A stretch of DNA of 64,000 bases from Alphaproteobacteria bacterium (lineage in GTDB: Bacteria > Pseudomonadota > Alphaproteobacteria > UBA828): the NCBI GenBank assembly GCA_965221125.1, contig CBDCRW010000005.1, positions 192,001-256,000 on the forward strand, written 5' to 3'. The position numbers and the translations under genes were made by a program. Shown here piece after piece: positions 1 through 64,000 of the stretch. A model generated the notes under the pieces. The model searched no databases and was not told the DNA's origin. It was given only the letters and a program-made list of their open reading frames with translations. Numbering within the stretch: the first letter of the stretch is position 1; each line of letters begins with the position of its first letter.

Positions 1-653
1 TCCAGCCGACCGGGCTCGCGCCCTACTTCGTGAACTCGATCAAGATGGTCGTGCCGGCGGTGGTGATCTCCACGCTGCTCGGCGCGCTCAACGGCTACGT
101 GCTCACCAAGTGGCGCTTCCGCGGCGATACCCTCGTCTTCGCGCTGATGCTGTTCGCCTGCTTCATCCCCTTCCAGATCGTGCTGATCCCCATGGCCCGG
201 GTGCTGGGCTTCCTCGGCATCGCCGGCACCACCTGGGGCCTGGTGCTGGTGCACGTGGTCTATGGGCTGGGCTTCACCACGCTCTTCTTCCGCAACTACT
301 ACGCGGCGTTCCCGACCGAGCTGGTGAAGGCGGCGCAGATCGACGGGGCTAACTTCCTGCGAATCTTCTACCGCATCCTGCTGCCGAGCTCCGGCCCGAT
401 CATCGTGGTCACGGTGATCTGGCAGTTTACCAACGTGTGGAACGACTTCCTGTTCGGCGCCTCGTTCGCGGACTTCGATTCGCAGCCGATGACGGTGGCG
501 CTCAACAATCTGGTCAGCTCGTCGACCGGGGTGAAGGAGTACAACGTGCACTTTGCCGGCGCGGTCCTGGCGGCGATCCCGACGCTGGTGGTCTACGTCG
601 TCGCCGGCCGCTACTTCGTGCGCGGCCTCATGGCCGGCGCCGTGAAGGGATAG
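1..653 (+). CDS. Carbohydrate ABC transporter permease (MalG-like), 5'-truncated by window edge
   Basis: Hydrophobic helices, EAA-like loop (ELVKAAQIDGA), WNDFL motif; open frame extends to the window start. Confidence 0.9.
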   Translation, partial: QPTGLAPYFVNSIKMVVPAVVISTLLGALNGYVLTKWRFRGDTLVFALMLFACFIPFQIVLIPMARVLGFLGIAGTTWGLVLVHVVYGLGFTTLFFRNYYAAFPTELVKAAQIDGANFLRIFYRILLPSSGPIIVVTVIWQFTNVWNDFLFGASFADFDSQPMTVALNNLVSSSTGVKEYNVHFAGAVLAAIPTLVVYVVAGRYFVRGLMAGAVKG

Positions 654-657
654 GCGC

Positions 658-1770
658 ATGTCGTTTCTGGTGGTCAGCGGTCTCGAAAAACGCTTCGGCG
701 CGGTCGAGGTGCTCAAGGGCATCGACATCAGCGTGCCGCAAGGCGGATTCCTCGTGCTGGTGGGGCCGTCGGGCTGCGGCAAGTCGACGCTGCTCAACAC
801 CATCGCCGGGCTGGAGACGGTCTCCGCCGGCGAGATCCTGATCGACGGCGCCCGCGTCAACGAGCTGCATCCGTCGAAGCGCGACATCGCCATGGTGTTC
901 CAGTCCTACGCGCTGTACCCGAACATGAACGTCGCCAAGAACATGTCGTTCGGCATGGAGATGCGGGGCGTGCCCAGGGCCGAGCGCAGGCAGGTGGTGG
1001 CCCGCGTGGCCAGCATGCTGCAGATCGAGGACTTGCTGGAGCGGAAGCCCGGCCAGCTTTCCGGCGGCCAGCGCCAGCGCGTCGCCATGGGCCGCGCGCT
1101 GGTGCGCGACCCGAAGATATTCCTGTTCGACGAGCCGCTCTCCAACCTCGACGCCAAGCTCCGCGTCGAGATGCGGACGGAGATTCAGAAGCTGCACCAG
1201 CGCCTCGGCACCACCATCGTCTACGTCACCCACGACCAGATCGAGGCGATGACGCTGGCCACCGTGATCGCGGTGCTGAAGGACGGCGTGCTGCAGCAGG
1301 TGGGCAGCCCGGCCGAGATCTACAACACGCCCGCCAATATCTTCGTCGCCGACTTCATGGGCTCGCCGTCGATGAACCTGGTGCCGGCGCGGCTTGACCG
1401 GGCGGACGGCGCGCTGGTGGTCGGCCTGCAGCGCGCCGACGGCTCGACCACGGTGCTGCCGCTGCACCGGCCCTCCGACGCGGCGCGCGCCTTTGTCGGC
1501 CGCGACGTGATCCTCGGGCTCCGGCCCGAGAGCATCGACGATGCCCCTTCTGCCGACGCCGAGGGCGCGCAACGCCATCCCCTCGAAGCCCACGTGGAGG
1601 TCACGCAGCCGACCGGCGCCGACACGCTGGCGATGATCCGCCTCGGCGGCAGGGAGGCCGTGGCGCGGCTCAGGGCCGAGACCGGCGCCCGCGCCGGGGA
1701 GCGCCGCCGGTTCATGGTCGACATGTCCAAGGCGGTGCTGTTCGACCCCGAGACCGAGGAGAGACTCTGA
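658..1770 (+). CDS. Sugar ABC transporter ATP-binding protein (MalK/UgpC family)
   Basis: GPSGCGKST, LSGGQRQR, DEPLSNLD, C-terminal TOBE-like region. Confidence 0.95.
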   Translation: MSFLVVSGLEKRFGAVEVLKGIDISVPQGGFLVLVGPSGCGKSTLLNTIAGLETVSAGEILIDGARVNELHPSKRDIAMVFQSYALYPNMNVAKNMSFGMEMRGVPRAERRQVVARVASMLQIEDLLERKPGQLSGGQRQRVAMGRALVRDPKIFLFDEPLSNLDAKLRVEMRTEIQKLHQRLGTTIVYVTHDQIEAMTLATVIAVLKDGVLQQVGSPAEIYNTPANIFVADFMGSPSMNLVPARLDRADGALVVGLQRADGSTTVLPLHRPSDAARAFVGRDVILGLRPESIDDAPSADAEGAQRHPLEAHVEVTQPTGADTLAMIRLGGREAVARLRAETGARAGERRRFMVDMSKAVLFDPETEERL

Positions 1771-1774
1771 GCCG

Positions 1775-3277
1775 GTGAGCGGCGCATTCGACGTCGTCAT
1801 CATCGGCTCCGGCGTGGGCGGCGGCTGCGTGGCCCATACGCTGGCACCCACCGGCGCCCGCATCGCGATCCTCGAGCGGGGCGCGCGGCTGCCGCGCGAG
1901 GAGCGCAACTGGGACCCCGAGGCGGTCTACGCCGATGCCGTCTACAAGTCGGACGAGCGCTGGGTCGACGGCACGGGCCGCGCCTTCCGGCCGGGGCAGT
2001 TCTACTACGTGGGCGGCCATACCAAGGTGTTCGGCGCCACCATGTTCCGCTTCCGCCGCGAGGATTTTTCGGCCATGGAGCACGCGGGCGGGCTCTCGCC
2101 GGCCTGGCCCATCGACTACGAGACGCTCGAGCCCTGGTACGCCCGCGCCGAGCGCCTCTTCGGCGTCCACGGCGAGGCCGGCGCCGACCCGACCGAGCCG
2201 CCGCGCTCCGGCCCCTACCCCTATCCGCCGCTGCGCCACAATCCGGTGATCGCCGAGGTCGCCGAGCGGTTGCGCGCGCAAGGGCTGCGCCCCTTCCCCA
2301 TGCCGACGTCGGTGCAGGACCACGACGGCGGCGCCTGCGTGCGCTGCAACACCTGCGACGGCTTCCCCTGCCGGCTCGGCGCCAAGGGCGACGCCGAGAC
2401 CCGGCTGATCGACCCGGTGCTGCACCACGGGAACGTTTCGCTGCGAACGGAGGCGCAGGTCGCCCGCCTGCTGGCCGATCCGAGCGGCCGGCGCGTGGTG
2501 GCCGCCCAGCTTGCCGACGGCACGGAGGTCCGGGGCGATCTCTTCGTGCTGGCGGCGGGCGCGGTCAACAGCGCCGCGATCCTGCTACGCTCGGTCCATG
2601 CGAAGCATCCGAATGGTCTCGCCAACGCCTCCGGCATGGTCGGGCGGCACTACATGAACCACAACTGCACGGCGGTGATGGCGATAAGGCCCTTGCATAC
2701 CAACCGGGAGCCGTTCCAGAAGACGCTGGCGCTCAACGACTTCTACCTGGGGGACGGCGCGGGCGGGCCGCCGCTCGGCAACGTGCAACTGCTGGGCAAG
2801 ATCATGGAGCCGATGCTGCGGAGCGAAATCCGCGCCGTGCCGCGCTGGGCGCGCGCCTGGCTCGCCGCCCACAGCGTCGACTGGTACGCCATGTCGGAGG
2901 ACCTGCCGCACCCGGAGAGCCGGGTGACGGTGCGGGGCGACGGGTCCATCGTCCTCGACTGGCGCCGGACGAATGTGGCCGCGCACGGGATGCTCGTCGC
3001 CAGGGTGCGAAGGCTGCTGCGGGCGGCGGGCTTCCCCATCGTGCTGACCAGGGCGTTCTCGAAGGACACGCCGTCGCACCAGTGCGGCACCGTGCGCTTC
3101 GGCCACGACCCGGCGGCGGCGGCGCTCGACCCCTTCTGCAAGGCCTTCGACCTCGACAACCTCTATGTCGTCGACGCCTCGTTCTTCCCCTCGTCCGCCG
3201 CCGTCAATCCCGCGCTTACCGTGGCCGCCCAGGCGCTCCGCGCGGGCGAGCACATCGCGTCGACGCGGCTGCACTGA
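1775..3277 (+). CDS. GMC family FAD oxidoreductase
   Basis: GSGVGG dinucleotide motif, CxxCxxCDGFPC, SHQCGT, VDASFFP...NPALT. Confidence 0.9.
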   Translation: MSGAFDVVIIGSGVGGGCVAHTLAPTGARIAILERGARLPREERNWDPEAVYADAVYKSDERWVDGTGRAFRPGQFYYVGGHTKVFGATMFRFRREDFSAMEHAGGLSPAWPIDYETLEPWYARAERLFGVHGEAGADPTEPPRSGPYPYPPLRHNPVIAEVAERLRAQGLRPFPMPTSVQDHDGGACVRCNTCDGFPCRLGAKGDAETRLIDPVLHHGNVSLRTEAQVARLLADPSGRRVVAAQLADGTEVRGDLFVLAAGAVNSAAILLRSVHAKHPNGLANASGMVGRHYMNHNCTAVMAIRPLHTNREPFQKTLALNDFYLGDGAGGPPLGNVQLLGKIMEPMLRSEIRAVPRWARAWLAAHSVDWYAMSEDLPHPESRVTVRGDGSIVLDWRRTNVAAHGMLVARVRRLLRAAGFPIVLTRAFSKDTPSHQCGTVRFGHDPAAAALDPFCKAFDLDNLYVVDASFFPSSAAVNPALTVAAQALRAGEHIASTRLH

Positions 3278-3286
3278 GGGGCGCCC

Positions 3287-4084
3287 GTGGCCGACACCCC
3301 GATCTCCTCCCTCGCCAGCCGCCCGGTCGCGCTGGTGACGGGTGCGCGGCGCGGCATCGGCGCGGCCATTGCCGTCGCGCTGGCCGAGAGCGGGTTCGAC
3401 GTGGCCTGCGCGGACATCCTGCCCGCCGAAGCCGACGACCCGGTACGGGCGGGAATCGAGACGGCTGGCGGCCGCGCGCTCGGCGTCACAAGCGACCTCG
3501 CCGACCTCGACGCGCATGGCCCCCTGGTCGAGACGGTGGCGGACTGGGGCGGCGGGCTGGACGTGCTGGTCAACAACGCGGGCGTGGTGTGGCCCGAGCG
3601 CGGCGACATGCTGGCGGCGACGCCGGAGGCCTTCGACCGGGTCATGGGCGTCAACCTCAGGGGGACCTTCTTCCTCAGCCAGCGCGTGGCCGCGTGGATG
3701 GTGGCGCACCCGCGGGGCGACGGCTTCCGCCGCAGCATCGTCAGCATCGGCTCGGTCAGCGCCGAGATGGCGACGCCGGAGCGCAGCGAGTACTGCATCT
3801 CCAAGGCGGGGCTCGCCATGCTCACCAGGCTGCTCGCGCTGCGCCTGGCCGATGAGGGCGTTTCGGTCTACGAGGTGCGGCCCGGTATCATCCGCACCGA
3901 CATGACCGCGAGCGTGACGGACAAGTACGACCGCGCCATCGCCGCCGGGCTGAGCCCGATCCGCCGCTGGGGCGAGCCGGCGGACGTCGCGCGCGCGACG
4001 TCTGCCCTGGTGCGCGGCGACTTCGCCTTCGCCACCGGCAGCGTCGTCCACGTGGACGGCGGCCTGTCGGTTCAGCGGCTCTAG
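3287..4084 (+). CDS. Short-chain dehydrogenase/reductase
   Basis: TGARRGIG, NNAG, YCISK catalytic motif. Confidence 0.92.
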   Translation: MADTPISSLASRPVALVTGARRGIGAAIAVALAESGFDVACADILPAEADDPVRAGIETAGGRALGVTSDLADLDAHGPLVETVADWGGGLDVLVNNAGVVWPERGDMLAATPEAFDRVMGVNLRGTFFLSQRVAAWMVAHPRGDGFRRSIVSIGSVSAEMATPERSEYCISKAGLAMLTRLLALRLADEGVSVYEVRPGIIRTDMTASVTDKYDRAIAAGLSPIRRWGEPADVARATSALVRGDFAFATGSVVHVDGGLSVQRL

Positions 4085-4086
4085 CC

Positions 4087-5673
4087 GTGCGCGAATACGA
4101 CTACGTCATCGTCGGCGCCGGCCCGGCTGGCTGCTGCCTCGCGGCGCGGCTCTCCGAAGACCCGGATGTCTCCGTGCTGCTGCTGGAGGCCGGCGGCGGC
4201 GACCGGCACCCCTATATCCATGCGCCGGCCGGCTTCGCCAAGCTCACCGGCACGTCGCACACCTGGGGCTATTCCACGGCGCCCCAGCGCGAGATCGACG
4301 GGCGCGAGATGTGGTACCCGCAGGGGCGCGTGCTGGGCGGCGGCAGCTCGATCAACGCCATGATCTACGCCCGCGGCAACCCCAGGGACTACGACGGCTG
4401 GGCCGCAGCAGGCTGCCCCGGCTGGGCCTATGCCGACGTGCTGCCCTACTTCAGGCGGCCCGAGGACAACGAGCGCTTTCACGACGACTACCACGGCTCC
4501 GGCGGCCCGCTCGGCGTGAGCGACCCCGTCCGCCCCCTGCCGATATCGGCCGCGTTCCTGCGCGCGGCGCAACAGGCCGGGCTGCCCTACAATGCGGACT
4601 TCAACGGCACGGCGCAGGAAGGCTGCGGCTACTACCAGGTGACCAACCGCAAGGCCCGGCGCTGCAGCGCGGTCGAGGCGTACCTGCGGCCCGCGATGGC
4701 GCGGTCGAACCTCACCGTGAGGACCCGTGCGTTGGCGACCCGCGTCGTCCTCGAGAGCGGCCGCGCGGTGGGCGTCGACTGCGGCCGGCGCGGGAGACCT
4801 GAGCGCATACGGGCCGCGCGCGAGGTGATCGTGAGCGCCGGCGCCATCGGCTCGCCCAAGCTGCTGATGCTGTCCGGCATCGGCCGGGGCGACGACCTGC
4901 GCGCGCTCGGCATCGACGTGGTGCACGACCTGCCGGGCGTCGGGCGGAACCTGCAGGACCACTTCGACGTCTACGTGGTGAGCGAGTGCCGCGGCGACTT
5001 CAGCTACGACAAGGTCTTGCGGCCCCACCGCACCCTCTGGGCCGTGCTGCAGTACCTGCTGTTCCGCCAGGGGCCGATCGCGTCCACCCTGATCGACGCC
5101 GGCGGGTTCTGGTACGCCGATGCGGACGCGCCGGCGCCCGACATCCAGATGCACTTCGTGCTGGGCTCGGGCCTCGAGTACGGCCTCGCCAAGCTGAAAG
5201 GGGCCGGCGTCACGCTCAACTCGTGCTTCTCCCGGCCCAAGGCGCGCGGCACGGTGACGCTGCGGGACGCCGACCCGCGCGAGCCGCCCGCCATCGACCC
5301 CAACTACTGGGGCGACCCTTACGACCACGAGATGTCGCTCAGGGGCTTCAAGCTCGCCCGCGAGATCATGGCGCAGGAGGCGTTCCGCCCCTTCATCCTG
5401 TGCGAGCGCCATCCCGGCCCCGACGTGCGGAGCGACGCCGATATCGCCGCCTATGCCCGCAGGGCGGGCAAGACGGATTTCCACCCGGTGGGCACCTGCA
5501 AGATGGGAAGCGACGACATGGCGGTGGTGGACCCTGCCTTGAAGGTGCGGGGCCTCGACGGTCTGCGGGTCATCGATTCGTCCGTGATGCCGCTGCTCAC
5601 CACGGGCAACACCAACGCGCCGACCATCATGGTGGCGGAAAAGGGCGCCGACCACGTGCGCGGCCTGATCTGA
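4087..5673 (+). CDS. GMC oxidoreductase (choline/alcohol/sorbose dehydrogenase-like)
   Basis: GAGPAG, GRVLGGGSSINAM, GRNLQDH, FHPVGTCKMG, GNTNAP. Confidence 0.92.
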   Translation: MREYDYVIVGAGPAGCCLAARLSEDPDVSVLLLEAGGGDRHPYIHAPAGFAKLTGTSHTWGYSTAPQREIDGREMWYPQGRVLGGGSSINAMIYARGNPRDYDGWAAAGCPGWAYADVLPYFRRPEDNERFHDDYHGSGGPLGVSDPVRPLPISAAFLRAAQQAGLPYNADFNGTAQEGCGYYQVTNRKARRCSAVEAYLRPAMARSNLTVRTRALATRVVLESGRAVGVDCGRRGRPERIRAAREVIVSAGAIGSPKLLMLSGIGRGDDLRALGIDVVHDLPGVGRNLQDHFDVYVVSECRGDFSYDKVLRPHRTLWAVLQYLLFRQGPIASTLIDAGGFWYADADAPAPDIQMHFVLGSGLEYGLAKLKGAGVTLNSCFSRPKARGTVTLRDADPREPPAIDPNYWGDPYDHEMSLRGFKLAREIMAQEAFRPFILCERHPGPDVRSDADIAAYARRAGKTDFHPVGTCKMGSDDMAVVDPALKVRGLDGLRVIDSSVMPLLTTGNTNAPTIMVAEKGADHVRGLI

Positions 5674-5687
5674 GGCCGCGCGCGCCG

Positions 5688-6854
5688 ATGCCCGCCCTCG
5701 CCATCGACCTCCCCGACGAGACCGGCCGGTTGGCCACCTATGAGCTGACGGCGCGGCCGGTTGCGGCGCCGGCCGGCCCGCGCCGCTTCAACCGCCGGGC
5801 CTTCGCGGCGGTGCATGTCGTGGCCGACCCGTTCGCGGCGCAGGAGCCCGCTCAGGGCGCGGCCATCGACTGGGAGGCGACGCTCGCCTTCCGCCGCCAT
5901 ATTCTCGGCCTGGGACTCGGCGTCGCCGAGGCGATGGACACGGCCCAGCGCGGCATGGGCCTCGACTGGCCTGCCGCGAAGGCGCTGATCGAGCGCACCC
6001 TCGCCGACGCGGCGCCGGAGGAGCGGGCACGCATCGTCTCGGGCGTCGGCACCGACCACCTCGACCCGGCGGAGGCGCGCTCGCTCGACGACGTGGTCGC
6101 CGCCTACCACGAGCAGCTTGCCGCGGTGCAGAGGGCCGGCGGGCGGGTCGTGCTCATGGCGACCCGCGCGCTGGCCCGCATCGCGACCGGCCCCGCCGAC
6201 TACGAGGCGGTCTACGCCCGCGTGCTGGCCGAGGCCGAGGCGCCGGTGATCCTGCACTGGCTGGGCGAGATGTTCGACCCGGCGCTCGCCGGCTACTGGG
6301 GCGCGAACGACTTCCCACCGGCGCTCGAGACCGCGCTGGCGATCGTCCATGCCAACGCCGGCAGGGTGGACGGGATCAAGCTCTCCCTGCTGGACGACGC
6401 CAAGGAAATCCAGATGCGCCGGCGCCTGCCGGACGGCGTCAGGATGTACACGGGCGACGACTTCAACTACCCGGCGCTGATCGAGGGCGACGCGGAGGGT
6501 CACAGCGACGCGCTGCTCGGCATCTTCGACCCCATCGCGCCGGCGGCCTCGGCGGCGCTCTCGGCGCTGGCGACAGGCGACCTGGCGGCCTACCGGCGGA
6601 TACTGGAGCCGACCGTGCCGCTGTCCCGCCTGGTCTTCCGCGCGCCGACGCAGCACTACAAGACGGGCGTGGTCTTCCTCGCCTACCTCAACGGCTTCCA
6701 GGACCACTTCGTGATGATCGGCGGGGCGCAGGCGATGCGGCCGCTGCCTTACTTCACCGCCCTCTTCCGCCTGGCCGATGCCGCCGGCCTGCTGCGCGAC
6801 CCCGAACGCGCCGTCAGCCGCATGCGGCGCTTCCTCGGAGCGTTTCCGTCTTAG
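5688..6854 (+). CDS. DUF993 / DHDPS-like TIM-barrel protein
   Basis: ATG at 5688; AEAMDTAQRGMG, LHWLGEMFDPAL, GIKLSLLD, YTGDDFNY typical of DUF993. Confidence 0.85.
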   Translation: MPALAIDLPDETGRLATYELTARPVAAPAGPRRFNRRAFAAVHVVADPFAAQEPAQGAAIDWEATLAFRRHILGLGLGVAEAMDTAQRGMGLDWPAAKALIERTLADAAPEERARIVSGVGTDHLDPAEARSLDDVVAAYHEQLAAVQRAGGRVVLMATRALARIATGPADYEAVYARVLAEAEAPVILHWLGEMFDPALAGYWGANDFPPALETALAIVHANAGRVDGIKLSLLDDAKEIQMRRRLPDGVRMYTGDDFNYPALIEGDAEGHSDALLGIFDPIAPAASAALSALATGDLAAYRRILEPTVPLSRLVFRAPTQHYKTGVVFLAYLNGFQDHFVMIGGAQAMRPLPYFTALFRLADAAGLLRDPERAVSRMRRFLGAFPS

Positions 6855-7013
6855 CCGGAATCGCTCCGAGTCTTTCTCGCTCACGGCAGCCGGTCGTCGT
6901 GCGCTTGCGCGCGCCTGCCGGCGCGACGACCGGCGCCTCCGCGAGGGCGCCGCATACGCGGCGGGCCGCTATCGCGGCCTGTCGCGCGTCCGTCAAGGAC
7001 GGCCGCGCTCTAG
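6838..7013. repeat. Dispersed MITE-like intergenic repeat, copy 1 (GAGCG...CGCTCTAG ends)
   Basis: Aligns by eye to the reverse complement of 56363-56566 (shared TTTCTCGCTCACGGCAGCCGG and GGGCCGCTATCGCGGCCTG blocks). Confidence 0.8.
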
Positions 7014-8041
7014 CCTGTACGGTCCCGGTCCGCCAGCAGCTCGTTGATGCAGGAGTCCAGGAAGCGCAGGAAATCGCTGCCCGTGCGGCCGGGGGACGCG
7101 ACGCAGTGGCCCCAGGGCGAGACATAGGGCCGGAGGTCGGCGTTCGGCATGTGCCGCGCCTCGATGGCGTTGTCCTCGGGCGGGAAGTAGAGATCGGTGG
7201 TGCAGGGGACGAGGATCGCGCGGGCCGTGATGGCGCCGAGCGCGCGCTCGAAATCGCCCCGGTAGCGGTCGTTGGCGCTGATGTCGCCCAGCTGCCAGGT
7301 GTGGAGCTTGGCCAGCAGGTCGTTGGCGTCCCAGCCGAGGTGGTCCTGCTCCCAGTCGAGCAGCAGGTCCTCCCAGGTCTCGAAGCCGAGCTCGCGGTGA
7401 AGCCCCTCGCGGTAGAAGGTCTGCGAGTAGGCCCAGCCGGCGTAGACCCGCCCGAACGCGCGAAGCCCCGCCTCCGGCGGCGCCGTGTAGTCGCCGCCCG
7501 CGAATGCGGCGTCCGCCGTGAGCGCCGCCTTCACCCCTTCGAGGAACACCTTGTTGTGCGCAGAGGTCCGGGCGGAAGCGCAGAACGGCAGGATGGCGTC
7601 CACCATCTCGGGATACTGCGCGCCCCACTGGTACGACTGGCAGCCGGCCATGGACCAGCCGAGCACGAGGGCGATGCACTTGACGCCCAGCGCTTGCGTG
7701 AGCAGCCGGTGCTGGCAGGCGACGTTGTCGTGGAGGGTGACCGTGGGGAAGCGCGGCCCGTCGCAAGGCGGCGGCGTGTTGCTCGGCGATGACGAGAGGC
7801 CGTTGCCGAACATGTTGATCGAGACGATGAACCAGCGCTCCGGGTCCAGCGCCGGCACCTGCGTCACGTAGCCCTCGTTGCGCTCGTGCGTGCCGGTGTA
7901 GAAGGTCGGCATGACGATCGCGTTGTCGCCGTCGGCGTTGAGCGCGCCCCAGGTCCTGTAGGCGAGCCGCGCCGCCGGCAGCGTGGCGCCGGATTGCAGC
8001 GCCACGTCGCCGAGCTCGAAGGTCTCGTAATCCGGTGCCAC
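7010..8041 (-). CDS. Alpha/beta hydrolase, homoserine O-acetyltransferase-like
   Basis: GWSMAG nucleophile elbow, DLYFPP, SPWGH. Confidence 0.85.
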   Translation of the reverse strand: MAPDYETFELGDVALQSGATLPAARLAYRTWGALNADGDNAIVMPTFYTGTHERNEGYVTQVPALDPERWFIVSINMFGNGLSSSPSNTPPPCDGPRFPTVTLHDNVACQHRLLTQALGVKCIALVLGWSMAGCQSYQWGAQYPEMVDAILPFCASARTSAHNKVFLEGVKAALTADAAFAGGDYTAPPEAGLRAFGRVYAGWAYSQTFYREGLHRELGFETWEDLLLDWEQDHLGWDANDLLAKLHTWQLGDISANDRYRGDFERALGAITARAILVPCTTDLYFPPEDNAIEARHMPNADLRPYVSPWGHCVASPGRTGSDFLRFLDSCINELLADRDRTG

Positions 8042-8053
8042 GGTGGCGCGCCC

Positions 8054-9472
8054 TCAGTAGAGCCGCAGGTACTCCTCCACCTCCCAGTCGGTCACCGTCT
8101 GGTGGTAGCGCTCCCACTCGTCGATCTTGTAGCGGAGCCAGGAGTTCATCATCGTCGGGCCCAGCACTTCGGCCGCCAGCGGGTCGTCGCGCAGGATCTC
8201 GACCGCTTCCAGCAGGTTGCGCGGCAGGCGCTGACCGCCGCTCGCCACGATCTCCTCGTCCGTGAGGTCGTAGAGGTCCTTGTTGAGCGGCGGGCCGGGG
8301 TCGATCTTCTCCATCACGCCCTCGACCGCGGCCGCGCTCGTCATGCCGAGCGCGAGATACGGGTTCATGCAGAGGTCGGAGGCGCGGTTCTCGATGCAGA
8401 AGCGGTTCTGCGGCAGGCGCAGCATGGCGGAGCGGTTGTTGCTGCCGTAGGTCATGTGGGTCGGCGCCCAGGTCACGGTGCCGCCCTCGAAGCCGCCGAC
8501 CCGGGCCACCAGGCCGTTGTACGAGTTGACGGTCGTGGCGGTGAGCGCCGTGAGCGCGCCGCCGTGGCGCAGCAGGCCGCCGACGGCGTGGTAGGCGGCA
8601 TCGGCCCAGCCGGCGTCGTGGTCTCCGAGGATGTTGACTCCCGGATTGTCGAGGCGCTGGATCGAGTAGTTGATGTGCGCGCCCGAGCGCCAGTCGCCGG
8701 TCGTGGGCTTCGGCATGTAGGTGGCGAAGAGGCCTTGGCTCTTGGCCACCTCCTTCAGCAGCACGCGCAGGAACACCAGGCGATCCGCCATGCCGAGCAC
8801 GTCCGTGTAGCCGAAATCGAGCTCGAACTGGGAGTAGGCGCCCTCGCAGACCACGTCCTTCAGGCCCCAGCCGAGGTCTTCGAGGATGTCGATGACCGCG
8901 CCGAGGAAGCTCATGGAATCGATGGTGTACTCGATGTCGTAGCCGAAGGCCTGGCGGCGTGAGCGGACGCCCGCGCCGGGGAGCGGGTCGTTGTCGAAGG
9001 CCTTGACCGGCTGGCCGTCCTCCCAGCGCATCACGATGAACTCGGGCTCGATGCCGGCGTAGCCCACGTAACCCTTGGCCGCCACGTCGCGCATCACGCG
9101 CTTCAGCGCCTGCCGGGGGCAGAGGTTGTAGGGCGCGTCCTCCCACCAGAGGTCCGCGAACATCCAGGCGCAGGTGCGGTCCCACGGGCAGATGACGAGG
9201 GAATCTATGTCGGGAATTGGAATCTGGTCCGAGTCCGCCGCGCCCAGCTCCGGCACGAAGGAGATCGAGTGCACGGCGAACTGCGGCCCCTTGCCCATGC
9301 ACACGTTCTCGAACTCGCTGATCGGCACCGGCTTGGTCTTGGGCAGGCCGTGCATGTCGATCCAGCAGGAGAACACGTAGCGGACGCCCGCCTCGACAAG
9401 CTTCGCGTGCTCCTCGCGGACGCGCTCGATGTCAGGCAGCGCCTCCATCATGTTACCCGGTGCTGTGTTCAT
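8054..9472 (-). CDS. Glutamine synthetase-like gamma-glutamyl ligase (GlnT/GmaS-related)
   Basis: GIEPEF, QFELDF, TYMPKP, SGAHIN, NNRSAMLRLP, IENR. Confidence 0.9.
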   Translation of the reverse strand: MNTAPGNMMEALPDIERVREEHAKLVEAGVRYVFSCWIDMHGLPKTKPVPISEFENVCMGKGPQFAVHSISFVPELGAADSDQIPIPDIDSLVICPWDRTCAWMFADLWWEDAPYNLCPRQALKRVMRDVAAKGYVGYAGIEPEFIVMRWEDGQPVKAFDNDPLPGAGVRSRRQAFGYDIEYTIDSMSFLGAVIDILEDLGWGLKDVVCEGAYSQFELDFGYTDVLGMADRLVFLRVLLKEVAKSQGLFATYMPKPTTGDWRSGAHINYSIQRLDNPGVNILGDHDAGWADAAYHAVGGLLRHGGALTALTATTVNSYNGLVARVGGFEGGTVTWAPTHMTYGSNNRSAMLRLPQNRFCIENRASDLCMNPYLALGMTSAAAVEGVMEKIDPGPPLNKDLYDLTDEEIVASGGQRLPRNLLEAVEILRDDPLAAEVLGPTMMNSWLRYKIDEWERYHQTVTDWEVEEYLRLY

Positions 9473-9618
9473 CGGATCGGTTTCCTCGCGTGGTGGGACA
9501 GGTGGATCAGGAAGACGTCATCCTGTCCCGGTGTGTGGTGTGTGGTGTCGGATCGTGGCGCTTGGACAATCCCGTCAGTTTGCGTGCAGGACGGCGGGCG
9601 GTATCGCCCCCCCGGCGC

Positions 9619-10734
9619 TCATCGCAGCCGGCTCACCACGCGCTCCTGGAAGCTGCGCACGGCGTCCTCCCAGTGCGGGGAGAGCACGCCGCCGCCGTCG
9701 GCGACGGCAGACGCGCGCCCCTGCTGCAGACGCTCGCAGATCACCTGGTCCTCCTCGTGCACGTCGCGCCAGAGCCGCGCCAGCTCCTCCGCCTCCTCGG
9801 CCGTTACCGGCTCCGGGCGCAGGCTGTAGACCGCGCGGCGCTGGCTGGTGCGCCCCGGCGCGAGCGGCACGTCGAGGTGCACGCCCACTTGGTCCGGCAG
9901 ATAGAGGCCCAGCACGAAGTTGGGAAAGAGCGTGAGGTAGCGGGAGTCCGCCGAGAGCGTGTCGTCCCGCCTGGCCTCGGCCGAGACGTCCACGGCGCAG
10001 CCGAGGCAGCCCGGCTCGTTCACCGTGTAGTGGTCGGTCAGCGGCTGCTCGGTCGTCGTCGCATGGACGAAGGGCACGTGGTAGGGCTCGATGAAGTTCT
10101 CCATCAGGAGCTTCCAGTTCGCCGCGATCTCCCCCAGGTCCACCGTGACCACGTGCCTCATGCGGGAGAGGTCGAAGCCGCCCAGGTGGCTCTGCAGCGG
10201 GGCGACGAAGTCCTCGATGGGCGGCGCGTCGCCGCTCAGGTTGACGAAGACCCAGTCGTGCCAGATTTCTGTGCGCACCGGCAGCAGCCCGTGCTCCGCG
10301 CGCTCGAAGCCCTCCGGCACCGCGCGCGGGTCGGTGCCGCCGAAGTAGGGGGCGACGTGGAGCGCGCCGTCGAGCCGGTAGGTCCACGAGTGGTAGGGGC
10401 ACTGGATGGCCGGGCCCACGTTGCAGGGCTCGTCCACCAGCTTGAGGCAGCGGTGGCGGCAGACGTTGTGGAAGGCGCGGACCTCGCCCTCGCCATCGCG
10501 CAGCAGCAGCACCGGGCGGCCGGCGACGGTGACGGGCACCGCGTCGCCCGGCCGGGCCAGCTCGTGGGCGAGGGCGGCGAAGACCCAGGATGGGGCGAAG
10601 ACGCGCTCGTACTCCAGCGCCAGGAACGCCTCGCTGGTATACGCCGCCGCCGGCAGCCCCCGCGCCACCGGGCCGGGCGCGTCGAACGCGGCCAGGGCCT
10701 CGGCCCCCAGGATCGACTGCAGCGACAGGCTCAT
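9619..10734 (-). CDS. Rieske oxygenase alpha subunit (choline monooxygenase-like)
   Basis: CRHR...CPYH Rieske ligands; ENFIEPYHVPFVH and EED mononuclear iron ligands. Confidence 0.9.
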   Translation of the reverse strand: MSLSLQSILGAEALAAFDAPGPVARGLPAAAYTSEAFLALEYERVFAPSWVFAALAHELARPGDAVPVTVAGRPVLLLRDGEGEVRAFHNVCRHRCLKLVDEPCNVGPAIQCPYHSWTYRLDGALHVAPYFGGTDPRAVPEGFERAEHGLLPVRTEIWHDWVFVNLSGDAPPIEDFVAPLQSHLGGFDLSRMRHVVTVDLGEIAANWKLLMENFIEPYHVPFVHATTTEQPLTDHYTVNEPGCLGCAVDVSAEARRDDTLSADSRYLTLFPNFVLGLYLPDQVGVHLDVPLAPGRTSQRRAVYSLRPEPVTAEEAEELARLWRDVHEEDQVICERLQQGRASAVADGGGVLSPHWEDAVRSFQERVVSRLR

Positions 10735-10756
10735 GGCACGTTCCTTGAGAGCACGG

Positions 10757-11296
10757 TCAGGGCACGTGGCGCTTGAGCAGGAACTGGTTCTTGAACATGC
10801 CGAGCTGGGTCATGACCTCGACGTGGGCGATGTCGGTCTGGCCGTGGACGTGGTCGTTGAGGAAGGCCGCGAGCTCGGTCTCCTCGTCACAGACGACCTC
10901 GACCAGCAGGTCGAAGCGGCCGGCGACCCACATGACATAGACCACGACAGGGTGGGGTTCGAGGCGCTGCGCGACCTCCGTGGGTGCTATCCCCGGCGCG
11001 GCCTTGATGCCGAGCATGGCGTCGGACTCGTAGTCGACCGCCACCGGGTCGACCACGGCGACGATGCGGAGGATGCCCGCGTCCCGCATCCGGGTAACGC
11101 GGTTGCGGATCGTGCCGCCCGAGACGCCGAGCTTCTGCCCGATCTCGTCATAGGCCGCGCGCCCGTCCTCCTGCAGCAGGCGGATGATCCGCTGGTTGAG
11201 ATCGTCGTTGGGAGAGGAGAGCCGCGAGATTTCGCCGGCGTCGCCGACGCTGCCTTCGCTCACTGACTGAATCACACGTGGTGTGGGTCGGGGCAT
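10757..11296 (-). CDS. Lrp/AsnC family transcriptional regulator
   Basis: IIRLLQEDGR..Y.EIG..LGVS..TIRNRV HTH, GRFDLLVEV RAM domain; start uncertain. Confidence 0.88.
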   Translation of the reverse strand: MPRPTPRVIQSVSEGSVGDAGEISRLSSPNDDLNQRIIRLLQEDGRAAYDEIGQKLGVSGGTIRNRVTRMRDAGILRIVAVVDPVAVDYESDAMLGIKAAPGIAPTEVAQRLEPHPVVVYVMWVAGRFDLLVEVVCDEETELAAFLNDHVHGQTDIAHVEVMTQLGMFKNQFLLKRHVP

Positions 11297-11329
11297 GTGT
11301 CGCCTCGTGGCGTCGGTGGTCGCGGCGTG

Positions 11330-11445
11330 TCGTCTCCGATATCAATTCGTTATCGTATCTCCCGAATGTTGACGATATCTGAAGTATAGGCAAGAAATAC
11401 TTTAATTTGGTTATCACAGTGAGGATATTTTGCAGAATCATGCAC
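11330..11445. promoter_or_regulatory. AT-rich divergent promoter/operator region between the Lrp operon and gloA
   Basis: Conspicuous AT-rich block in a GC-rich background containing TTGACG and AAATACTTTAATT. Confidence 0.5.
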
Positions 11446-11574
11446 GCGCATGAGGCTTCGAGGGGCGAGGGGGAAGGGCGGATGATCGTGCCGCCGCGCG
11501 ATGGGAACAGGCGGGGTAGCGATCCGGGTGCCGGTTCGCCTATCTTGCCGCACGATCATTCAGGGGGACTGACC

Positions 11575-11976
11575 ATGCAGCTTCTTCACACCATGCTCCG
11601 CGTGGGCGACATGCAGCGTTCCATCGACTTCTACACGAAGGTCATCGGCATGGACCTGCTGCGCAAGACGGAGCGCCCGGACCAGGGGTACAGCCTTGCC
11701 TTCGTCGCATTCGGCGGCGGCAACGAGAACGGCGAGGCCGAGCTGGAGCTGACCTACAACCACGGCGTCTCGGAGTACGACCTCGGCACCGCCTACGGGC
11801 ATATCGCGCTCGGCGTGGAGAACGTGGCCGAGACCTGCGAGCGCATTCGCGCGGCGGGCGGCAACGTCACGCGCGAGGCGGGGCCGGTGAAGGGCGGGAC
11901 CACGGTGATCGCGTTCATCGAGGATCCGGACGGCTACAAGGTGGAGCTGATCGAGGAAGGCACGCATAGCTCCTGA
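11575..11976 (+). CDS. gloA: Lactoylglutathione lyase (glyoxalase I)
   Basis: [38 protein letters not shown]. Confidence 0.95.
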
Positions 11977-12071
11977 ACGGGTTTCCCTCCCGAATTCGCC
12001 GAAGCGCGCGGGCCGCTTGCGCCGGTGCGCCGATCGGCTAGGCTCGGCCCGCACGCCTGAGGAGAAGCCCC

Positions 12072-12590
12072 ATGAGCCAAGCCGCCGCCACCGTCGCCCG
12101 CGTCTCCGCGCCGAGCGCCCATCCCTTCTCGCCGCCCGATATCGTGCTCGCGACCGACCCGGAGGACGAGCGCATCTGGGTCCCCCTCAAGGAGGGCGTT
12201 TGGCTGCGCCCGCTCATGTACAACACCGTGCAGGGCGGCTGGTGCGAGGTGGTGAAGGTCACGGGCGGCGGCTTCGTCTCGCGCCACCGCCACCCGGCGC
12301 CGGTGCACGGCCTCGTGCTCAAGGGCGCCTTCCGCTACCTGGAGCACGACTGGATCGCCGACCAGGGCACCTACATCTACGAGCCGCCGGGCGAGGTCCA
12401 CACCCTTGTGGTCGACGAGGACTGCCCGGAGATGCACTGCTTCTTCGCGATCTCGGGCTCGGTCAACTACGTGGACGAGGACGGCCGGGACGACCATGCC
12501 GAGGACGTCTTCCACCGCCTCGACCGCGCGCGGCAGCACTACGAGGAGGTCGGCCTCGGCGCCGACTACGTGAAGAACTTCGTGCGCTAG
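12072..12590 (+). CDS. Cupin, 2,4'-dihydroxyacetophenone dioxygenase family
   Basis: RHRHP..VHG, F.YLEHDW.A..G.YIYEPPGEVHTL. Confidence 0.82.
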   Translation: MSQAAATVARVSAPSAHPFSPPDIVLATDPEDERIWVPLKEGVWLRPLMYNTVQGGWCEVVKVTGGGFVSRHRHPAPVHGLVLKGAFRYLEHDWIADQGTYIYEPPGEVHTLVVDEDCPEMHCFFAISGSVNYVDEDGRDDHAEDVFHRLDRARQHYEEVGLGADYVKNFVR

Positions 12591-12703
12591 TTGCGCGAAT
12601 TCTCGGGGTGATCGGAGGGCGCCGACACACCCGAAACAGCCGTGCACGGCAGCGCGTGCCGCACCTATAATGGCGCGCCGGTAAGCAATGGGGGGCAGCC
12701 AGC

Positions 12704-13582
12704 ATGTATCCAGCACCGATCGACGAGTACGTGAGGCCGGCGACGGTGGCCGACGCGCTCGCCGCGCTCGGCCGCTACGACGAGGGCGATGCGGCCTTCA
12801 TCGCCGGCGGCCAGAGCCTCATGCAGGCGGTGAAGGCGCGGCTGGTGCGCCCGCGCTGCCTGATCGACCTGCAGGCGGTGTCCGGGCTCTCCGGCATCGA
12901 GGTCGGCGCTGACGGCGTGCGCATCGGGCCGATGACCCGCTACGCGGAGATCGCCCGCGACGAGCGGCTTGGCGGCGCCTGCGCCGCGCTCCGCGATGCG
13001 GCGGAGCGGGTGGGCGACCGCCAGGTGCGCAACCGCGGCACCATCGGCGGCAGCCTCTGCTGGAACTACGTTGCGGCCTGCATGCCGCCCACGGCGATCG
13101 GCCTCGGCGCCCGGCTCGAGCTGACCGCAGCCGGCGGCGGCACGCGCACCCTGGCCGCGGAGGATTTCCTGGGCGGCCCGCTGGAGACGGCGCGGGAGGA
13201 GAACGAGATCCTCACCGCCATCACCATCCCGGCTGCGGGCAGCAATGCCGGGAGCGCGTACAAGAAGTGGGGCCTCGTCACCGACGCGCTGCCGGTGATC
13301 GGCGTCTGCGTCGCGCTCGAGGTGGCGGACGGGCACTGCGCCAGCGCGCGCGTCGCGGTCGGCGGCCTGGCCGACGGGCCGACGCGCTCTGCCGCCGGCG
13401 AGGCGGCGCTCACCGGCGTCGCCCAAGGCGACGGGGACGGCATCGCGGCAGCCATGGACGCGGCCGCGGCCGAGATCGAGACCCAGGCGGACCTCTGGGC
13501 CGACAGCGACTACCGCAAGCAGCTCATCCGCTCGCTCGGCGCCGAGGTCACGGCCACGGCGTTTGCGCGGGCGGCCGGCTAG
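12704..13582 (+). CDS. Molybdenum hydroxylase FAD-binding subunit (CoxM-like)
   Basis: IAGGQSL, QVRNRGTIGGSL, DYRKQL. Confidence 0.92.
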   Translation: MYPAPIDEYVRPATVADALAALGRYDEGDAAFIAGGQSLMQAVKARLVRPRCLIDLQAVSGLSGIEVGADGVRIGPMTRYAEIARDERLGGACAALRDAAERVGDRQVRNRGTIGGSLCWNYVAACMPPTAIGLGARLELTAAGGGTRTLAAEDFLGGPLETAREENEILTAITIPAAGSNAGSAYKKWGLVTDALPVIGVCVALEVADGHCASARVAVGGLADGPTRSAAGEAALTGVAQGDGDGIAAAMDAAAAEIETQADLWADSDYRKQLIRSLGAEVTATAFARAAG

Positions 13583-13604
13583 ACGTTGGGGGAGGAAACC
13601 GGCA

Positions 13605-14078
13605 ATGAGCACGACCACGATCACGGTGACGATCAACGGCGAGGTCTTCGAGGAGACCGTGCCGGTCCGCATGCTGCTGGTGGACTTCATCCGCGAGCGG
13701 GCGGCGCTCACCGGCACCCACATCGGCTGCACCTACGAGGGCGTCTGCGGCGCCTGCACGGTGCAGCTCGACGGCGAGGCGGTGAAATCCTGCCTCATGG
13801 TCGCCGCCCAGGCCGACGGGCACGAGATCACCACCGTCGAAGGCCTGGCGCAAGGCGGCACGCTCTCGCCGCTGCAGCGGGCCTTCAACGAGCAGCATGC
13901 GCTGCAGTGCGGCTTCTGCACGCCGGGCATCCTGATGAACATGGACGAGTTCCTGCGCGAGAACCCGGAGCCTACGGACGACGAGATCCGCCGCGGGCTG
14001 GTCGGCAACCTCTGCCGCTGCACGGGCTATGCGCACATCGTCGATGCGGTCCGCGAGGCCGCGAAAGCGAGCAGGTGA
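13605..14078 (+). CDS. Molybdenum hydroxylase 2Fe-2S subunit (CoxS-like)
   Basis: GC..G.CGACTV, QCGFCTPG, NLCRCTGY; RBS GGAGG upstream of ATG 13605. Confidence 0.93.
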   Translation: MSTTTITVTINGEVFEETVPVRMLLVDFIRERAALTGTHIGCTYEGVCGACTVQLDGEAVKSCLMVAAQADGHEITTVEGLAQGGTLSPLQRAFNEQHALQCGFCTPGILMNMDEFLRENPEPTDDEIRRGLVGNLCRCTGYAHIVDAVREAAKASR

Positions 14079-14092
14079 GGGAGGAGAGGCCG

Positions 14093-16492
14093 ATGACCGG
14101 AATTAGCGAAGGCTGGGTCGGCAGCCACTTCCACCGCAAGGAGGACCATCGCCTCATCACGGGGCGGGGCCGGTTCCTCGCCGACCTCGCGCAGCCGGGC
14201 GCGCTCCACATCGTGTTCAAGCGGAGCGACCACGCGCACGCCATGATCACGGGCATCGACACAAGCGCGGCGAGCGCGATGCCGGGCGTGGTCGCGGTCG
14301 TCACCGGGGACGACATCAAGGACGAGATCCTGCCCATGCCGCAGCCGGTGGTGCAGCCCGCGCTGCCCGCCACGTACCCGAAGCACTGGCCGCTCGCGGT
14401 CGGCCGGGTGAAGTGGCACGGCGAGCCGGTGGCGGCGGTGATCGCCCGCGACGCCTACGTCGCCGAGGACGCGGCCGAGGCCATCGAGGTGGGATACGAC
14501 CCGCTGCCCTACGTGGGCGATGCCGAGAGCGCGCTGGCCGACGGCGCCACCATCATCCACGAGGACTGGCCGGACAACGTCATCTTCCAGATGGATTTCA
14601 CCGGCGGCGCCGACGAGGAGAGCCAGAACGCGCACGAGGCCAAGGTGCAGGAGGTCTTCGACAGCGCCGACGTGGTCATCAAGCAACGCTTCACCTGCCA
14701 CCGCTGCGGCGTGGCGCCGATGGAGACCCGCGGCGCGCTGTTCGACTGGGACGAATCGGACGGGCTCACCGGCTGGCTCACCACCCAGCGCCCGCATATC
14801 GACCGCCTCGCGCTCGCGGACATCCTCGAGATCCCGGCCGAGAAGATCCGCATCATCGCGCCGCGCGACCAGGGCGGCGGCTTCGGCGTCAAGGCGCCGT
14901 TCTACCGCGAGCCCATGCTGATCGCCTACATGGCGAAGAAGCTGGGCCGCCCGGTGCGCTGGATCGAGACCCGCCAGGAGCACCTGATGGCGGTGAGCCA
15001 GGAGCGCGACCAGATCCACGATCTCGAGGTCGCGGCGGCGAGCGACGGCAAGCTGCTTGCGATCCGCGATCGCGGCATTGCCGACTGCGGCGACGGTTGC
15101 GAGGGGGTCTACTGGGGCTTCCTGATGCCCTTCCTCGGCGCGATCGAGCTGCCCAACGCCTACGACTGGCCGATCGGCGACATCAAGGTGAAGGTCGCGA
15201 TCACCAACAAGTCCGCGCTCTCGCCGGCCCGCGCCTTCGGTGAACTGCCGACCCGCTTCGCCATGGAACGCGCCATCGACATGGTGGCCAAGAAGTGCGG
15301 CATGGAACCGGCGGACGTGCGCCGCAAGAACCTCGTCGCCTCGCTTCCCTACACCTCGATCACCAACGAGTATTTCGACAGCGGCGACTTCATCAAGGTG
15401 TGGGACAACCTGATGGCAGAGGCGGACCTGCCGGGCTTCCGCGCCCGCCAGGCGGAGGCGCGGGCGGAGGGCCGCTATCTCGGCATCGGCTTCGGCCTCG
15501 GCGTCGAGCTTTCGGGCGTCGCCTCCGAGCTTTTCGTGCCGATGGAGAACCAGCCGGGCTACGGGGCTGCGACGGTGCGGCTCGACCCGCGCGGCAAGGT
15601 GCTGGTGTTCGAGGGCGATGCGCCCGGCGGGCAGGGGCACGAAACCACGGTGGCGCAGGCCGTCGCCCACAGCTTCGGCATCCACCCCAACGACGTGGTG
15701 GTGACGACGGGGGATACGGGCACGACGCCCTTCGGCTCCGGCACCGTGGGCGCGCGCGCGGGCTCCTACTTCGTGAGCGCCGCAGTGCAAGCCTGCGACG
15801 TGCTGAAGGAGAAGATCGCGCGCATCATGGCGCATGACCTCGCGCTCGCCGATGCCTCCCCCGCCGACTTCGCGTTCAGGGACGGCTTCGTGACCTACGC
15901 CAAGGATTCGAACATCAAGAAGACGTTCCGCGAGGCGGTGGAGCGCGTCATCATGGCGCCGATCAACCTGCCGGAGGGCGAATCCGGCGGCCTGGAGCAC
16001 ACCGCCTTCTTCGAGGCCGAGAAGCCGATGATCGCCTTCAATGCCGATGTCTGCACGGTCGAGGTCGATATCGAGACCGGCCAGTTCAAGATCCTGAGCT
16101 GGACCACGTCGGAGGACGTGGGGCAGATCATCAACCCGCAGATCGTCGAGGGGCAGATGCAGGGCGCCATCGTGCAGGGGCTGTCCAACACCATGTTCGA
16201 GGAGTTCGTCTACGACGAGAACGGCCAGCAGCTCTCCGCCGACTTCGAAAACTACAAGCTGGCGACGGCGGCGGACGTGCCGGACATCAAGGTGACGCAC
16301 GCGCCGACGCCGTGCCCGTACACGCCGCTGGGCAGCCGGGGCATCGGCGAGGGGCGGCCGTCCGACGTGCCGGGGACGCTGTGTAACGCGATCTGCGATG
16401 CGCTCAGCCCCTTCGACATCGAGATCACGGACCTGCCGCTCAGGCCGGACTCGCTCTGGCGCAAGATCCAGGCGGCGCGCGCGGCCTCCTGA
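14093..16492 (+). CDS. Molybdenum hydroxylase large subunit (xanthine dehydrogenase/CoxL family, not true CODH)
   Basis: GGGFGVK, GQGHET, GQMQG, RGIGEG; active-site loop reads PARAFG. Confidence 0.92.
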   Translation: MTGISEGWVGSHFHRKEDHRLITGRGRFLADLAQPGALHIVFKRSDHAHAMITGIDTSAASAMPGVVAVVTGDDIKDEILPMPQPVVQPALPATYPKHWPLAVGRVKWHGEPVAAVIARDAYVAEDAAEAIEVGYDPLPYVGDAESALADGATIIHEDWPDNVIFQMDFTGGADEESQNAHEAKVQEVFDSADVVIKQRFTCHRCGVAPMETRGALFDWDESDGLTGWLTTQRPHIDRLALADILEIPAEKIRIIAPRDQGGGFGVKAPFYREPMLIAYMAKKLGRPVRWIETRQEHLMAVSQERDQIHDLEVAAASDGKLLAIRDRGIADCGDGCEGVYWGFLMPFLGAIELPNAYDWPIGDIKVKVAITNKSALSPARAFGELPTRFAMERAIDMVAKKCGMEPADVRRKNLVASLPYTSITNEYFDSGDFIKVWDNLMAEADLPGFRARQAEARAEGRYLGIGFGLGVELSGVASELFVPMENQPGYGAATVRLDPRGKVLVFEGDAPGGQGHETTVAQAVAHSFGIHPNDVVVTTGDTGTTPFGSGTVGARAGSYFVSAAVQACDVLKEKIARIMAHDLALADASPADFAFRDGFVTYAKDSNIKKTFREAVERVIMAPINLPEGESGGLEHTAFFEAEKPMIAFNADVCTVEVDIETGQFKILSWTTSEDVGQIINPQIVEGQMQGAIVQGLSNTMFEEFVYDENGQQLSADFENYKLATAADVPDIKVTHAPTPCPYTPLGSRGIGEGRPSDVPGTLCNAICDALSPFDIEITDLPLRPDSLWRKIQAARAAS

Positions 16493-16527
16493 TCCTGGCC
16501 CCCGCCATGCCGCAGCGGTAGGGCGCG

Positions 16528-17874
16528 ATGGCGGGGCAGAGCGTGCGCATCGGCTCCGGCGCGGGCTTCGCCGGCGACCGCTGGGAGCCTGCGGTCGAGC
16601 TGGTGGAGCGGGGCGGGCTCGACTACATCGCCTTCGAGTGCCTGGCGGAGCGCACCATCGCGCGCGAGACGCTCAGCCTGCGGCGTGGACAGGGGAGCGG
16701 CTACAACCCGCAGCTCGAGGAGCGCATGCGGGCCGTGCTGCCGCCGGCGGCCAAGAACGGCGTCGTCGTGCTCAGCAACATGGGCGCCGCCGACCCGCTG
16801 GCGGCAGGCCGCAAGACGGCCGAAATCGCCGCCGACCTCGGGCTCGGCGACCGGCGCTGCGCCGTGCTGCTCGGCGACGACGTGCGGGACGCCGTCGCCG
16901 CCCGCCCCGATCTCCCCCTGATGGAGACGGGCGCGCCCGTGGAGAGCATCCTGCCGCGCATGGCGTCCGCCAACGGCTACCTCGGTGCGGACGCGGTGGC
17001 GACTGCGCTCGCGACCGCAGCACCGGTGGTGGTGACGGGCCGGGTCGCCGACCCCTCGCTCTTCGTCGGCCCCATCCTCCATGCGCTGGGTTGGGCTTAC
17101 GACGATTACGCCCGCCTCGCCCAGGCCGCGGCGGCGGGCCACCTGCTGGAATGCGCGGGCCAGGTGTCAGGCGGCTACTTCGCCGACCCCGGCGCCAAGG
17201 ACGTGGCGGGCCTCGCGCGCCTCGGCTTCCCCTTCGCCGACGTGACGGGTGAGGGCGCAGTGACCCTCGGCAAGTGCGAAGGCTCCGGCGGGCGCATCGA
17301 TGCGGCGACCTGCACCGAGCAGCTTCTCTACGAGGTGGAGGACCCTGCAGCCTACGTCACACCCGACTGCGTGCTCGACATGAGCGGCATCGCGCTCCGC
17401 CAGGTGGGGCCCGACCGCGTGGCGGTCTCGGGCGCCCGCGCCCGGCCGCGCACCGGCACCTACAAGGTGAGCATCGGCTATTTCGACGGCTATCTCGGCG
17501 AGGGGCAGCTCTCCTACGGCGGGCCGAACGCCGTGGCACGCGCCCGGCTCGCGGGCGAGATCGTGGCGGAGCGGCTGCGGCTCCGGGGCTTCGCCTACGA
17601 TGCGCTCGACGCCCGCCTGATCGGCCTCGACAGCCTGCACGGGCCGGGCGCGGGGCGGCCCGAGCCCTACGAGGTGAGGCTCCGCGTCACCGGCCGCACG
17701 CAGGACAGGAAGGCCGCCGAGGCCGTGGGCTTCGAGGTCGCCGCCCTCTACACCAACGGGCCGGCCGGCGGCGCCGGAGACGCGGCGAGCGTGCGCGAGA
17801 TCCTCGCCGTGCAGTCGGTGCTGCTGCCGCGCGACCTGGTGCAGCCCCGCGTCGAGGTGGTCGAGGCCGCCTGA
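16528..17874 (+). CDS. AtuA / DUF1446 family protein
   Basis: IGSGAGFAGDR, FECLAERT, VTGRVADPS, GHLLECAGQVSGG, EQLLYEV. Confidence 0.9.
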   Translation: MAGQSVRIGSGAGFAGDRWEPAVELVERGGLDYIAFECLAERTIARETLSLRRGQGSGYNPQLEERMRAVLPPAAKNGVVVLSNMGAADPLAAGRKTAEIAADLGLGDRRCAVLLGDDVRDAVAARPDLPLMETGAPVESILPRMASANGYLGADAVATALATAAPVVVTGRVADPSLFVGPILHALGWAYDDYARLAQAAAAGHLLECAGQVSGGYFADPGAKDVAGLARLGFPFADVTGEGAVTLGKCEGSGGRIDAATCTEQLLYEVEDPAAYVTPDCVLDMSGIALRQVGPDRVAVSGARARPRTGTYKVSIGYFDGYLGEGQLSYGGPNAVARARLAGEIVAERLRLRGFAYDALDARLIGLDSLHGPGAGRPEPYEVRLRVTGRTQDRKAAEAVGFEVAALYTNGPAGGAGDAASVREILAVQSVLLPRDLVQPRVEVVEAA

Positions 17875-18206
17875 TGCTGAGCGTGCGCGATCTCGCCCAC
17901 GCCCGCGCCGGCGACAAGGGGCATTCCGTCAACGTCTCGGTCGTGGCCTACGACGAGGCGGGCTACGAGCGGCTCCTGAGGGAACTCACCGAGGCGCGGG
18001 TGGCGGCGGCCTTCGCCCCGCTGGCCGACGGCCCCGTGCGGCGCTACGCCCTGCCGGGCTTGAGCGCGCTCAACTTCGTCATCGAGCGGGTGCACGGCGG
18101 CGGCGTCACCGCCACCGGCGCGCTCGACATCCACGGCAAGAGCCTGTCGTCGCTCATGCTCACAATCCCGCTGCCCGGCAACGAGCCGGAGGAGCACGGC
18201 GCGTGA
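17874..18206 (+). CDS. Small AtuA C-terminal-domain partner protein
   Basis: TGATG overlap; LAHARAGDKG...DIHGKSLS. Confidence 0.85.
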   Translation: MLSVRDLAHARAGDKGHSVNVSVVAYDEAGYERLLRELTEARVAAAFAPLADGPVRRYALPGLSALNFVIERVHGGGVTATGALDIHGKSLSSLMLTIPLPGNEPEEHGA

Positions 18207-18240
18207 CCGGCCCGCGCGGGCGTAAGGGAAAAGGACCGCC

Positions 18241-19164
18241 GTGAAAGCCGCCTATTTCGAGAGGCACGGCGGCCCCGAGGTCATCCGCTACGGCGACCTG
18301 CCGGATCCGGCGGCCGGCCCCGGCGAGATCGTCGTCGACATCCACGCCGCCAGCGTCAACGGCGCGGACTGCAAGGTGCTGGAAGGCCGCTACAGCCAGG
18401 TCGCCCGATTCCCCTACGTGCTCGGACGCGATTTCTCGGGCGTGGTCGCCGCGCTCGGCGACGGCGTCGACGAGTTCGCGCCGGGCGATCCGGTCTTCGG
18501 CGTCTGCGCCGTGGGGCAGGAAGGGGCGCATGCCGAGAAGATCGCGATGGCGGCGGCGCTGGTGGCGCGCAAGCCGGACGGGCTCTCCCACGTGGAGGCC
18601 ACGGCGCTCGCGCTGATCGGGCTCACGGCGGTGGTCTCGATCGAGGACACGCTGGCCCTGCGACCGGGCGAGACGATCCTGATCCAGGGCGGGGCCGGCG
18701 GGGTCGCCGGCTTCGGCATCCAGCTCGCGAAGCATATCGGCGCGCATGTCATCGCCACGTGCAGCGCCCGCAACGTCGACTACGTGCGGAGCCTCGGCGC
18801 CGACCGGGTGATCGACTACGCGGCGCAGGATTTCACGGACGCGGTCTCGGACTGCGACGCCGTGTTCGAGACCGTGGGCGGCGACGTGGCCCAGCGCTCA
18901 TTCGCCGTGCTCAAGCCCGGCGGCCGCGCGGCCTTCATCGCCTCGGGCCCGGCCGCGCTGGCGCCGCCGTGCGCCGACGTGACCGCGCTCCGCCCCAGGG
19001 TGGGGCGCGACCGCCGGCATCTGCTGCGTATCCTGGAGCTGGTCGAGACGGGCGCCGTCCGCGTGCCCGAGATTCGCACCTTCCCGCTGGAGGACGCCGC
19101 GTCCGCGCTCGCGACCAGCGCCGCCCGTCATCTCAGGGGCAAGCTGGTCCTGACGATTCGCTAG
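18241..19164 (+). CDS. NADP-dependent MDR/quinone oxidoreductase-like protein
   Basis: HGGPEV, GRDFSG, GGAGGV, RGKLVL. Confidence 0.88.
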   Translation: MKAAYFERHGGPEVIRYGDLPDPAAGPGEIVVDIHAASVNGADCKVLEGRYSQVARFPYVLGRDFSGVVAALGDGVDEFAPGDPVFGVCAVGQEGAHAEKIAMAAALVARKPDGLSHVEATALALIGLTAVVSIEDTLALRPGETILIQGGAGGVAGFGIQLAKHIGAHVIATCSARNVDYVRSLGADRVIDYAAQDFTDAVSDCDAVFETVGGDVAQRSFAVLKPGGRAAFIASGPAALAPPCADVTALRPRVGRDRRHLLRILELVETGAVRVPEIRTFPLEDAASALATSAARHLRGKLVLTIR

Positions 19165-19303
19165 TTGTCGCGGGCCGGGCAGCATTCACCCCCGGCGAGA
19201 CCAGCACTGTTCCGCCACGCGGAGGAAATTCCCTCCCATGATGGCCGCGATGTCGCCTTGGGCGTTCGCTGTCTCCAGCCCGACCACCACCGTCATGCCG
19301 GGA

Positions 19304-20563
19304 TCAGGCGCCCTCGCGGGCTTCACCTTCCTCGCGGGTGGCGAGGGCCACCATCGCGTTGAGCAGCACGTCGCAGCCGGCGGCCACGTCGGCCTGGGTC
19401 GCGGCCTCGATCTCGTTGTGGCTGATGCCGTCCTCGCAGGGGATGAAGATCATGCCGGTGGGTGCGACGCGCGAGACGTAGACCGCGTCGTGGCCCGCGC
19501 CCGAGGTGATCGGCTTGTTCGCGTAGCCGAGAGACTCCGCCGCCTCCTGCACGGCGCCGACGCAGTCGCGCGCGAACTTCACCGGCGGCGAGTGCCAGAT
19601 CTCGTCGACCGTGATCTCCAGCTTGCGCTCGGCGGCGATCTCGTCGGCCTGGCGGCGAGCCTCCAGGGTCATCGCGGCCAGCGTGTCGGCGTCGGGGTGG
19701 CGCAGGTCGATGGAGAAGTAGACCGAGCCCGGAATGACGTTGCGCGAGTTCGGGCTCACCCGCATGACGCCGACGGTCGAGCGGGCGTCCGGCGCGTTGT
19801 CGAGCGCGAGCTGGTCGATCGCGGCGACGAGCCTGGCGGCGCCGACGAGCGCGTCCCTGCGGCGCTCCATCGGCGTCGTGCCAGCGTGGGATTCCATCCC
19901 CGTCACGGTCACGTCGAACCAACTGATGCCCTGCACCCCTTGCACGATGCCGATGGTCTTCTCTTCCGCCTCGAGGATCGGCCCCTGCTCGATGTGGGCC
20001 TCGAAGAAGGCGCCCACGGCGCGCCCGCCGCATTCCATCTCGCCGGCGTAGCCGATGCGCTCAAGCTCCTCGCCGATGGTCTTGCCGTCGACGTCCGCGC
20101 ACGCCAGGCCTTCCTCCAGCGTGAAGACGCCGCCGAAGACGCCGGACGCCACCATGGCCGGCGCGAAGCGCGAGCCTTCCTCGTTGGTCCAGGCCGAGAC
20201 CTCGATGGGGGCGTCGGTCTCGTAGCCGAGGTCGTTCAAGGTGCGGATCACCTCCAGGCCCGCGAGCACGCCGTAGATGCCGTCGAACTTGCCGCCGGTC
20301 GGCTGGCTGTCGATGTGGCTGCCAGTCATCACCGGCGGCAGCGAATCGTCCCTGCCGGCGCGGCGCGCAAAGATGTTGCCCATCCTGTCGACGCTCACGC
20401 TGCAGCCGGCCTCCTCGCACCACTGGACGAAGAGGTCGCGCGCCGCCTTGTCCACGTCGGTGAGCGCGAGCCGGCAGACGCCGCCCTTCTCCGTCGCGCC
20501 GATCTTCGCCATCTCCATGAGGCTCGCCCACAGGCGATCGCCGTCCACCTTGAAGTTCCGCAC
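19304..20563 (-). CDS. M20 Zn-dependent hydrolase (N-carbamoyl-amino acid / beta-ureidopropionate amidohydrolase)
   Basis: GSHIDSQPTGGKFDG, NEEGSRF, EAHIEQGP, SGAGHDA. Confidence 0.92.
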   Translation of the reverse strand: MRNFKVDGDRLWASLMEMAKIGATEKGGVCRLALTDVDKAARDLFVQWCEEAGCSVSVDRMGNIFARRAGRDDSLPPVMTGSHIDSQPTGGKFDGIYGVLAGLEVIRTLNDLGYETDAPIEVSAWTNEEGSRFAPAMVASGVFGGVFTLEEGLACADVDGKTIGEELERIGYAGEMECGGRAVGAFFEAHIEQGPILEAEEKTIGIVQGVQGISWFDVTVTGMESHAGTTPMERRRDALVGAARLVAAIDQLALDNAPDARSTVGVMRVSPNSRNVIPGSVYFSIDLRHPDADTLAAMTLEARRQADEIAAERKLEITVDEIWHSPPVKFARDCVGAVQEAAESLGYANKPITSGAGHDAVYVSRVAPTGMIFIPCEDGISHNEIEAATQADVAAGCDVLLNAMVALATREEGEAREGA

Positions 20564-20644
20564 CGTCCCGCTCCGTCGCTGTCGTAAGCCCCAGGGTGTC
20601 TATTATAGAGCGCGCCCGCGATCGCAAGGGGAGAGCGCCGCGCC

Positions 20645-21169
20645 ATGCCCGCGACGATCCTGCCGGATGTATTGCCCGACGTGCTGCCCGATGTGCTGGG
20701 GCCGGAGCTGCACATCGTCTTCTGCGGCTCGGCGGCGGGCGCGGCCTCGGCGCGGGCGGGCGCCTACTATGCCGGGCCCGGCAACCGCTTCTGGCCGACG
20801 CTCCACAGCGTCGGCCTCACGCCCCGCCTGCTGGCGCCGGCCGAGTTTCGCACCGCACTCCGCTACGGCATCGGCCTCACCGACCTCTGCAAGACGGAAT
20901 CCGGGGCGGACTCCGGCCTCTCGGCGCAAGCCGACGATGCGGCGGCGCTCGCAGCCAAGATCGCGCGCCACCGGCCTACCGTGCTCGCCTTCAACGGCAA
21001 GCGGGCGGCGCGCGTCTTCCTGGATGCGGAACGCCTCGCCTACGGCGAGCAGCCGCGGCGCATCGGCGAGACCGCGATCCACGTGCTGCCGTCGACCTCC
21101 GGCGCGGCGCGGCGCTGGTGGGACGAGGCGTTCTGGCGCAGAGTCGCGGACGCCGCGCGCGCGGAATGA
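20645..21169 (+). CDS. mug: Mismatch-specific uracil-DNA glycosylase family
   Basis: YAGPGNRFW, GIGLTDL, FNGK, VLPSTSGAA. Confidence 0.85.
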   Translation: MPATILPDVLPDVLPDVLGPELHIVFCGSAAGAASARAGAYYAGPGNRFWPTLHSVGLTPRLLAPAEFRTALRYGIGLTDLCKTESGADSGLSAQADDAAALAAKIARHRPTVLAFNGKRAARVFLDAERLAYGEQPRRIGETAIHVLPSTSGAARRWWDEAFWRRVADAARAE

Positions 21170-21180
21170 CGGAGGGAGCC

Positions 21181-22863
21181 ATGGCGATCGGCAGCGAGAC
21201 CATCAGGCGGTTGAACGAGGAATGCCAGCGCATCCCGCTCACGGACGAGCGGGCGGCCGAGCTTCCCGTCGAGCTGGGTCAGCTTCATGCGGCGGTCGAG
21301 GCCGCGCGGCCCGACCACGACTTCGACCGGCTGCCGGCTGCCTTCGAGCAGGCGCTGCACGCGCTGCGGGCCGAGGACGACGCGCAGGCGGACGCCGGCA
21401 CTGGCGCCGCGAATGGCGTGGGCACGAGCGCGGCCGGCGACGGCGGCGAGATCGCGGCGCTCAGCCTCTGCGAGGCGGCGGATGCGGTGGCGGGCGGCGA
21501 TCTCTCCGCCACCGACCTGGTGGAAGCCGCGCTCGCGCGCATCGACCGGCTGGATCCCGAGCTTCACGCCTTCGTCCGCCTGGAGGCTGAGGACGCGCTG
21601 GCCCGGGCGCAGGCGATGGACCGCAACCGGGGCTGCGGCGAGGCTGTTGGCCCGCTCGCCGGCGTGCCCATGGCGCACAAGGACATGTACTACCGCGCCG
21701 GCAAGGATTCCGGATGCGGCTCCCGCATCAGGCGGGATTTTCGGCCGGCCGCGACCGCCACCGTGCTGGAGCGCCTGGACAGGGCCGGCGCCATCGACCT
21801 GGGCGGCCTCGCCATGGTCGAGTTCGCCATGGGCCCCCACGGCTTCAACGCCCACCTGCCGCGCTGCCGCAACGCCTGGGATTTCGAGCGCATCCCCTGC
21901 GGCTCGTCGTCCGGCTCGGGCACGGCGGTGGCCGGCCGCCTCGTCTACGCCGCGCTGGGCTCGGACACCGGCGGCTCCATCCGCTGCCCGGCGGCGGCCA
22001 ACGGCATCGCCGGCATCAACCCGACGATGGGGCGCGTCAGCCGCTTCGGCTGCATGCCGATGTCGTGGTCGCTCGACGTGATGGGGCCGCTCGCGCGCAC
22101 GGTGCGGGACTGCGCCCGCGTGCTCGGCGCGATCGCAGGCGCGGACGAGAACGACGCCACCACGAGCCCGGTGCCGGTGCCGGACTACGAGGCGACCATC
22201 GAGCGGAGCGTGCGGGGCCTGCGCATCGGCATTCCTGCCGGCTACTTCGACGAGGACCTCGACCCGGACGTGGCCGCCGTGATCGAGGCCACGCACGCGG
22301 TGTTCGCGGATCTCGGCGCGACGCTCGTGCCGGTGGCCATGCCGGCGCTGCTCGACACCGTGTCCGCGATCCACCCGCTGCTGATGAAGGTCGAGGGCGC
22401 GGCCAATCACCTGCCGTGGAAGCGCGCGCATGACGCGGACTACTCCGACGAGGTGGGCAAGCGCCTGCAGGCGGGCTTCTTCATCCCCGCGACCGACTAC
22501 GTCAACGCGCTGCAGTACCGCGCGCACGCGCTCCGCGTCTTCGCCGACGACGTGTTCGGCGCCTGCGACGCGCTGCTGGCCCCGGTGCTGCCGATGCCGA
22601 CGCCCTCGCTCGCGGACACCGCCTACCGCGACGGCCCCGCCTACTTGCGGATGGTGGTGGGGCTCACGCGCAACACGCGCGTGGTCAACTACCTCGGCCT
22701 GCCGGCGCTGAGCGTGACCTGCGGCTTTACGCCGGACGGCATGCCGACCTCGTTCCAGCTCATCAGCCGGCCCTTTGCCGAGGCTCTGCTCTTCCGCCTC
22801 GGCCACCAGTACCAGCGCGAGACGGACTGGCACCGGCGCTGGCCCGCCGCGCTGCCGGCCTGA
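21181..22863 (+). CDS. Amidase-signature family amidase with N-terminal extension
   Basis: GVPMAHKD, CGSSSGSG, GSDTGGSIRCPA; RBS GGAGGG before ATG 21181. Confidence 0.9.
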   Translation: MAIGSETIRRLNEECQRIPLTDERAAELPVELGQLHAAVEAARPDHDFDRLPAAFEQALHALRAEDDAQADAGTGAANGVGTSAAGDGGEIAALSLCEAADAVAGGDLSATDLVEAALARIDRLDPELHAFVRLEAEDALARAQAMDRNRGCGEAVGPLAGVPMAHKDMYYRAGKDSGCGSRIRRDFRPAATATVLERLDRAGAIDLGGLAMVEFAMGPHGFNAHLPRCRNAWDFERIPCGSSSGSGTAVAGRLVYAALGSDTGGSIRCPAAANGIAGINPTMGRVSRFGCMPMSWSLDVMGPLARTVRDCARVLGAIAGADENDATTSPVPVPDYEATIERSVRGLRIGIPAGYFDEDLDPDVAAVIEATHAVFADLGATLVPVAMPALLDTVSAIHPLLMKVEGAANHLPWKRAHDADYSDEVGKRLQAGFFIPATDYVNALQYRAHALRVFADDVFGACDALLAPVLPMPTPSLADTAYRDGPAYLRMVVGLTRNTRVVNYLGLPALSVTCGFTPDGMPTSFQLISRPFAEALLFRLGHQYQRETDWHRRWPAALPA

Positions 22864-22888
22864 GCGGCGGGGGCGCAGCCGGGGCGCG

Positions 22889-23764
22889 ATGCGGCGGCGG
22901 CGCGCGATCGATAGGGCCGGCTGGGGGCGCACGGCGCTCTGCGCCGTCGTCGGCTTCGTCTACTTCCTGCCCGTGCTCTGGATCGTGCTGACCGCATTCA
23001 AGAGCCCGCGCGACATCCTCTCGTCCACGCTGGTCTTCACGCCCACCCTCGACAATTTCGCCAACATTTTTGCGCGCGTGCACTACGAGGGCGGCGCGTC
23101 GGTCGAGACCGGGTTCGAGCTCTACTTCGTGAACAGCATCGTGATCTCGGGCGCGAGCGTGGGGCTGGCGCTGATCCTCGGCACGGGCGCGGCCTACGGC
23201 TTCTCGCGCTGGCCGCTCAGAGGCAACGACACCTACCTGCTCGTGGTGCTGACCGCGCGGATGCTGCCGCCGATCGTCCTCATCATCCCGCTCTTCGTGA
23301 TCTTCCGCATGACCGGGCTCGCCGGCAGCTACCTCGGCATCATCCTGCTCTACACCGCCTTCAACCTGCCGTTCGCCATCTGGATGATGAAGAGTTTTTT
23401 CGACGACCTGCCGCGCGAGGTGGAGGACGCGGCCAGGACCGACGGCAGCGCGGAGTGGCGGGTGTTCTGCCGCGTCTGCCTGCCGCAGGTGAAGGCCGGC
23501 CTCGCCGCGACCGCGACGCTCGGCCTGATCCTCACCTGGAACGAGTTCCTGATGGCGTTGATGCTGACGGGGCCCGAGACGCGGACCGTGCCGGTCGGCA
23601 TCGGCGGCAGCCTCGGCACGGGCATCGGCGTGGACTGGGGCCGGCTCGCGGCGATCGAGACGCTGTTCCTGATCCCGGTGGTGGTGGTGACCTTCGTCCT
23701 GCAGAACCAGCTCCTGCGGGGCGTGACCTTCGGCACCATCACCCACGGCCGCCGCGGGCGGTAG
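22889..23764 (+). CDS. Carbohydrate ABC permease (no partner subunits adjacent)
   Basis: EVEDAARTDG EAA loop, WNEFL. Confidence 0.85.
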   Translation: MRRRRAIDRAGWGRTALCAVVGFVYFLPVLWIVLTAFKSPRDILSSTLVFTPTLDNFANIFARVHYEGGASVETGFELYFVNSIVISGASVGLALILGTGAAYGFSRWPLRGNDTYLLVVLTARMLPPIVLIIPLFVIFRMTGLAGSYLGIILLYTAFNLPFAIWMMKSFFDDLPREVEDAARTDGSAEWRVFCRVCLPQVKAGLAATATLGLILTWNEFLMALMLTGPETRTVPVGIGGSLGTGIGVDWGRLAAIETLFLIPVVVVTFVLQNQLLRGVTFGTITHGRRGR

Positions 23765-23774
23765 GGCGCCATCG

Positions 23775-23902
23775 CCCCCACCTCACCCCGGCCCTCTCCT
23801 CCCCCGAGGGGAGGAGAGGGAGACAAGGCCGGTGCGGCCAGCGTTCCCCCTCCGCCCTCCGGGGGGAGGGGGACAGGGGGAGGGGGACAGGGGGAGGTGG
23901 GA
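23775..23902. repeat. REP/RIME-like palindromic intergenic repeat, copy 1
   Basis: CCCCCACCTCACCCCGGCCCTCTCCTCCCC...GGGGAGGAGAGGG...GGGGACAGGGGGAGGTGGGA; inverted copy at 57498-57613. Confidence 0.8.
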
Positions 23903-23925
23903 AAACTCGGTGTCCCGCCGGAGTC

Positions 23926-24795
23926 CTACGGCTGCCGGGCGCAGTGCCGGTAGGTCTCGGGGCGGCGGTCGCGGAAGAACTGCCACGTGTCGCGGACCTC
24001 GCGGATCTGGTCGAGGTCGAGCGCGGCCACAACCAGCTCGTCGTCCTCATCGCCGCCTTGCGCCAGGATCTCGCCGCGCGGGTTGCAAAAATAGCTCGAG
24101 CCGTAGAACACGTGGTTGCCGAGGCTGGGCTCGGTGCCGACGCGGTTGTTGGTGCCGATGAAGATGCCGTTGGCGATGGCGGCGCCCACCTGCTCCAGGT
24201 TCCAGATGTGATCGCTCACGCCCCGGAAGGTCGCCGACGGGTTGAAAACCAGCTCCGCGCCCCCCAGCGCGAGGGCGCGCCAGCCCTCGGGGAAGTGGCG
24301 GTCGTAGCAGATGTAGACGCCGACCTTGCCCACGGCCGTGTCGAACACCGGGTAGCCGAGGTCGCCGTCGGCGAAGTAGTGCTTCTCGTCGAAGCCGTCG
24401 ATCTTGGGGATGTGGATCTTGCGGAACTTGCCGAGGTAGCTGCCGTCCGCATCGATCACCGCGGCGCAGTTGTAGAGCGTGCCGCTGCGGTCGCGCTCGT
24501 AGACCGGCGAGACGATGACCATGCCGTGTTTTTTGGCCTCTGCGCACATCGCCTGGGTGGTGGGCCCGTCCGGCACCGCCTCGGCGGATTCGAACCACCT
24601 GTCGTTGATGGTGGCGGGGAAGTAGGGCGCGTTGAAAACCTCCTGCAGGCCGAGGACGTGGACGCCCTGCCGCGCCGCCTCCTCGATCAGCGGCAGGTGG
24701 GCCGCGATCATGTTGTCGCGGATGGTCTCGATGGAATCGGTGGCGGGGTCCCCCTTCAGGTTCATCTGGATGAGGGCCGCCTTGACCTTGCGCAT
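23926..24795 (-). CDS. Nitrilase-superfamily C-N hydrolase (beta-ureidopropionase-like), paralog 2
   Basis: LQE, FRKIHIP, ICYDRHFPEG catalytic E-K-C. Confidence 0.9.
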   Translation of the reverse strand: MRKVKAALIQMNLKGDPATDSIETIRDNMIAAHLPLIEEAARQGVHVLGLQEVFNAPYFPATINDRWFESAEAVPDGPTTQAMCAEAKKHGMVIVSPVYERDRSGTLYNCAAVIDADGSYLGKFRKIHIPKIDGFDEKHYFADGDLGYPVFDTAVGKVGVYICYDRHFPEGWRALALGGAELVFNPSATFRGVSDHIWNLEQVGAAIANGIFIGTNNRVGTEPSLGNHVFYGSSYFCNPRGEILAQGGDEDDELVVAALDLDQIREVRDTWQFFRDRRPETYRHCARQP

Positions 24796-24821
24796 CGCCG
24801 GGCCTCCTCTCGCTCGCCCGC

Positions 24822-25694
24822 TCAGACCTGCCAGGACGCGACGGCGCCGTAGGTATCGGGCCGGCGGTCGCGGTAAAAATTCCACGCGTCCCGCACCTCG
24901 CCGATCATGGCGAGGTCGAGATGGGCGGTGACCAGCGCGTCCTTGTCGTCCGGCCCCTGGCTCAGGATTTCGCCGCGCGGATTGCAAAAATAGCTGGAGC
25001 CGTAGAAGTGGCCGTTGTTCCACGGCGGCTCCATACCCACCCGGTTGTTGGCGCCGATGTAGACGCAGTTCGCGACCGCCGCCGCCGGCTGCTCCAGGGT
25101 CCAGAGGTGGTCGCTCAAGCCCCGCACGGTGGCGGACGGGTTGAAGATCACCTCGGCGCCGTTCATGGCGAGCTCGCGCCAGCCCTCGGGGAAGTGCCGG
25201 TCGTAGCAGATGTAGACGCCGACCTTGCAGAACGCGGTCTCGAACACCGGATAGCCGATGTCGCCGGGCTTGAAGTAGAACTTCTCGCAGAAGCCCACGA
25301 CGTGGGGGATGTGGATCTTGCGGAACTTGCCGAGGTAGCGCCCGTCCGCGTCGATCACCGCGGCGGTGTTGTAGTAGACGCCGGTCTGGGCCTCCTCGTA
25401 GACTGGCACCACCAGCGCCATGCCGAGGCGGGCGGCCTCCGCCCGCATCCGCTGCACCGTGGGCCCGTCGGGCACGCGCTCGGTGGCGCGGTACCAGCGC
25501 CTGTCCTGCTCGGCGCCGACGTAGGGCAGGTTGAAGAGCTCCTGGAGGCCCAGCACCTGCACGCCCTCCTGCGCCGCCTGCTCGATCAGCGGCAGGTGGG
25601 CGGCGATCATCTTCTCGCTGATCTGCTCGGGCGTGTCGCTTTCCACGTCGCCCTTGAGGCTCATCTGTATGAGCCCGGCCTTCACCACCGCCAT
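24822..25694 (-). CDS. Nitrilase-superfamily C-N hydrolase (beta-ureidopropionase-like), paralog 1
   Basis: LQELF, FRKIHIP, EKFYFKPG, ICYDRHFPEG. Confidence 0.92.
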   Translation of the reverse strand: MAVVKAGLIQMSLKGDVESDTPEQISEKMIAAHLPLIEQAAQEGVQVLGLQELFNLPYVGAEQDRRWYRATERVPDGPTVQRMRAEAARLGMALVVPVYEEAQTGVYYNTAAVIDADGRYLGKFRKIHIPHVVGFCEKFYFKPGDIGYPVFETAFCKVGVYICYDRHFPEGWRELAMNGAEVIFNPSATVRGLSDHLWTLEQPAAAVANCVYIGANNRVGMEPPWNNGHFYGSSYFCNPRGEILSQGPDDKDALVTAHLDLAMIGEVRDAWNFYRDRRPDTYGAVASWQV

Positions 25695-25783
25695 TGCCGC
25701 AACTCCCCTGCCGTCACCGAAGCCGGCAGCCTAGCCCGGAAGTCTCGCCGATGTCATGGCTTGCAGGGCATTGCCCGGCCGAC

Positions 25784-25811
25784 TTGAAGCGTTCCCCATT
25801 TGTGGTACACT
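25784..25811 (+). promoter_or_regulatory. Sigma70-like promoter of the antitoxin gene
   Basis: TTGAAG-16 nt-TACACT with an extended -10 TG. Confidence 0.5.
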
Positions 25812-25833
25812 CGGGCGCAAGAGGAGAGAGCCC

Positions 25834-26091
25834 ATGGCCAAGACGGAAATGATCCGTGCCCGCGTCGAGCCCGCGCTGAAGCACGAGGCCGAAGCGGTAT
25901 TCTCCCAGCTCGGGCTTTCGGCGACCGAGGCGATCACGCTGTTCTACAAGCAGGTGACGTTGCAGCACGGCCTGCCCTTCGCGGTGAAGCTCCCCAACAC
26001 CGAGACGCTCGAGGCGCTGCGGCAGGCCCGCGAGGACGAGTCTCTTACCGAGTACGACGGTGTGGAGGACCTGAAGGCCGCGCACCGCTGA
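25834..26091 (+). CDS. RelB/DinJ-family antitoxin (orphan)
   Basis: IRARVEPALK.EA..VF.QLGLS..EAI.LFY.QV....GLPF.V..PN.ET. Confidence 0.9.
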   Translation: MAKTEMIRARVEPALKHEAEAVFSQLGLSATEAITLFYKQVTLQHGLPFAVKLPNTETLEALRQAREDESLTEYDGVEDLKAAHR

Positions 26092-26112
26092 TCGGCACGG
26101 CCCCAGTCCCCG

Positions 26113-27612
26113 CTACGACATCATCGGGAAGGAGAGGTCGATGCCGGAGCGGATGCCGGTGGGCCAGCGCGAGGTCACGGTCTTGAGCTTGGTGTAGAAG
26201 CGCACGCCCTCCATGCCGTGCATGGCGTGGTCGCCGAAAAGCGAGCGCTTCCAGCCGCCGAAGCTGTGGTAGGCGACCGGCACGGGGATCGGCACGTTCA
26301 CGCCCACCATGCCGATCTCGACCCTGTTCGCGAACTCGCGCGCGGCGTCGCCGTCGCGCGTGAAGATCGCGACCCCGTTGCCGAACTCGTGCTCGTTGAC
26401 CATCTGCACCGCCGCGTCGTAGTCGGGCGCGCGGACCACGGAAAGCACCGGCCCGAAAATCTCCTCCTTGTAGATGCGCATGTCGGGTGTCACGCGGTCG
26501 AACAGGCACGGCCCGATGAAATAGCCGTTCTCGTAGCCCTGCAGCGAGAGGCCGCGGCCGTCCACCACCAGCTCCGCGCCTTCCTCCACGCCGAGGTCGA
26601 CGTAGCCCCGCACCTTGTCGAAGTGTGCCTTGGTCACCAGCGGCCCCATGTCGGCCTCGCCGTCGGTGCCGGGGCCGACCTTGATGCTGTCGATCTTGGG
26701 CTTGAGGTCCTCGATCAGCGCATCGCCCACCTTGTCGCCGATGGCGACCGCGACCGAGACGGCCATGCAGCGCTCGCCGGCGGAGCCGTAGGCCGCGCCG
26801 ATGAGGGCGTCCGACGCCATCGTGAGGTCGGCGTCGGGCATGACCACCGCGTGGTTCTTGGCGCCGCCCAGCGCCTGCACCCGCTTACCGTGGGCGCAGC
26901 CGGTGTGGTAGACGTACTCGGCGATGGGGGTGGAGCCGACGAAGCTCACCGCCGCGATGTCGGGATGCGCGAGGATCGCGTCCACCGCCTCCTTGTCGCC
27001 GTGGACGACGTTGAAGACGCCGTCGGGGCAGCCGGCCTCCTTCAGCCATTCGGCCATCATGATCGTGGCCGTGGGGTCCTTCTCCGACGGCTTCAGGATG
27101 AAGGTGTTGCCGCAGGCGATGGCCACCGGGAACATCCACATCGGCACCATGGCCGGGAAGTTGAAGGGCGTGATGCCGGCGACGACGCCGAGCGGCTGAC
27201 GGCTGGAGAAGCTGTCGACGCCGGTGCCGACCGACTGCGTGAAGTCGCCCCGCAGCAGGTGCGGGATGCCGCAGGCGAACTCCAGCACCTCGATGCCGCG
27301 GCTGACCGAGCCCATCGCGTCGGACAGCACCTTGCCGTGCTCGCGCGTCACCACCTCGGCCAGCTCCTGCTTGCGGCTCTCGACCAGCTCCTTGAAGGCG
27401 AAGATCACGCGCGCCCGCTGGATGGGGGGCGTCGCGGCCCAGCCGGGCGCGGCGTCGGCCGCAGCCTGCACGGCATCGTCCACCTCGGCGGACGACGCGA
27501 AGGGCACGCTGGCGATCACCTCGCCGGAAGCCGGGTTGTAGACGTCGCCGAAGCGCTCGGACGCGCCGGCCTGGGCGGCGCCGTTGATCCAGTGAGAGAG
27601 CGTTGCAGTCAT
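26113..27612 (-). CDS. mmsA: CoA-acylating (methyl)malonate-semialdehyde dehydrogenase
   Basis: ITPFNFPAMVP, GGAKNH, GSAGERCMA, EEIFGPV. Confidence 0.93.
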   Translation of the reverse strand: MTATLSHWINGAAQAGASERFGDVYNPASGEVIASVPFASSAEVDDAVQAAADAAPGWAATPPIQRARVIFAFKELVESRKQELAEVVTREHGKVLSDAMGSVSRGIEVLEFACGIPHLLRGDFTQSVGTGVDSFSSRQPLGVVAGITPFNFPAMVPMWMFPVAIACGNTFILKPSEKDPTATIMMAEWLKEAGCPDGVFNVVHGDKEAVDAILAHPDIAAVSFVGSTPIAEYVYHTGCAHGKRVQALGGAKNHAVVMPDADLTMASDALIGAAYGSAGERCMAVSVAVAIGDKVGDALIEDLKPKIDSIKVGPGTDGEADMGPLVTKAHFDKVRGYVDLGVEEGAELVVDGRGLSLQGYENGYFIGPCLFDRVTPDMRIYKEEIFGPVLSVVRAPDYDAAVQMVNEHEFGNGVAIFTRDGDAAREFANRVEIGMVGVNVPIPVPVAYHSFGGWKRSLFGDHAMHGMEGVRFYTKLKTVTSRWPTGIRSGIDLSFPMMS

Positions 27613-27649
27613 CGTGGTCCCCCGGTGTCCGTCGGTTCGATTCTTAGGG

Positions 27650-28768
27650 TCAGGCAGCAAGCGCCTGATCCGGCGCGAGGTAGTCGTGGCCGAGATCGAG
27701 CGCCACCGCCTCGTGGGTCACCTGCCCGCGGCAGACGTTGAGGCCCTGCATGAGGTGGGCATCGTCGCGCATGGCCTGGCGCCAGCCGCGCCCTGCGAGC
27801 GCGAGCACGAAGGGCAGGGTCGCGTTGCTGAGCGCGAAGGTCGACGTCCGCGCCACGGCGCCCGGCATGTTGGTGACGCAGTAGTGCAGGACGTTGGCGA
27901 CCTTGTAGGTGGGCTCGGCATGGGTCGTGGGCCGGCTGGTCTCGAAGCAGCCCCCCTGGTCGATCGCCACGTCGACCACCACGGCGTTGCGCCGCATGTC
28001 GGCCAGCATGTCGCGGCGCACGAGCTTGGGCGCGGCGGCGCCGGCGACGAGCACCGCGCCGATCACCAGGTCGGCGCTCTGCACCGCGCCTTCGATGGTA
28101 TGGACGGTCGAGAAGAGGGTCGTGGCGCTGGCGCCGAAAATCTCGTCGAGCTGGCGAAGCCTGGGGATCGAGCGGTCGATGATGGTGACGTTGGCGCCCA
28201 TGCCGACGGCCATGCGCGCAGCGTGGGTGCCCACCACCCCGCCGCCGAGCACCACCACGTCGGCGGGCGGCACGCCGGGGACCCCGCCGAGGAGGACGCC
28301 GCGCCCGCCCTGCTCCTTCTCGAGGCAATGAGCGCCGGCCTGGATCGACATGCGGCCTGCGACCTCGCTCATGGGCGCCAGCAGCGGCAGGCCGCCGCGG
28401 CTGTCGGTCACGGTCTCGTAGGCGATGGCGATGCAGCCGGACTCGATCAGGGCGCTGGTCTGGGCGGCGTCGGCCGCGAGGTGGAGATAGGTGAACAGCA
28501 CCTGATCGCCCCGCAGCATGGCGCACTCGGCCGGCTGGGGCTCCTTCACCTTCACGATCATCTCGGCCGTGCCGAAGATGTCCTCCACCTCGGCCACCAC
28601 CTGGGCGCCGGCGCGCTCGTAATGCGCGTCGAGCAGGCCGATCTCCGTGCCGGCGTCCTTCTCCACCATGACCCGGTGGCCGTGCTGCACGAGCTCGCGC
28701 ACGCCGGCGGGCGGAATGCCGACGCGGTACTCGTGAACCTTGGTTTCCTTGGGAACGCCGATCAGCAT
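27650..28768 (-). CDS. ald: Alanine dehydrogenase
   Basis: [41 protein letters not shown]. Confidence 0.95.
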
Positions 28769-28849
28769 GGCCGTTCTTTCCCCGATTGGCGATTTAACCC
28801 GCTGCGGCCGGCAAGGCGGCCGGCGCAGCGCGGCTTCTGTGGCCGGCGT

Positions 28850-29638
28850 TCAGCTCTCGGCCGCTTCCGGCTGCAATGCGTCCTGCGGCCCGCCGCCCTC
28901 GCCCGGCAGGCACGGATCGGCGGGGCCGGACTCCGCCGGCGCGGCCGGCTCGGCGTCGGGGGCGGCCGGCGGCGCGGCATCGTCGACGGGCGGGGCGGCC
29001 GGCTGCGCGTCTTCGACCGGCAGCACGGGCGCTGCGGCGGCTTCGGCGGCAGCCTCGGCTGCGGCTGCCTCGGCTGCGGCAGCGGCGGCGGCCTTTTCTT
29101 CCCGAGCCGCCGCCCGCTCGGCCTTGGCGCGCGCCTTGCGCACCGCGTCGAGAAGCTCCGCCTCGGTACAGATGCCCAGCAGGATCGGATCCTGCGGCGT
29201 GATGTTCTGCGTGTTCCAGTGGGTGCGCTCGCGCACCGCGGTAATCGTGGCCTTGGTGGTGCCGAGCAGCTTGCCGATCTGCGCGTCGCTCAGCTCGTCG
29301 TAGTTCTTGAGCAGCCAGGCGATGGCGTTGGGCCGATCCTGCCGCTTGCTGACCGGCGTGTAGCGGGCGCGCCGGGTGCGCTGGGGCACCTCCGCGACCG
29401 GGGCGATAGCCTCCAGCCTGAGCGCCGAATCCTGCTCGCAGCGCTGCAGCTCCTCGCGGGTGACCTGCCCGTTCGCGACCGGATCGAGGCCGCGGATGCC
29501 GACGGCGACCTCCCCGTCCGCGATGCCCTGCACCTCGAGCGGATGAAGGCCGCAGAACGCCGCGATCTGATCGAAGGTGAGCGTGGTGTTGTCGATCAGC
29601 CATACGGCCGTGGCCTTGGGCATCAGCAATTCGGCCAT
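28850..29638 (-). CDS. trcR: DUF1013 family cell-cycle transcription regulator
   Basis: LMPKATAVWLIDNT.LTF.QIA.FC.LH.LEV, RYTPVSKRQDRP, RTHWN. Confidence 0.88.
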   Translation of the reverse strand: MAELLMPKATAVWLIDNTTLTFDQIAAFCGLHPLEVQGIADGEVAVGIRGLDPVANGQVTREELQRCEQDSALRLEAIAPVAEVPQRTRRARYTPVSKRQDRPNAIAWLLKNYDELSDAQIGKLLGTTKATITAVRERTHWNTQNITPQDPILLGICTEAELLDAVRKARAKAERAAAREEKAAAAAAAEAAAAEAAAEAAAAPVLPVEDAQPAAPPVDDAAPPAAPDAEPAAPAESGPADPCLPGEGGGPQDALQPEAAES

Positions 29639-29769
29639 CTTGTTCGTTCCTTCCCCTGCCGCCCGCGCGCGAACGCGCCGCAACCGGCGGGACCGCTTTC
29701 GGGCGCGCGTGAAACGGTCGGTATATCGCCTTGATGTGGGGAGCGCAAAGCCGCAGTTCACCCGAACCT

Positions 29770-30777
29770 TTACCGGGCGTCGCTCTCCAGCAGGATCTTG
29801 CCGATGTGCCGGCCGGCCTCCATGCGGGCGTGCGCCGCCGCCGCCTCTTCCAGCGGCAGGCGGGTGTCGATGACGGGCCGGACCAGCCCGGATTCGACGA
29901 GCGGCCAGACCTGCGCCTCCAGCGCGGCCGCGATGCGGGCCTTGCTGTCGACGCTTTGCGGCCGGAGCGTGGAGCCCACGATGGAGAGGCGCTTCCGCAT
30001 GAGCGCGAAGAGGTCGATCCGGGATTTCGACGCCTCCTGGACGGCGATCTGGGCCAGCCGGCCCTCGGGGCGCAACGCCGCGAGGTTGCGCTGCAGGTAG
30101 CTGCCGCCGACGATGTCGAGCACGACGTCGACCCCCTCGCCCCCGGTCAACGCCTTGACCACGGTGACGAAATCCTCGTCCCGGTAGTCGATCGCCCGCT
30201 CGGCGCCGAGCCGCTCGCAGGCGGCGCATTTCTCGGGCGAGCCGGCGGTGGCGAAGACGCGAACGCCGAGCGCAGAGGCCAACTGGATCGCGGTCGTGCC
30301 GATGCCGCTGCTGCCGCCGTGGACGAGCAGGCGCTCGCCGGCGCGCAGCCGGGCGCGCTCGAAGGCGTTGGTCCAGACGGTGAAGCAGGTCTCGGGCAGG
30401 CCGGCGGCATCCGTCACCGAGAGCCCCGCCGGCACCGGGAGCGTCTGCGTCTCGGGCGCCACGCAGTATTCGGCGTAGCCGCCGCCGTGGGTGAGCGCGC
30501 AGACGGCAGCGCCCACCTCGTAGCGGCGCGCGCCCGGCCCGTTCGCGACCACGCGGCCGGAGACCTCGAGGCCCGGAAGATCGGACGCGCCGGGCGGCGG
30601 CGGATAGAGGCCCTGGCGCTGCATCGTGTCCGGCCGATTGACGCCGGCCGCCGCCACCTCGATCAGCACCTCGCCGAGGGCGGGCTCGGGCAGCGGGCGG
30701 CGCGCTGGGCGCAGCACCTCGGGCCCGCCGGGCTCGGTGATCTCGATCGCGGTCATTTCTGCCGGCAGTTGCACCAT
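29770..30777 (-). CDS. NAD(P)H-quinone oxidoreductase (PIG3-like)
   Basis: GVNRPD..QR.G.YPPP, HGGSSGIGTTAIQ, HIGKI. Confidence 0.92.
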   Translation of the reverse strand: MVQLPAEMTAIEITEPGGPEVLRPARRPLPEPALGEVLIEVAAAGVNRPDTMQRQGLYPPPPGASDLPGLEVSGRVVANGPGARRYEVGAAVCALTHGGGYAEYCVAPETQTLPVPAGLSVTDAAGLPETCFTVWTNAFERARLRAGERLLVHGGSSGIGTTAIQLASALGVRVFATAGSPEKCAACERLGAERAIDYRDEDFVTVVKALTGGEGVDVVLDIVGGSYLQRNLAALRPEGRLAQIAVQEASKSRIDLFALMRKRLSIVGSTLRPQSVDSKARIAAALEAQVWPLVESGLVRPVIDTRLPLEEAAAAHARMEAGRHIGKILLESDAR

Positions 30778-30844
30778 GATTCCTCCAAAGGCATTGCGCG
30801 CGCGACTATACTCAAGCCGGCCCGGCCGGCGCAGGAGAAATGGG

Positions 30845-31030
30845 ATGGACGAGGAACCGATCCGCATCCCGCGTGAGCAGGAATGGTCCCCGCGCGTGCT
30901 CGACGACATGTCGGTAGACGCGCTCAACGCCTACGCCGGCCAGCTCGAGGAGGAGCTGGAGCGGGTGCGCGGCGCCATCGCGGCGAAGTCGGACTACCTG
31001 AGCAAGGCGGACTCGCTGTTCAAGAGCTAG
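30845..31030 (+). CDS. DUF1192 family small coiled-coil protein
   Basis: L..MSV..L......L..E..R.......K......A..LFK pattern, divergent from the quinone oxidoreductase. Confidence 0.75.
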   Translation: MDEEPIRIPREQEWSPRVLDDMSVDALNAYAGQLEEELERVRGAIAAKSDYLSKADSLFKS

Positions 31031-31745
31031 AGTCGCTCCCGTCCTGCAGAGAGCGGATGGCCGCGAGCCCGACCGGGGCGCCGTCGTACTCCGCCATCGC
31101 ATCGAGCAGCGCGCCCCAGAGGTAGACCGCCGACGCCACGTCGGTGATCAGGTCGAAGGCCGGCACCGCGCCGATGTCCCTCCGGATCACGATGACGTTG
31201 AGGCGGGCGACGTTGGTCTGCGCGATGTCGCCGGGCGCGAACGCCTGCGGCCTGAGGTCGACCGCACAGACCTTGGCGAGCATGGGGGGCGCATGCGCGC
31301 CGGTGAGCAGCAGCCAGCAGCTCGTCTCGTCGCGGGCGACACGGTAGCAGCCGTCGGCCTCCGCCATGCTCCAGGCCGCATCCAGGGTTTCGATCAGGGC
31401 GCCTTCGCCTGTGCGGCCGGCGAGCACCAGGGCTTCGCCGGGCGCGAGCCGGGCGATGCGCGTGCCGTCGGGCTGGGGATAGGCGCGGTTGCTCGCCTCG
31501 CCCATCTCGGCGCCGGCGCTGCTGAGCCAGGGAGCGATGGTCCAGCCCTTGAAGCCGATGCGCGGGAACGGCGTGAGGTCGGCGAGGCCGAGCAATTCCG
31601 CCTGCGCCGCCTCGTCGGCGGCGTCTCGCCCGAAGTCCCGCGCGATCGCGAAGCCGTTCACGGCCTCGAAGCGCGCGCCGTGCCCCTCCAGCGCGCGGTA
31701 GAGGGGCGAGCGGCGGGTCTGCTCCGCAGGCGTCGTCACGGTCAC
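31020..31745 (-). CDS. Sarcosine oxidase gamma-like subunit (MgdD-like)
   Basis: GTGA overlap with alpha subunit; LADLT..PRIGFKG, AKVCAVDLR, YLW.ALLDAM.E. Confidence 0.8.
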   Translation of the reverse strand: MTVTTPAEQTRRSPLYRALEGHGARFEAVNGFAIARDFGRDAADEAAQAELLGLADLTPFPRIGFKGWTIAPWLSSAGAEMGEASNRAYPQPDGTRIARLAPGEALVLAGRTGEGALIETLDAAWSMAEADGCYRVARDETSCWLLLTGAHAPPMLAKVCAVDLRPQAFAPGDIAQTNVARLNVIVIRRDIGAVPAFDLITDVASAVYLWGALLDAMAEYDGAPVGLAAIRSLQDGSDSSS

Positions 31746-34651
31746 AGCTCCTGCCGCGCGCCGTCGGGGTCGAAGAAGGGGAGCTTCGCCACCGTGGCGT
31801 CCACCATGCGGGCACCGTCCACCCTGATCTCGATGCGGGTGCCGGGCTCGCTTTGATCGGGCGCCACGTAGGCGAGGCCGACGATCTTGTCGAGGTTGGG
31901 CGAGTAGGCGACCGAGGTGACCCGCCCGGTGATCTCGTCCCCTCGGATCACCAGGTGGCATTCCTTCGGCTGCTCGACGCCGACGCCCGGCATCTCGAAG
32001 CCCACCAGCTTGCGGGTGAGTCCCTTCGCGGCCTGCATCCGCACCGAGCGGATGCCGACGTGAAAGGGCTTCTTCTTGGCGAGCGCCCAGGCCATGTCAG
32101 CCTCGTGGGGCGTGGTGAGGCCGTCGGTGTCCTGGCCGATGATGATGTGGCCCTTCTCCAGCCTGAGCAGCCGCTGCGCTTCGACGCCGAAGGGGCGGAT
32201 GCCGTGCTCCCTGCCGGCGTCGGCCAGCGCGTCCCAGAGCGCCTCGCCCTGGCTCGCCGGCACGTGCAGCTCGTAGCCGAGCTCGCCGACGAAGCCCACG
32301 CGAAGGAAGAGCGTGGGGATGCCGGCGACGTGGCCCTCGCGCACGCCCATGTAGGGAAAACCTTCCGGCGAGAGGTCGACATCGTCGCAGAGCTGCTCCA
32401 GCACCGCGCGGCAGTTGGGGCCCGCGATGTTGACGCCGGCCAGCGCCGCGGTGACGTTGGTGACATCGACCTTGAGCCGCCACTGGGCGTTGTACCAGAG
32501 CATCTCGCGGTAGACGTTGTCGACGCCCGACGTCGTCGCCGTGACGTAGAAGTGGTCCTCGTGCAGGCGGCAGGCGACGCCATCGTCCACCACAACGCCG
32601 CCGAGGTCGGTCATCAGCACGTAGCGCGAGCGGCCCACCGGCTGCTTGAGGTAGGCGAAGGTGTACATGCGGTTCATGAACTCGGCCGCGTCCGGCCCGC
32701 GCACATCGAGCCCGCCGAGGGTGGAGACATCGATGATGCCCACGTTGTCGCGGACGTTCTTGGCCTCCTCGCGGATCAGCACCTGGCGCCGGGCCTTGTC
32801 GCCGTAGAACTCGGGCCGGAGCCAGAGGCCCGCCGGCATCATGGTGGCGCCGGCCTCCAGGTGGCGGAAGTGCATCGCGGTGTAGCGCACCGGCTCGAAG
32901 CTGCGGCCCGCGAGATGGCCCATGGTGACCGGCACGATGGGCTGGCGCACCGTGGTGACGCCGGTCTCGTCGACGCTCCGCGACTTGGCGCGCGCGAGGA
33001 CTCGCACCGCGTTCAGCGAGGAGTGCCGGCCCTGCGAGGGGCCCATGCCGTTGGTGGTGAAGCGCTTGAGCAGCTCGACGTGGTCGTAGCCCTCGGCGAT
33101 GGCGTCTTCCAGGTCGTGGACCTGCACGTCCTCGTCGAGATCGACGAAGGCCTTGTGGTCGGGGTGCGGGAAGATCGGCCACGCGGCTTTCGATCCCGCC
33201 GGCGCCGCCTCGGCGGGCGCGGCGGGCTCGGGCCCTGCGTCGAGGCACGCGCACTGTGCCGCCTGCCAGCCGGCCCGGCGGCCCTCCGCCATCGCCGCAT
33301 CGAGGCCGGACGCGCCGGCCACCGCGCCCGCGGCGAAGACATCCGGGGGAAGGTCCGCGACGGTGGTCGCGCGGCGCGCGCTGTCGTAGGCGAAGGTAGC
33401 GCCCGCCTGGCGCAGCAGCGCCGCCGCCGGCGCCTGGCCGCCGCTGACCACCAGCAGGTCGCAGCTGAAGCTGTCGACGGAGGGCGCGCAGACGCCGTCC
33501 GCCTCGATCCGGGCGACGCGCACGCGGGCGAGCCGGGGCCCCTTGCGCTGGGGCACGGCCTCCCACGGCGCGGATGCGGCGTGGATCGGCACGCGGCGCG
33601 CGGCCAGGGTGTCGCTCATCGCGGTGCGCTGCGCCTCCATGCGGAGGTCGACCACGGCCGCCACCTCGACGCCCGCGTCCAGGAGGTCGAGGGCCGCGCC
33701 GTAGCCCTCGTCGTTCACCGTGGCGACCACGGCGCGGCGGCCGGGCTTCACGCCGTACAGCTTGATGAGGCGCTGCGCGGCCGAGGCCAGCATGACGCCC
33801 GGCAGGTCGTTGTTGCGGAAGACCAGCGGCTGCTCGAGCGCGCCGGTGGCCACCACCAGCGCCTTGGCGCGGAGCTTGTAGAGGCGGTTGCCGCGCACCA
33901 GCGGCAGCCAGTTGTCGGCGTAGCGGCCGAGGCACGCGGTCCCGGTCATCACCGAGATGCGTTCGGAGCCCTCGACCTCGCCCACGAGCCGGGCGCGCTC
34001 CTCTGCCGCGCGGAGGCCGCCGGCGTCCGGGCGGCCGTAGAGAAGCCCGCCGCCGAGCGCCGCGTTCTCGTCCACGAGCACGACCTCGGCGCCGGCCTGC
34101 GCCGCCTGCGCCGCCGCCGCCAGCCCCGCCGCGCCGCCACCCACCACGAGCACGTCGCAGAAGAGGTACTGCTTGTCGAAGTAGCCGTGCGGAGCATGGG
34201 TATCGACGCTGCCGAGGCCGGCGATGCGGCGGATCATCTTCGCCCAGAGCGGCCAGGTCCAGCGCGGCTTGTAAAACGCCTTGTAGTAGAAGCCGACGGG
34301 GAAGAAGCGGTGCAGCAGGCCGAACACCGCAAGCCGGTCGTGCCTGAGCGTGCCCCAATAATTCTGGCCCATGACCTCCAGATCGGGCGCGAGCGGCTCG
34401 CGGTCGGCGAAGCGGTTGGGCGCGGGGCCCACCTGCACCAGCGTGTTCGCATCGAGGCCCGAGAGCGAGTGGATGCCGCGCGGGCGGTGATACTTGAAGG
34501 AGCGCGACAGCACCGGGACGTCGTTGGCCGCCAGTGCGCTCGCCACCGTGTCGCCGCGATAGCCCTCGTACCGCTTGCCCTCGAAGCGGAAGGCGATGGG
34601 CTGCGAACGGTCGAGAAGGAGGCCGGCGGGCTCCGGCAGGCGCGCCATCAT
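31742..34651 (-). CDS. Sarcosine oxidase alpha-like subunit (MgdC-like)
   Basis: GDTVASAL, RSFKYHRPRG, KRFTT.GMGPSQG, DVSTLG, LRLEKGH. Confidence 0.93.
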   Translation of the reverse strand: MMARLPEPAGLLLDRSQPIAFRFEGKRYEGYRGDTVASALAANDVPVLSRSFKYHRPRGIHSLSGLDANTLVQVGPAPNRFADREPLAPDLEVMGQNYWGTLRHDRLAVFGLLHRFFPVGFYYKAFYKPRWTWPLWAKMIRRIAGLGSVDTHAPHGYFDKQYLFCDVLVVGGGAAGLAAAAQAAQAGAEVVLVDENAALGGGLLYGRPDAGGLRAAEERARLVGEVEGSERISVMTGTACLGRYADNWLPLVRGNRLYKLRAKALVVATGALEQPLVFRNNDLPGVMLASAAQRLIKLYGVKPGRRAVVATVNDEGYGAALDLLDAGVEVAAVVDLRMEAQRTAMSDTLAARRVPIHAASAPWEAVPQRKGPRLARVRVARIEADGVCAPSVDSFSCDLLVVSGGQAPAAALLRQAGATFAYDSARRATTVADLPPDVFAAGAVAGASGLDAAMAEGRRAGWQAAQCACLDAGPEPAAPAEAAPAGSKAAWPIFPHPDHKAFVDLDEDVQVHDLEDAIAEGYDHVELLKRFTTNGMGPSQGRHSSLNAVRVLARAKSRSVDETGVTTVRQPIVPVTMGHLAGRSFEPVRYTAMHFRHLEAGATMMPAGLWLRPEFYGDKARRQVLIREEAKNVRDNVGIIDVSTLGGLDVRGPDAAEFMNRMYTFAYLKQPVGRSRYVLMTDLGGVVVDDGVACRLHEDHFYVTATTSGVDNVYREMLWYNAQWRLKVDVTNVTAALAGVNIAGPNCRAVLEQLCDDVDLSPEGFPYMGVREGHVAGIPTLFLRVGFVGELGYELHVPASQGEALWDALADAGREHGIRPFGVEAQRLLRLEKGHIIIGQDTDGLTTPHEADMAWALAKKKPFHVGIRSVRMQAAKGLTRKLVGFEMPGVGVEQPKECHLVIRGDEITGRVTSVAYSPNLDKIVGLAYVAPDQSEPGTRIEIRVDGARMVDATVAKLPFFDPDGARQEL

Positions 34652-35118
34652 GTGGCGGGATCCTTGGGCTCGCTGGGAGCACTATCGCTTGCGGGCTCTT
34701 CGGCGGCAGGCGCGGCCTCGACAGCCTGCGGCTGCGGCTCGGGGGCGGGCGGCGCCTCGGGCGCTTCGGGTGCGGCCTCCTTCGGCGGCTCGGGCCTGGC
34801 CTCGGCCGGCGCGGGCGTAGCCTCGGGCGGGGGCGCCAGCGGCTCGAAGTCGACGCGCTCGCCAAAAACCTCGCTGGCCGGATAGGTGGTCAAAATCTCG
34901 TCGGTCACCGTGTTGCGCTCGGCGATGAACCAGTAGGACGTGGCGACGTGGCACCACCACTCGCGCACCACGCCGGCCACGTTCTCCTCCAGCCACACAT
35001 ACGCCGCCCATTCTTCGTCCGAGCAGCGGTTGGGATCGGGATGCGGCTCGACCGGGCCGGCGCAGACGAACTCCTGGATGTTGCGCGGCCCGTTGAGCGG
35101 ACAGGGCATGATCTTCAT
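34648..35118 (-). CDS. Sarcosine oxidase delta-like subunit (MgdB-like) with Pro/Ala/Glu-rich tail
   Basis: CPLNGPRN..EF, EWWCH, ERNT.TDEI. Confidence 0.88.
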   Translation of the reverse strand: MKIMPCPLNGPRNIQEFVCAGPVEPHPDPNRCSDEEWAAYVWLEENVAGVVREWWCHVATSYWFIAERNTVTDEILTTYPASEVFGERVDFEPLAPPPEATPAPAEARPEPPKEAAPEAPEAPPAPEPQPQAVEAAPAAEEPASDSAPSEPKDPAT

Positions 35119-35133
35119 CGGCGCGCCCCTGCC

Positions 35134-36375
35134 CTAGTGCCCGACCGAGGCCGCGCCCTTCTCGCCCAGCAGCGAGAAGTCGCGGAAGCGATCGAGACGG
35201 AACGTCCTGATCAGCTCGGGCACGCGGCCGGTCGCGATCATCTCCGCCATGGTGGTGCCGCAGACCGGCGTCGCCTTGAAGCCCCAGGTGCCCCAGCCGG
35301 AATCGATGTAGTAGTTCTCGACCGGGGTGAGCCCCATGACCGGCGCGAAGTCCGGCGTCATGTCGGTCATCCCGGCCCACTGGCGCAGCACCGGCACGTC
35401 GCCCATGAAGGGGAAGAGCTCCAGGATGTGCGCCATCAGCCCTTCCATGAAGTCGAGCGTCGACGAGGTCTGGTAGCGCGGGTAGGGATCGGTGGCGCCC
35501 CCCATCACCAGCTCGCCCCGGTCCGACTGCGAGATGTAGACGTGCAGGCTGCCCGAGACGATGATCGGGTCGAGAAAGGGTTTTAAAGGCAGCGAGACGC
35601 AGGCCTGCAGCGGCACGGTGCGGATCGGCAGCGTGAAGCCGGCAAGCCGCGCGACCTGGCCGCTCAGCCCCGCCACCGCCTGCATCGCCTTGCCGCAGGC
35701 GACCGGCCCCCGCGTGGTCTCGAGCCCCGTGACGCGGCCGTTCTCGATCTTGATGCCCGTGACCTCGGTCTCCTGGTGGATCTCGACGCCAAGCTCCTGC
35801 GCGCGCCCGGCATAGCCCCAGGCGATGGCATCGTGGCGGGCCAGCGCGCCCGGCGGATGATAGAGCGCGCCGAGCACCGGGTGGCGGACGTCTTCAGACA
35901 TGTTGAGCAGCGGCACCAGCCGGGCCAGCTCCTCGCGCCCCACCACCTCGGAATCGACGCCGAGGTGCTTGTTCACCTCGGCCCGCCAGCGCGAGGTGCG
36001 CATGGCCGCGTCGGAATGCGCGAGGGTGAAGTGCCCGCGCTCGGAATAGAGGATGTTGTAGTCGAGCTCCTCGCTGAGGCCCCGGTAGAGCCGCATCGAT
36101 TCCTCGTAGAACCTGACCCCTTCCGGCGTCAGGTAGTTGGAGCGGATGATGGCGGTGTTGCGCCCGGTGTTGCCGCCACCGAGCCAGCCCTTGTCGAACA
36201 CGGCGACGTTGCGCACGCCGTGCCGCGCCGCGAGGTAGTAGGCGGCCGCGAGCCCGTGGCCGCCGCCGCCGATGATGGCGACGTCGTAGCTCGGCCTAAG
36301 CTCCGGCCGGGCGCCGAGGAAGCGCTTCACCGGCCGGCGCCGGGAGAGGCCGTATTTCAGGAGGCCGAACGCCAT
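35134..36375 (-). CDS. Sarcosine oxidase beta-like subunit (MgdA-like)
   Basis: GGGGHGLA.AYYLA, GGNTGRNT.IIRSNY, ARHDA, GWGTWGFKATP. Confidence 0.93.
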   Translation of the reverse strand: MAFGLLKYGLSRRRPVKRFLGARPELRPSYDVAIIGGGGHGLAAAYYLAARHGVRNVAVFDKGWLGGGNTGRNTAIIRSNYLTPEGVRFYEESMRLYRGLSEELDYNILYSERGHFTLAHSDAAMRTSRWRAEVNKHLGVDSEVVGREELARLVPLLNMSEDVRHPVLGALYHPPGALARHDAIAWGYAGRAQELGVEIHQETEVTGIKIENGRVTGLETTRGPVACGKAMQAVAGLSGQVARLAGFTLPIRTVPLQACVSLPLKPFLDPIIVSGSLHVYISQSDRGELVMGGATDPYPRYQTSSTLDFMEGLMAHILELFPFMGDVPVLRQWAGMTDMTPDFAPVMGLTPVENYYIDSGWGTWGFKATPVCGTTMAEMIATGRVPELIRTFRLDRFRDFSLLGEKGAASVGH

Positions 36376-36447
36376 GGTTCGCCGTCGTCGCTAAAATGCT
36401 CGCGGTTGATAGGCCGATTTGCGTGACGCGGCAAGAACTTGTCGTCG

Positions 36448-37410
36448 TTATTGGTCCGACCGCTCGGCCTCGTAGCGGGCGGCCTGCTCGCGCAGCCCCC
36501 GCGCGGTGCCGGCGTTGATGAGGACTAGGCTCAGCACCAGCACGGCGACCGCCGCCCACACCCAGTGGCTCAGCGCCGCGCCGAAGAAGATGCTGGCCCA
36601 GAAGATGCCGGCGGCGACGACGACGTAGTTGAGCTGCGCGAAGAAGAGCGCGCCGGCGCGGCGCACGATCTCGAAGAAGCAGCTGTAGGTGATCGCTTGG
36701 CCCGCCGTGGCCCAGAGCAGGCCCCAGAGGCCGGAGGACGCGGCGTCGGTCGGCAGGAAGAACGTCGCGCCTTCGGCGAGCATCACGACGAGCAGCAGGA
36801 GCGCCGCCGTGATCATCATGCCGCCGCAGAGCGCGAACGCGCTCACGCCCACCGGCGAGAAGCGCGCGCCCGCGACATTGTTCACCGCCGCGGACAGCGG
36901 CATCAGCAGCGAGAACAGCACCCACACCCAGGCGCCCGCGACCGGCAGGCTGCCCGTGGGCACGACGATGAGCAGGATGCCGCCGAAGCCGAGCAACACG
37001 CCGGCGACGCTGAGCCAGCGGAAGCGGTCGAATCGGAGCACGAGGGTGAGCGAGTACGTGGCCGCCGGGATCAGCGCGGCGCAGAGCGTGAGCACCGCCG
37101 GCGGCAGCCGGTCGGCAACGTAGGTGACGACGAGCAGGGGCCCGAGGAAGCCGAAGACCGCGACCAGCGCGAAGACGCGCAGGTTCTCGCGGCGGAGCGA
37201 CGGCAGCTTGGAGAAGACCGCGGACAGCGCCAGCGTGACCACGCCCGCGAACAGCGCCTGCCAGAACGAATACGCGATGAAGGGGAAGCCCGCGTCGATG
37301 GCGATCTTGTTGGCGGTGAACAGGCTGCCGTAGGAGATGCCGCCCAATAGCAGCAGCACCGTCGGCAGCAGGAGCTTGCTCTGGCGCAGGTCTTGGAGCG
37401 ACCAGCTCAT
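36448..37410 (-). CDS. DMT/EamA family transporter
   Basis: About 10 hydrophobic helices in two repeats. Confidence 0.8.
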   Translation of the reverse strand: MSWSLQDLRQSKLLLPTVLLLLGGISYGSLFTANKIAIDAGFPFIAYSFWQALFAGVVTLALSAVFSKLPSLRRENLRVFALVAVFGFLGPLLVVTYVADRLPPAVLTLCAALIPAATYSLTLVLRFDRFRWLSVAGVLLGFGGILLIVVPTGSLPVAGAWVWVLFSLLMPLSAAVNNVAGARFSPVGVSAFALCGGMMITAALLLLVVMLAEGATFFLPTDAASSGLWGLLWATAGQAITYSCFFEIVRRAGALFFAQLNYVVVAAGIFWASIFFGAALSHWVWAAVAVLVLSLVLINAGTARGLREQAARYEAERSDQ

Positions 37411-37535
37411 GGCCCAGGCTCGCGCACGGCAGCCCGGCGTGCGTTCCGATCCGGGAGGTGGGATGACATGAAGAGGCGGGACGGGGCGGCTCGCGCCGGC
37501 CGTTCAGCCCGTGCTCGCGAGCGAGGGCGGCGGCG

Positions 37536-37610
37536 TGGTGGGCGCTGATGGATTTGAACCATCGACCTCTTGCATGTCAAGCAAGCGCTCTCCCCCTGAG
37601 CTAAGCGCCC
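37536..37610 (-). tRNA. tRNA-Val(GAC)
   Basis: Minus strand GGGCGCTTAGCTCAGGGGGAGAGCG-CTTGC-TTGACAT-GCAAG-AGGTCGATGGTTCAAATCCATCAGCGCCCACCA; anticodon GAC, encoded CCA. Confidence 0.97.
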
Positions 37611-37705
37611 GTGCCGCGGTGCGCGAGATTGCCATCGTGCGCGCGGCGTTGGCAAGGCCGGGCGCACGGATGACAGGGCCGGCCTTTTGCTCTAAACCGC
37701 GAGGG

Positions 37706-38623
37706 ATGAGCCGAGGACGACCAAACGCCCGGCGACGCCGCGAGGAGCCCCCGCCGGAGGCCGTCAACGGGGTCATCGACGTCCGCCTGCCGCAGCACCA
37801 GACGGCGCCGCTCATCCTCGCCTCCCCTCACAGCGGCAACGATTACGACCCCGCGTTCATCGCGAGCTCCCGGCTCGACGAGAAGAGCCTGCGCCGCTCC
37901 GAGGACAGCTTCGTCGACGAGATCTTCGCGGGTGCGCCGGAGAGCGGCGCACCGCTCCTCTGCGCGCTCTACCCCCGCGCCTACCTGGACCCCAACCGCG
38001 AGCCTTACGAGCTCGACCCCGAGATGTTCTGCGAGCCGCTCCCGAGCCACGTGAAGACGCGCTCCGACCGGGTGCGCGCCGGCTTCGGCACCATCGCCCG
38101 CATGGTCGCCTCGGGCGCTGAGATATACGCCGGCAAGATGTCCTACGCCGAGGCCGAGCGGCGCATCGACACGCTCTACCGCCCCTATCACCGGGCGCTC
38201 GAAGGGCTGATCGAGGCGACGCTCAGGGACTTCGGCGCGGCCTTCCTGCTCGACTGCCACTCGATGCCCTCGGTGGGCGGGCCGACGGACCGGGACCGCG
38301 GCACGCCGCGCCCCGACATCGTGCTCGGCGACCGCTTCGGCGCCTCGTGCACGCCTTCCGTGGTCGAGGCGGCGGAGCGCATCCTGCGCGATCTGGGCTT
38401 CTCGGTGCGGCGCAACGAGCCCTACGCCGGCGCGTTTACCACCTCCCACTACGGCCAGCCGGGAAAACGCGTCCACGCGCTGCAGATCGAGGTCAACCGC
38501 CGCCTCTACATGAACGAGGCCACGGTCGCCCGCTCGCGCGACCTGCCCGGGCTGAGGCGCAAGATGACCGGCTTCATCGCCGCCATGGCGGAAGAGAGCC
38601 TCGCGCTGGTCGAGACGCTCTGA
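37706..38623 (+). CDS. N-formylglutamate amidohydrolase family
   Basis: SPHSG, RRSEDSFVD, D.NR.P.ELD, DCHSMPS, HALQIEVNR; start approximate. Confidence 0.9.
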   Translation: MSRGRPNARRRREEPPPEAVNGVIDVRLPQHQTAPLILASPHSGNDYDPAFIASSRLDEKSLRRSEDSFVDEIFAGAPESGAPLLCALYPRAYLDPNREPYELDPEMFCEPLPSHVKTRSDRVRAGFGTIARMVASGAEIYAGKMSYAEAERRIDTLYRPYHRALEGLIEATLRDFGAAFLLDCHSMPSVGGPTDRDRGTPRPDIVLGDRFGASCTPSVVEAAERILRDLGFSVRRNEPYAGAFTTSHYGQPGKRVHALQIEVNRRLYMNEATVARSRDLPGLRRKMTGFIAAMAEESLALVETL

Positions 38624-38717
38624 GCGTGCCACCCATCTGTTGAACGGGCACGATGCCTGGAATTATGATGGCCGCGCGGCGGCACGGGGCCGCCAGGCAA
38701 CTCGCAGGGAGCAGACC

Positions 38718-39965
38718 ATGAGACTGAGCCGCAGACAGTTCTTCCAAGCCGCATCCGGCGCGCTGGCCTTCGCCAGCTTGCCTCATGTTCTGCGACGCGC
38801 CGGCATCGCTGCCGAGGACCCGATCAAGGTCGGCAACATCCTCGACCGCACCGGCATCCTCAACATCTACAGCCTGAAGCAGATCCAGGCGACGGCGATG
38901 GCGGTGGACGAGATCAACGCCGCCGGCGGCCTGCTGGGCCGGCCGCTGGAGCTGGTGTTCTACGATTCCCAGTCCGACGGCCAGTACAACTCCCAGTACG
39001 TCACCGAAGCCCTGGTCAAGGACAAGTGCGTGGTGGTGCACGGCGGCATCACCAGCTCCTCGCGCGAGGTGATGCGCCCCATCGTCAACCGCTTCAAGGG
39101 GCTGCTCTTCTACAACTCCCTCTACGAGGGGGGCGTCTGCGACCGCCGGCATGTTTCCACCGGCATGGTGCCGGCGCAGCAGCTCGAGCCGCTGTTCGAC
39201 TACGTGGTGAGCGAGCTCGGCGGCAAGCGCACCTATATCCTCGCGGCCGACTACAACTACGGCCACATCACGTCCAAGTGGATGCAGAAGTTCACCCGCG
39301 ACAACGGCGGCGAGGACCTGGCGGTCGAGTTCTTCCCCCTCGACGTCACCAACTTCCAGCCGGCGATCTCGCGCATCCAGGCGGCGAAGCCGGACGTGGT
39401 GATGTCGGCGCTGGTGGGCGGCGCGCACATCGCCTTCTACCGCCAGTTCGAGGCCTCCATCGGCAAGGACAACATGATGCTCGCCTCGGGCTCCTATGGC
39501 GTGGGCCTGGAGCACACCCAGCTCAGCCCCGAGGAGGGCAACGGCATCATCCTCGCCACCTCCTTCGTGGACGACCTCGACACCGACGCGGCGCGGGACT
39601 TCGTGAGCCGCTTCCACGCGTATACGGGCGATACCGGCTACGTGGGCGAGTACGGCGAGTACGGCGAGCGCGGGGTCAAGGTCTGGGCCGAGGCGGTGCG
39701 CCAGGCGGGCGATGCCAGCCCCGACGCGGTGATCGAGGCGCTGGCGTCCTCCAACGTCAGCGTCGCCGGCGCGGGCGGGCAGTACACGGTCGACGGGCAG
39801 ACCAACCACACGACCATGGACATCCACATCGTGCGCGGGAACATGAGCCAGACCTTCGACGTGATCCGCTCGTTCTCGCAGCGCCCGCCGCTGGATACGC
39901 AGCAGGTCTGCGACCTGCACGCGAACCCCGACGACAAGACCCAGTACGAGGTCGAGGTCGAGTAG
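38718..39965 (+). CDS. Urea/amide ABC transporter substrate-binding protein (UrtA/AmiC-like), Tat signal
   Basis: SRRQFF twin-arginine motif; GGITSSSRE, YEGG, ADYNYG. Confidence 0.88.
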   Translation: MRLSRRQFFQAASGALAFASLPHVLRRAGIAAEDPIKVGNILDRTGILNIYSLKQIQATAMAVDEINAAGGLLGRPLELVFYDSQSDGQYNSQYVTEALVKDKCVVVHGGITSSSREVMRPIVNRFKGLLFYNSLYEGGVCDRRHVSTGMVPAQQLEPLFDYVVSELGGKRTYILAADYNYGHITSKWMQKFTRDNGGEDLAVEFFPLDVTNFQPAISRIQAAKPDVVMSALVGGAHIAFYRQFEASIGKDNMMLASGSYGVGLEHTQLSPEEGNGIILATSFVDDLDTDAARDFVSRFHAYTGDTGYVGEYGEYGERGVKVWAEAVRQAGDASPDAVIEALASSNVSVAGAGGQYTVDGQTNHTTMDIHIVRGNMSQTFDVIRSFSQRPPLDTQQVCDLHANPDDKTQYEVEVE

Positions 39966-39995
39966 GCGACGCGGCGTCACGACGACGGTTTCGTA

Positions 39996-40070
39996 GCCGG
40001 GACGCAGGCTCCGTCGGCGGCGGGGATCGCCGCCGGCGGAGCGTCTCGCGTTCGCGGATGCGCATCCCGG
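39996..40070 (+). other. Intercistronic stem-loop between SBP and permease
   Basis: GCTCCGTCGGCGGCG-GGGA-TCGCCGCCGGCGGAGC nested inside GCCGGGA...TCCCGGC. Confidence 0.55.
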
Positions 40071-40105
40071 CCCGGCCGGCCTTGCCGGGGCGGCGGGAGT
40101 GAGCG

Positions 40106-40966
40106 GTGGATCAGGTCGCGAACTATCTCTTCCAGATCGGCTTTTCCTTCTCGATCTTCATCCTGATCAGCCTCGGGCTCGCGGTCATCTTCGGGATGAT
40201 GCGGGTCATCAACCTGGCGCAGGGCGAGTTCCTCATGCTCGGCGCCTACTTCTGCACCCTCGCCAACCAGGCCGGCATCAACCTCTGGCTCTCGTTCATC
40301 CTGGCGGCGCTCGCCGTGGGCGTCTTCGGCATCATCGTCGAGCGCCTGGTCATCCAGTGGCTCTACGGCCGCATCATCGACACGCTGCTGGCCACCTGGG
40401 GGCTCAGCCTGCTGCTGGTGGGGGGCGTGACCACCATCTTCGGGCCGCAGACCGAGAGCGTGGCAGCGCCCCTCGGCAACGTGCAGGTGGGCGCCTTCGG
40501 CTTCCCCATCTACGGCCTCGTGATGATGGCGATCGCCGTGGTCCTGCTGGGCGCGGTCTACGCCTTCTGGCGCTTCACCCGCTTCGGGCTGATCGTGCGT
40601 GGCACCATGCAGAACCCGAACATCTCCGCCGCCCTCGGGGTCAACCGCAGCCTCGTCTACATGCTGACCTTCGCCTTCGGCTCCGCGCTCACCGGGCTCG
40701 CCGGCGCGGTGCTGGCGCCCATCGTCGGCGCGTATCCCACGCTCGGCATCGTCTACATCGCCAAGGCCTTCATCACGGTCATCACCGGCGGCCACCTGCC
40801 ACTGATCGGCACGGTGAGCGCGTCCGGCCTCTTCAGCACCATCGACGGCATCGTCGCCACCGTCTCCAGCTCGGTGATCGGCGAGATGACCGTGCTGTTC
40901 GTCGCCATAATCCTGCTCCGGCTGCTGCCGCTCGGCATCACCGGGCGCATGACGCGCGGGGTCTGA
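40106..40966 (+). CDS. ABC permease (UrtB/LivH-like)
   Basis: GLAVIFGMMRVINLAQGEF, LLATWGLSL. Confidence 0.9.
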   Translation: MDQVANYLFQIGFSFSIFILISLGLAVIFGMMRVINLAQGEFLMLGAYFCTLANQAGINLWLSFILAALAVGVFGIIVERLVIQWLYGRIIDTLLATWGLSLLLVGGVTTIFGPQTESVAAPLGNVQVGAFGFPIYGLVMMAIAVVLLGAVYAFWRFTRFGLIVRGTMQNPNISAALGVNRSLVYMLTFAFGSALTGLAGAVLAPIVGAYPTLGIVYIAKAFITVITGGHLPLIGTVSASGLFSTIDGIVATVSSSVIGEMTVLFVAIILLRLLPLGITGRMTRGV

Positions 40967-40969
40967 GCG

Positions 40970-42076
40970 ATGATCCACGGCATCGTCGCCATGCAGCATT
41001 CGAGCGAGAAGCCCAAGTGGTGGTGGTGGGCCTTCGTCGCCGCTCTCGCGGCCTTCTTCATCACCATGCCCTTCCACCTGGAGATCTTCGTCATCCTCGA
41101 GATGTCGCGCTTCTTCGGGATGGCGATGCTGGCGCTCAGCATGGGCTTCCTCTGGGGCTTCAGCGGCATCCTGAGCTTCGGGCAGACGGCGTTCTTCGGC
41201 CTCGGCGGCTACGGCTTCACCGTGCTCGCGCTGAATACGGGGGAGACCACGGGCTCGGTCTTCTTCGCCGTGGCGCTGGGCGCGGCCGGCGCGGGCATCC
41301 TCGGCTACTTCATGATCTACGGCCGCATCAGCGAGATCTATCTGAGCGTCATCACCCTCGTCTTCACGCTGATCCTGGAGAAGGGCATCCGCGCCACCTC
41401 GGGCGATCAGTACGTCATCGGCAAGGTGCGGCTGAACGGCCAGAACGGCATCCCCACCGTGCCGCAGCTCGACGTGCCGTGGAACCCGAGCGTTCAGCTC
41501 GACATCAACTGGTTCTTCTGGGTGGGCGCCGTGCTCATGATCCTGGTCTACATCGGGCTCCGCATGATCCTGACCACGCCCTTCGGCCGCGTGCTGGTCG
41601 GCATCCGCGAGAACGAGCGGAGGACCGAGCTGCTCGGCTACGACACCCGGCGCTACAAGCTCGCGGCCTTCATGCTGGCGGGCGGCGTGGCCGGGCTCGG
41701 CGGCGCGCTCTACGCCATCTCGATCCCGCTGGCGCACCCGGAGATGTTCAGCCTGGGCCGCGCGGCGGACGTCATCATGTGGGTGCTGGTGGGCGGCAAG
41801 GGCACGCTGATCGGCCCCATCGCGGGCGTCTTCGCCATCGAGCACTTCAAGGGCTGGCTGGGCACGCAAGGCGTGGGGCAAGTGACGCTGGTGCTGGGCG
41901 CGGTGCTGATCCTCTTCGTGCTCGTCTTCCAGCGGGGCCTCGTGCCGAGCATCGGCTCCCTGCCGGCGCTGTGGCAGGACCGCGCCTCGATCGGGCGGCG
42001 GCTGGGGGAGGTCGCGGCGGACGTCCGCGCGCCGATGCGGCGCCGGGCGCGGCCCCGCCGGGAAGGCCGGTCATGA
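40970..42076 (+). CDS. ABC permease (UrtC/LivM-like)
   Basis: WG.SGILSFGQ..FFGLGGY, IRENE.R..LLGY, GGKGTL.GP. Confidence 0.9.
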   Translation: MIHGIVAMQHSSEKPKWWWWAFVAALAAFFITMPFHLEIFVILEMSRFFGMAMLALSMGFLWGFSGILSFGQTAFFGLGGYGFTVLALNTGETTGSVFFAVALGAAGAGILGYFMIYGRISEIYLSVITLVFTLILEKGIRATSGDQYVIGKVRLNGQNGIPTVPQLDVPWNPSVQLDINWFFWVGAVLMILVYIGLRMILTTPFGRVLVGIRENERRTELLGYDTRRYKLAAFMLAGGVAGLGGALYAISIPLAHPEMFSLGRAADVIMWVLVGGKGTLIGPIAGVFAIEHFKGWLGTQGVGQVTLVLGAVLILFVLVFQRGLVPSIGSLPALWQDRASIGRRLGEVAADVRAPMRRRARPRREGRS

Positions 42077-42813
42077 GCGAGGCGGCGCGCGAGCACGAGG
42101 TCATCCTGGAGACGAAGGCGCTGGAGAAGCGTTTCGGCGGCGTGAGCGCCATCGCGGGCGTCGACTTCTCGCTGAGAAGGGGCGAGCTGCGCTGCCTGAT
42201 CGGGCCGAACGGCGCGGGCAAGAGCACCTTCTTCAAGATGCTCACCGCCCAGATCAGGCCGTCCGCCGGGCAGGTGCTGTTCGACGGCCGCGACATCAGC
42301 CGCGCGCACCCGCACGAAATCTCCCGCCTCGGCATCGGCATCAAGAACCAGGTGCCGGACGTCTACGACGGCATCACCGTGGACGAGAACCTGTGGCTGG
42401 CGGCGCGCTTCCGCCACGGCGCACGGGCCGCGCGCGCCAAGGTGGACGAGACGCTCGCCCGGCTCGACCTCGGCGACATCCGCTGGCAGATGCTGGGCGC
42501 CTTGGCCCACGGCCAGCGCCAGTGGGTCGAGTTCGGCATGGTGATGGCGCTGGAGCCCGAGATCATCCTGCTCGACGAGCCGACGGCGGGCATGAGCATC
42601 GAGGAGACGAACCGCACGGCGGCGCTGATCCGCGAGGTGAACCGCACCACGACCATCGTCGTGGTCGAGCACGACATGCAGTTCATCCGCCAGATCGCCG
42701 ATATCGTCACCGTGTTCCACCAGGGCCGCATCCTGGCCGAGGACACCATGGCGCGCATCCAGGCCAACCGGGCCGTGCGCGAGGTCTACCTGGGGACCTC
42801 CGGCCTTGCTTGA
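42073..42813 (+). CDS. ABC ATP-binding protein (UrtD/LivG-like)
   Basis: GPNGAGKST, LAHGQRQW, LDEPTAGM, VEHDM. Confidence 0.92.
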   Translation: MSEAAREHEVILETKALEKRFGGVSAIAGVDFSLRRGELRCLIGPNGAGKSTFFKMLTAQIRPSAGQVLFDGRDISRAHPHEISRLGIGIKNQVPDVYDGITVDENLWLAARFRHGARAARAKVDETLARLDLGDIRWQMLGALAHGQRQWVEFGMVMALEPEIILLDEPTAGMSIEETNRTAALIREVNRTTTIVVVEHDMQFIRQIADIVTVFHQGRILAEDTMARIQANRAVREVYLGTSGLA

Positions 42814-43498
42814 GGTGGAAGGCCTTAGCGCCGGCTACGGCCGCATCCCGATCCTGAACGGGATCGAGTTCTCCATCGCGCGCGGCGAGATCGTGGGCGT
42901 GCTCGGCCACAACGGCATGGGCAAGACGACGCTCTTGCGCACGCTGATGGGGGAGATCCGCGCCACCGGCGGCAGCATCCACTTCGAGGACGAGGACATC
43001 ACCCGGCTCGCCATGCACCGGCGCGCGCGGCTCGGCATCGGCTATGTGCCGCAGGGGCGCGACATCTATCCGCAGCTCAGCGTCATGGACAACCTGCGCA
43101 TGGGCGAGATCGTGCGCCGCGGCCAGAGCGCCGTGCCGGAGCTGCTCGACTACTTCCCGCTGCTGGAGACGCTGCTGGAGCGGCCGGGGCGCGCGCTCTC
43201 CGGCGGCGAGCAGCAGATTCTGGCGCTGGCCCGCTGCCTCGCCGGGCGGCCGCGCCTCCTGCTGCTGGACGAGCCCACGGAGGGCATCCAGCCCTCCATC
43301 GTCGATCAGATCCAGGCGAAGCTCGCCGAGCTTGCCGCGGCGCTCGACCTCACGGTGCTGCTGGTCGAGCAGAACCTCCGCTTCATCCAGGCGCTGGCGG
43401 AGCGGGTGCTGATCATGCAGAAGGGCACCATCGTCGCGACCATCGCGCCGGAGCAGCTCTCCGACCAAGCGATCGTGGACGAGTACCTGGGCATCTGA
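42806..43498 (+). CDS. ABC ATP-binding protein (UrtE/LivF-like)
   Basis: GHNGMGKTT, VPQGR, LSGGEQQ, DEPTEGIQP. Confidence 0.92.
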   Translation: MLEVEGLSAGYGRIPILNGIEFSIARGEIVGVLGHNGMGKTTLLRTLMGEIRATGGSIHFEDEDITRLAMHRRARLGIGYVPQGRDIYPQLSVMDNLRMGEIVRRGQSAVPELLDYFPLLETLLERPGRALSGGEQQILALARCLAGRPRLLLLDEPTEGIQPSIVDQIQAKLAELAAALDLTVLLVEQNLRFIQALAERVLIMQKGTIVATIAPEQLSDQAIVDEYLGI

Positions 43499-43594
43499 CC
43501 GGCGGGCACCGCCGGCCCCGCACCATGGTGCCTTGTTCAGCTACAGACCGAGAGTCATGGGTTCATGGATCGCGAATGGTGGTCGTCGACCGTT

Positions 43595-43804
43595 TCATTC
43601 GTGTTCCAATGGCGTGCGCTGTCCCAGCTTCGCCAGGCGCCGCGCGAATTCCCGTTCAAGCCGCCTTCGGCGGAACGGTGTGAGCTTGAGCCAGTCTCCG
43701 ATCTCGGCGGCGGTCCTGCCACAGCCCAGGCACCACCCCGTCTTCGGGTCGAGTTGGCAGACGTCGATGCATGGGGATTGCGCGCGTCTCGCCCTCCGTC
43801 TCAT
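43595..43804 (-). CDS. DUF1289 family small Cys-rich protein
   Basis: SPCIDVC......WC.GCGRT..EI..W. Confidence 0.85.
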   Translation of the reverse strand: MRRRARRAQSPCIDVCQLDPKTGWCLGCGRTAAEIGDWLKLTPFRRRRLEREFARRLAKLGQRTPLEHE

Positions 43805-43837
43805 GGAAGAACCTCGATTGGAGTTCCCTGTTCGCGC

Positions 43838-44893
43838 TCATGATGGAGTGCGCCAGTCGGAAAGGCTAATTCGACCGACAAAGCCGCCCTCGGTACCGAG
43901 CGCGAGATGCTGCCCATCCGCCGACCATGCGAGCGCGGTGACGGCGCCCTCGCCGGGTCGCTTGACCACGGCCGGATGATCGCGGTCGATCTGCACGAGG
44001 ATGGCGGCACCGTCCTCGTATCCGGCGGCGACCACGTCATGCCGGGGGTGGGCAGCCACCACCGTCACCACGCCCTCGAAGCCCCACCCGAGGTCGAGCG
44101 CCGCCTTGCCGAGTGGACCGCTCTTGCCGTGGAATGGCCAACAAACCACGGACTCCGCGCCGGCGGTCGCCAGATACCTTCCCTTCGGCAGCCAGCTCAT
44201 CGACTTGACCTTCGTCGGGTAGCCGGGCATCTGCATATCGGTGCCGTCGGAGACACGCCAACCGTGCAGTTCGTTCTCCTGCATTGCGGTGACGATGTAT
44301 TTCCCGTCCGGGCTCCAGGTCAGACTGAGGTGCGAACCCGACCAGCTGAGTCGCTTGGGTTTCTGCGTGCTGGGCTTCGCCCACCAGAGGCTGACCCCAC
44401 CATAGTGCGCGGCGGCGATCCGCCGCCCTTTCGGGTCGAATGCCAGACCGCCGACCGTGTTCGCATGATCGAACGCTCCGACCGCTCTTCCATCCTGCGC
44501 GAAAAGGGAAACTGTCTTGCCGAAGACCGCAGCGCATAGTCCGGATGCCCTGCTCACGGCAATCGGCTCGACCCATCGCCCCGCAATGGCTGCGATTTCG
44601 ATGGTCTCGCCGTCGCTATCGGTGCTCACCAGCCGAGCGTCGTCTCCGCCCGTCAGAACGCGCTGCTGCCCCGAGTCGACGGCCAGCGAAAGACAAGGCC
44701 CGTCATGCACCGAAACGAAGGACGGAGAATTCGTGCTCTCGCTGTCGATGAACGCGACCCGACCGTCCCCGAGTGCAGCCGCGAGCAGCCCCTCCTCAAG
44801 GAACGCGAGGCCCACCACATAAGCGTCGAGCGAGCAGCCGGCGCCGATGCGATCGAGCAGCGACGTCTTGTCCAGCTCAGTGGACAAGCTCAT
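43838..44893 (-). CDS. WD40-repeat protein (CobW-associated)
   Basis: Repeated beta-propeller blades (TWSPDG, AWSADG), GYPTKVKS; overlaps the CobW stop. Confidence 0.85.
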   Translation of the reverse strand: MSLSTELDKTSLLDRIGAGCSLDAYVVGLAFLEEGLLAAALGDGRVAFIDSESTNSPSFVSVHDGPCLSLAVDSGQQRVLTGGDDARLVSTDSDGETIEIAAIAGRWVEPIAVSRASGLCAAVFGKTVSLFAQDGRAVGAFDHANTVGGLAFDPKGRRIAAAHYGGVSLWWAKPSTQKPKRLSWSGSHLSLTWSPDGKYIVTAMQENELHGWRVSDGTDMQMPGYPTKVKSMSWLPKGRYLATAGAESVVCWPFHGKSGPLGKAALDLGWGFEGVVTVVAAHPRHDVVAAGYEDGAAILVQIDRDHPAVVKRPGEGAVTALAWSADGQHLALGTEGGFVGRISLSDWRTPS

Positions 44894-45846
44894 GCGATGC
44901 AGGCGTCGAACTGCTGACGAAGCTCCAGCTCATCGATGTTTCGCCCGATGAAGACCAGGCGACTCTCTCGGTTCTCGTTTGGGCTCCACGGCTTCGTGAA
45001 ATTGCCTTCCATCAGCATATGGACCGCCTGGACGACAAACTGCTTGTCCTGACCGGCGATCGACAGGATCCCCTTGGTTCGCAGAAAGTCTTGACCGCGC
45101 TCGGCGAGCAGGCGCTGCAACCACCCTGTGAGGCGGGTTCCGTCCAACGGCCGCTCGGTGCGCAGGCAGACGCTCTTCACGGCATCGTCGTGTTCATGGT
45201 CGTCTTCCGAGAGAAAGTCCGGCTCGATCGCCAGGATGCGATCGAGATCGAAGGCGCGGCGCCCCAGAACCGTGTCGAGCCCCACCTCGCATCGCTCCGT
45301 GCGATGAATAACCGCCGTCGCATTGATCGAACGGATGCGCGTTTCCACCTGCGCCAGCTCATCGGCCGGCACGAGATCCGTCTTGTTGAGAAGGATGACG
45401 TCGGCAAAGGCAATCTGTTCCAGCGCCTCATGGCTGTCTTCCAGCCGCCGGACGACATGGCGGGCGTCGACCACCGTCACGATCGAATCGAGCCAGGTCC
45501 GTCGCCGAACGTCTTCGTCCACGAAGAAGGTCTGGGCGACGGGCGCGGGATCGGCAAGGCCCGTGGTCTCGATGAGGATTCCATCGAAGCCGTCTTGCCG
45601 TTTCATCAACCCGCCAAGGATGCGGATCAGATCCCCGCGTACGGTGCAGCAGATGCAACCGTTGTTCATCTCGAACACTTCCTCGTCGGCGTTGACCACG
45701 AGGTCGTTGTCGATACCGATTTCGCCGAACTCATTGACGACCACGGCGTATTTCTTGCCGTGCTCCTCGGTCAGGATGCGGTTCAGGAGTGTTGTCTTGC
45801 CGGCGCCGAGATAGCCGGTCAGAACGGTAACGGGGATCTGGTTCAT
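44890..45846 (-). CDS. COG0523/CobW family metal-binding GTPase (copy A)
   Basis: [33 protein letters not shown]. Confidence 0.93.
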   Translation of the reverse strand: MNQIPVTVLTGYLGAGKTTLLNRILTEEHGKKYAVVVNEFGEIGIDNDLVVNADEEVFEMNNGCICCTVRGDLIRILGGLMKRQDGFDGILIETTGLADPAPVAQTFFVDEDVRRRTWLDSIVTVVDARHVVRRLEDSHEALEQIAFADVILLNKTDLVPADELAQVETRIRSINATAVIHRTERCEVGLDTVLGRRAFDLDRILAIEPDFLSEDDHEHDDAVKSVCLRTERPLDGTRLTGWLQRLLAERGQDFLRTKGILSIAGQDKQFVVQAVHMLMEGNFTKPWSPNENRESRLVFIGRNIDELELRQQFDACIA

Positions 45847-46021
45847 GGATTCCGTCTCCTTCGATCTTTGAAGCCGTTCAGCAGCGCGCTGCGGCCTCCA
45901 CTCAGTTCACGGATGCTGGCTGAAAGCGCTGTTCGGGACACGCCCCCATGCGCGATGTGCCGACCTGTCCCTCTCGTTCGTGGACGTCCAGCGTCCCGTC
46001 TTCCGCAGGCTGCGCCGGGCC

Positions 46022-47065
46022 TTACGGAGCCAGCGCCTGCGCGAGGGTCGTCGCGTTGTGGCGCATCATGTCGAGGTAGGTCGGCGCCGGGCCGTCCGGG
46101 CCGGACAGCGCGCCGGGATAAAGCGTGCCGCCGATGGTGGCCCCGGTCTCGTTTGCGATCTGCTCGAGCAGGCGCCCGTCGGTGATGTTCTCGACGAAGA
46201 CGGCCGAGATACCCTCGTCGCGGATGCGCACGATCAGCCGGGCGACGTCCTGCGCCGATGCCTCGGACTCGGTGCTGAGCCCTTGCGGTGCCAGGAAGGT
46301 CAGCCCGTAGTCGCGGCCGAAATACTGGAACGCATCGTGCGAGGTGACGACGGTGCGGCGGTCGGCCGGCAGGGCTGCCACGATCTCGCGGATCTCCGCG
46401 TCGAGCGTCGCGATCTCGGCGCCGTAGGCTGCGCGGTTCCAGTGGAAGTCGGCCGCGTTCGCCGGGTCGGCCTGAGCCAGAGCGTCAGCGATGTTGTCGA
46501 CATAGGCTGCGGCATTGCGGAGGCTCTGCCAGCCGTGCGGGTCGAAGGCGCCGTGGTCGTGGTGGTCGTGGCCTGCCTCGGCTTGCTCCTCGTGGTCGTC
46601 ATCGTGGTCGTCATCATGACCGGCCTCGGCATGGTCATCGTGGCCGTGGTCATGCCCGGCCTCTTCGGCATGCTCGTCGTGGCCGTCATCATGACCGTGC
46701 TCGTCGTCGAACGCGATCGGGTCGATGCCGTCGGTCGCCACCACCCGGACACCGCGGAAATCCGAAGCGGCGATCAGACGGTCCAGCCAGCCCTCGAACT
46801 GCAGCCCGTTGACGACAAGGATCTCCGCTTCGCTGACGGCCCGCGCGTCGGCGGGGGTCGGCTGGTAGACATGCGTGTCGCCGTCGGGGCCGACGAGCGT
46901 CGTGACGGCGACGTGCTCGCCGCCGATCCGCTTCACCATGTCGCCGAGGATGGAGAAGGTGGCGACCACCGGGGTCGGTTTGTCGGCCTCTGCGACGGCC
47001 GGAGCGGCGAGCGACACGGCGAGGAGGGCTGTGGCGGACATCAGAAGCGCTCTGCGGGTGGGCAT
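46022..47065 (-). CDS. Zn ABC transporter substrate-binding protein (ZnuA/AztC-like) with His/Asp-rich loop
   Basis: DTHVYQPTP, DPHGW, TSHDAFQY; about 50-aa His-rich loop. Confidence 0.9.
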   Translation of the reverse strand: MPTRRALLMSATALLAVSLAAPAVAEADKPTPVVATFSILGDMVKRIGGEHVAVTTLVGPDGDTHVYQPTPADARAVSEAEILVVNGLQFEGWLDRLIAASDFRGVRVVATDGIDPIAFDDEHGHDDGHDEHAEEAGHDHGHDDHAEAGHDDDHDDDHEEQAEAGHDHHDHGAFDPHGWQSLRNAAAYVDNIADALAQADPANAADFHWNRAAYGAEIATLDAEIREIVAALPADRRTVVTSHDAFQYFGRDYGLTFLAPQGLSTESEASAQDVARLIVRIRDEGISAVFVENITDGRLLEQIANETGATIGGTLYPGALSGPDGPAPTYLDMMRHNATTLAQALAP

Positions 47066-47076
47066 TGATACTCCTT

Positions 47077-47248
47077 TCAGGCTTCGAGGTGGCGGCGCGG
47101 GAAGGCCCGCGTGGCGAGACCGCCCACCGGCCCGAAGACCAGCGACAGCGCGCAGGCGAAACCCGCGACACCGCCATCAGCGTGCCGAGCGCCGCCCGCG
47201 GAAATCCGGATCGGTGCCGGGCCGGGGTCGGGCCGGCGGTTTCGTCAT
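47077..47248 (-). pseudogene. Internally deleted remnant of Zn ABC permease (znuB/aztB-like), possibly fused to the start of the ATPase gene
   Basis: Minus strand gives ALGTLMAV then, in another frame, VAGFACALSLVFGPVGGLATRAFPRRHLEA*, both resembling ZnuB-type permease segments. Confidence 0.65.
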
Positions 47249-47276
47249 CGCCTGTCTCACTTTGCGAGGCGTAGAA

Positions 47277-47310
47277 GTAATGTTATAACGTTTTATATCG
47301 TTTCTTACAA
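47277..47310 (-). promoter_or_regulatory. Zur box overlapping a sigma70 promoter
   Basis: GTAATGTTATAACGTTTT (47277-47294) resembles the Zur consensus; minus strand TTGTAA-17-TATAAC. Confidence 0.8.
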
Positions 47311-47333
47311 GCATCGGTGGGGAAATCCACCAT

Positions 47334-48239
47334 CTATGTCTCCGAGCCGGGTACGACGCCGCGCGGCAGACTCACGACGTGGTCCGCGATCTCGCCCGGC
47401 CGCGTGAACCACACATGCCCACTGTCAACGTGCGTCCGAATATGCTGAAGCGCGCGCCGGAGCTGGACCAGCCGGAACGGCTGTCCGACGACGGGCGTAT
47501 GGAGCGAGATTGCGCAGACGAGCGGCTGTCGTGCGGATTGACGCAGCATTTCGTCGAACTGATCGACGATCAGGCCGGTAAAGTCGGCGGCCGTGTGATG
47601 GCGGGTGAGCATGGCCGGCGCGTCGTTGATCTCGACCGGATAGGGCATCGCCATTAGCGGGCCGGCACGCGTCGCGAGCCAAACCGGCTGGTCATCCAGC
47701 GGCCAATCGAGAACGTAGGAATAGCCTGCCTCCTTGAGCAGGTCGGGGGTGATTCCCGTTTCCGAAATCCACGGACCCAGCCAGCCCTGTGGCGAATGGC
47801 CTTCATGTCGGGCGATCGTTGCGGTTGCCTCGGCGATCAGCGCGCGCTCGGCCGCTTCGTCGAGATCGCCCTGGCGTTCGGAATTCGTCCGGCCGTGCGC
47901 GACGATCTCGTCACCCCGCGCCCGAGCGCGTTCGAGAATCTGCGGCGCATAGTCATAGACAGCAGAGTTGACCAGATGGCAGGCGGGAATTCGCAACTCG
48001 TCGAAAAGATCGAAGAGCCTCCAGATGCCAACGCGCAGGCCATAGTCGCGCCAGGCAAAGTTCCTCACATCGGGCTGAGGTGTCGCATAGGACGGCGTAT
48101 GACCGAGCCCCTCGCCGAAATGAAAGTGCTCCACATTGACGGCGACGTAGAAGGCGAGCCGCTTGCCACCGGGCCACTCGTAATGCGGCCGGCCGGAGAT
48201 GGGACTGTAGTGGTAGCGGCCGTGCGTCTTGAGGGTCAT
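47334..48239 (-). CDS. Polysaccharide deacetylase family (PuuE-like)
   Basis: VNVEHF, WRDYGLRVGIWR, AHG, GWLGPW, ISLH. Confidence 0.85.
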   Translation of the reverse strand: MTLKTHGRYHYSPISGRPHYEWPGGKRLAFYVAVNVEHFHFGEGLGHTPSYATPQPDVRNFAWRDYGLRVGIWRLFDLFDELRIPACHLVNSAVYDYAPQILERARARGDEIVAHGRTNSERQGDLDEAAERALIAEATATIARHEGHSPQGWLGPWISETGITPDLLKEAGYSYVLDWPLDDQPVWLATRAGPLMAMPYPVEINDAPAMLTRHHTAADFTGLIVDQFDEMLRQSARQPLVCAISLHTPVVGQPFRLVQLRRALQHIRTHVDSGHVWFTRPGEIADHVVSLPRGVVPGSET

Positions 48240-48351
48240 TGCGGTCTACGCTCCGCCTGCTCGAACCAGCCAAGACGCGAAGAGCGCGCGGATGAATTGG
48301 AAGGTCCGTGCGCGGGATCGGCGACCGGGCGAGGCGGGACGACGCGCATGG

Positions 48352-48912
48352 TCAGAACTCCCCCTCAAGGCGCTTGTATCCCTGAACGAGGGCGTTGTTG
48401 GTGCGCACGACGTCCTCCGAGAACGCAGAGGCATCGGCGCTGACCTTCGGTATGGCGGCGAGGTCGGTGTGGGGTCCGATACGCTGTGTGGAGGGGACGT
48501 AGAACCCGGCCGGCAGGTCACAGCCATCGACCACCGCGTTGTGACCCACGACGCAGCCTTCGCCCACCGCGCAGTTGAAGAGCACGCTGTTAAAACCGAT
48601 GAAAGCACTGTCGCCGACCGAGCAGGGGCCGTGGACGATCGCGCGATGTGCGATCGAAGTCCGCTCGCCGATGGTGACTGCCGCGCCGGACTTGGAGTGA
48701 ATGACCACACCGTCCTGAATGTTCGAGTGCGCACCGATGACGATGGCCTCCATATGGCCGTTCGCGTCCACCTCGTCGGCGCGGATCACGGCATAGGGGC
48801 CGATGAAGACGTTCTCATGGACGACCACACGACCGCAGAGAATGGCCGTTGGATCGACAAAGGCGCTGTCGTGGACAACCGGGAGGTCGCCGCACGGGTT
48901 CTTGCGGATCAT
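48352..48912 (-). CDS. Gamma-class carbonic anhydrase-like protein
   Basis: Hexapeptide repeats, IRAD, NIQDGVVIH, AHRAIVHGP. Confidence 0.88.
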   Translation of the reverse strand: MIRKNPCGDLPVVHDSAFVDPTAILCGRVVVHENVFIGPYAVIRADEVDANGHMEAIVIGAHSNIQDGVVIHSKSGAAVTIGERTSIAHRAIVHGPCSVGDSAFIGFNSVLFNCAVGEGCVVGHNAVVDGCDLPAGFYVPSTQRIGPHTDLAAIPKVSADASAFSEDVVRTNNALVQGYKRLEGEF

Positions 48913-48978
48913 CGGGCCGGCGATCCCGTTTTCATGGCCGACATGGATTGAAACCAGCGGGGACATCGCGGCATCGGC

Positions 48979-50361
48979 CTATCCGGCTTTCTGCCAGGCC
49001 GGGCCATCGGCCCGATCCTGAACCACGACGCCGAGGCCAGCGAGTTCGTCGCGGATCCGATCCGCGGTGGCGTAGTCTCGTGCCGATCGAGCGGCCCGCC
49101 GTGCCTCGACCAGTCGCCGGATCCTCGCCGTCTCTCCGTCTTCTCCGGTGGGCTGTCCGAACCAGGCTGCCGGATCCTGCTGCAACAGGCCCAGCAAGCC
49201 GCCAGCATCGCGCAAAGCCGCCTTGTACTTGGCACGATCCGCCTCGGTCGTCGCCCGGCGTGCCGCCTTCGCCATTCGGAAGAGTTCGGCGATTGCTCTC
49301 GGGAAATTCAGATCGTCCTCAAGGGCCGCCACGAACGCGTCCAACAGGCCGAGCGGACAGGCAATATCGGGAGCATCGCCGAGATCGCGGAGCACGCCGT
49401 AAAGACGGTCGAGACCATGCCGCGCCTGAGCGAGTCCGTCCGTGCTCCAGTCGAGCGGCTGGCGATAGTGCGCGCCCAGCAGCGCGAAGCGGATGGCCTC
49501 GCCCGGCGCCTCGTCGAGGAGATCGCGGACGAGAAGCACGTTGCCAAGCGACTTCGACATCTTCCGTCCCTCGACGGTGACGAAGCCGTTGTGGACCCAG
49601 TATCGGCAGTACAGCTCTCCGTCATGGGCGCAGGTGCCTTGGGCGATCTCGTTCTCGTGGTGCGGAAAGATCAGGTCTTGGCCGCCGCCATGAATGTCGA
49701 TCGACGCCCCGAGATGCCGCTCGATCATGGCCGAGCATTCGATATGCCAGCCGGGTCGCCCGCGGCCCCAGGGGCTCTCCCAGCCCGGCAGGTCCGGAGT
49801 CGAGGGCTTCCAGAGAACGAAGTCCGCCGGGTCTCGCTTGAAGGGGGCCACTTCCACCCGCGCACCGGCGATCATTTCATCGCGATTGCGGCCAGACAGA
49901 GCGCCGTAAGCCGAAAACGAGGGCACGTGGAACAGGACATGCCCCTCGACCGCATAGGCATGACCCCGCGCGATCAGCCGCTCCACCATGCCGATGATCT
50001 CGGCGATATGCTCCGTCACGCGCGGCTCAAGGTCCGGCGTCAGGACCCCGAGCGCGGCCATGTCGGCATGGTAGGCCTCGATATAGCGTTCAGTGACGAA
50101 CGAGATCGGCTGGCCGGCCTCCTTCGCGGCGGCGTTGATCTTGTCGTCGACATCCGTGAAATTGCGGGCGTAGACGACCCGCCCGAAGCGCCGCTTGAGG
50201 AGGCGATACAGAACGTCGAACACGACCGCCGGTCGGGCATTGCCGATGTGGGCGAAGTTGTAGACGGTCGGTCCGCAGACATACATCGTGACGTGATCGG
50301 GGCTCGCCGGCGCGAACGGCTCTTTCGTTCGCTTCAAGGTGTTGGTCAGGCACAGCGTCAT
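48979..50361 (-). CDS. cysS: Cysteine--tRNA ligase (likely Zur-regulated paralog)
   Basis: [31 protein letters not shown]. Confidence 0.95.
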
Positions 50362-51497
50362 CTTCGCGCCTCGAACATTGCGATGTCGCTGTCGCCCGAG
50401 TCGACGGGCAGGATTTTCGGCTGCCGGACCTCGCGGGTCCCGAGCATCTTCAGCGTGTCTCGGAGCGCGGACTCGTCTATGTCGCGCGTGATGAAGACGA
50501 TCCGGGAGCGGCGGTCTTCACCCGGCCATTCCTTCAGCATGACCGCCGGGTGGAAGATGTGCTGGACGCCGTGAATGACAATCGGTCCATCGAGATCGAC
50601 CACATTGATGAGTCCCTTGGTTCGCAGAAAGTCCGCGCCCCGGAGCAGGAGCAGCGTTTCGAGCCAGAGATCGAGCGCGTCGCCATGGATCGGCTCATCG
50701 ATCGTGAGGCAGAGCGCCTTGATGTGAGCGTCATGGCGATTGACGTCGTTGTGTTGGTGGCCGTGGCCGGCCGTTCCGTGTTCATGATCGTGCGGCTCGG
50801 CGTAGGCCTCCGCCTTGAGCCAGTTCTGCACGTCGAGGCTCTTGGTCTTCGGGTCGTAAAGGCCGGCATCGAACAGCGATGCCGGATCCACGACGCCGTT
50901 TTCTGCAACGATCTGCGGAGCTGCGGGGTTCAGGCCCCTCAGACGGTCCTGCAATCTGCGCAGGACATCGAGGTCGACGAGATCGGTCTTGGTCAGCAGC
51001 AATCGGTCCGCCACCGCCGCCTGCTTGACGGACTCGACCTGGCGATCGAGCGTGTCGCCGCCATTGACCGCATCGACCGTGGCGATGACCCCGTCCAGGC
51101 GATAGCGCCGCGCGACGGCCGGTTCGGTCATCAAGGTATGAAGGATCGGGGCCGGATCCGCGAGCCCGGTGGTCTCGATGACCACCCTGTCGAACCATGG
51201 CTCGCCGCCCCGCGCAAAGCGTCCGGGGGCCTCGCGCAAGGTCTTGGCAAGGTCGCCCCGGATGGTGCAGCAGAGGCAGCCGCTCGACATCTCGATGACG
51301 ACGTCATCCTTGCCGTGCGTGACGAGGTCGTGGTCGAGGCCGATCTCGCCGAACTCGTTGATGAGCACGAGTGTCCGGCTCAGTGCAGGCTGCCGGATCA
51401 GATGGCCGAGCACGGTCGTCTTGCCGCTGCCAAGGAAGCCGGTCAGCACCGAGACCGGCAGACGTTGCGAGGGTCCATCGAGAGTCCAGCTTTCCAC
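50358..51497 (-). CDS. COG0523/CobW family GTPase (copy B)
   Basis: [24 protein letters not shown], His-rich linker, HGVQH; GTG start inferred. Confidence 0.92.
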
Positions 51498-51517
51498 GGC
51501 GTGCCCCTCGTTCCTGT

Positions 51518-52024
51518 TCAGGCCGCGCCGGCCGCGATGCAGCTCGCGCAGGTGCCCTCCACCTCGACCACGCGTCGCGTCACCCGGTACCCCAGGACGG
51601 CGGCATCCTCGGCAAGCAGCTGCTCGACCCGCAAATCCTCCAATTCGGCGGACGCTCCGCAGTCGCTGCAAATGAAGAACAGGCAATCATGGCCGCGCTC
51701 CGGATGCGCGCAGGGGACGTAAGCATTCCGGCTTTCGATCTTCGAGACGAGTCCCTGGGACATCAGGAACTCGAGCGCCCGGTAGACGGTGGGCGGCCCG
51801 GCCGGGCGGGAGCCCCGAACCTTGAGCGCTTCGATCAGTTCATAGGCGCCCGTCGGGCGACCGCTCTCCCAGAGCAACTCCAGTATCTGGCGCCGCAGCT
51901 CTGTAAGCTGCACCCCGCGCGCGCTGCAGAGGGACATCGCCAGCGCAACCCGTTCAGCCGGCGCATGCTGCCCGCGGCAGCTGGAATCGGTGCAGGGCCG
52001 AGGCTGGGTCGGCGGGAGCGTCAT
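51518..52024 (-). CDS. zur: Fur-family regulator, Zur type
   Basis: LT.LRRQIL, GAYEL, PPTVYRALEFL, IESRNAY, CxxC...CxxC. Confidence 0.85.
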   Translation of the reverse strand: MTLPPTQPRPCTDSSCRGQHAPAERVALAMSLCSARGVQLTELRRQILELLWESGRPTGAYELIEALKVRGSRPAGPPTVYRALEFLMSQGLVSKIESRNAYVPCAHPERGHDCLFFICSDCGASAELEDLRVEQLLAEDAAVLGYRVTRRVVEVEGTCASCIAAGAA

Positions 52025-52053
52025 CGGCTTGATCTCTATTGCGCTCTGAGTAC

Positions 52054-52071
52054 GCAACGCTATAACGTTGC
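52054..52071. promoter_or_regulatory. Zur box in the divergent zur/hisI promoter
   Basis: Near-palindrome GCAACGCTATAACGTTGC overlapping candidate -10 hexamers on both strands. Confidence 0.75.
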
Positions 52072-52175
52072 ATTGCTCGATTGCAAGCGCCCAGCCCCCT
52101 TGGAAGCCGGGCGTGGCCGCCGGAAAGGGTTTGACATGGACACAGCGGTGGTCGGAAGCCCCAGGAGCGGCTCCA

Positions 52176-52679
52176 ATGGCTCCTGACAAGTCCGTTCCGG
52201 CAACCGTCGCCGCTTTCGCCGCCCGGACGACGGTCGAGCAGGTCGAAGAAGGCCTCGCCCTGGCACCCAGGTTCGACGCCGACGGACTGATCCCCTGCGT
52301 CACCACCGACGCCAGCACGGGCGACGTGTTGATGCTGGGCTACATGAATGGCGAGGCGCTGCAGCGAACGATCGCGACCGGCGAGGCGCACTACTGGAGC
52401 CGAAGCCGCCAGTGCCTCTGGCGCAAGGGCGCGACCAGCGGCCTCGTCCAGGAGGTTGTCGAGATGCGCATCGACGACGACCAGGACGCCGTCTGGCTGC
52501 GCGTCCGGGTCGCCGGTTCAGGCGCCAGTTGTCACGTCGGATACCGTTCCTGCTTCTACCGCTCGGTTGAGCTCGGCGGCCCTTCCGGTGGACCTGCTCG
52601 GCTCGTGTTCACGGAGCAGCGGAAATCATTTGATCCGAAGGACGTCTACGGTGACGCGCCGAATCCGACGCAGCTTTGA
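52176..52679 (+). CDS. hisI: Phosphoribosyl-AMP cyclohydrolase (paralog)
   Basis: YWSRSR..LW.KG.TSG, D.DQD, SCH.G..SCF. Confidence 0.9.
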
Positions 52680-52751
52680 GGGTCTCCAACGAGCCAGGCG
52701 GCGCCCGCACCCGGCGCACCCGGCGTCGCGATCACGCTCTGACGAATTGCC

Positions 52752-53981
52752 ATGACCCAGCCGCTGGAACGACCCGTTCTGCCCGTCACCGTACTTTCCG
52801 GCTTCCTAGGCGCCGGCAAGACCACGCTGATGAACCACATCCTCAACAACCGCGAAGGCAAGCGCGTCGCGGTCATCGTCAACGACATGAGCGAGGTCAA
52901 CATCGACGCCGATCTCATCCGTGGCGGCGGCGCAGATCTGAGCCGCACGGACGAGACTCTGGTCGAAATGACCAATGGCTGCATCTGCTGCACGCTGCGC
53001 GATGACCTTCTCAAGGAGGTACGCCGGCTCGCTCAGGATGGCCGGTTCGACTACCTTCTCATCGAATCGACCGGCATTTCCGAGCCGCTGCCCGTGGCGG
53101 CCACCTTCAATTTCCGGACGGAAGAGGGCGAGAGCCTGGAGGATGTCTCGCGCCTCGATACGATGGTGACCGTGGTCGATGCCGCAAACCTCCTGCGCGA
53201 CTACGCATCGACCGATTTCCTCAAGGACCGGGGCGAGGCGCTAGGCGAGGATGACAACCGCGCGCTGGTCAATCTGCTCGTCGATCAGATCGAATTCGCC
53301 GACGTCATCATTCTGAACAAGATCGATGCGGCAAAGCCCGAACAGCTCGATGCCGCGCGCAAGATCATCCGGTCGCTCAACAGCGATGCGGAACTCATCG
53401 AGACCAGCATGTCCCGCGTGTCGCTGGACAAGGTGCTGAACACCGGCCGGTTCGACCGTGACAAGGCGCAGGAACACCCGCTTTGGTTCAAGGAGCTGTA
53501 CGGCTTCGCCGAGCACAAGCCGGAGACCGAGGAATACGGGGTGCGCAGCTTCGTGTATCAGGCGCGCCGTCCCTTTCATCCCGAGAAATTCCACGCCTTC
53601 ATCAACTCGTCGTGGCCGGGAGTCATTCGTGCCAAGGGGCGCTTCTGGCTGGCCAACCGTCCTGAATGGGTCGGCGAGTTGAGCCAGGCCGGCGCGCTTG
53701 TCCGCCACGGGGCCGTGGGCTTCTGGTGGGCGAGCGCCCCCAAGGAACATTGGCCCGATCACCCGGAATGGCGTCGGAACATCGCCAAGTCCTGGGATCC
53801 CGTCTACGGAGACCGCCACCAGGAAATCGTCTTCATCGGCACTGACATGGACGAGGCCGCGATCCGACGCTGGCTCGACGACTGCCTTGTCGGCGATACC
53901 AGTGCCAAAGCCATGCAGCCTGCCGCCTGGAAAAAGCTCAAGGATCCGTTCCCGGCCTGGAAGCGGGCCGAGCCGTCATGA
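52752..53981 (+). CDS. Zinc metallochaperone GTPase, YciC/ZigA subfamily (COG0523 copy C)
   Basis: [52 protein letters not shown]. Confidence 0.93.
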
Positions 53982-54670
53982 CCGTTCCGTCGGTATCCCT
54001 GGACGGCGAGTCCGTGAGGACCTCCGCCACGTTGGGCGTGGGCATCGCGACGTGCGACGCGGCGGAAGGCCTCGCCGCCATCGACGAGCCCAACATGGAG
54101 CTCGTGATCTGGCGGCGCGCGCTTCCCTTGTGTCTGCAGACCTGGCTCGACCGAATGGATGCGTCGTGTCTTCCTGACTTGCGGGTTCTTGTCCGGCCCT
54201 GCGACCTTCGACGGGCGGTGGAACCGCATCTGGACGAATCCGGCATGCCTGCCGGAGACATGCGCGACCTGCTGGTCGGGGACGTCGACGATCTCGTCTC
54301 GGCCTTTGCCGGCATCGCCCGAAGCGATCTCGTCGATGTAAGGCTGGAGCGCGTCAGCCACGATTCCTGCTGGAAGTTCCACCGCGACTTCGTGGAGGCG
54401 CGCCTCCTGACGACGTACCGCGGTCCCGCCACCGAGTGGGTCCAACCGATCCATGCCGAGCGGGCATTGCGCGCACAGAAGCGGTTCGAGGGACCGTTGG
54501 AGCACATCCGTGGCAACGACGTGGCGTTTTTCAAGGGAAACTGCGGCGGACCAGGCAGCGGAATCGTGCACCGCTCGCCGCCCATCGCGGGCACCGGCTG
54601 CACGCGACTGCTGCTCTCCCTCAACAAGCCGTCGGACGCATCTCCGGAGCCGTGGCCGGGAGGCGTCTAG
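53978..54670 (+). CDS. DUF1826 family protein
   Basis: C.KFH.D.V..RL..TY.G..TEW, VHRSP, RLLL. Confidence 0.85.
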
Positions 54671-54687
54671 CACGAGACGCCGCTGTC

Positions 54688-55143
54688 ATGAATATCGAGC
54701 GACCGACCATTTCGGTATGCACGCGCTGTCGACCGCAGGGCTGGCAAGACACTGCAAACCGCGAGCGCCCTGGCGCGGCGCTGGCGAGCGCTTTGCAACG
54801 GTCCCTGTCCGATGCGGTTTTGCCGCCACCTATAAATCTGCGCCGCGTGCGCTGCATGAGCCAGTGTTTGCGCCCCTGCGTTATTGCGTTCTCGCATCGC
54901 GACCGATTCACATACCTGTTCGGCGACCTGGATCCGGCACGCCACGTCGACGATATTCTCGCGGCGGTCCGGATGTGGCTGTCGCGAAGCGATGGGTTCG
55001 TGGAGCGCAACAGGCGGCCCCCGAGCATGCGAAGCGGCATCCTGGCGCGTATTCCGCCGCTCGATTGCACCCACGAAATGATAGAGGGCCAGACTCCCTA
55101 CTTCGGCTCTTGCCAACCCCACCAACTTACCCCGTCACCTTAG
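54688..55143 (+). CDS. DUF1636 family thioredoxin-like metal-binding protein
   Basis: VCTRC, V.CMSQC.RPC.IAF, TYLFGDL, ILARIPP. Confidence 0.8.
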   Translation: MNIERPTISVCTRCRPQGWQDTANRERPGAALASALQRSLSDAVLPPPINLRRVRCMSQCLRPCVIAFSHRDRFTYLFGDLDPARHVDDILAAVRMWLSRSDGFVERNRRPPSMRSGILARIPPLDCTHEMIEGQTPYFGSCQPHQLTPSP

Positions 55144-55333
55144 CAATACGGCTCGCAATCCGATTGGCCGCCGCCTTGACCGGGTCGCTGGCCAGATGCG
55201 CATAGCGGGCGGTGGTCTGCACCCTGGTGTGGCCCAGCAGCTTCCCGATCATCGGCAAGCCCTCGCCAACCAATAGCCCGCCGTTGGCGAAGCTGTGACG
55301 CAGATCGTGGATGCGGAGATTGCGACGCTGCAT
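55127..55333 (-). pseudogene. Tyrosine integrase C-terminal fragment
   Basis: RIHDLRHSFA...LLGH.....T.RYAH; N-terminal part absent. Confidence 0.85.
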
Positions 55334-55596
55334 GTCGGCCGGAGAGCGCCGCGCTGACCATGACCTTGGTGAGAAATACGGGCTGGCCCGGATTCACCAC
55401 CAAGGCCACGGTGAGAGATGCGGGCGGGGGACCCGGACCATGGTGCGGTGCACGGGGCAGGCGGGTGGGGGCAGGCTCTGCGGATGCAGCGCGCACACCA
55501 TCGCCTCTCCATGACAGCAGACCAACGCTCTTCTGCGACATCAGACCATCGCCCTGCCGGGAGAGGCGGGCCGGAGCGGGCGGGGCGAGCCGGCTG

Positions 55597-56205
55597 ATGG
55601 CCGGGCGCTCGTCCCTCGAGCTCTTGCCGCCGCCGGTTCTGGCGGGGGTGCACGAGGCGATCGTCGAGGGCGCCACCATCGACGAGATCGTCCGGCGCAT
55701 CCGCGCGGATGGCGGGAGCTGCTCGCGCTCGGCCGTCGTCCGCTACGTCAAGGGGGAGCGCGAGAGGCTGCGGGCCTGGCGGGAGGAACATGCGCGCGGC
55801 GCTCTCTGGCTCGCGTCGCTCGGCGTACAGCCCGAGGGCGGCACCGGGCCGCGCGCGCTCGAGGCGGTGAGGGCTCTCGCCATGCGGGCCGCCGGCGCCC
55901 TCGGCAGCGAGGAGGAACCGCCGCCGGTCGATCTGATCGCCACGCTCGCGCTGGCCCTGCAGCGCATCGAGTCCGCCGACAAGAGCGGTGCGGAACGCGA
56001 GAGCGCGGCTGGCCGCAGCGCCGGCGCGCCCCCAGGATGGCCCAGGTCTGCGGAAGAGCAGAAGAAGGGGCTCTCCCCCGACGCCGTCGCCCACATCCGC
56101 GCCGCCGTGGAGGGCCACTGGGGCATCCACGATCCGGTCGCGGGCGAAGAAGCCGTCGCCGAGGCCTATTGGCAATTGAAGGCCCGGGATGCGGAGGGCG
56201 AATGA
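55597..56205 (+). CDS. DUF3486 / Mu-like phage gp27-related protein
   Basis: M.GRSS...LP......TIDEI.......SRSAV.RY and C-terminal GLS......IR. Confidence 0.65.
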   Translation: MAGRSSLELLPPPVLAGVHEAIVEGATIDEIVRRIRADGGSCSRSAVVRYVKGERERLRAWREEHARGALWLASLGVQPEGGTGPRALEAVRALAMRAAGALGSEEEPPPVDLIATLALALQRIESADKSGAERESAAGRSAGAPPGWPRSAEEQKKGLSPDAVAHIRAAVEGHWGIHDPVAGEEAVAEAYWQLKARDAEGE

Positions 56206-56250
56206 GGCCGGCGGCACGCGCGGCCGGGTGGCGGCCCTGGGCGGGCCGGC

Positions 56251-56343
56251 TTGGGCCACCATGAGCCGCCTTGGGTCACTTTGGGCCACTTTGGGCCGCT
56301 CGTTTGGACCATCTTGGGCCACTTTGGACCACTTTGGGCCGGA
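56251..56343 (+). repeat. Degenerate 10-bp tandem repeat (TTGGGCCACT)n, about 9 units
   Basis: Units at 56251, 56261, 56271, 56281, 56291, 56304, 56314, 56324, 56334. Confidence 0.85.
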
Positions 56344-56362
56344 ATAGACCGGAATGCCGCTT

Positions 56363-56566
56363 TAGAGCGCGTCCGACTTTGACGGACGCGCTCCAGGCCG
56401 CGATAGCGGCCCGTCGCGAACGCGGCGCGCCCGCATCGTGCGCTCCGCGCGCGTCCCGCGCGACGGCGCCGGCCGTCGCGCCGGTAGGCGCGCGGAATCG
56501 CACGACGGCCGGCTGCCGTGAGCGAGAAATGCTTAAACCTTTCCGTGCAAAACGGAAACGCTCTAG
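56363..56566. repeat. Dispersed MITE-like intergenic repeat, copy 2 (TAGAGCG...CGCTCTAG)
   Basis: Terminal inverted repeat TAGAGCG/CGCTCTA; inverted homolog of 6838-7013. Confidence 0.8.
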
Positions 56567-56652
56567 CATTCGCGCCGGACCGCCCGGCGGGGGCCGGCCG
56601 CAGCGGGTGGCGGGGACGAGCGGCACGATCGACACCGGCTGAGGAGAGCGGC

Positions 56653-57429
56653 ATGGCGCGCGCAAAAATTCTGCTGGCAGGCGAATCCTGGGTGACGACG
56701 GCGACGCACGTCAAAGGCTTCGACCAGTTCCCCACGGTCACCTTCCATCGCGGCGCGGACGCGCTGGCCGAGACGCTGGCGGACAGCGACTTCGCGCTCA
56801 CCTACATGCCGGCGCACGAGGCGCAGACGCATTTTCCGTCCACGCTCGACGGGCTGCGGGACTACGCCGCCGTCATCCTCAGCGACATCGGCGCCAACAC
56901 CCTGCTGCTGCATCCCGATACGTGGATCGACAGCGAGCCCACGCCGAACCGGCTCAAGCTCATCCGCGACTACGTGGGCGCGGGCGGCGGCCTGATGATG
57001 GTGGGCGGCTACTACAGCTTTCAGGGCATCAACGCGGGTGCGCGATACCGGGGAACGCCGGTGGAAGACGTGCTGCCCGTGACGATCCTCCCCTGGGACG
57101 ACCGCGTCGAGGTGCCGGAAGGGTTTCGCGCTGAGATGCGGGGGCCCGCCGCGCACCCGATCCTGGCCGGCCTCGGCACGGAATGGCCGCTGCTGCTGGG
57201 CTACAACGAGGTCGCGCTGAAGGAGGGGGCGGAGCTTCTGCTCAAGGTGCCGGACGACGCGGGCGGCCATCCCCTGCTGGCGACGGGAGACTACGGCAAG
57301 GGCCGCGCGATCGCCTGGACCTCGGACATCGGCCCGCACTGGTGCCCGCCCGATTTCGTCGCGTGGGCGGGCTACGGCCGCCTCTGGCGCCAGTGCCTCG
57401 CGTGGCTGACGCAGGCTTCGGGAGAGTGA
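56653..57429 (+). CDS. Glutamine amidotransferase-like protein (DUF1355 type)
   Basis: LLAGESW, ILSDIGANT, GGYYSFQG, DDRVEVPEG, WTSDIGPHW. Confidence 0.85.
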   Translation: MARAKILLAGESWVTTATHVKGFDQFPTVTFHRGADALAETLADSDFALTYMPAHEAQTHFPSTLDGLRDYAAVILSDIGANTLLLHPDTWIDSEPTPNRLKLIRDYVGAGGGLMMVGGYYSFQGINAGARYRGTPVEDVLPVTILPWDDRVEVPEGFRAEMRGPAAHPILAGLGTEWPLLLGYNEVALKEGAELLLKVPDDAGGHPLLATGDYGKGRAIAWTSDIGPHWCPPDFVAWAGYGRLWRQCLAWLTQASGE

Positions 57430-57497
57430 GGCGGGCCTTCTTCCCATACGCCGCAGGAACGATTTCCGACCTTACGAGATCACTGCGGCCAGAACAC

Positions 57498-57613
57498 TCC
57501 CACCTCCCCCTGTCCCCCTCCTCCCATTGGGAGGAGGGGGGACGCTGACGCCGATGGCGGAGAGTCTCCCTCTCCTCCCCGCCGGGGAGGAGAGGGCCGG
57601 GGTGAGGTGGGGG
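57498..57613. repeat. REP/RIME-like palindromic intergenic repeat, copy 2
   Basis: Inverted homolog of 23775-23902, again between convergent genes. Confidence 0.8.
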
Positions 57614-57691
57614 ATTCTTTTCGGACCGCGCAGCACTTGAAGGCGCGACCCTGCGGCAAGCGCGAACGATTCCATCCGATCGGATAGTGCG

Positions 57692-58416
57692 CTAGCGGGT
57701 GAAGCGCGATTCGGTGTCCGCGGTGCCGAACCTGCGGCTGTCCTCGTCGCTCCAGCGCGCGCCGCTCGCCTGGGTCGCGAACTTCTCGACCATGTACGCG
57801 CCGGCCGTGATCGGCGGATATTTCGCCGGCCGCTCCGCGCTCTGGCAGGTCGGCAGGCACTCGATCACCGCGTCGTGACGGGGCTCGACGAAATAGCAGA
57901 GCGACAGGCGCGGCCCGGCGGCGCGCGGCGGATTGACCACGCGATGCCGCGTGGAACGCCAGCGGTCGTTGGTCCACCGCATCATCTGGTCGCCGATATT
58001 GACCACGAACGATCCGGCGACGGCCTGCACGTCCACCCAGGCGCCGTCGGGGCTCCGCGCCTGCAGGCCCCCCGGCTTGTCCTCGATCAGGCAGATCGTG
58101 AGGTTGTCGTAGTCCGAGTGCTCGCCGGCGCGGAGCTGCCCCTCGTCCGGCGCCGTCCGCTGCTCCGGATAATTCAGCACACGCAGAATGCTGAATCCGT
58201 TCTCGAGCCGCGCGTCGAAATGATCCTCCGGCAGGTCGAACGCCAGCGCCGCGATCCTGTGCAGGTGCCGGCCCAGCCGGTCCAGCGCCCGGATGTAGGC
58301 CTCGATCGCCGGCCGGAACGCCGCCGGACGCCGCGGCCACAGGTTGGGCGCGTAGTGGGGCGCCGCCGCCGCCGTGCGGAAGGAGGGATCGTCCGGCACG
58401 TCGAGCGGCCCGATGG
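57692..58416 (-). pseudogene. IPNS-family 2OG-Fe(II) oxygenase, C-terminal part (interrupted by transposon)
   Basis: HSD, STRHRV, RLSLCYF; joins in frame with 63038-63370. Confidence 0.9.
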
Positions 58417-58562
58417 TGTTGTTTTCCGGTCTAGCCGGATAGAAGCACGGGTTTTTTTCTCACTTTGATTGGTTGGTGGATTTCCCGGGATGGTGGCCGA
58501 GTGCGGGAAGGACGCTGCCTGCGGCATTTTTTTGATCCTCAGCAGAATCCTCATTGCTGTTG

Positions 58563-58696
58563 AAGCTGTGGAGCGGTGGGCGCGAGATCGGCGAGTGTGG
58601 TCAGGCGGTGGGCAAGCGCCAGCTTGTCCACGGGCTGTCCACACGGTCCGCAGGACGCCGATCGGTCCGCAGGACGCGTCCACGGCTCCACAGCTT
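58563..58696 (+). ncRNA. Putative structured RNA/leader in the transposon left end
   Basis: AAGCTGTGGAGC/GCTCCACAGCTT closing stem; inner hairpin GTGGGCAAGC-GCCA-GCTTGTCCAC; G.U pairs on + strand. Confidence 0.45.
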
Positions 58697-58785
58697 GGCG
58701 GCGGCGGGGAGCGTCCGTAATCTTGGCCTCTCACTGAACGACAAAGAGAGGCCCGGGGGACGGAACTCCCGCCGGGCCAGGGCCG

Positions 58786-59421
58786 GTGCAGCTTCGCTAC
58801 GAAACGGGGCTCACCAGCGAGGAATACGTTAAGACCGAGGCGTGGCGCGACGCAAGGCTTGAGCGCTGCCCGAATCACCCGCACGGCGGATGTTCTGTGG
58901 CAAGCCACGGCACCTACGAGCGGAAGACCCCGCCCGGCGCAAGGGTTCCTCGCTGGTATTGCCGTGAGAGCCATACGACCATCGGCCTGCTGGCCGACTG
59001 TCTGGCGGCGCGGCTGCCGGGCACGCTCGATGCGCTGGAAGCGGTTGTTGTCGTGGCGGAGGAGGCCGGCAGCCTGGAGGAGGCAGCGGACGAGGTGCGC
59101 TGCCCCGAGGACGAGGACGCCATCGAGCTTCCCGGCGCCGTGCGTTGGATCCGCCGCAGGCTGAAGCTTGTGCACGACGCGCTTGTGCGCGTCATCGGCC
59201 TGATCCCCGACCTGCTCGCGGGCTGCGCGCCCACCATGAGCGCGGTGCGCGAGCGTCTGAAGAGCGACAGCGCGTTGATGGAACTGCGCGGCCTGGTCGC
59301 CGGGCAGCTCCGGACGCTACCCGCGCCTCTGGGCTTCCAACCCCACGGCATCGACGTGGGGAATCGCAAACCGCAGTTCCAACAACGGGCGGGGCCGGAC
59401 CCGCCGCCGGAGAGTTCGTAG
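58786..59421 (+). CDS. Transposon accessory protein, Cys/His-rich (DUF6431-like Zn ribbon + helical domain)
   Basis: CPNH....C...HGTY.R......RWYC...H.T..LL.DCLA. Confidence 0.7.
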   Translation: MQLRYETGLTSEEYVKTEAWRDARLERCPNHPHGGCSVASHGTYERKTPPGARVPRWYCRESHTTIGLLADCLAARLPGTLDALEAVVVVAEEAGSLEEAADEVRCPEDEDAIELPGAVRWIRRRLKLVHDALVRVIGLIPDLLAGCAPTMSAVRERLKSDSALMELRGLVAGQLRTLPAPLGFQPHGIDVGNRKPQFQQRAGPDPPPESS

Positions 59422-59466
59422 CGTGACGATCCCGGGGCCAGGGAGTCCCTGAACGAGGATCGCACC

Positions 59467-60795
59467 ATGAACAGCTCAGACGACGACCTTCGCCAACAGA
59501 TCGCGCTCTTCCGATACGACGTCATCGCCGATCTGGTGCATCTGCCCGTGGGTGCACCGGGTGCCGGCGCGATGATGCGCGCCAAAGCCGAGAAGACCTA
59601 CACGATCCCCGGAACCACCAGGACCCGGGTCGCCGCCGAGACCATGCGGCGCTGGATCAAGGACTACCGCTACGGCGGCTTCGACGCGCTCTACCCCAAG
59701 CCCCGCACCGACCGGGGGAAGCCCCGGCGGCTGCCGCCCGAGGTCGCCGAGCGCCTCATCGCGCTGAAGACCGAGAACGACGCATTGTCGGTTCGCGCCA
59801 TCATCCAGAAGGTCAAGGAGGAGGGTATCGACCACCCGCTCGCCTCGTCCACCGTGCACCGCCTCTTCAGCCGCGAGGGCCTGTTCGACAAGAAGCCGCC
59901 CGACGGGGCGGATCGCCGCCGCTTCGCCTTCCGGCATGCCGGCGAGATGTGGATGAGCGACGTCATGCACGGACCCAAGGTCCGGCACGGCCGAACCCGG
60001 CGCAAGACCTACCTGATCGCCTTCATCGACGACGCCACCCGCGTCATCCCGTTCGCCGCCTTCGCCATGGCGGAGAACACTGCGGCGTTCCTGCCGGTGT
60101 TCAAGGACGCGCTGATCCGGCGCGGCCTCCCGGCCCGCTTGTACGTCGACAACGGAAGCGCCTACCGCTCCCGTCATCTCTCCCTGGTCTGCGCCAGGCT
60201 CGGCGTTGCGTTGATTCACGCAAGGGCGTTCCAGCCAGCGGGAAAGGGTAAGATCGAGCGCTTCTTCCGCACCCTCCGGGCCGGCTGGCTCCGCCACCTC
60301 GGCGATGACGTCGACAGCCTGGAGGCGCTCAACCGCAGCCTCTGGGCCTGGATCGAGGGGGAGTATCACAACAGCCCGCATCGTGGCCTCGACGAGGGGC
60401 GCACCCCGCTTGAGCAGTGGGCGCTGGCCTCGGCCGGCGTGCGCTATCCCGACGCCACCATGGACCTCGACGATCTGTTCCTCTTCGAGGCCAGGCGCCG
60501 TGTCTACAAGGACCGCACCGTTAGTCTGAACGGCCGCGTCTACGAGGTCGACGCCCTCCTGGTGGGTCAGAACGTCATCCTGCGCTACGACCCGGCCGCG
60601 CCGCCCTCGCGCCCTCTCGACGTGGTCCATGACGGCAAGCCGGCCGGCAAGGCCAGCCCTCTCGACGCCTACGCCAATACCGCCGTCAGGCGCACCTACC
60701 CGGCCAGGGAGATCGAGGCCGAAGATCCGGCGCCCGAGCCTCCGCCCTCGCCGCTGGCCATGCGCAACCTCAAGGACAAGAAGGAGGACGAGTGA
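59467..60795 (+). CDS. DDE transposase/integrase (rve + Mu-transposase C-terminal domain)
   Basis: N-terminal HTH; WMSD, YVDNGSAY, KGKIERFF (D-D-E); RRVYKDRTVSLNG. Confidence 0.93.
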   Translation: MNSSDDDLRQQIALFRYDVIADLVHLPVGAPGAGAMMRAKAEKTYTIPGTTRTRVAAETMRRWIKDYRYGGFDALYPKPRTDRGKPRRLPPEVAERLIALKTENDALSVRAIIQKVKEEGIDHPLASSTVHRLFSREGLFDKKPPDGADRRRFAFRHAGEMWMSDVMHGPKVRHGRTRRKTYLIAFIDDATRVIPFAAFAMAENTAAFLPVFKDALIRRGLPARLYVDNGSAYRSRHLSLVCARLGVALIHARAFQPAGKGKIERFFRTLRAGWLRHLGDDVDSLEALNRSLWAWIEGEYHNSPHRGLDEGRTPLEQWALASAGVRYPDATMDLDDLFLFEARRRVYKDRTVSLNGRVYEVDALLVGQNVILRYDPAAPPSRPLDVVHDGKPAGKASPLDAYANTAVRRTYPAREIEAEDPAPEPPPSPLAMRNLKDKKEDE

Positions 60796-61595
60796 TGTAC
60801 CTGCGCCACTTCGCCTTCACCCGCCTGCCCTTCGAGACCCCGGCAGAGACCGACGAGCTGTTCGAGTCCAACGCGCGCCGCGAGGCCGAGGCCAGGCTCG
60901 GCCACCTCATCGACCTGCGCGGCATCGGCCTGCTCACCGGCGAGGTGGGCTCCGGCAAGACCACCGTGTGCCGGCATCTGACCGCGCAGCTTCATCCAGG
61001 CCTCTACCGGGTCCACTACGTCTCGCTGACCACGGGCAACGTGCTCGACATGTACAAGGCGATCGCGTGGGAGATCGGCCTGCCCATCGAGCGCTCCCGC
61101 GCCTCGGCCTATCAGGCCATCCGAAACGAGATCTCCCGCCTCGTCACCGAGGCCAAGCAGCTGCCGGTCCTCGTCATCGACGAGGCCCATCATCTGCGCA
61201 ACGACGTCCTTGAGGACCTGCGCCTGCTCACCAACTTCGCCATGGATGCAGAGCAGCGCCTGTGCCTCGTCCTCGTCGGTCTGACCGAGCTCAGGCGCCG
61301 CCTGGCCATGGCCATGCACGAATCCCTCAGCCAGCGCCTCGTCGTCCGCCACCACCTGAGCGGTCTCGACCGCGACGAGGTCGACGCTTACATCAAGCAC
61401 CGCCTCAGGCTCGCGGGATGCGAACTGCCGCTGTTCGAAGAGCCCGCCGTCGAGGCCCTGTTCCAGGGCGCGCGCGGCCTGCCGCGCCAGATCAACCGCA
61501 TCGCCCACTACGCGCTCTCCGCCGCCGCTCTCGACGAGGCGAGGACCGTCAGTGCCGACCACCTGCAGCACGCGCTCGAGGAACTGCGGCCATGA
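60795..61595 (+). CDS. ExeA-like AAA+ ATPase (transposition helper, TnsC/MuB/IstB analog)
   Basis: GEVGSGKT, IDEAH, LVG, SLSQR, G.PRQIN; TGATG coupling to the transposase. Confidence 0.9.
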   Translation: MYLRHFAFTRLPFETPAETDELFESNARREAEARLGHLIDLRGIGLLTGEVGSGKTTVCRHLTAQLHPGLYRVHYVSLTTGNVLDMYKAIAWEIGLPIERSRASAYQAIRNEISRLVTEAKQLPVLVIDEAHHLRNDVLEDLRLLTNFAMDAEQRLCLVLVGLTELRRRLAMAMHESLSQRLVVRHHLSGLDRDEVDAYIKHRLRLAGCELPLFEEPAVEALFQGARGLPRQINRIAHYALSAAALDEARTVSADHLQHALEELRP

Positions 61596-62632
61596 CCGGC
61601 TTCCCGACCCGCGCCCCGATCGAGCTGGAGGAGCGGCCGCGCGAGCAGCAATGGCTGGTGGACACGCTATGGGGCGAGCAGGCCGTCGGCATCGTCGGCG
61701 GCGAGCCGAAGTGCGGCAAGTCCATCCTGGCGCTGGACCTCGCGGTCGCAGTCGCCGCCGGCGTCCCATGCCTGCGGCACTTCGCCCCGGCCCGGCCTGG
61801 CCCGGTCCTGCTGTTCGCCGCAGAAGACGCCGGCCACCTCGTGCGCAAGCGCCTGCAGGGGATCGCCCGCGCCGCAGGCGCCCGCTTCGAGACCCTCGAC
61901 ATCGCCGTCATCGACGTGCCCACACTGCGCCTCGACCATCTCGACGACCGCCGCCGCCTGCAGCAGACCGTGGAGCGCATCGCACCGCGCCTCGTGGTCC
62001 TCGACCCCCTGGTCCGCCTGCACGGCGTGGACGAGAACACGGTTGCGGACGTCGCCCCGATCCTCGGCTTCCTGCGCGACCTGCAACGCCGCTTCGAGAC
62101 CGCCGTCCTCCTCGTCCACCACGCCCGCAAGAGCGGGGCCACGAGGCCGGGGCAGGCCCTGCGGGGCAGCAGTGAGCTGCACGCCTGGGGGGACTCGAAC
62201 CTCTACCTGCGCCGCCGGGACCGGCAGACCCTCATGACCGTCGAGCATCGCGCCGCACGCGGTCTCGACGACATCGAGATCGAGCTCAAGGAAGACGGAG
62301 AGGAGCCCTCCTTCCGGCTGCGCCAGCCGCCCACGGCCGGCGGCGGGGCGCCTCAGCCCGAAACACCCGAATGCCGCGTTCTCAAGGCGCTCGCCGACGC
62401 CGGGGCGCCGCTCTCGCAACGCCAGATCCGGGAACGCGCCGCGACCCGGCACAAGACCGTCGGCGTAATCTTGCAAAAGCTCGTCCAGGAGGGTCGCGTC
62501 GCGCGCAACGCCGAGGGCGGCTACAGCGTCGTCGCAGGCGCAGCGGACAAGCGGGCGGCGGCCGCCGCCGCCAACGGCAGCAGTCGGCCGCAGGCCCCGC
62601 GGTTCCCGGAGCCCGGTTCCGCCAACGCCTAG
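61592..62632 (+). CDS. AAA_25 / RepA-type SF4 helicase-like ATPase with C-terminal winged helix
   Basis: GEPKCGKS, AAED, VLDP, DEN, VHHARK, RGSS; ATGA coupling to the upstream ATPase. Confidence 0.85.
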   Translation: MTGFPTRAPIELEERPREQQWLVDTLWGEQAVGIVGGEPKCGKSILALDLAVAVAAGVPCLRHFAPARPGPVLLFAAEDAGHLVRKRLQGIARAAGARFETLDIAVIDVPTLRLDHLDDRRRLQQTVERIAPRLVVLDPLVRLHGVDENTVADVAPILGFLRDLQRRFETAVLLVHHARKSGATRPGQALRGSSELHAWGDSNLYLRRRDRQTLMTVEHRAARGLDDIEIELKEDGEEPSFRLRQPPTAGGGAPQPETPECRVLKALADAGAPLSQRQIRERAATRHKTVGVILQKLVQEGRVARNAEGGYSVVAGAADKRAAAAAANGSSRPQAPRFPEPGSANA

Positions 62633-63037
62633 GGGTTCGAGCCGGAACCGCCGTCGGGAACCACCCTTCCCCAACGGTCCGGAAGGCGCTGCGCCTCCAC
62701 CGGGATACTACGTCAGGTGAGCGGCCAGTCCGTGGCCGGAAGCTTGCTTCAGGCCATGGCAGCACTTCGTCGTGTGGACGGTGGCGAGTCACCCGAAGGG
62801 CCGAAGCGAAGCGCAGGAGCGGCGCAGCCGCTTGACGCGCCGACGGCCGCGCGACACCTCGTCAGCTCTCCTCAAGCACCAGTCCAAACCTCAATCAGAC
62901 AGCGACCCCGGACCGCCCGCAGAGACCATGAGCTCCTACGCTTCGATCCGGAAAAGACCGAGCAATCTGGGAAATCAGGGCAGCGATCACGTCAAATAAT
63001 CTGGGAGATTCGGCGTCAAATAACGTGCGAAACAACA

Positions 63038-63370
63038 GATGGAGACGGACTCCTTCAGGTCCGGCGGCGTCGTGAGGCCGATGGTGGCAGAAAGCTGCTC
63101 GGTGCCGAGCGGCTCGTAGCCCCGGTTGGCCTCGTCGCCCGGGTCCTGCCTGATGGCGAGCTTCTCAGCCAGCGGCAGGTCGAAGAAGGCGCGGGAGGCG
63201 TCGCGCGCCCGCGCGCACAGCGCCGGGTCGACCCCGTGGCCCGTGATCAGGAAGAAGCCGATGCGCTCGCAGGCTTCGCTGACCGCGTGCGCCACGCGCT
63301 GCCGGTCGGCGCGGCCCCCGGCGAAATAGGGGCCGAGGTCGATGAGGGGGATCTGGGGTTCGCTCGACAT
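63038..63370 (-). pseudogene. IPNS-family 2OG-Fe(II) oxygenase, N-terminal part
   Basis: IPLIDL, AC..IGFF.ITGHGV, FFDLP..EK, RGY, DLKES. Confidence 0.9.
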
Positions 63371-63389
63371 GGCGGCTCCTTGCGCGACG

Positions 63390-64000
63390 CTACTCGCCGG
63401 CGGCGGCGGTGCTATCGAAGGGGTGGCGGCGCCGAAAATCGGCGGCCATCTCGGCCTTGGTCACCATGCGCACGCCGGAGTGCGACATGATGTGATCGAT
63501 GAGCCGCTCCACCATCATGAGGATGTGCGGCTTGCCGGAGCAGTCGGGGTGGATCACGCAGTTGTAGACGGCGTAGTCGTGGTGGCGGTAGATCCAGTCG
63601 AACTGGTCGCGCCACATCTCCTCGATGTCGCGCGGGTTCACCCAGCCGTGGCTGTTGGGGAAGGTTTTCACGAACATCATGGGTGGCGCGTCGTCGAGGT
63701 ACCAGCTCGCCGGCAGCTCGACGAGATCGACCGGCTCGCCCGCCACCCAGGGCTTCATCCACGTGGCCGCGTCCTGGCTGTAGTCGATCTTGGTCCAGCT
63801 GTCGCCCTTGCGCAGGTAGTAGGGGGAGAAGTCGTCCTCCATGAGGCTGCTCTCGTAGACGAAGCCGCGCTCGGTCAGCAGGTCGATGGTGTTGGGGCTG
63901 AGCTCCCACCAGGGGGCGACGTAGCCGGTGGGCCGCTCGCCGCTGAGCTCGGTCACCAGCTCGACGCACTTGTCGAGGACGTCGGCCTCCTGCTGGCGGG
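63390..64000 (-). CDS. Polysaccharide deacetylase family protein, 5'-truncated by window edge
   Basis: GYVAPWWE, YESSLM, ELPASWYLDD, QFDW.YR, IHPD.SG.P. Confidence 0.88.
   Translation of the reverse strand, partial: RQQEADVLDKCVELVTELSGERPTGYVAPWWELSPNTIDLLTERGFVYESSLMEDDFSPYYLRKGDSWTKIDYSQDAATWMKPWVAGEPVDLVELPASWYLDDAPPMMFVKTFPNSHGWVNPRDIEEMWRDQFDWIYRHHDYAVYNCVIHPDCSGKPHILMMVERLIDHIMSHSGVRMVTKAEMAADFRRRHPFDSTAAAGE

Follow-up and report, generated by a model that had tools for sequence, protein, structure and literature searches.

Why does a transposon of four genes encode what looks like a helicase, and is this protein part of its transposition machinery? The question is raised by an element of 4,621 bp that occupies positions 58417-63037 of the window, i.e., the whole stretch of 64,000 nucleotides that was analysed. 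The element has TGTTGTTT and AAACAACA ends and is bounded by a GATGG duplication. The sequence-only reading of this locus had described TGT...ACA ends with an 8-bp inverted repeat, the GATGG duplication and four co-oriented overlapping genes, and these features were confirmed exactly, with the same boundaries found in 20 copies.

The boundaries of the left end (58417..58785, plus strand) and of the right end (62633..63037, plus strand) are set by these copies. The termini form a perfect inverted repeat of 8 bp, TGTTGTTT at 58417-58424 and AAACAACA at 63030-63037, and termini of the TGTTGTTTCCC type are common to relatives of the element. With a slash marking the boundary, the left junction at 58417 reads ...CCGATGG/TGTTGTTTTCCGG... 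and the right junction at 63037 reads ...GCGAAACAACA/GATGGAGACGG. The 5-bp GATGG thus flanks both sides (58412..58416 and 63038..63042, neither assigned a strand); the right copy is read from the sequence, and the left one is present as a single copy at the orthologous empty sites of three same-genus genomes, where the two flanks of the window copy meet directly, sharing 5 bp. Subterminal repeats lie within both ends: ATTTCCCGGGAT at 58480-58491 on the left, and ATTTCCCAGATT at 62964-62975 and ATCTCCCAGATT at 62998-63009, both on the minus strand, on the right. Upstream of the first gene there is also a 22-nt inverted repeat (58563-58584 / 58675-58696) with a 15-nt direct repeat inside.

The genome that contains the window carries 20 copies of the element, about 2% of its sequence, and because all of them share exactly these boundaries the element stands far beyond chance. 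Seventeen copies are 100% identical across the 4,621 bp, and the remaining three are identical except for an inserted 1,452-bp IS256. A perfect 5-bp duplication is found at 15 of the 20 copies; at three, 4 bp shifted by one position are common to both flanks, and at two the flanks are exchanged (CGGGG/CCCTC). The 20 insertion sites have no common sequence and are not res sites. In the run that best holds the element, contig depth was 387-402 over the element, whereas the bins on either side of it had 13.9 and 33.6. These results show that the window element is an autonomous transposon in a recent burst, which makes 5-bp duplications at unspecific sites, and the earlier view of an intact autonomous element of the Mu/Tn7/Tn5053 type was borne out.

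The four co-oriented open reading frames span 58786-59421, 59467-60795, 60795-61595 and 61592-62632; the second and third overlap by GTGATG (stop/start 60793-60797) and the third and fourth by ATGA (61592-61595). The second (59467..60795, plus strand) encodes a DDE transposase of 442 aa with an HTH, an rve core and a Mu-transposase C-terminal barrel, all scoring above the Pfam cut-offs (HTH_32 54.2 bits, rve 41.9, Mu-transpos_C 31.6). Its catalytic residues (D165, D228, E264) do not vary among relatives (56 of 56), its best match among solved structures is the type V-K TnsB (7svw, E 5.2e-7), and among phage families it matches the PHROG 310 transposase (E 3.2e-49). The adjacent ORF3 (60795..61595, plus strand; its start overlaps the transposase stop) encodes an ExeA/MuB-like AAA+ ATPase of 266 aa, with Pfam AAA_22 at 95.1 bits and TniB at 20.8, below the cut-off of 22.4; its best solved relative is MuB (8xvb, E 1e-3) and its phage counterpart PHROG 296, 'DNA transposition protein' (E 1.4e-29). 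The element thus combines what defines the superfamily of Mu-type DDE transposases with AAA+ matchmakers: a DD(35)E motif with a Mu-type barrel, an adjacent AAA+ gene, and TG...CA ends with a 5-bp duplication.

ORF1 (58786..59421, plus strand; 211 aa) is predicted to be a zinc-ribbon and helical protein, a call that rests on its Cys/His pattern and on a structure model (AF2, pLDDT 83), and it appears to be a remote DUF6431 relative. It matched no Pfam or NCBIfam family (in Pfam not even at E 10), and its model found no PDB fold at E <= 0.001, a TniQ-like fold included. Compared by hhalign with the DUF6431-type genes upstream in distant relatives it reached a probability of 96.7% (E 3.6e-10), and 29-57% of the members of its nearest ESM Atlas clusters carry PF20020. 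Values of dN/dS were 0.31-0.44 for ORF1 and 0.29-0.37 for the transposase. As had been read from the sequence, TniQ, TnsA, resolvase and Cas families gave zero matches among the four element proteins in Pfam and NCBIfam.

The fourth gene (ORF4; 61592..62632, plus strand) overlaps the AAA+ gene by the ATGA mentioned above and encodes a 346-aa protein with a RecA-fold AAA_25 (RepA/DnaB-like) ATPase domain (Pfam, 127 bits) and a C-terminal winged helix; the latter scores 24.8 bits as a MarR_2-like wHTH, below the cut-off of 27, but has the winged-helix fold in the AF2 model of the protein (pLDDT 85.8). The resemblance to RSF1010 RepA noted before held up: a search of PDB sequences returned RepA (1g8y, E 9.6e-10), and in Foldseek DnaB (2q6t, 7.9e-11) and RepA (1g8y, TM 0.74 normalised to the target) are both top matches, with KaiC, RadA and Rad51 scoring nearly equally; not every RecA-fold AAA_25 protein is a helicase. 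The fold match spans most of RepA, with an identity of only 19-20%; in contrast to RepA, ORF4 has the extra winged helix and is transposon-borne, without RepB or RepC partners. The Walker A lysine (K43), the Walker B aspartate and the HH..K motifs are invariant in 42 relatives, and among phage families the protein matched the PHROG primase-helicase families. In both sequence and modelled fold ORF4 thus belongs with the SF4 (DnaB/RepA-type) proteins, and helicase activity is predicted. The gene is under purifying selection, with a dN/dS of 0.16-0.41.

Among known systems, phage Mu likewise pairs a DDE transposase whose C-terminal domain is of the Mu-transposase type (MuA) with an AAA+ partner (MuB), and has TG...CA ends, several subterminal sites and 5-bp duplications; the best phage-family matches of the element are a transposase of the Mu type and 'DNA transposition protein'. 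However, the element measures 4.6 kb, has no structural genes, is not a phage and encodes an extra DUF6431-like protein, and whereas Mu depends on the host PriA primosome, a helicase gene, a primase gene or both are found in the element and its relatives. With Tn552 and Tn5053/Tn402 (TniA-TniB-TniQ-TniR) it shares the pairing of a transposase gene with one for an ATP-binding protein, and Tn5053 also makes 5-bp duplications. The transposase search returned 408 Staphylococcus records at low identity, many of them plasmids, which presumably represent Tn552. Membership of the Tn5053/Tn402 group was rejected on the TniB score (20.8 against 22.4 bits), the lack of TniQ and resolvase among the element proteins, and insertion sites that are not res. 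IS481 elements, single-gene insertion sequences of about 1 kb, have the same TGT...ACA ends and provide the closest curated transposase model, NF033577; its score of 201.9 bits lies below the cut-off of 224, and the element has four genes. IS21 (IstA and IstB) resembles it in combining a DDE transposase with an AAA+ helper in an overlapping operon; the IS21 transposase model scored 43.1 against a cut-off of 160, and there was no IstB match. TGT/ACA termini are also described for Tn7-like and CRISPR-associated transposons (PMC11406308). To these (TnsB-TnsC-TniQ) the element is further related by its 5-bp duplications and by TnsB as the best solved relative of its transposase; it lacks TnsA, TniQ/TnsD, Cas and attachment-site targeting.

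Comparison with its relatives shows that the core of the family to which the element belongs, here family A, consists of three genes: the DUF6431-like zinc-ribbon protein, the Mu/TnsB-type DD(35)E transposase and the ExeA/MuB-like AAA+ ATPase. Every locus down to a transposase identity of 46% contains ORF1, the transposase and the AAA_22 gene; in loci farther away than these, and also in annotated plasmids, upstream ORFs of the DUF6431 type were seen, and the trio is found across many phyla. The three genes define a transposon family of broad distribution (DUF6431 / DDE / AAA+), which annotation pipelines label piecemeal. What follows the trio varies. In the 59 family A relatives that could be evaluated, out of 79 loci, the trio stands without a fourth gene in 38, is accompanied by a DnaG-like DUF3991-Toprim gene in 14 and by AAA_25 in seven; counted per genome record (40 evaluable of 58), the numbers are 26, nine and five. 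The Toprim genes contain DUF3991 and Toprim_2 domains, and their DnaG-like match in PADLOC is weak. A same-genus element, 79% identical to that of the window (L125), lacks AAA_25. Because three-gene relatives reach multiple identical copies, with 5-bp duplications, without either helicase or primase, the module is dispensable for the mechanism. A three-gene DUF6431/DDE/AAA-ATPase cassette is present in 15 copies in Clostridium sp. JS66, where it mediates recombination-type deletions (bioRxiv 10.64898/2026.08.16.744336); the passage of that preprint that describes it does not mention a fourth gene, a family name, ends or a mechanism, in which it differs from the description given here for the window element.

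Nucleotide comparison (blastn) indicates where the fourth gene came from. Counted from the start of the element, positions 1-3179 resemble three-gene family A elements (78-89%), positions 3171-4457 resemble elements of a sister family, family B (76-80%), and positions 4527-4621 again resemble the family A right end (74%). The family B segment (61587..62873 of the window, plus strand) comprises the AAA_25 gene and about 240 bp of 3' non-coding DNA. At the protein level the AAA_25 of the element is 69-80% identical to those of family B, whereas the transposase is 26% and the AAA+ partner only 28-30% identical. In a quick, midpoint-rooted tree of AAA_25 proteins, all 11 family A rows are nested with family B rows in a starred clade and the deeper branches are all family B; the direction of transfer is drawn from this tree together with the mosaic. 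These comparisons show that the window element is a mosaic, in which AAA_25 is not ancestral to family A but came from family B, as a graft that sits behind the AAA+ gene and ahead of the right end. In the genus, all seven family B variants carry AAA_25 and three of them also Toprim; outside the genus, AAA_25 is present in half of the few evaluable family B lineages. One family B relative (G754) has no AAA_25 within the 460 bp available, and two others without the gene (G964, G842) are N-truncated remnants.

The same gene arrangement was seen in metagenomes. In 73 of 73 evaluable loci, drawn from the best 80 of 579 matches and covering the AAA_25 subfamily only (48-76% identity; not a random sample), the gene directly upstream of AAA_25 encodes a transposition AAA+ protein, 69 times an AAA_22 of the family B type and four times an IS21 IstB. 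The subfamily thus occurs on at least four backbones, unrelated ones and IS21 included; IS21-type elements with AAA_25 directly behind IstB were found at L196/L200, L145 and L153. In related elements the DnaG-like DUF3991-Toprim gene replaces or joins AAA_25.

Taking into consideration (i) the context in 73 of 73 loci, (ii) the unrelated backbones, (iii) the alternation with a primase gene and (iv) purifying selection, a transposition-linked, accessory role of the helicase is therefore likely, with replication as the most plausible task. The earlier proposal that the helicase is tied to transposition is in this part retained; its other part, which makes the helicase a component of the core, is not supported in that form, since 38 of 59 relatives lack a fourth gene and the AAA_25 segment is foreign. 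Homologs that mostly lack AAA_25, which that proposal had itself named as the finding that would speak against it, are what family A presents (seven of 59 have the gene). An essential core subunit, without which the element would be immobile, would agree with the ATGA overlap, with a gene intact in all 20 copies and under purifying selection, and with its retention by all seven family B variants in the genus; we nevertheless regard it as quite improbable, as the relatives without a fourth gene are multicopy with fresh 5-bp duplications, the 79%-identical element of the same genus does without AAA_25, and the gene is a graft from a family whose AAA+ partner is only distantly similar. It is doubtful, too, that the protein is a regulator or target selector standing in for TniQ, TnsD or TnsE, whose winged helix, by binding certain DNA or forks, would direct insertion or immunity: there is no TniQ-like protein in the element, the predicted winged helix is of a DNA-binding type and the gene always follows that of the AAA+ matchmaker, but the 20 insertion sites have no sequence in common, three-gene relatives make the same 5-bp duplications, and a DnaG-like primase as the alternative or additional gene of the slot fits replication better than targeting.

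The dispensability of AAA_25 in family A, the fact that transposons often accommodate cargo behind their core genes, ahead of the right end, and the AAA_25 proteins of phages and plasmids would all suit a selfish cargo kept for the benefit of the carrier, with a job unrelated to transposition such as plasmid or phage interference or help to the host. This we consider unlikely, because PADLOC gave no defence-system match for AAA_25 and because a gene with an independent function should occur elsewhere too, whereas all 73 evaluable loci of this subfamily, on at least four backbones, place it directly behind a transposition AAA+ gene. Less likely still is a transient plasmid-like stage, in which an excised circle is replicated by the helicase (in relatives, together with the primase). 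RSF1010 RepA is a plasmid helicase, and the large inverted repeat of the left end with its internal direct repeats could be an origin-like site; against this, there is no initiator (RepC-like) gene, no right-end-to-left-end joint was among the joints listed for four runs, in contigs, which drop rare forms, and circle excision is not known for Mu/TnsB-type transposases that lack a second nuclease.

The reading that we prefer, with about even confidence, is that AAA_25 is an accessory, repeatedly recruited helicase/primase module that aids replication of the strand-transfer intermediate. Without a TnsA-type second nuclease the transposase would nick the 3' ends only, the AAA+ protein would capture target DNA, and strand transfer would yield the forked Shapiro intermediate known from Mu. 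This fork might then recruit the helicase of the element (in relatives, the primase), perhaps via the adjacent AAA+ protein, and the helicase would start replication through the element independently of the host restart primosome. The outcome would be a higher yield of copy-and-paste events, with cointegrates resolved through host recombination, and the module would be an accessory that raises fitness, not an essential core part. The signs that touch on copy-and-paste are the lack of a second nuclease gene, the 20 copies and the one copy pair with exchanged flanks, for all of which other explanations exist; identical copies and exchanged flanks fit copy-and-paste, cut-and-paste with sister-chromosome repair, or ordinary recombination.

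A wider generalisation can be put forward tentatively, as possible but on balance not expected: that a widespread undescribed class of DDE/AAA+ transposons (families A and B, of the DUF6431 type, and certain IS21 elements) carries its own primosome, namely the SF4 winged-helix helicase, the DnaG-like Toprim primase or both, that this primosome is placed on the strand-transfer fork by the AAA+ ATPase, which is related to helicase loaders, and that the module is exchanged between families. If true, these would be self-priming replicative transposons, intermediate between simple insertion sequences and casposons or other self-synthesising elements. Studies of how strand-transfer intermediates come by a replisome have mostly dealt with Mu in E. 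coli, with its PriA-dependent restart by the host. Here, natural transposons of the Mu mechanism type repeatedly retain a helicase and/or primase gene right behind the AAA+ gene, and one of them has 20 recent copies in a marine or sponge-associated bacterium. With only four genes, it is a small system in which one can test whether fork-loading factors can come from the transposon itself. It also opens another view on how transposition ATPases are related to helicase loaders and might provide host-independent copy-and-paste tools.

The window copy itself splits a host gene on the minus strand (57692..63370), with the C-terminal part at 57692-58416 and the N-terminal part at 63038-63370. Its orthologues in same-genus genomes are uninterrupted (90% identity, open frame of 425 aa), and its product is one that we take to resemble a 2OG-Fe(II) oxygenase.

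As read from the sequence, GATGG precedes TGTTGTTT at 58417 and follows AAACAACA at 63037, which marks the borders of the window element and a 5-bp duplication; its four genes share one orientation, with overlaps of GTGATG and ATGA by ORF reading. In its own genome (4.58 Mb) we found 20 copies of the element, about 2% of the total, with the same boundaries throughout; 17 of them are 100% alike over 4,621 bases and the other three differ solely by an inserted 1,452-bp insertion sequence (IS) close to one end. The sequence-only reading of a transposon with exact ends, a GATGG duplication and four overlapping co-oriented genes is thus borne out by the sequence and by the 20 same-boundary copies. 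A perfect 5-bp duplication flanks 15 of the 20, and in three more the flanks have 4 bp in common, shifted by one position. The remaining two (C4:671960-676580, minus strand, and C4:716887-721507, plus strand, on an own-genome contig) are inverted relative to each other and 45 kb apart, and their flanks CGGGG and CCCTC are exchanged. The swap implies that the intervening 45 kb have been inverted, an outcome to which inter-copy recombination and intramolecular replicative transposition would lead alike. The empty site of the window copy, with contiguous flanks overlapping by exactly 5 bp, is present in three same-genus genomes, and the gene split by this copy is intact in same-genus genomes. Contig depth in the best-matching public run was 387-402 on the element vs 13.9 and 33.6 alongside. 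These data show that the multiplication of the window element is very recent. The terminal motif ATYTCCCRGRWT has five matches in the window vs 1.92 expected, a number reached in 4 of 100 shuffles, and its three exact matches in the window all fall inside the element ends; its enrichment as an end motif is suggestive but not strong.

The 1,452-bp IS is a member of the IS256 family: its transposase reaches 343.4 bits against the NF033543 cut-off of 150. It has 14 identical copies in the own genome, locus L225 being an example. Three of the 14 (C5:758404-759855, C6:194952-196403 and C7:276233-277684, outside the window) lie inside copies of the 4.6-kb element, each at most about 180 bp from one terminus, even though the element accounts for just about 2% of the genome.

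The transposase carries HTH, rve and Mu-transposase C-terminal domains (Pfam), and every one of 56 relatives retains D165, D228 and E264. Its closest solved structure is a type V-K TnsB (E 5.2e-7) and its nearest phage transposases are those of the Mu-type PHROG 310 (E 3.2e-49); on the IS481 model it scores 201.9 bits, under the cut-off of 224. The AAA+ protein is AAA_22/ExeA-like, with a TniB score under its cut-off (Pfam), MuB as top solved relative (E 1e-3) and a match to PHROG 296, "DNA transposition protein" (E 1.4e-29). ORF1 had no match in family-model searches; its profile resembles DUF6431-type genes upstream of distant relatives, annotated plasmid copies included (hhalign probability 96.7%), and PF20020 is present among its Atlas neighbours. 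A TniQ-like selector role for ORF1 is unsupported: its AF2 model is good (pLDDT 83), yet Foldseek against the PDB returned nothing at E <= 0.001, with a top TM of about 0.2. The genes of the window element include no TniQ or resolvase, as the sequence-only reading had stated, and no second nuclease either.

The fourth gene, ORF4, encodes an AAA_25 protein (127 bits, Pfam) with a winged helix at its C-terminus. The RSF1010-RepA-like identity first proposed for it holds, as RSF1010 RepA is the top PDB sequence match (E 9.6e-10) and the ORF4 model (pLDDT 85.8) finds DnaB and RepA as top folds (TMt 0.74 to RepA), with RadA, KaiC and Rad51 close behind. The dN/dS values are 0.16-0.41 for AAA_25 vs 0.29-0.37 for the transposase and 0.31-0.44 for ORF1; the AAA_25 gene is under selection as strong as, or stronger than, that on the other two. 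A role of the helicase or ORF1 in defence was rejected, neither protein having a PADLOC match, and an apparent in-frame TGA in the helicase copies of genome G793 proved to be the natural stop.

The helicase had been proposed to be a core component of the element, a view that the transposase relatives do not sustain. Taking one genome per species, we found 445 relatives of the window element's transposase (family A), of which the best 80 gave 79 loci with transposase identities from 98% down to 37%, in Pseudomonadota, Acidobacteriota, Spirochaetota, Verrucomicrobiota, Desulfobacterota, Bacillota and others. ORF1, transposase and AAA_22 occur together in all family A loci down to 46% transposase identity, and within-genome copies delimit elements whose length is either 3.3-3.6 kb or 4.1-4.4 kb; the ends are of TGTTG type and the duplications 5 bp long. 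In 38 of the 59 loci evaluable for the slot after the AAA+ gene there is no fourth gene, in 14 there is a DnaG-like primase-type gene (DUF3991+Toprim_2, Pfam confirmed) and in seven AAA_25; counted by genome record (58 in all, 40 evaluable), the figures are 26, nine and five, so that most relatives lack AAA_25. In a quick, midpoint-rooted transposase tree the AAA_25 bearers group in a single terminal clade, which has 10 rows (six with AAA_25, four without); the Toprim bearers make up the grade at the base of the ORF1-type clade. From this census and tree it follows that family A does not have the helicase among its core genes. Within the host's genus, 6 of 12 sister genomes have family A-type elements, with up to 30 copies among the matches listed.

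The sister genomes also contain many further AAA_25 copies, remote from any family A transposase, and these are part of another type of element, family B, which is 26-27% identical to the window element in the transposase and 28-30% in AAA_22 vs 69-80% in AAA_25. Family B has its own distinct zinc-ribbon/HTH ORF and TGAGCG...CGCTCA ends, and its AAA_25 gene again shows the ATGA overlap; a DUF3991-Toprim gene follows the helicase at loci L114, L211/L212 and L213. Elements of the type found in same-genus genomes (L112 4818-9242, L113 4780-9200, L114 4223-9414) measure 4.4-5.2 kb and reach 12 to at least 36 copies per genome, some with helicase plus DUF3991-Toprim. In nucleotide comparisons, the window element resembles three-gene family A elements at 78-89% over positions 1-3179 and family B at 76-80% over positions 3171-4457, a stretch that runs about 240 bp past the helicase stop; its last 95 bases resemble the family A right end (74%). 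On these alignments, the window element is a mosaic of a family A backbone and a family B segment. In the AAA_25 tree, 11 family A rows are nested in the starred clade with the family B rows of the genus, and family B occupies all deeper branches; we infer from sequence one or two transfers of the module, with family B as donor and family A as recipient. In a Spirochaetia genome, about 600 bp separate a family B element (L031 9212-13195) from an oppositely oriented family A element of the three-gene form; module exchange could occur in neighbourhoods of this type. Viral contigs gave one pattern match to family B and no relatives.

With the family B transposase as anchor, AAA_25 was present in 7 of 7 variants of the genus and, outside it, in three of six evaluable lineages (G906, G835, G799); of the others, G754 has an intact-looking trio without AAA_25 in the 460 bp available, and G964 and G842 are N-truncated remnants without it. 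A metagenome scan anchored on the helicase alignment gave 579 relatives, of which we examined the best 80 (48-76% identity); seven had too little upstream sequence. Among the 73 evaluable loci, a family B AAA_22 gene is directly upstream of the helicase in 69, preceded by a family B transposase in 50 of the 52 loci evaluable for it, and an IS21-type IstB takes that position in four. The latter are IS21-family elements on metagenome contigs with AAA_25 as third gene: L196 (93-4250) and L200, where a full IstA and an IstB each score 272.8 bits against cut-offs of 160 and 200, respectively, and L145 and L153, whose IstB is 40% identical to theirs. L196 and L200 also have a small Cys-rich ORF upstream. 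In the G283 lineage, AAA_25 stands behind an AAA_22 gene, and the transposase shares 35% identity with that of A and 27% with that of B. The subfamily is rare overall: of 401 genomes sampled from the class, four have it, the own genome included. The helicase module is an accessory, recruited and exchanged repeatedly, and not a universal core part.

The window element is Mu-type in its genes, in the layout of its ends and in the length of its duplications. It would work in the manner of Mu, Tn552, Tn5053 and IS21, but by membership criteria it falls outside each of the Tn7-like, Tn5053, IS481 and IS21 groups. Nicking at the 3' ends and strand transfer into target DNA bound by the AAA+ protein would produce a forked intermediate that needs replication, which the element-borne RepA/DnaB-like helicase would start, joined by the DnaG-like primase in relatives carrying that gene. 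Two observations suggest that the AAA+ protein might be the loader of the helicase at the fork: the helicase gene is fixed behind the AAA+ gene, and IstB is described as akin to DnaC/I helicase loaders (PMC11208146). We give even weight to the presence and the absence of a replication role for the helicase in transposition.

The three-gene cassette has already been noticed: one preprint mentions it briefly as a repeat with 15 copies in a Clostridium (bioRxiv 10.64898/2026.08.16.744336), and it otherwise surfaces piecemeal in genome annotation (annotated records; PMC12323340). In the literature searched, which stops short of most subscription journals and of ISfinder/TnCentral, no account turned up of a DDE/AAA+ transposon that brings a RepA-like helicase or a DUF3991-Toprim gene of its own, nor of the helicase/primase slot, the A/B mosaic or the IS21 association.

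The evidence from public runs consists of assembled contigs, and assembly drops rare forms; none of the joints listed from these contigs connects right end to left end, which for this reason does not imply absence. Metatranscriptome X18 has contigs over 58416-59028, 60008-60178 and 62842-63037 only, for which DNA carry-over or related elements are possible sources. Runs X5-X16 (marine and sponge metagenomes from several studies) contain at least about half of the words sampled from the element, and contigs of X5 and X9 contain a diverged variant. A 597-aa metagenome protein, P0004, joins AAA_22 and AAA_25 in one frame, with 92% identity to the window helicase; a natural fusion or a frameshift at the ATGA overlap would account for it. 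Locus L062 (1034-1648) is a deletion derivative in which AAA+ residues 1-21 run into the helicase from residue 125 onward, both genes being broken. About 2 kb upstream of the window element, a 20-bp tandem repeat (56250-56340; 4.4 copies, 72% matches) sits amid ORFs that overlap on both strands.
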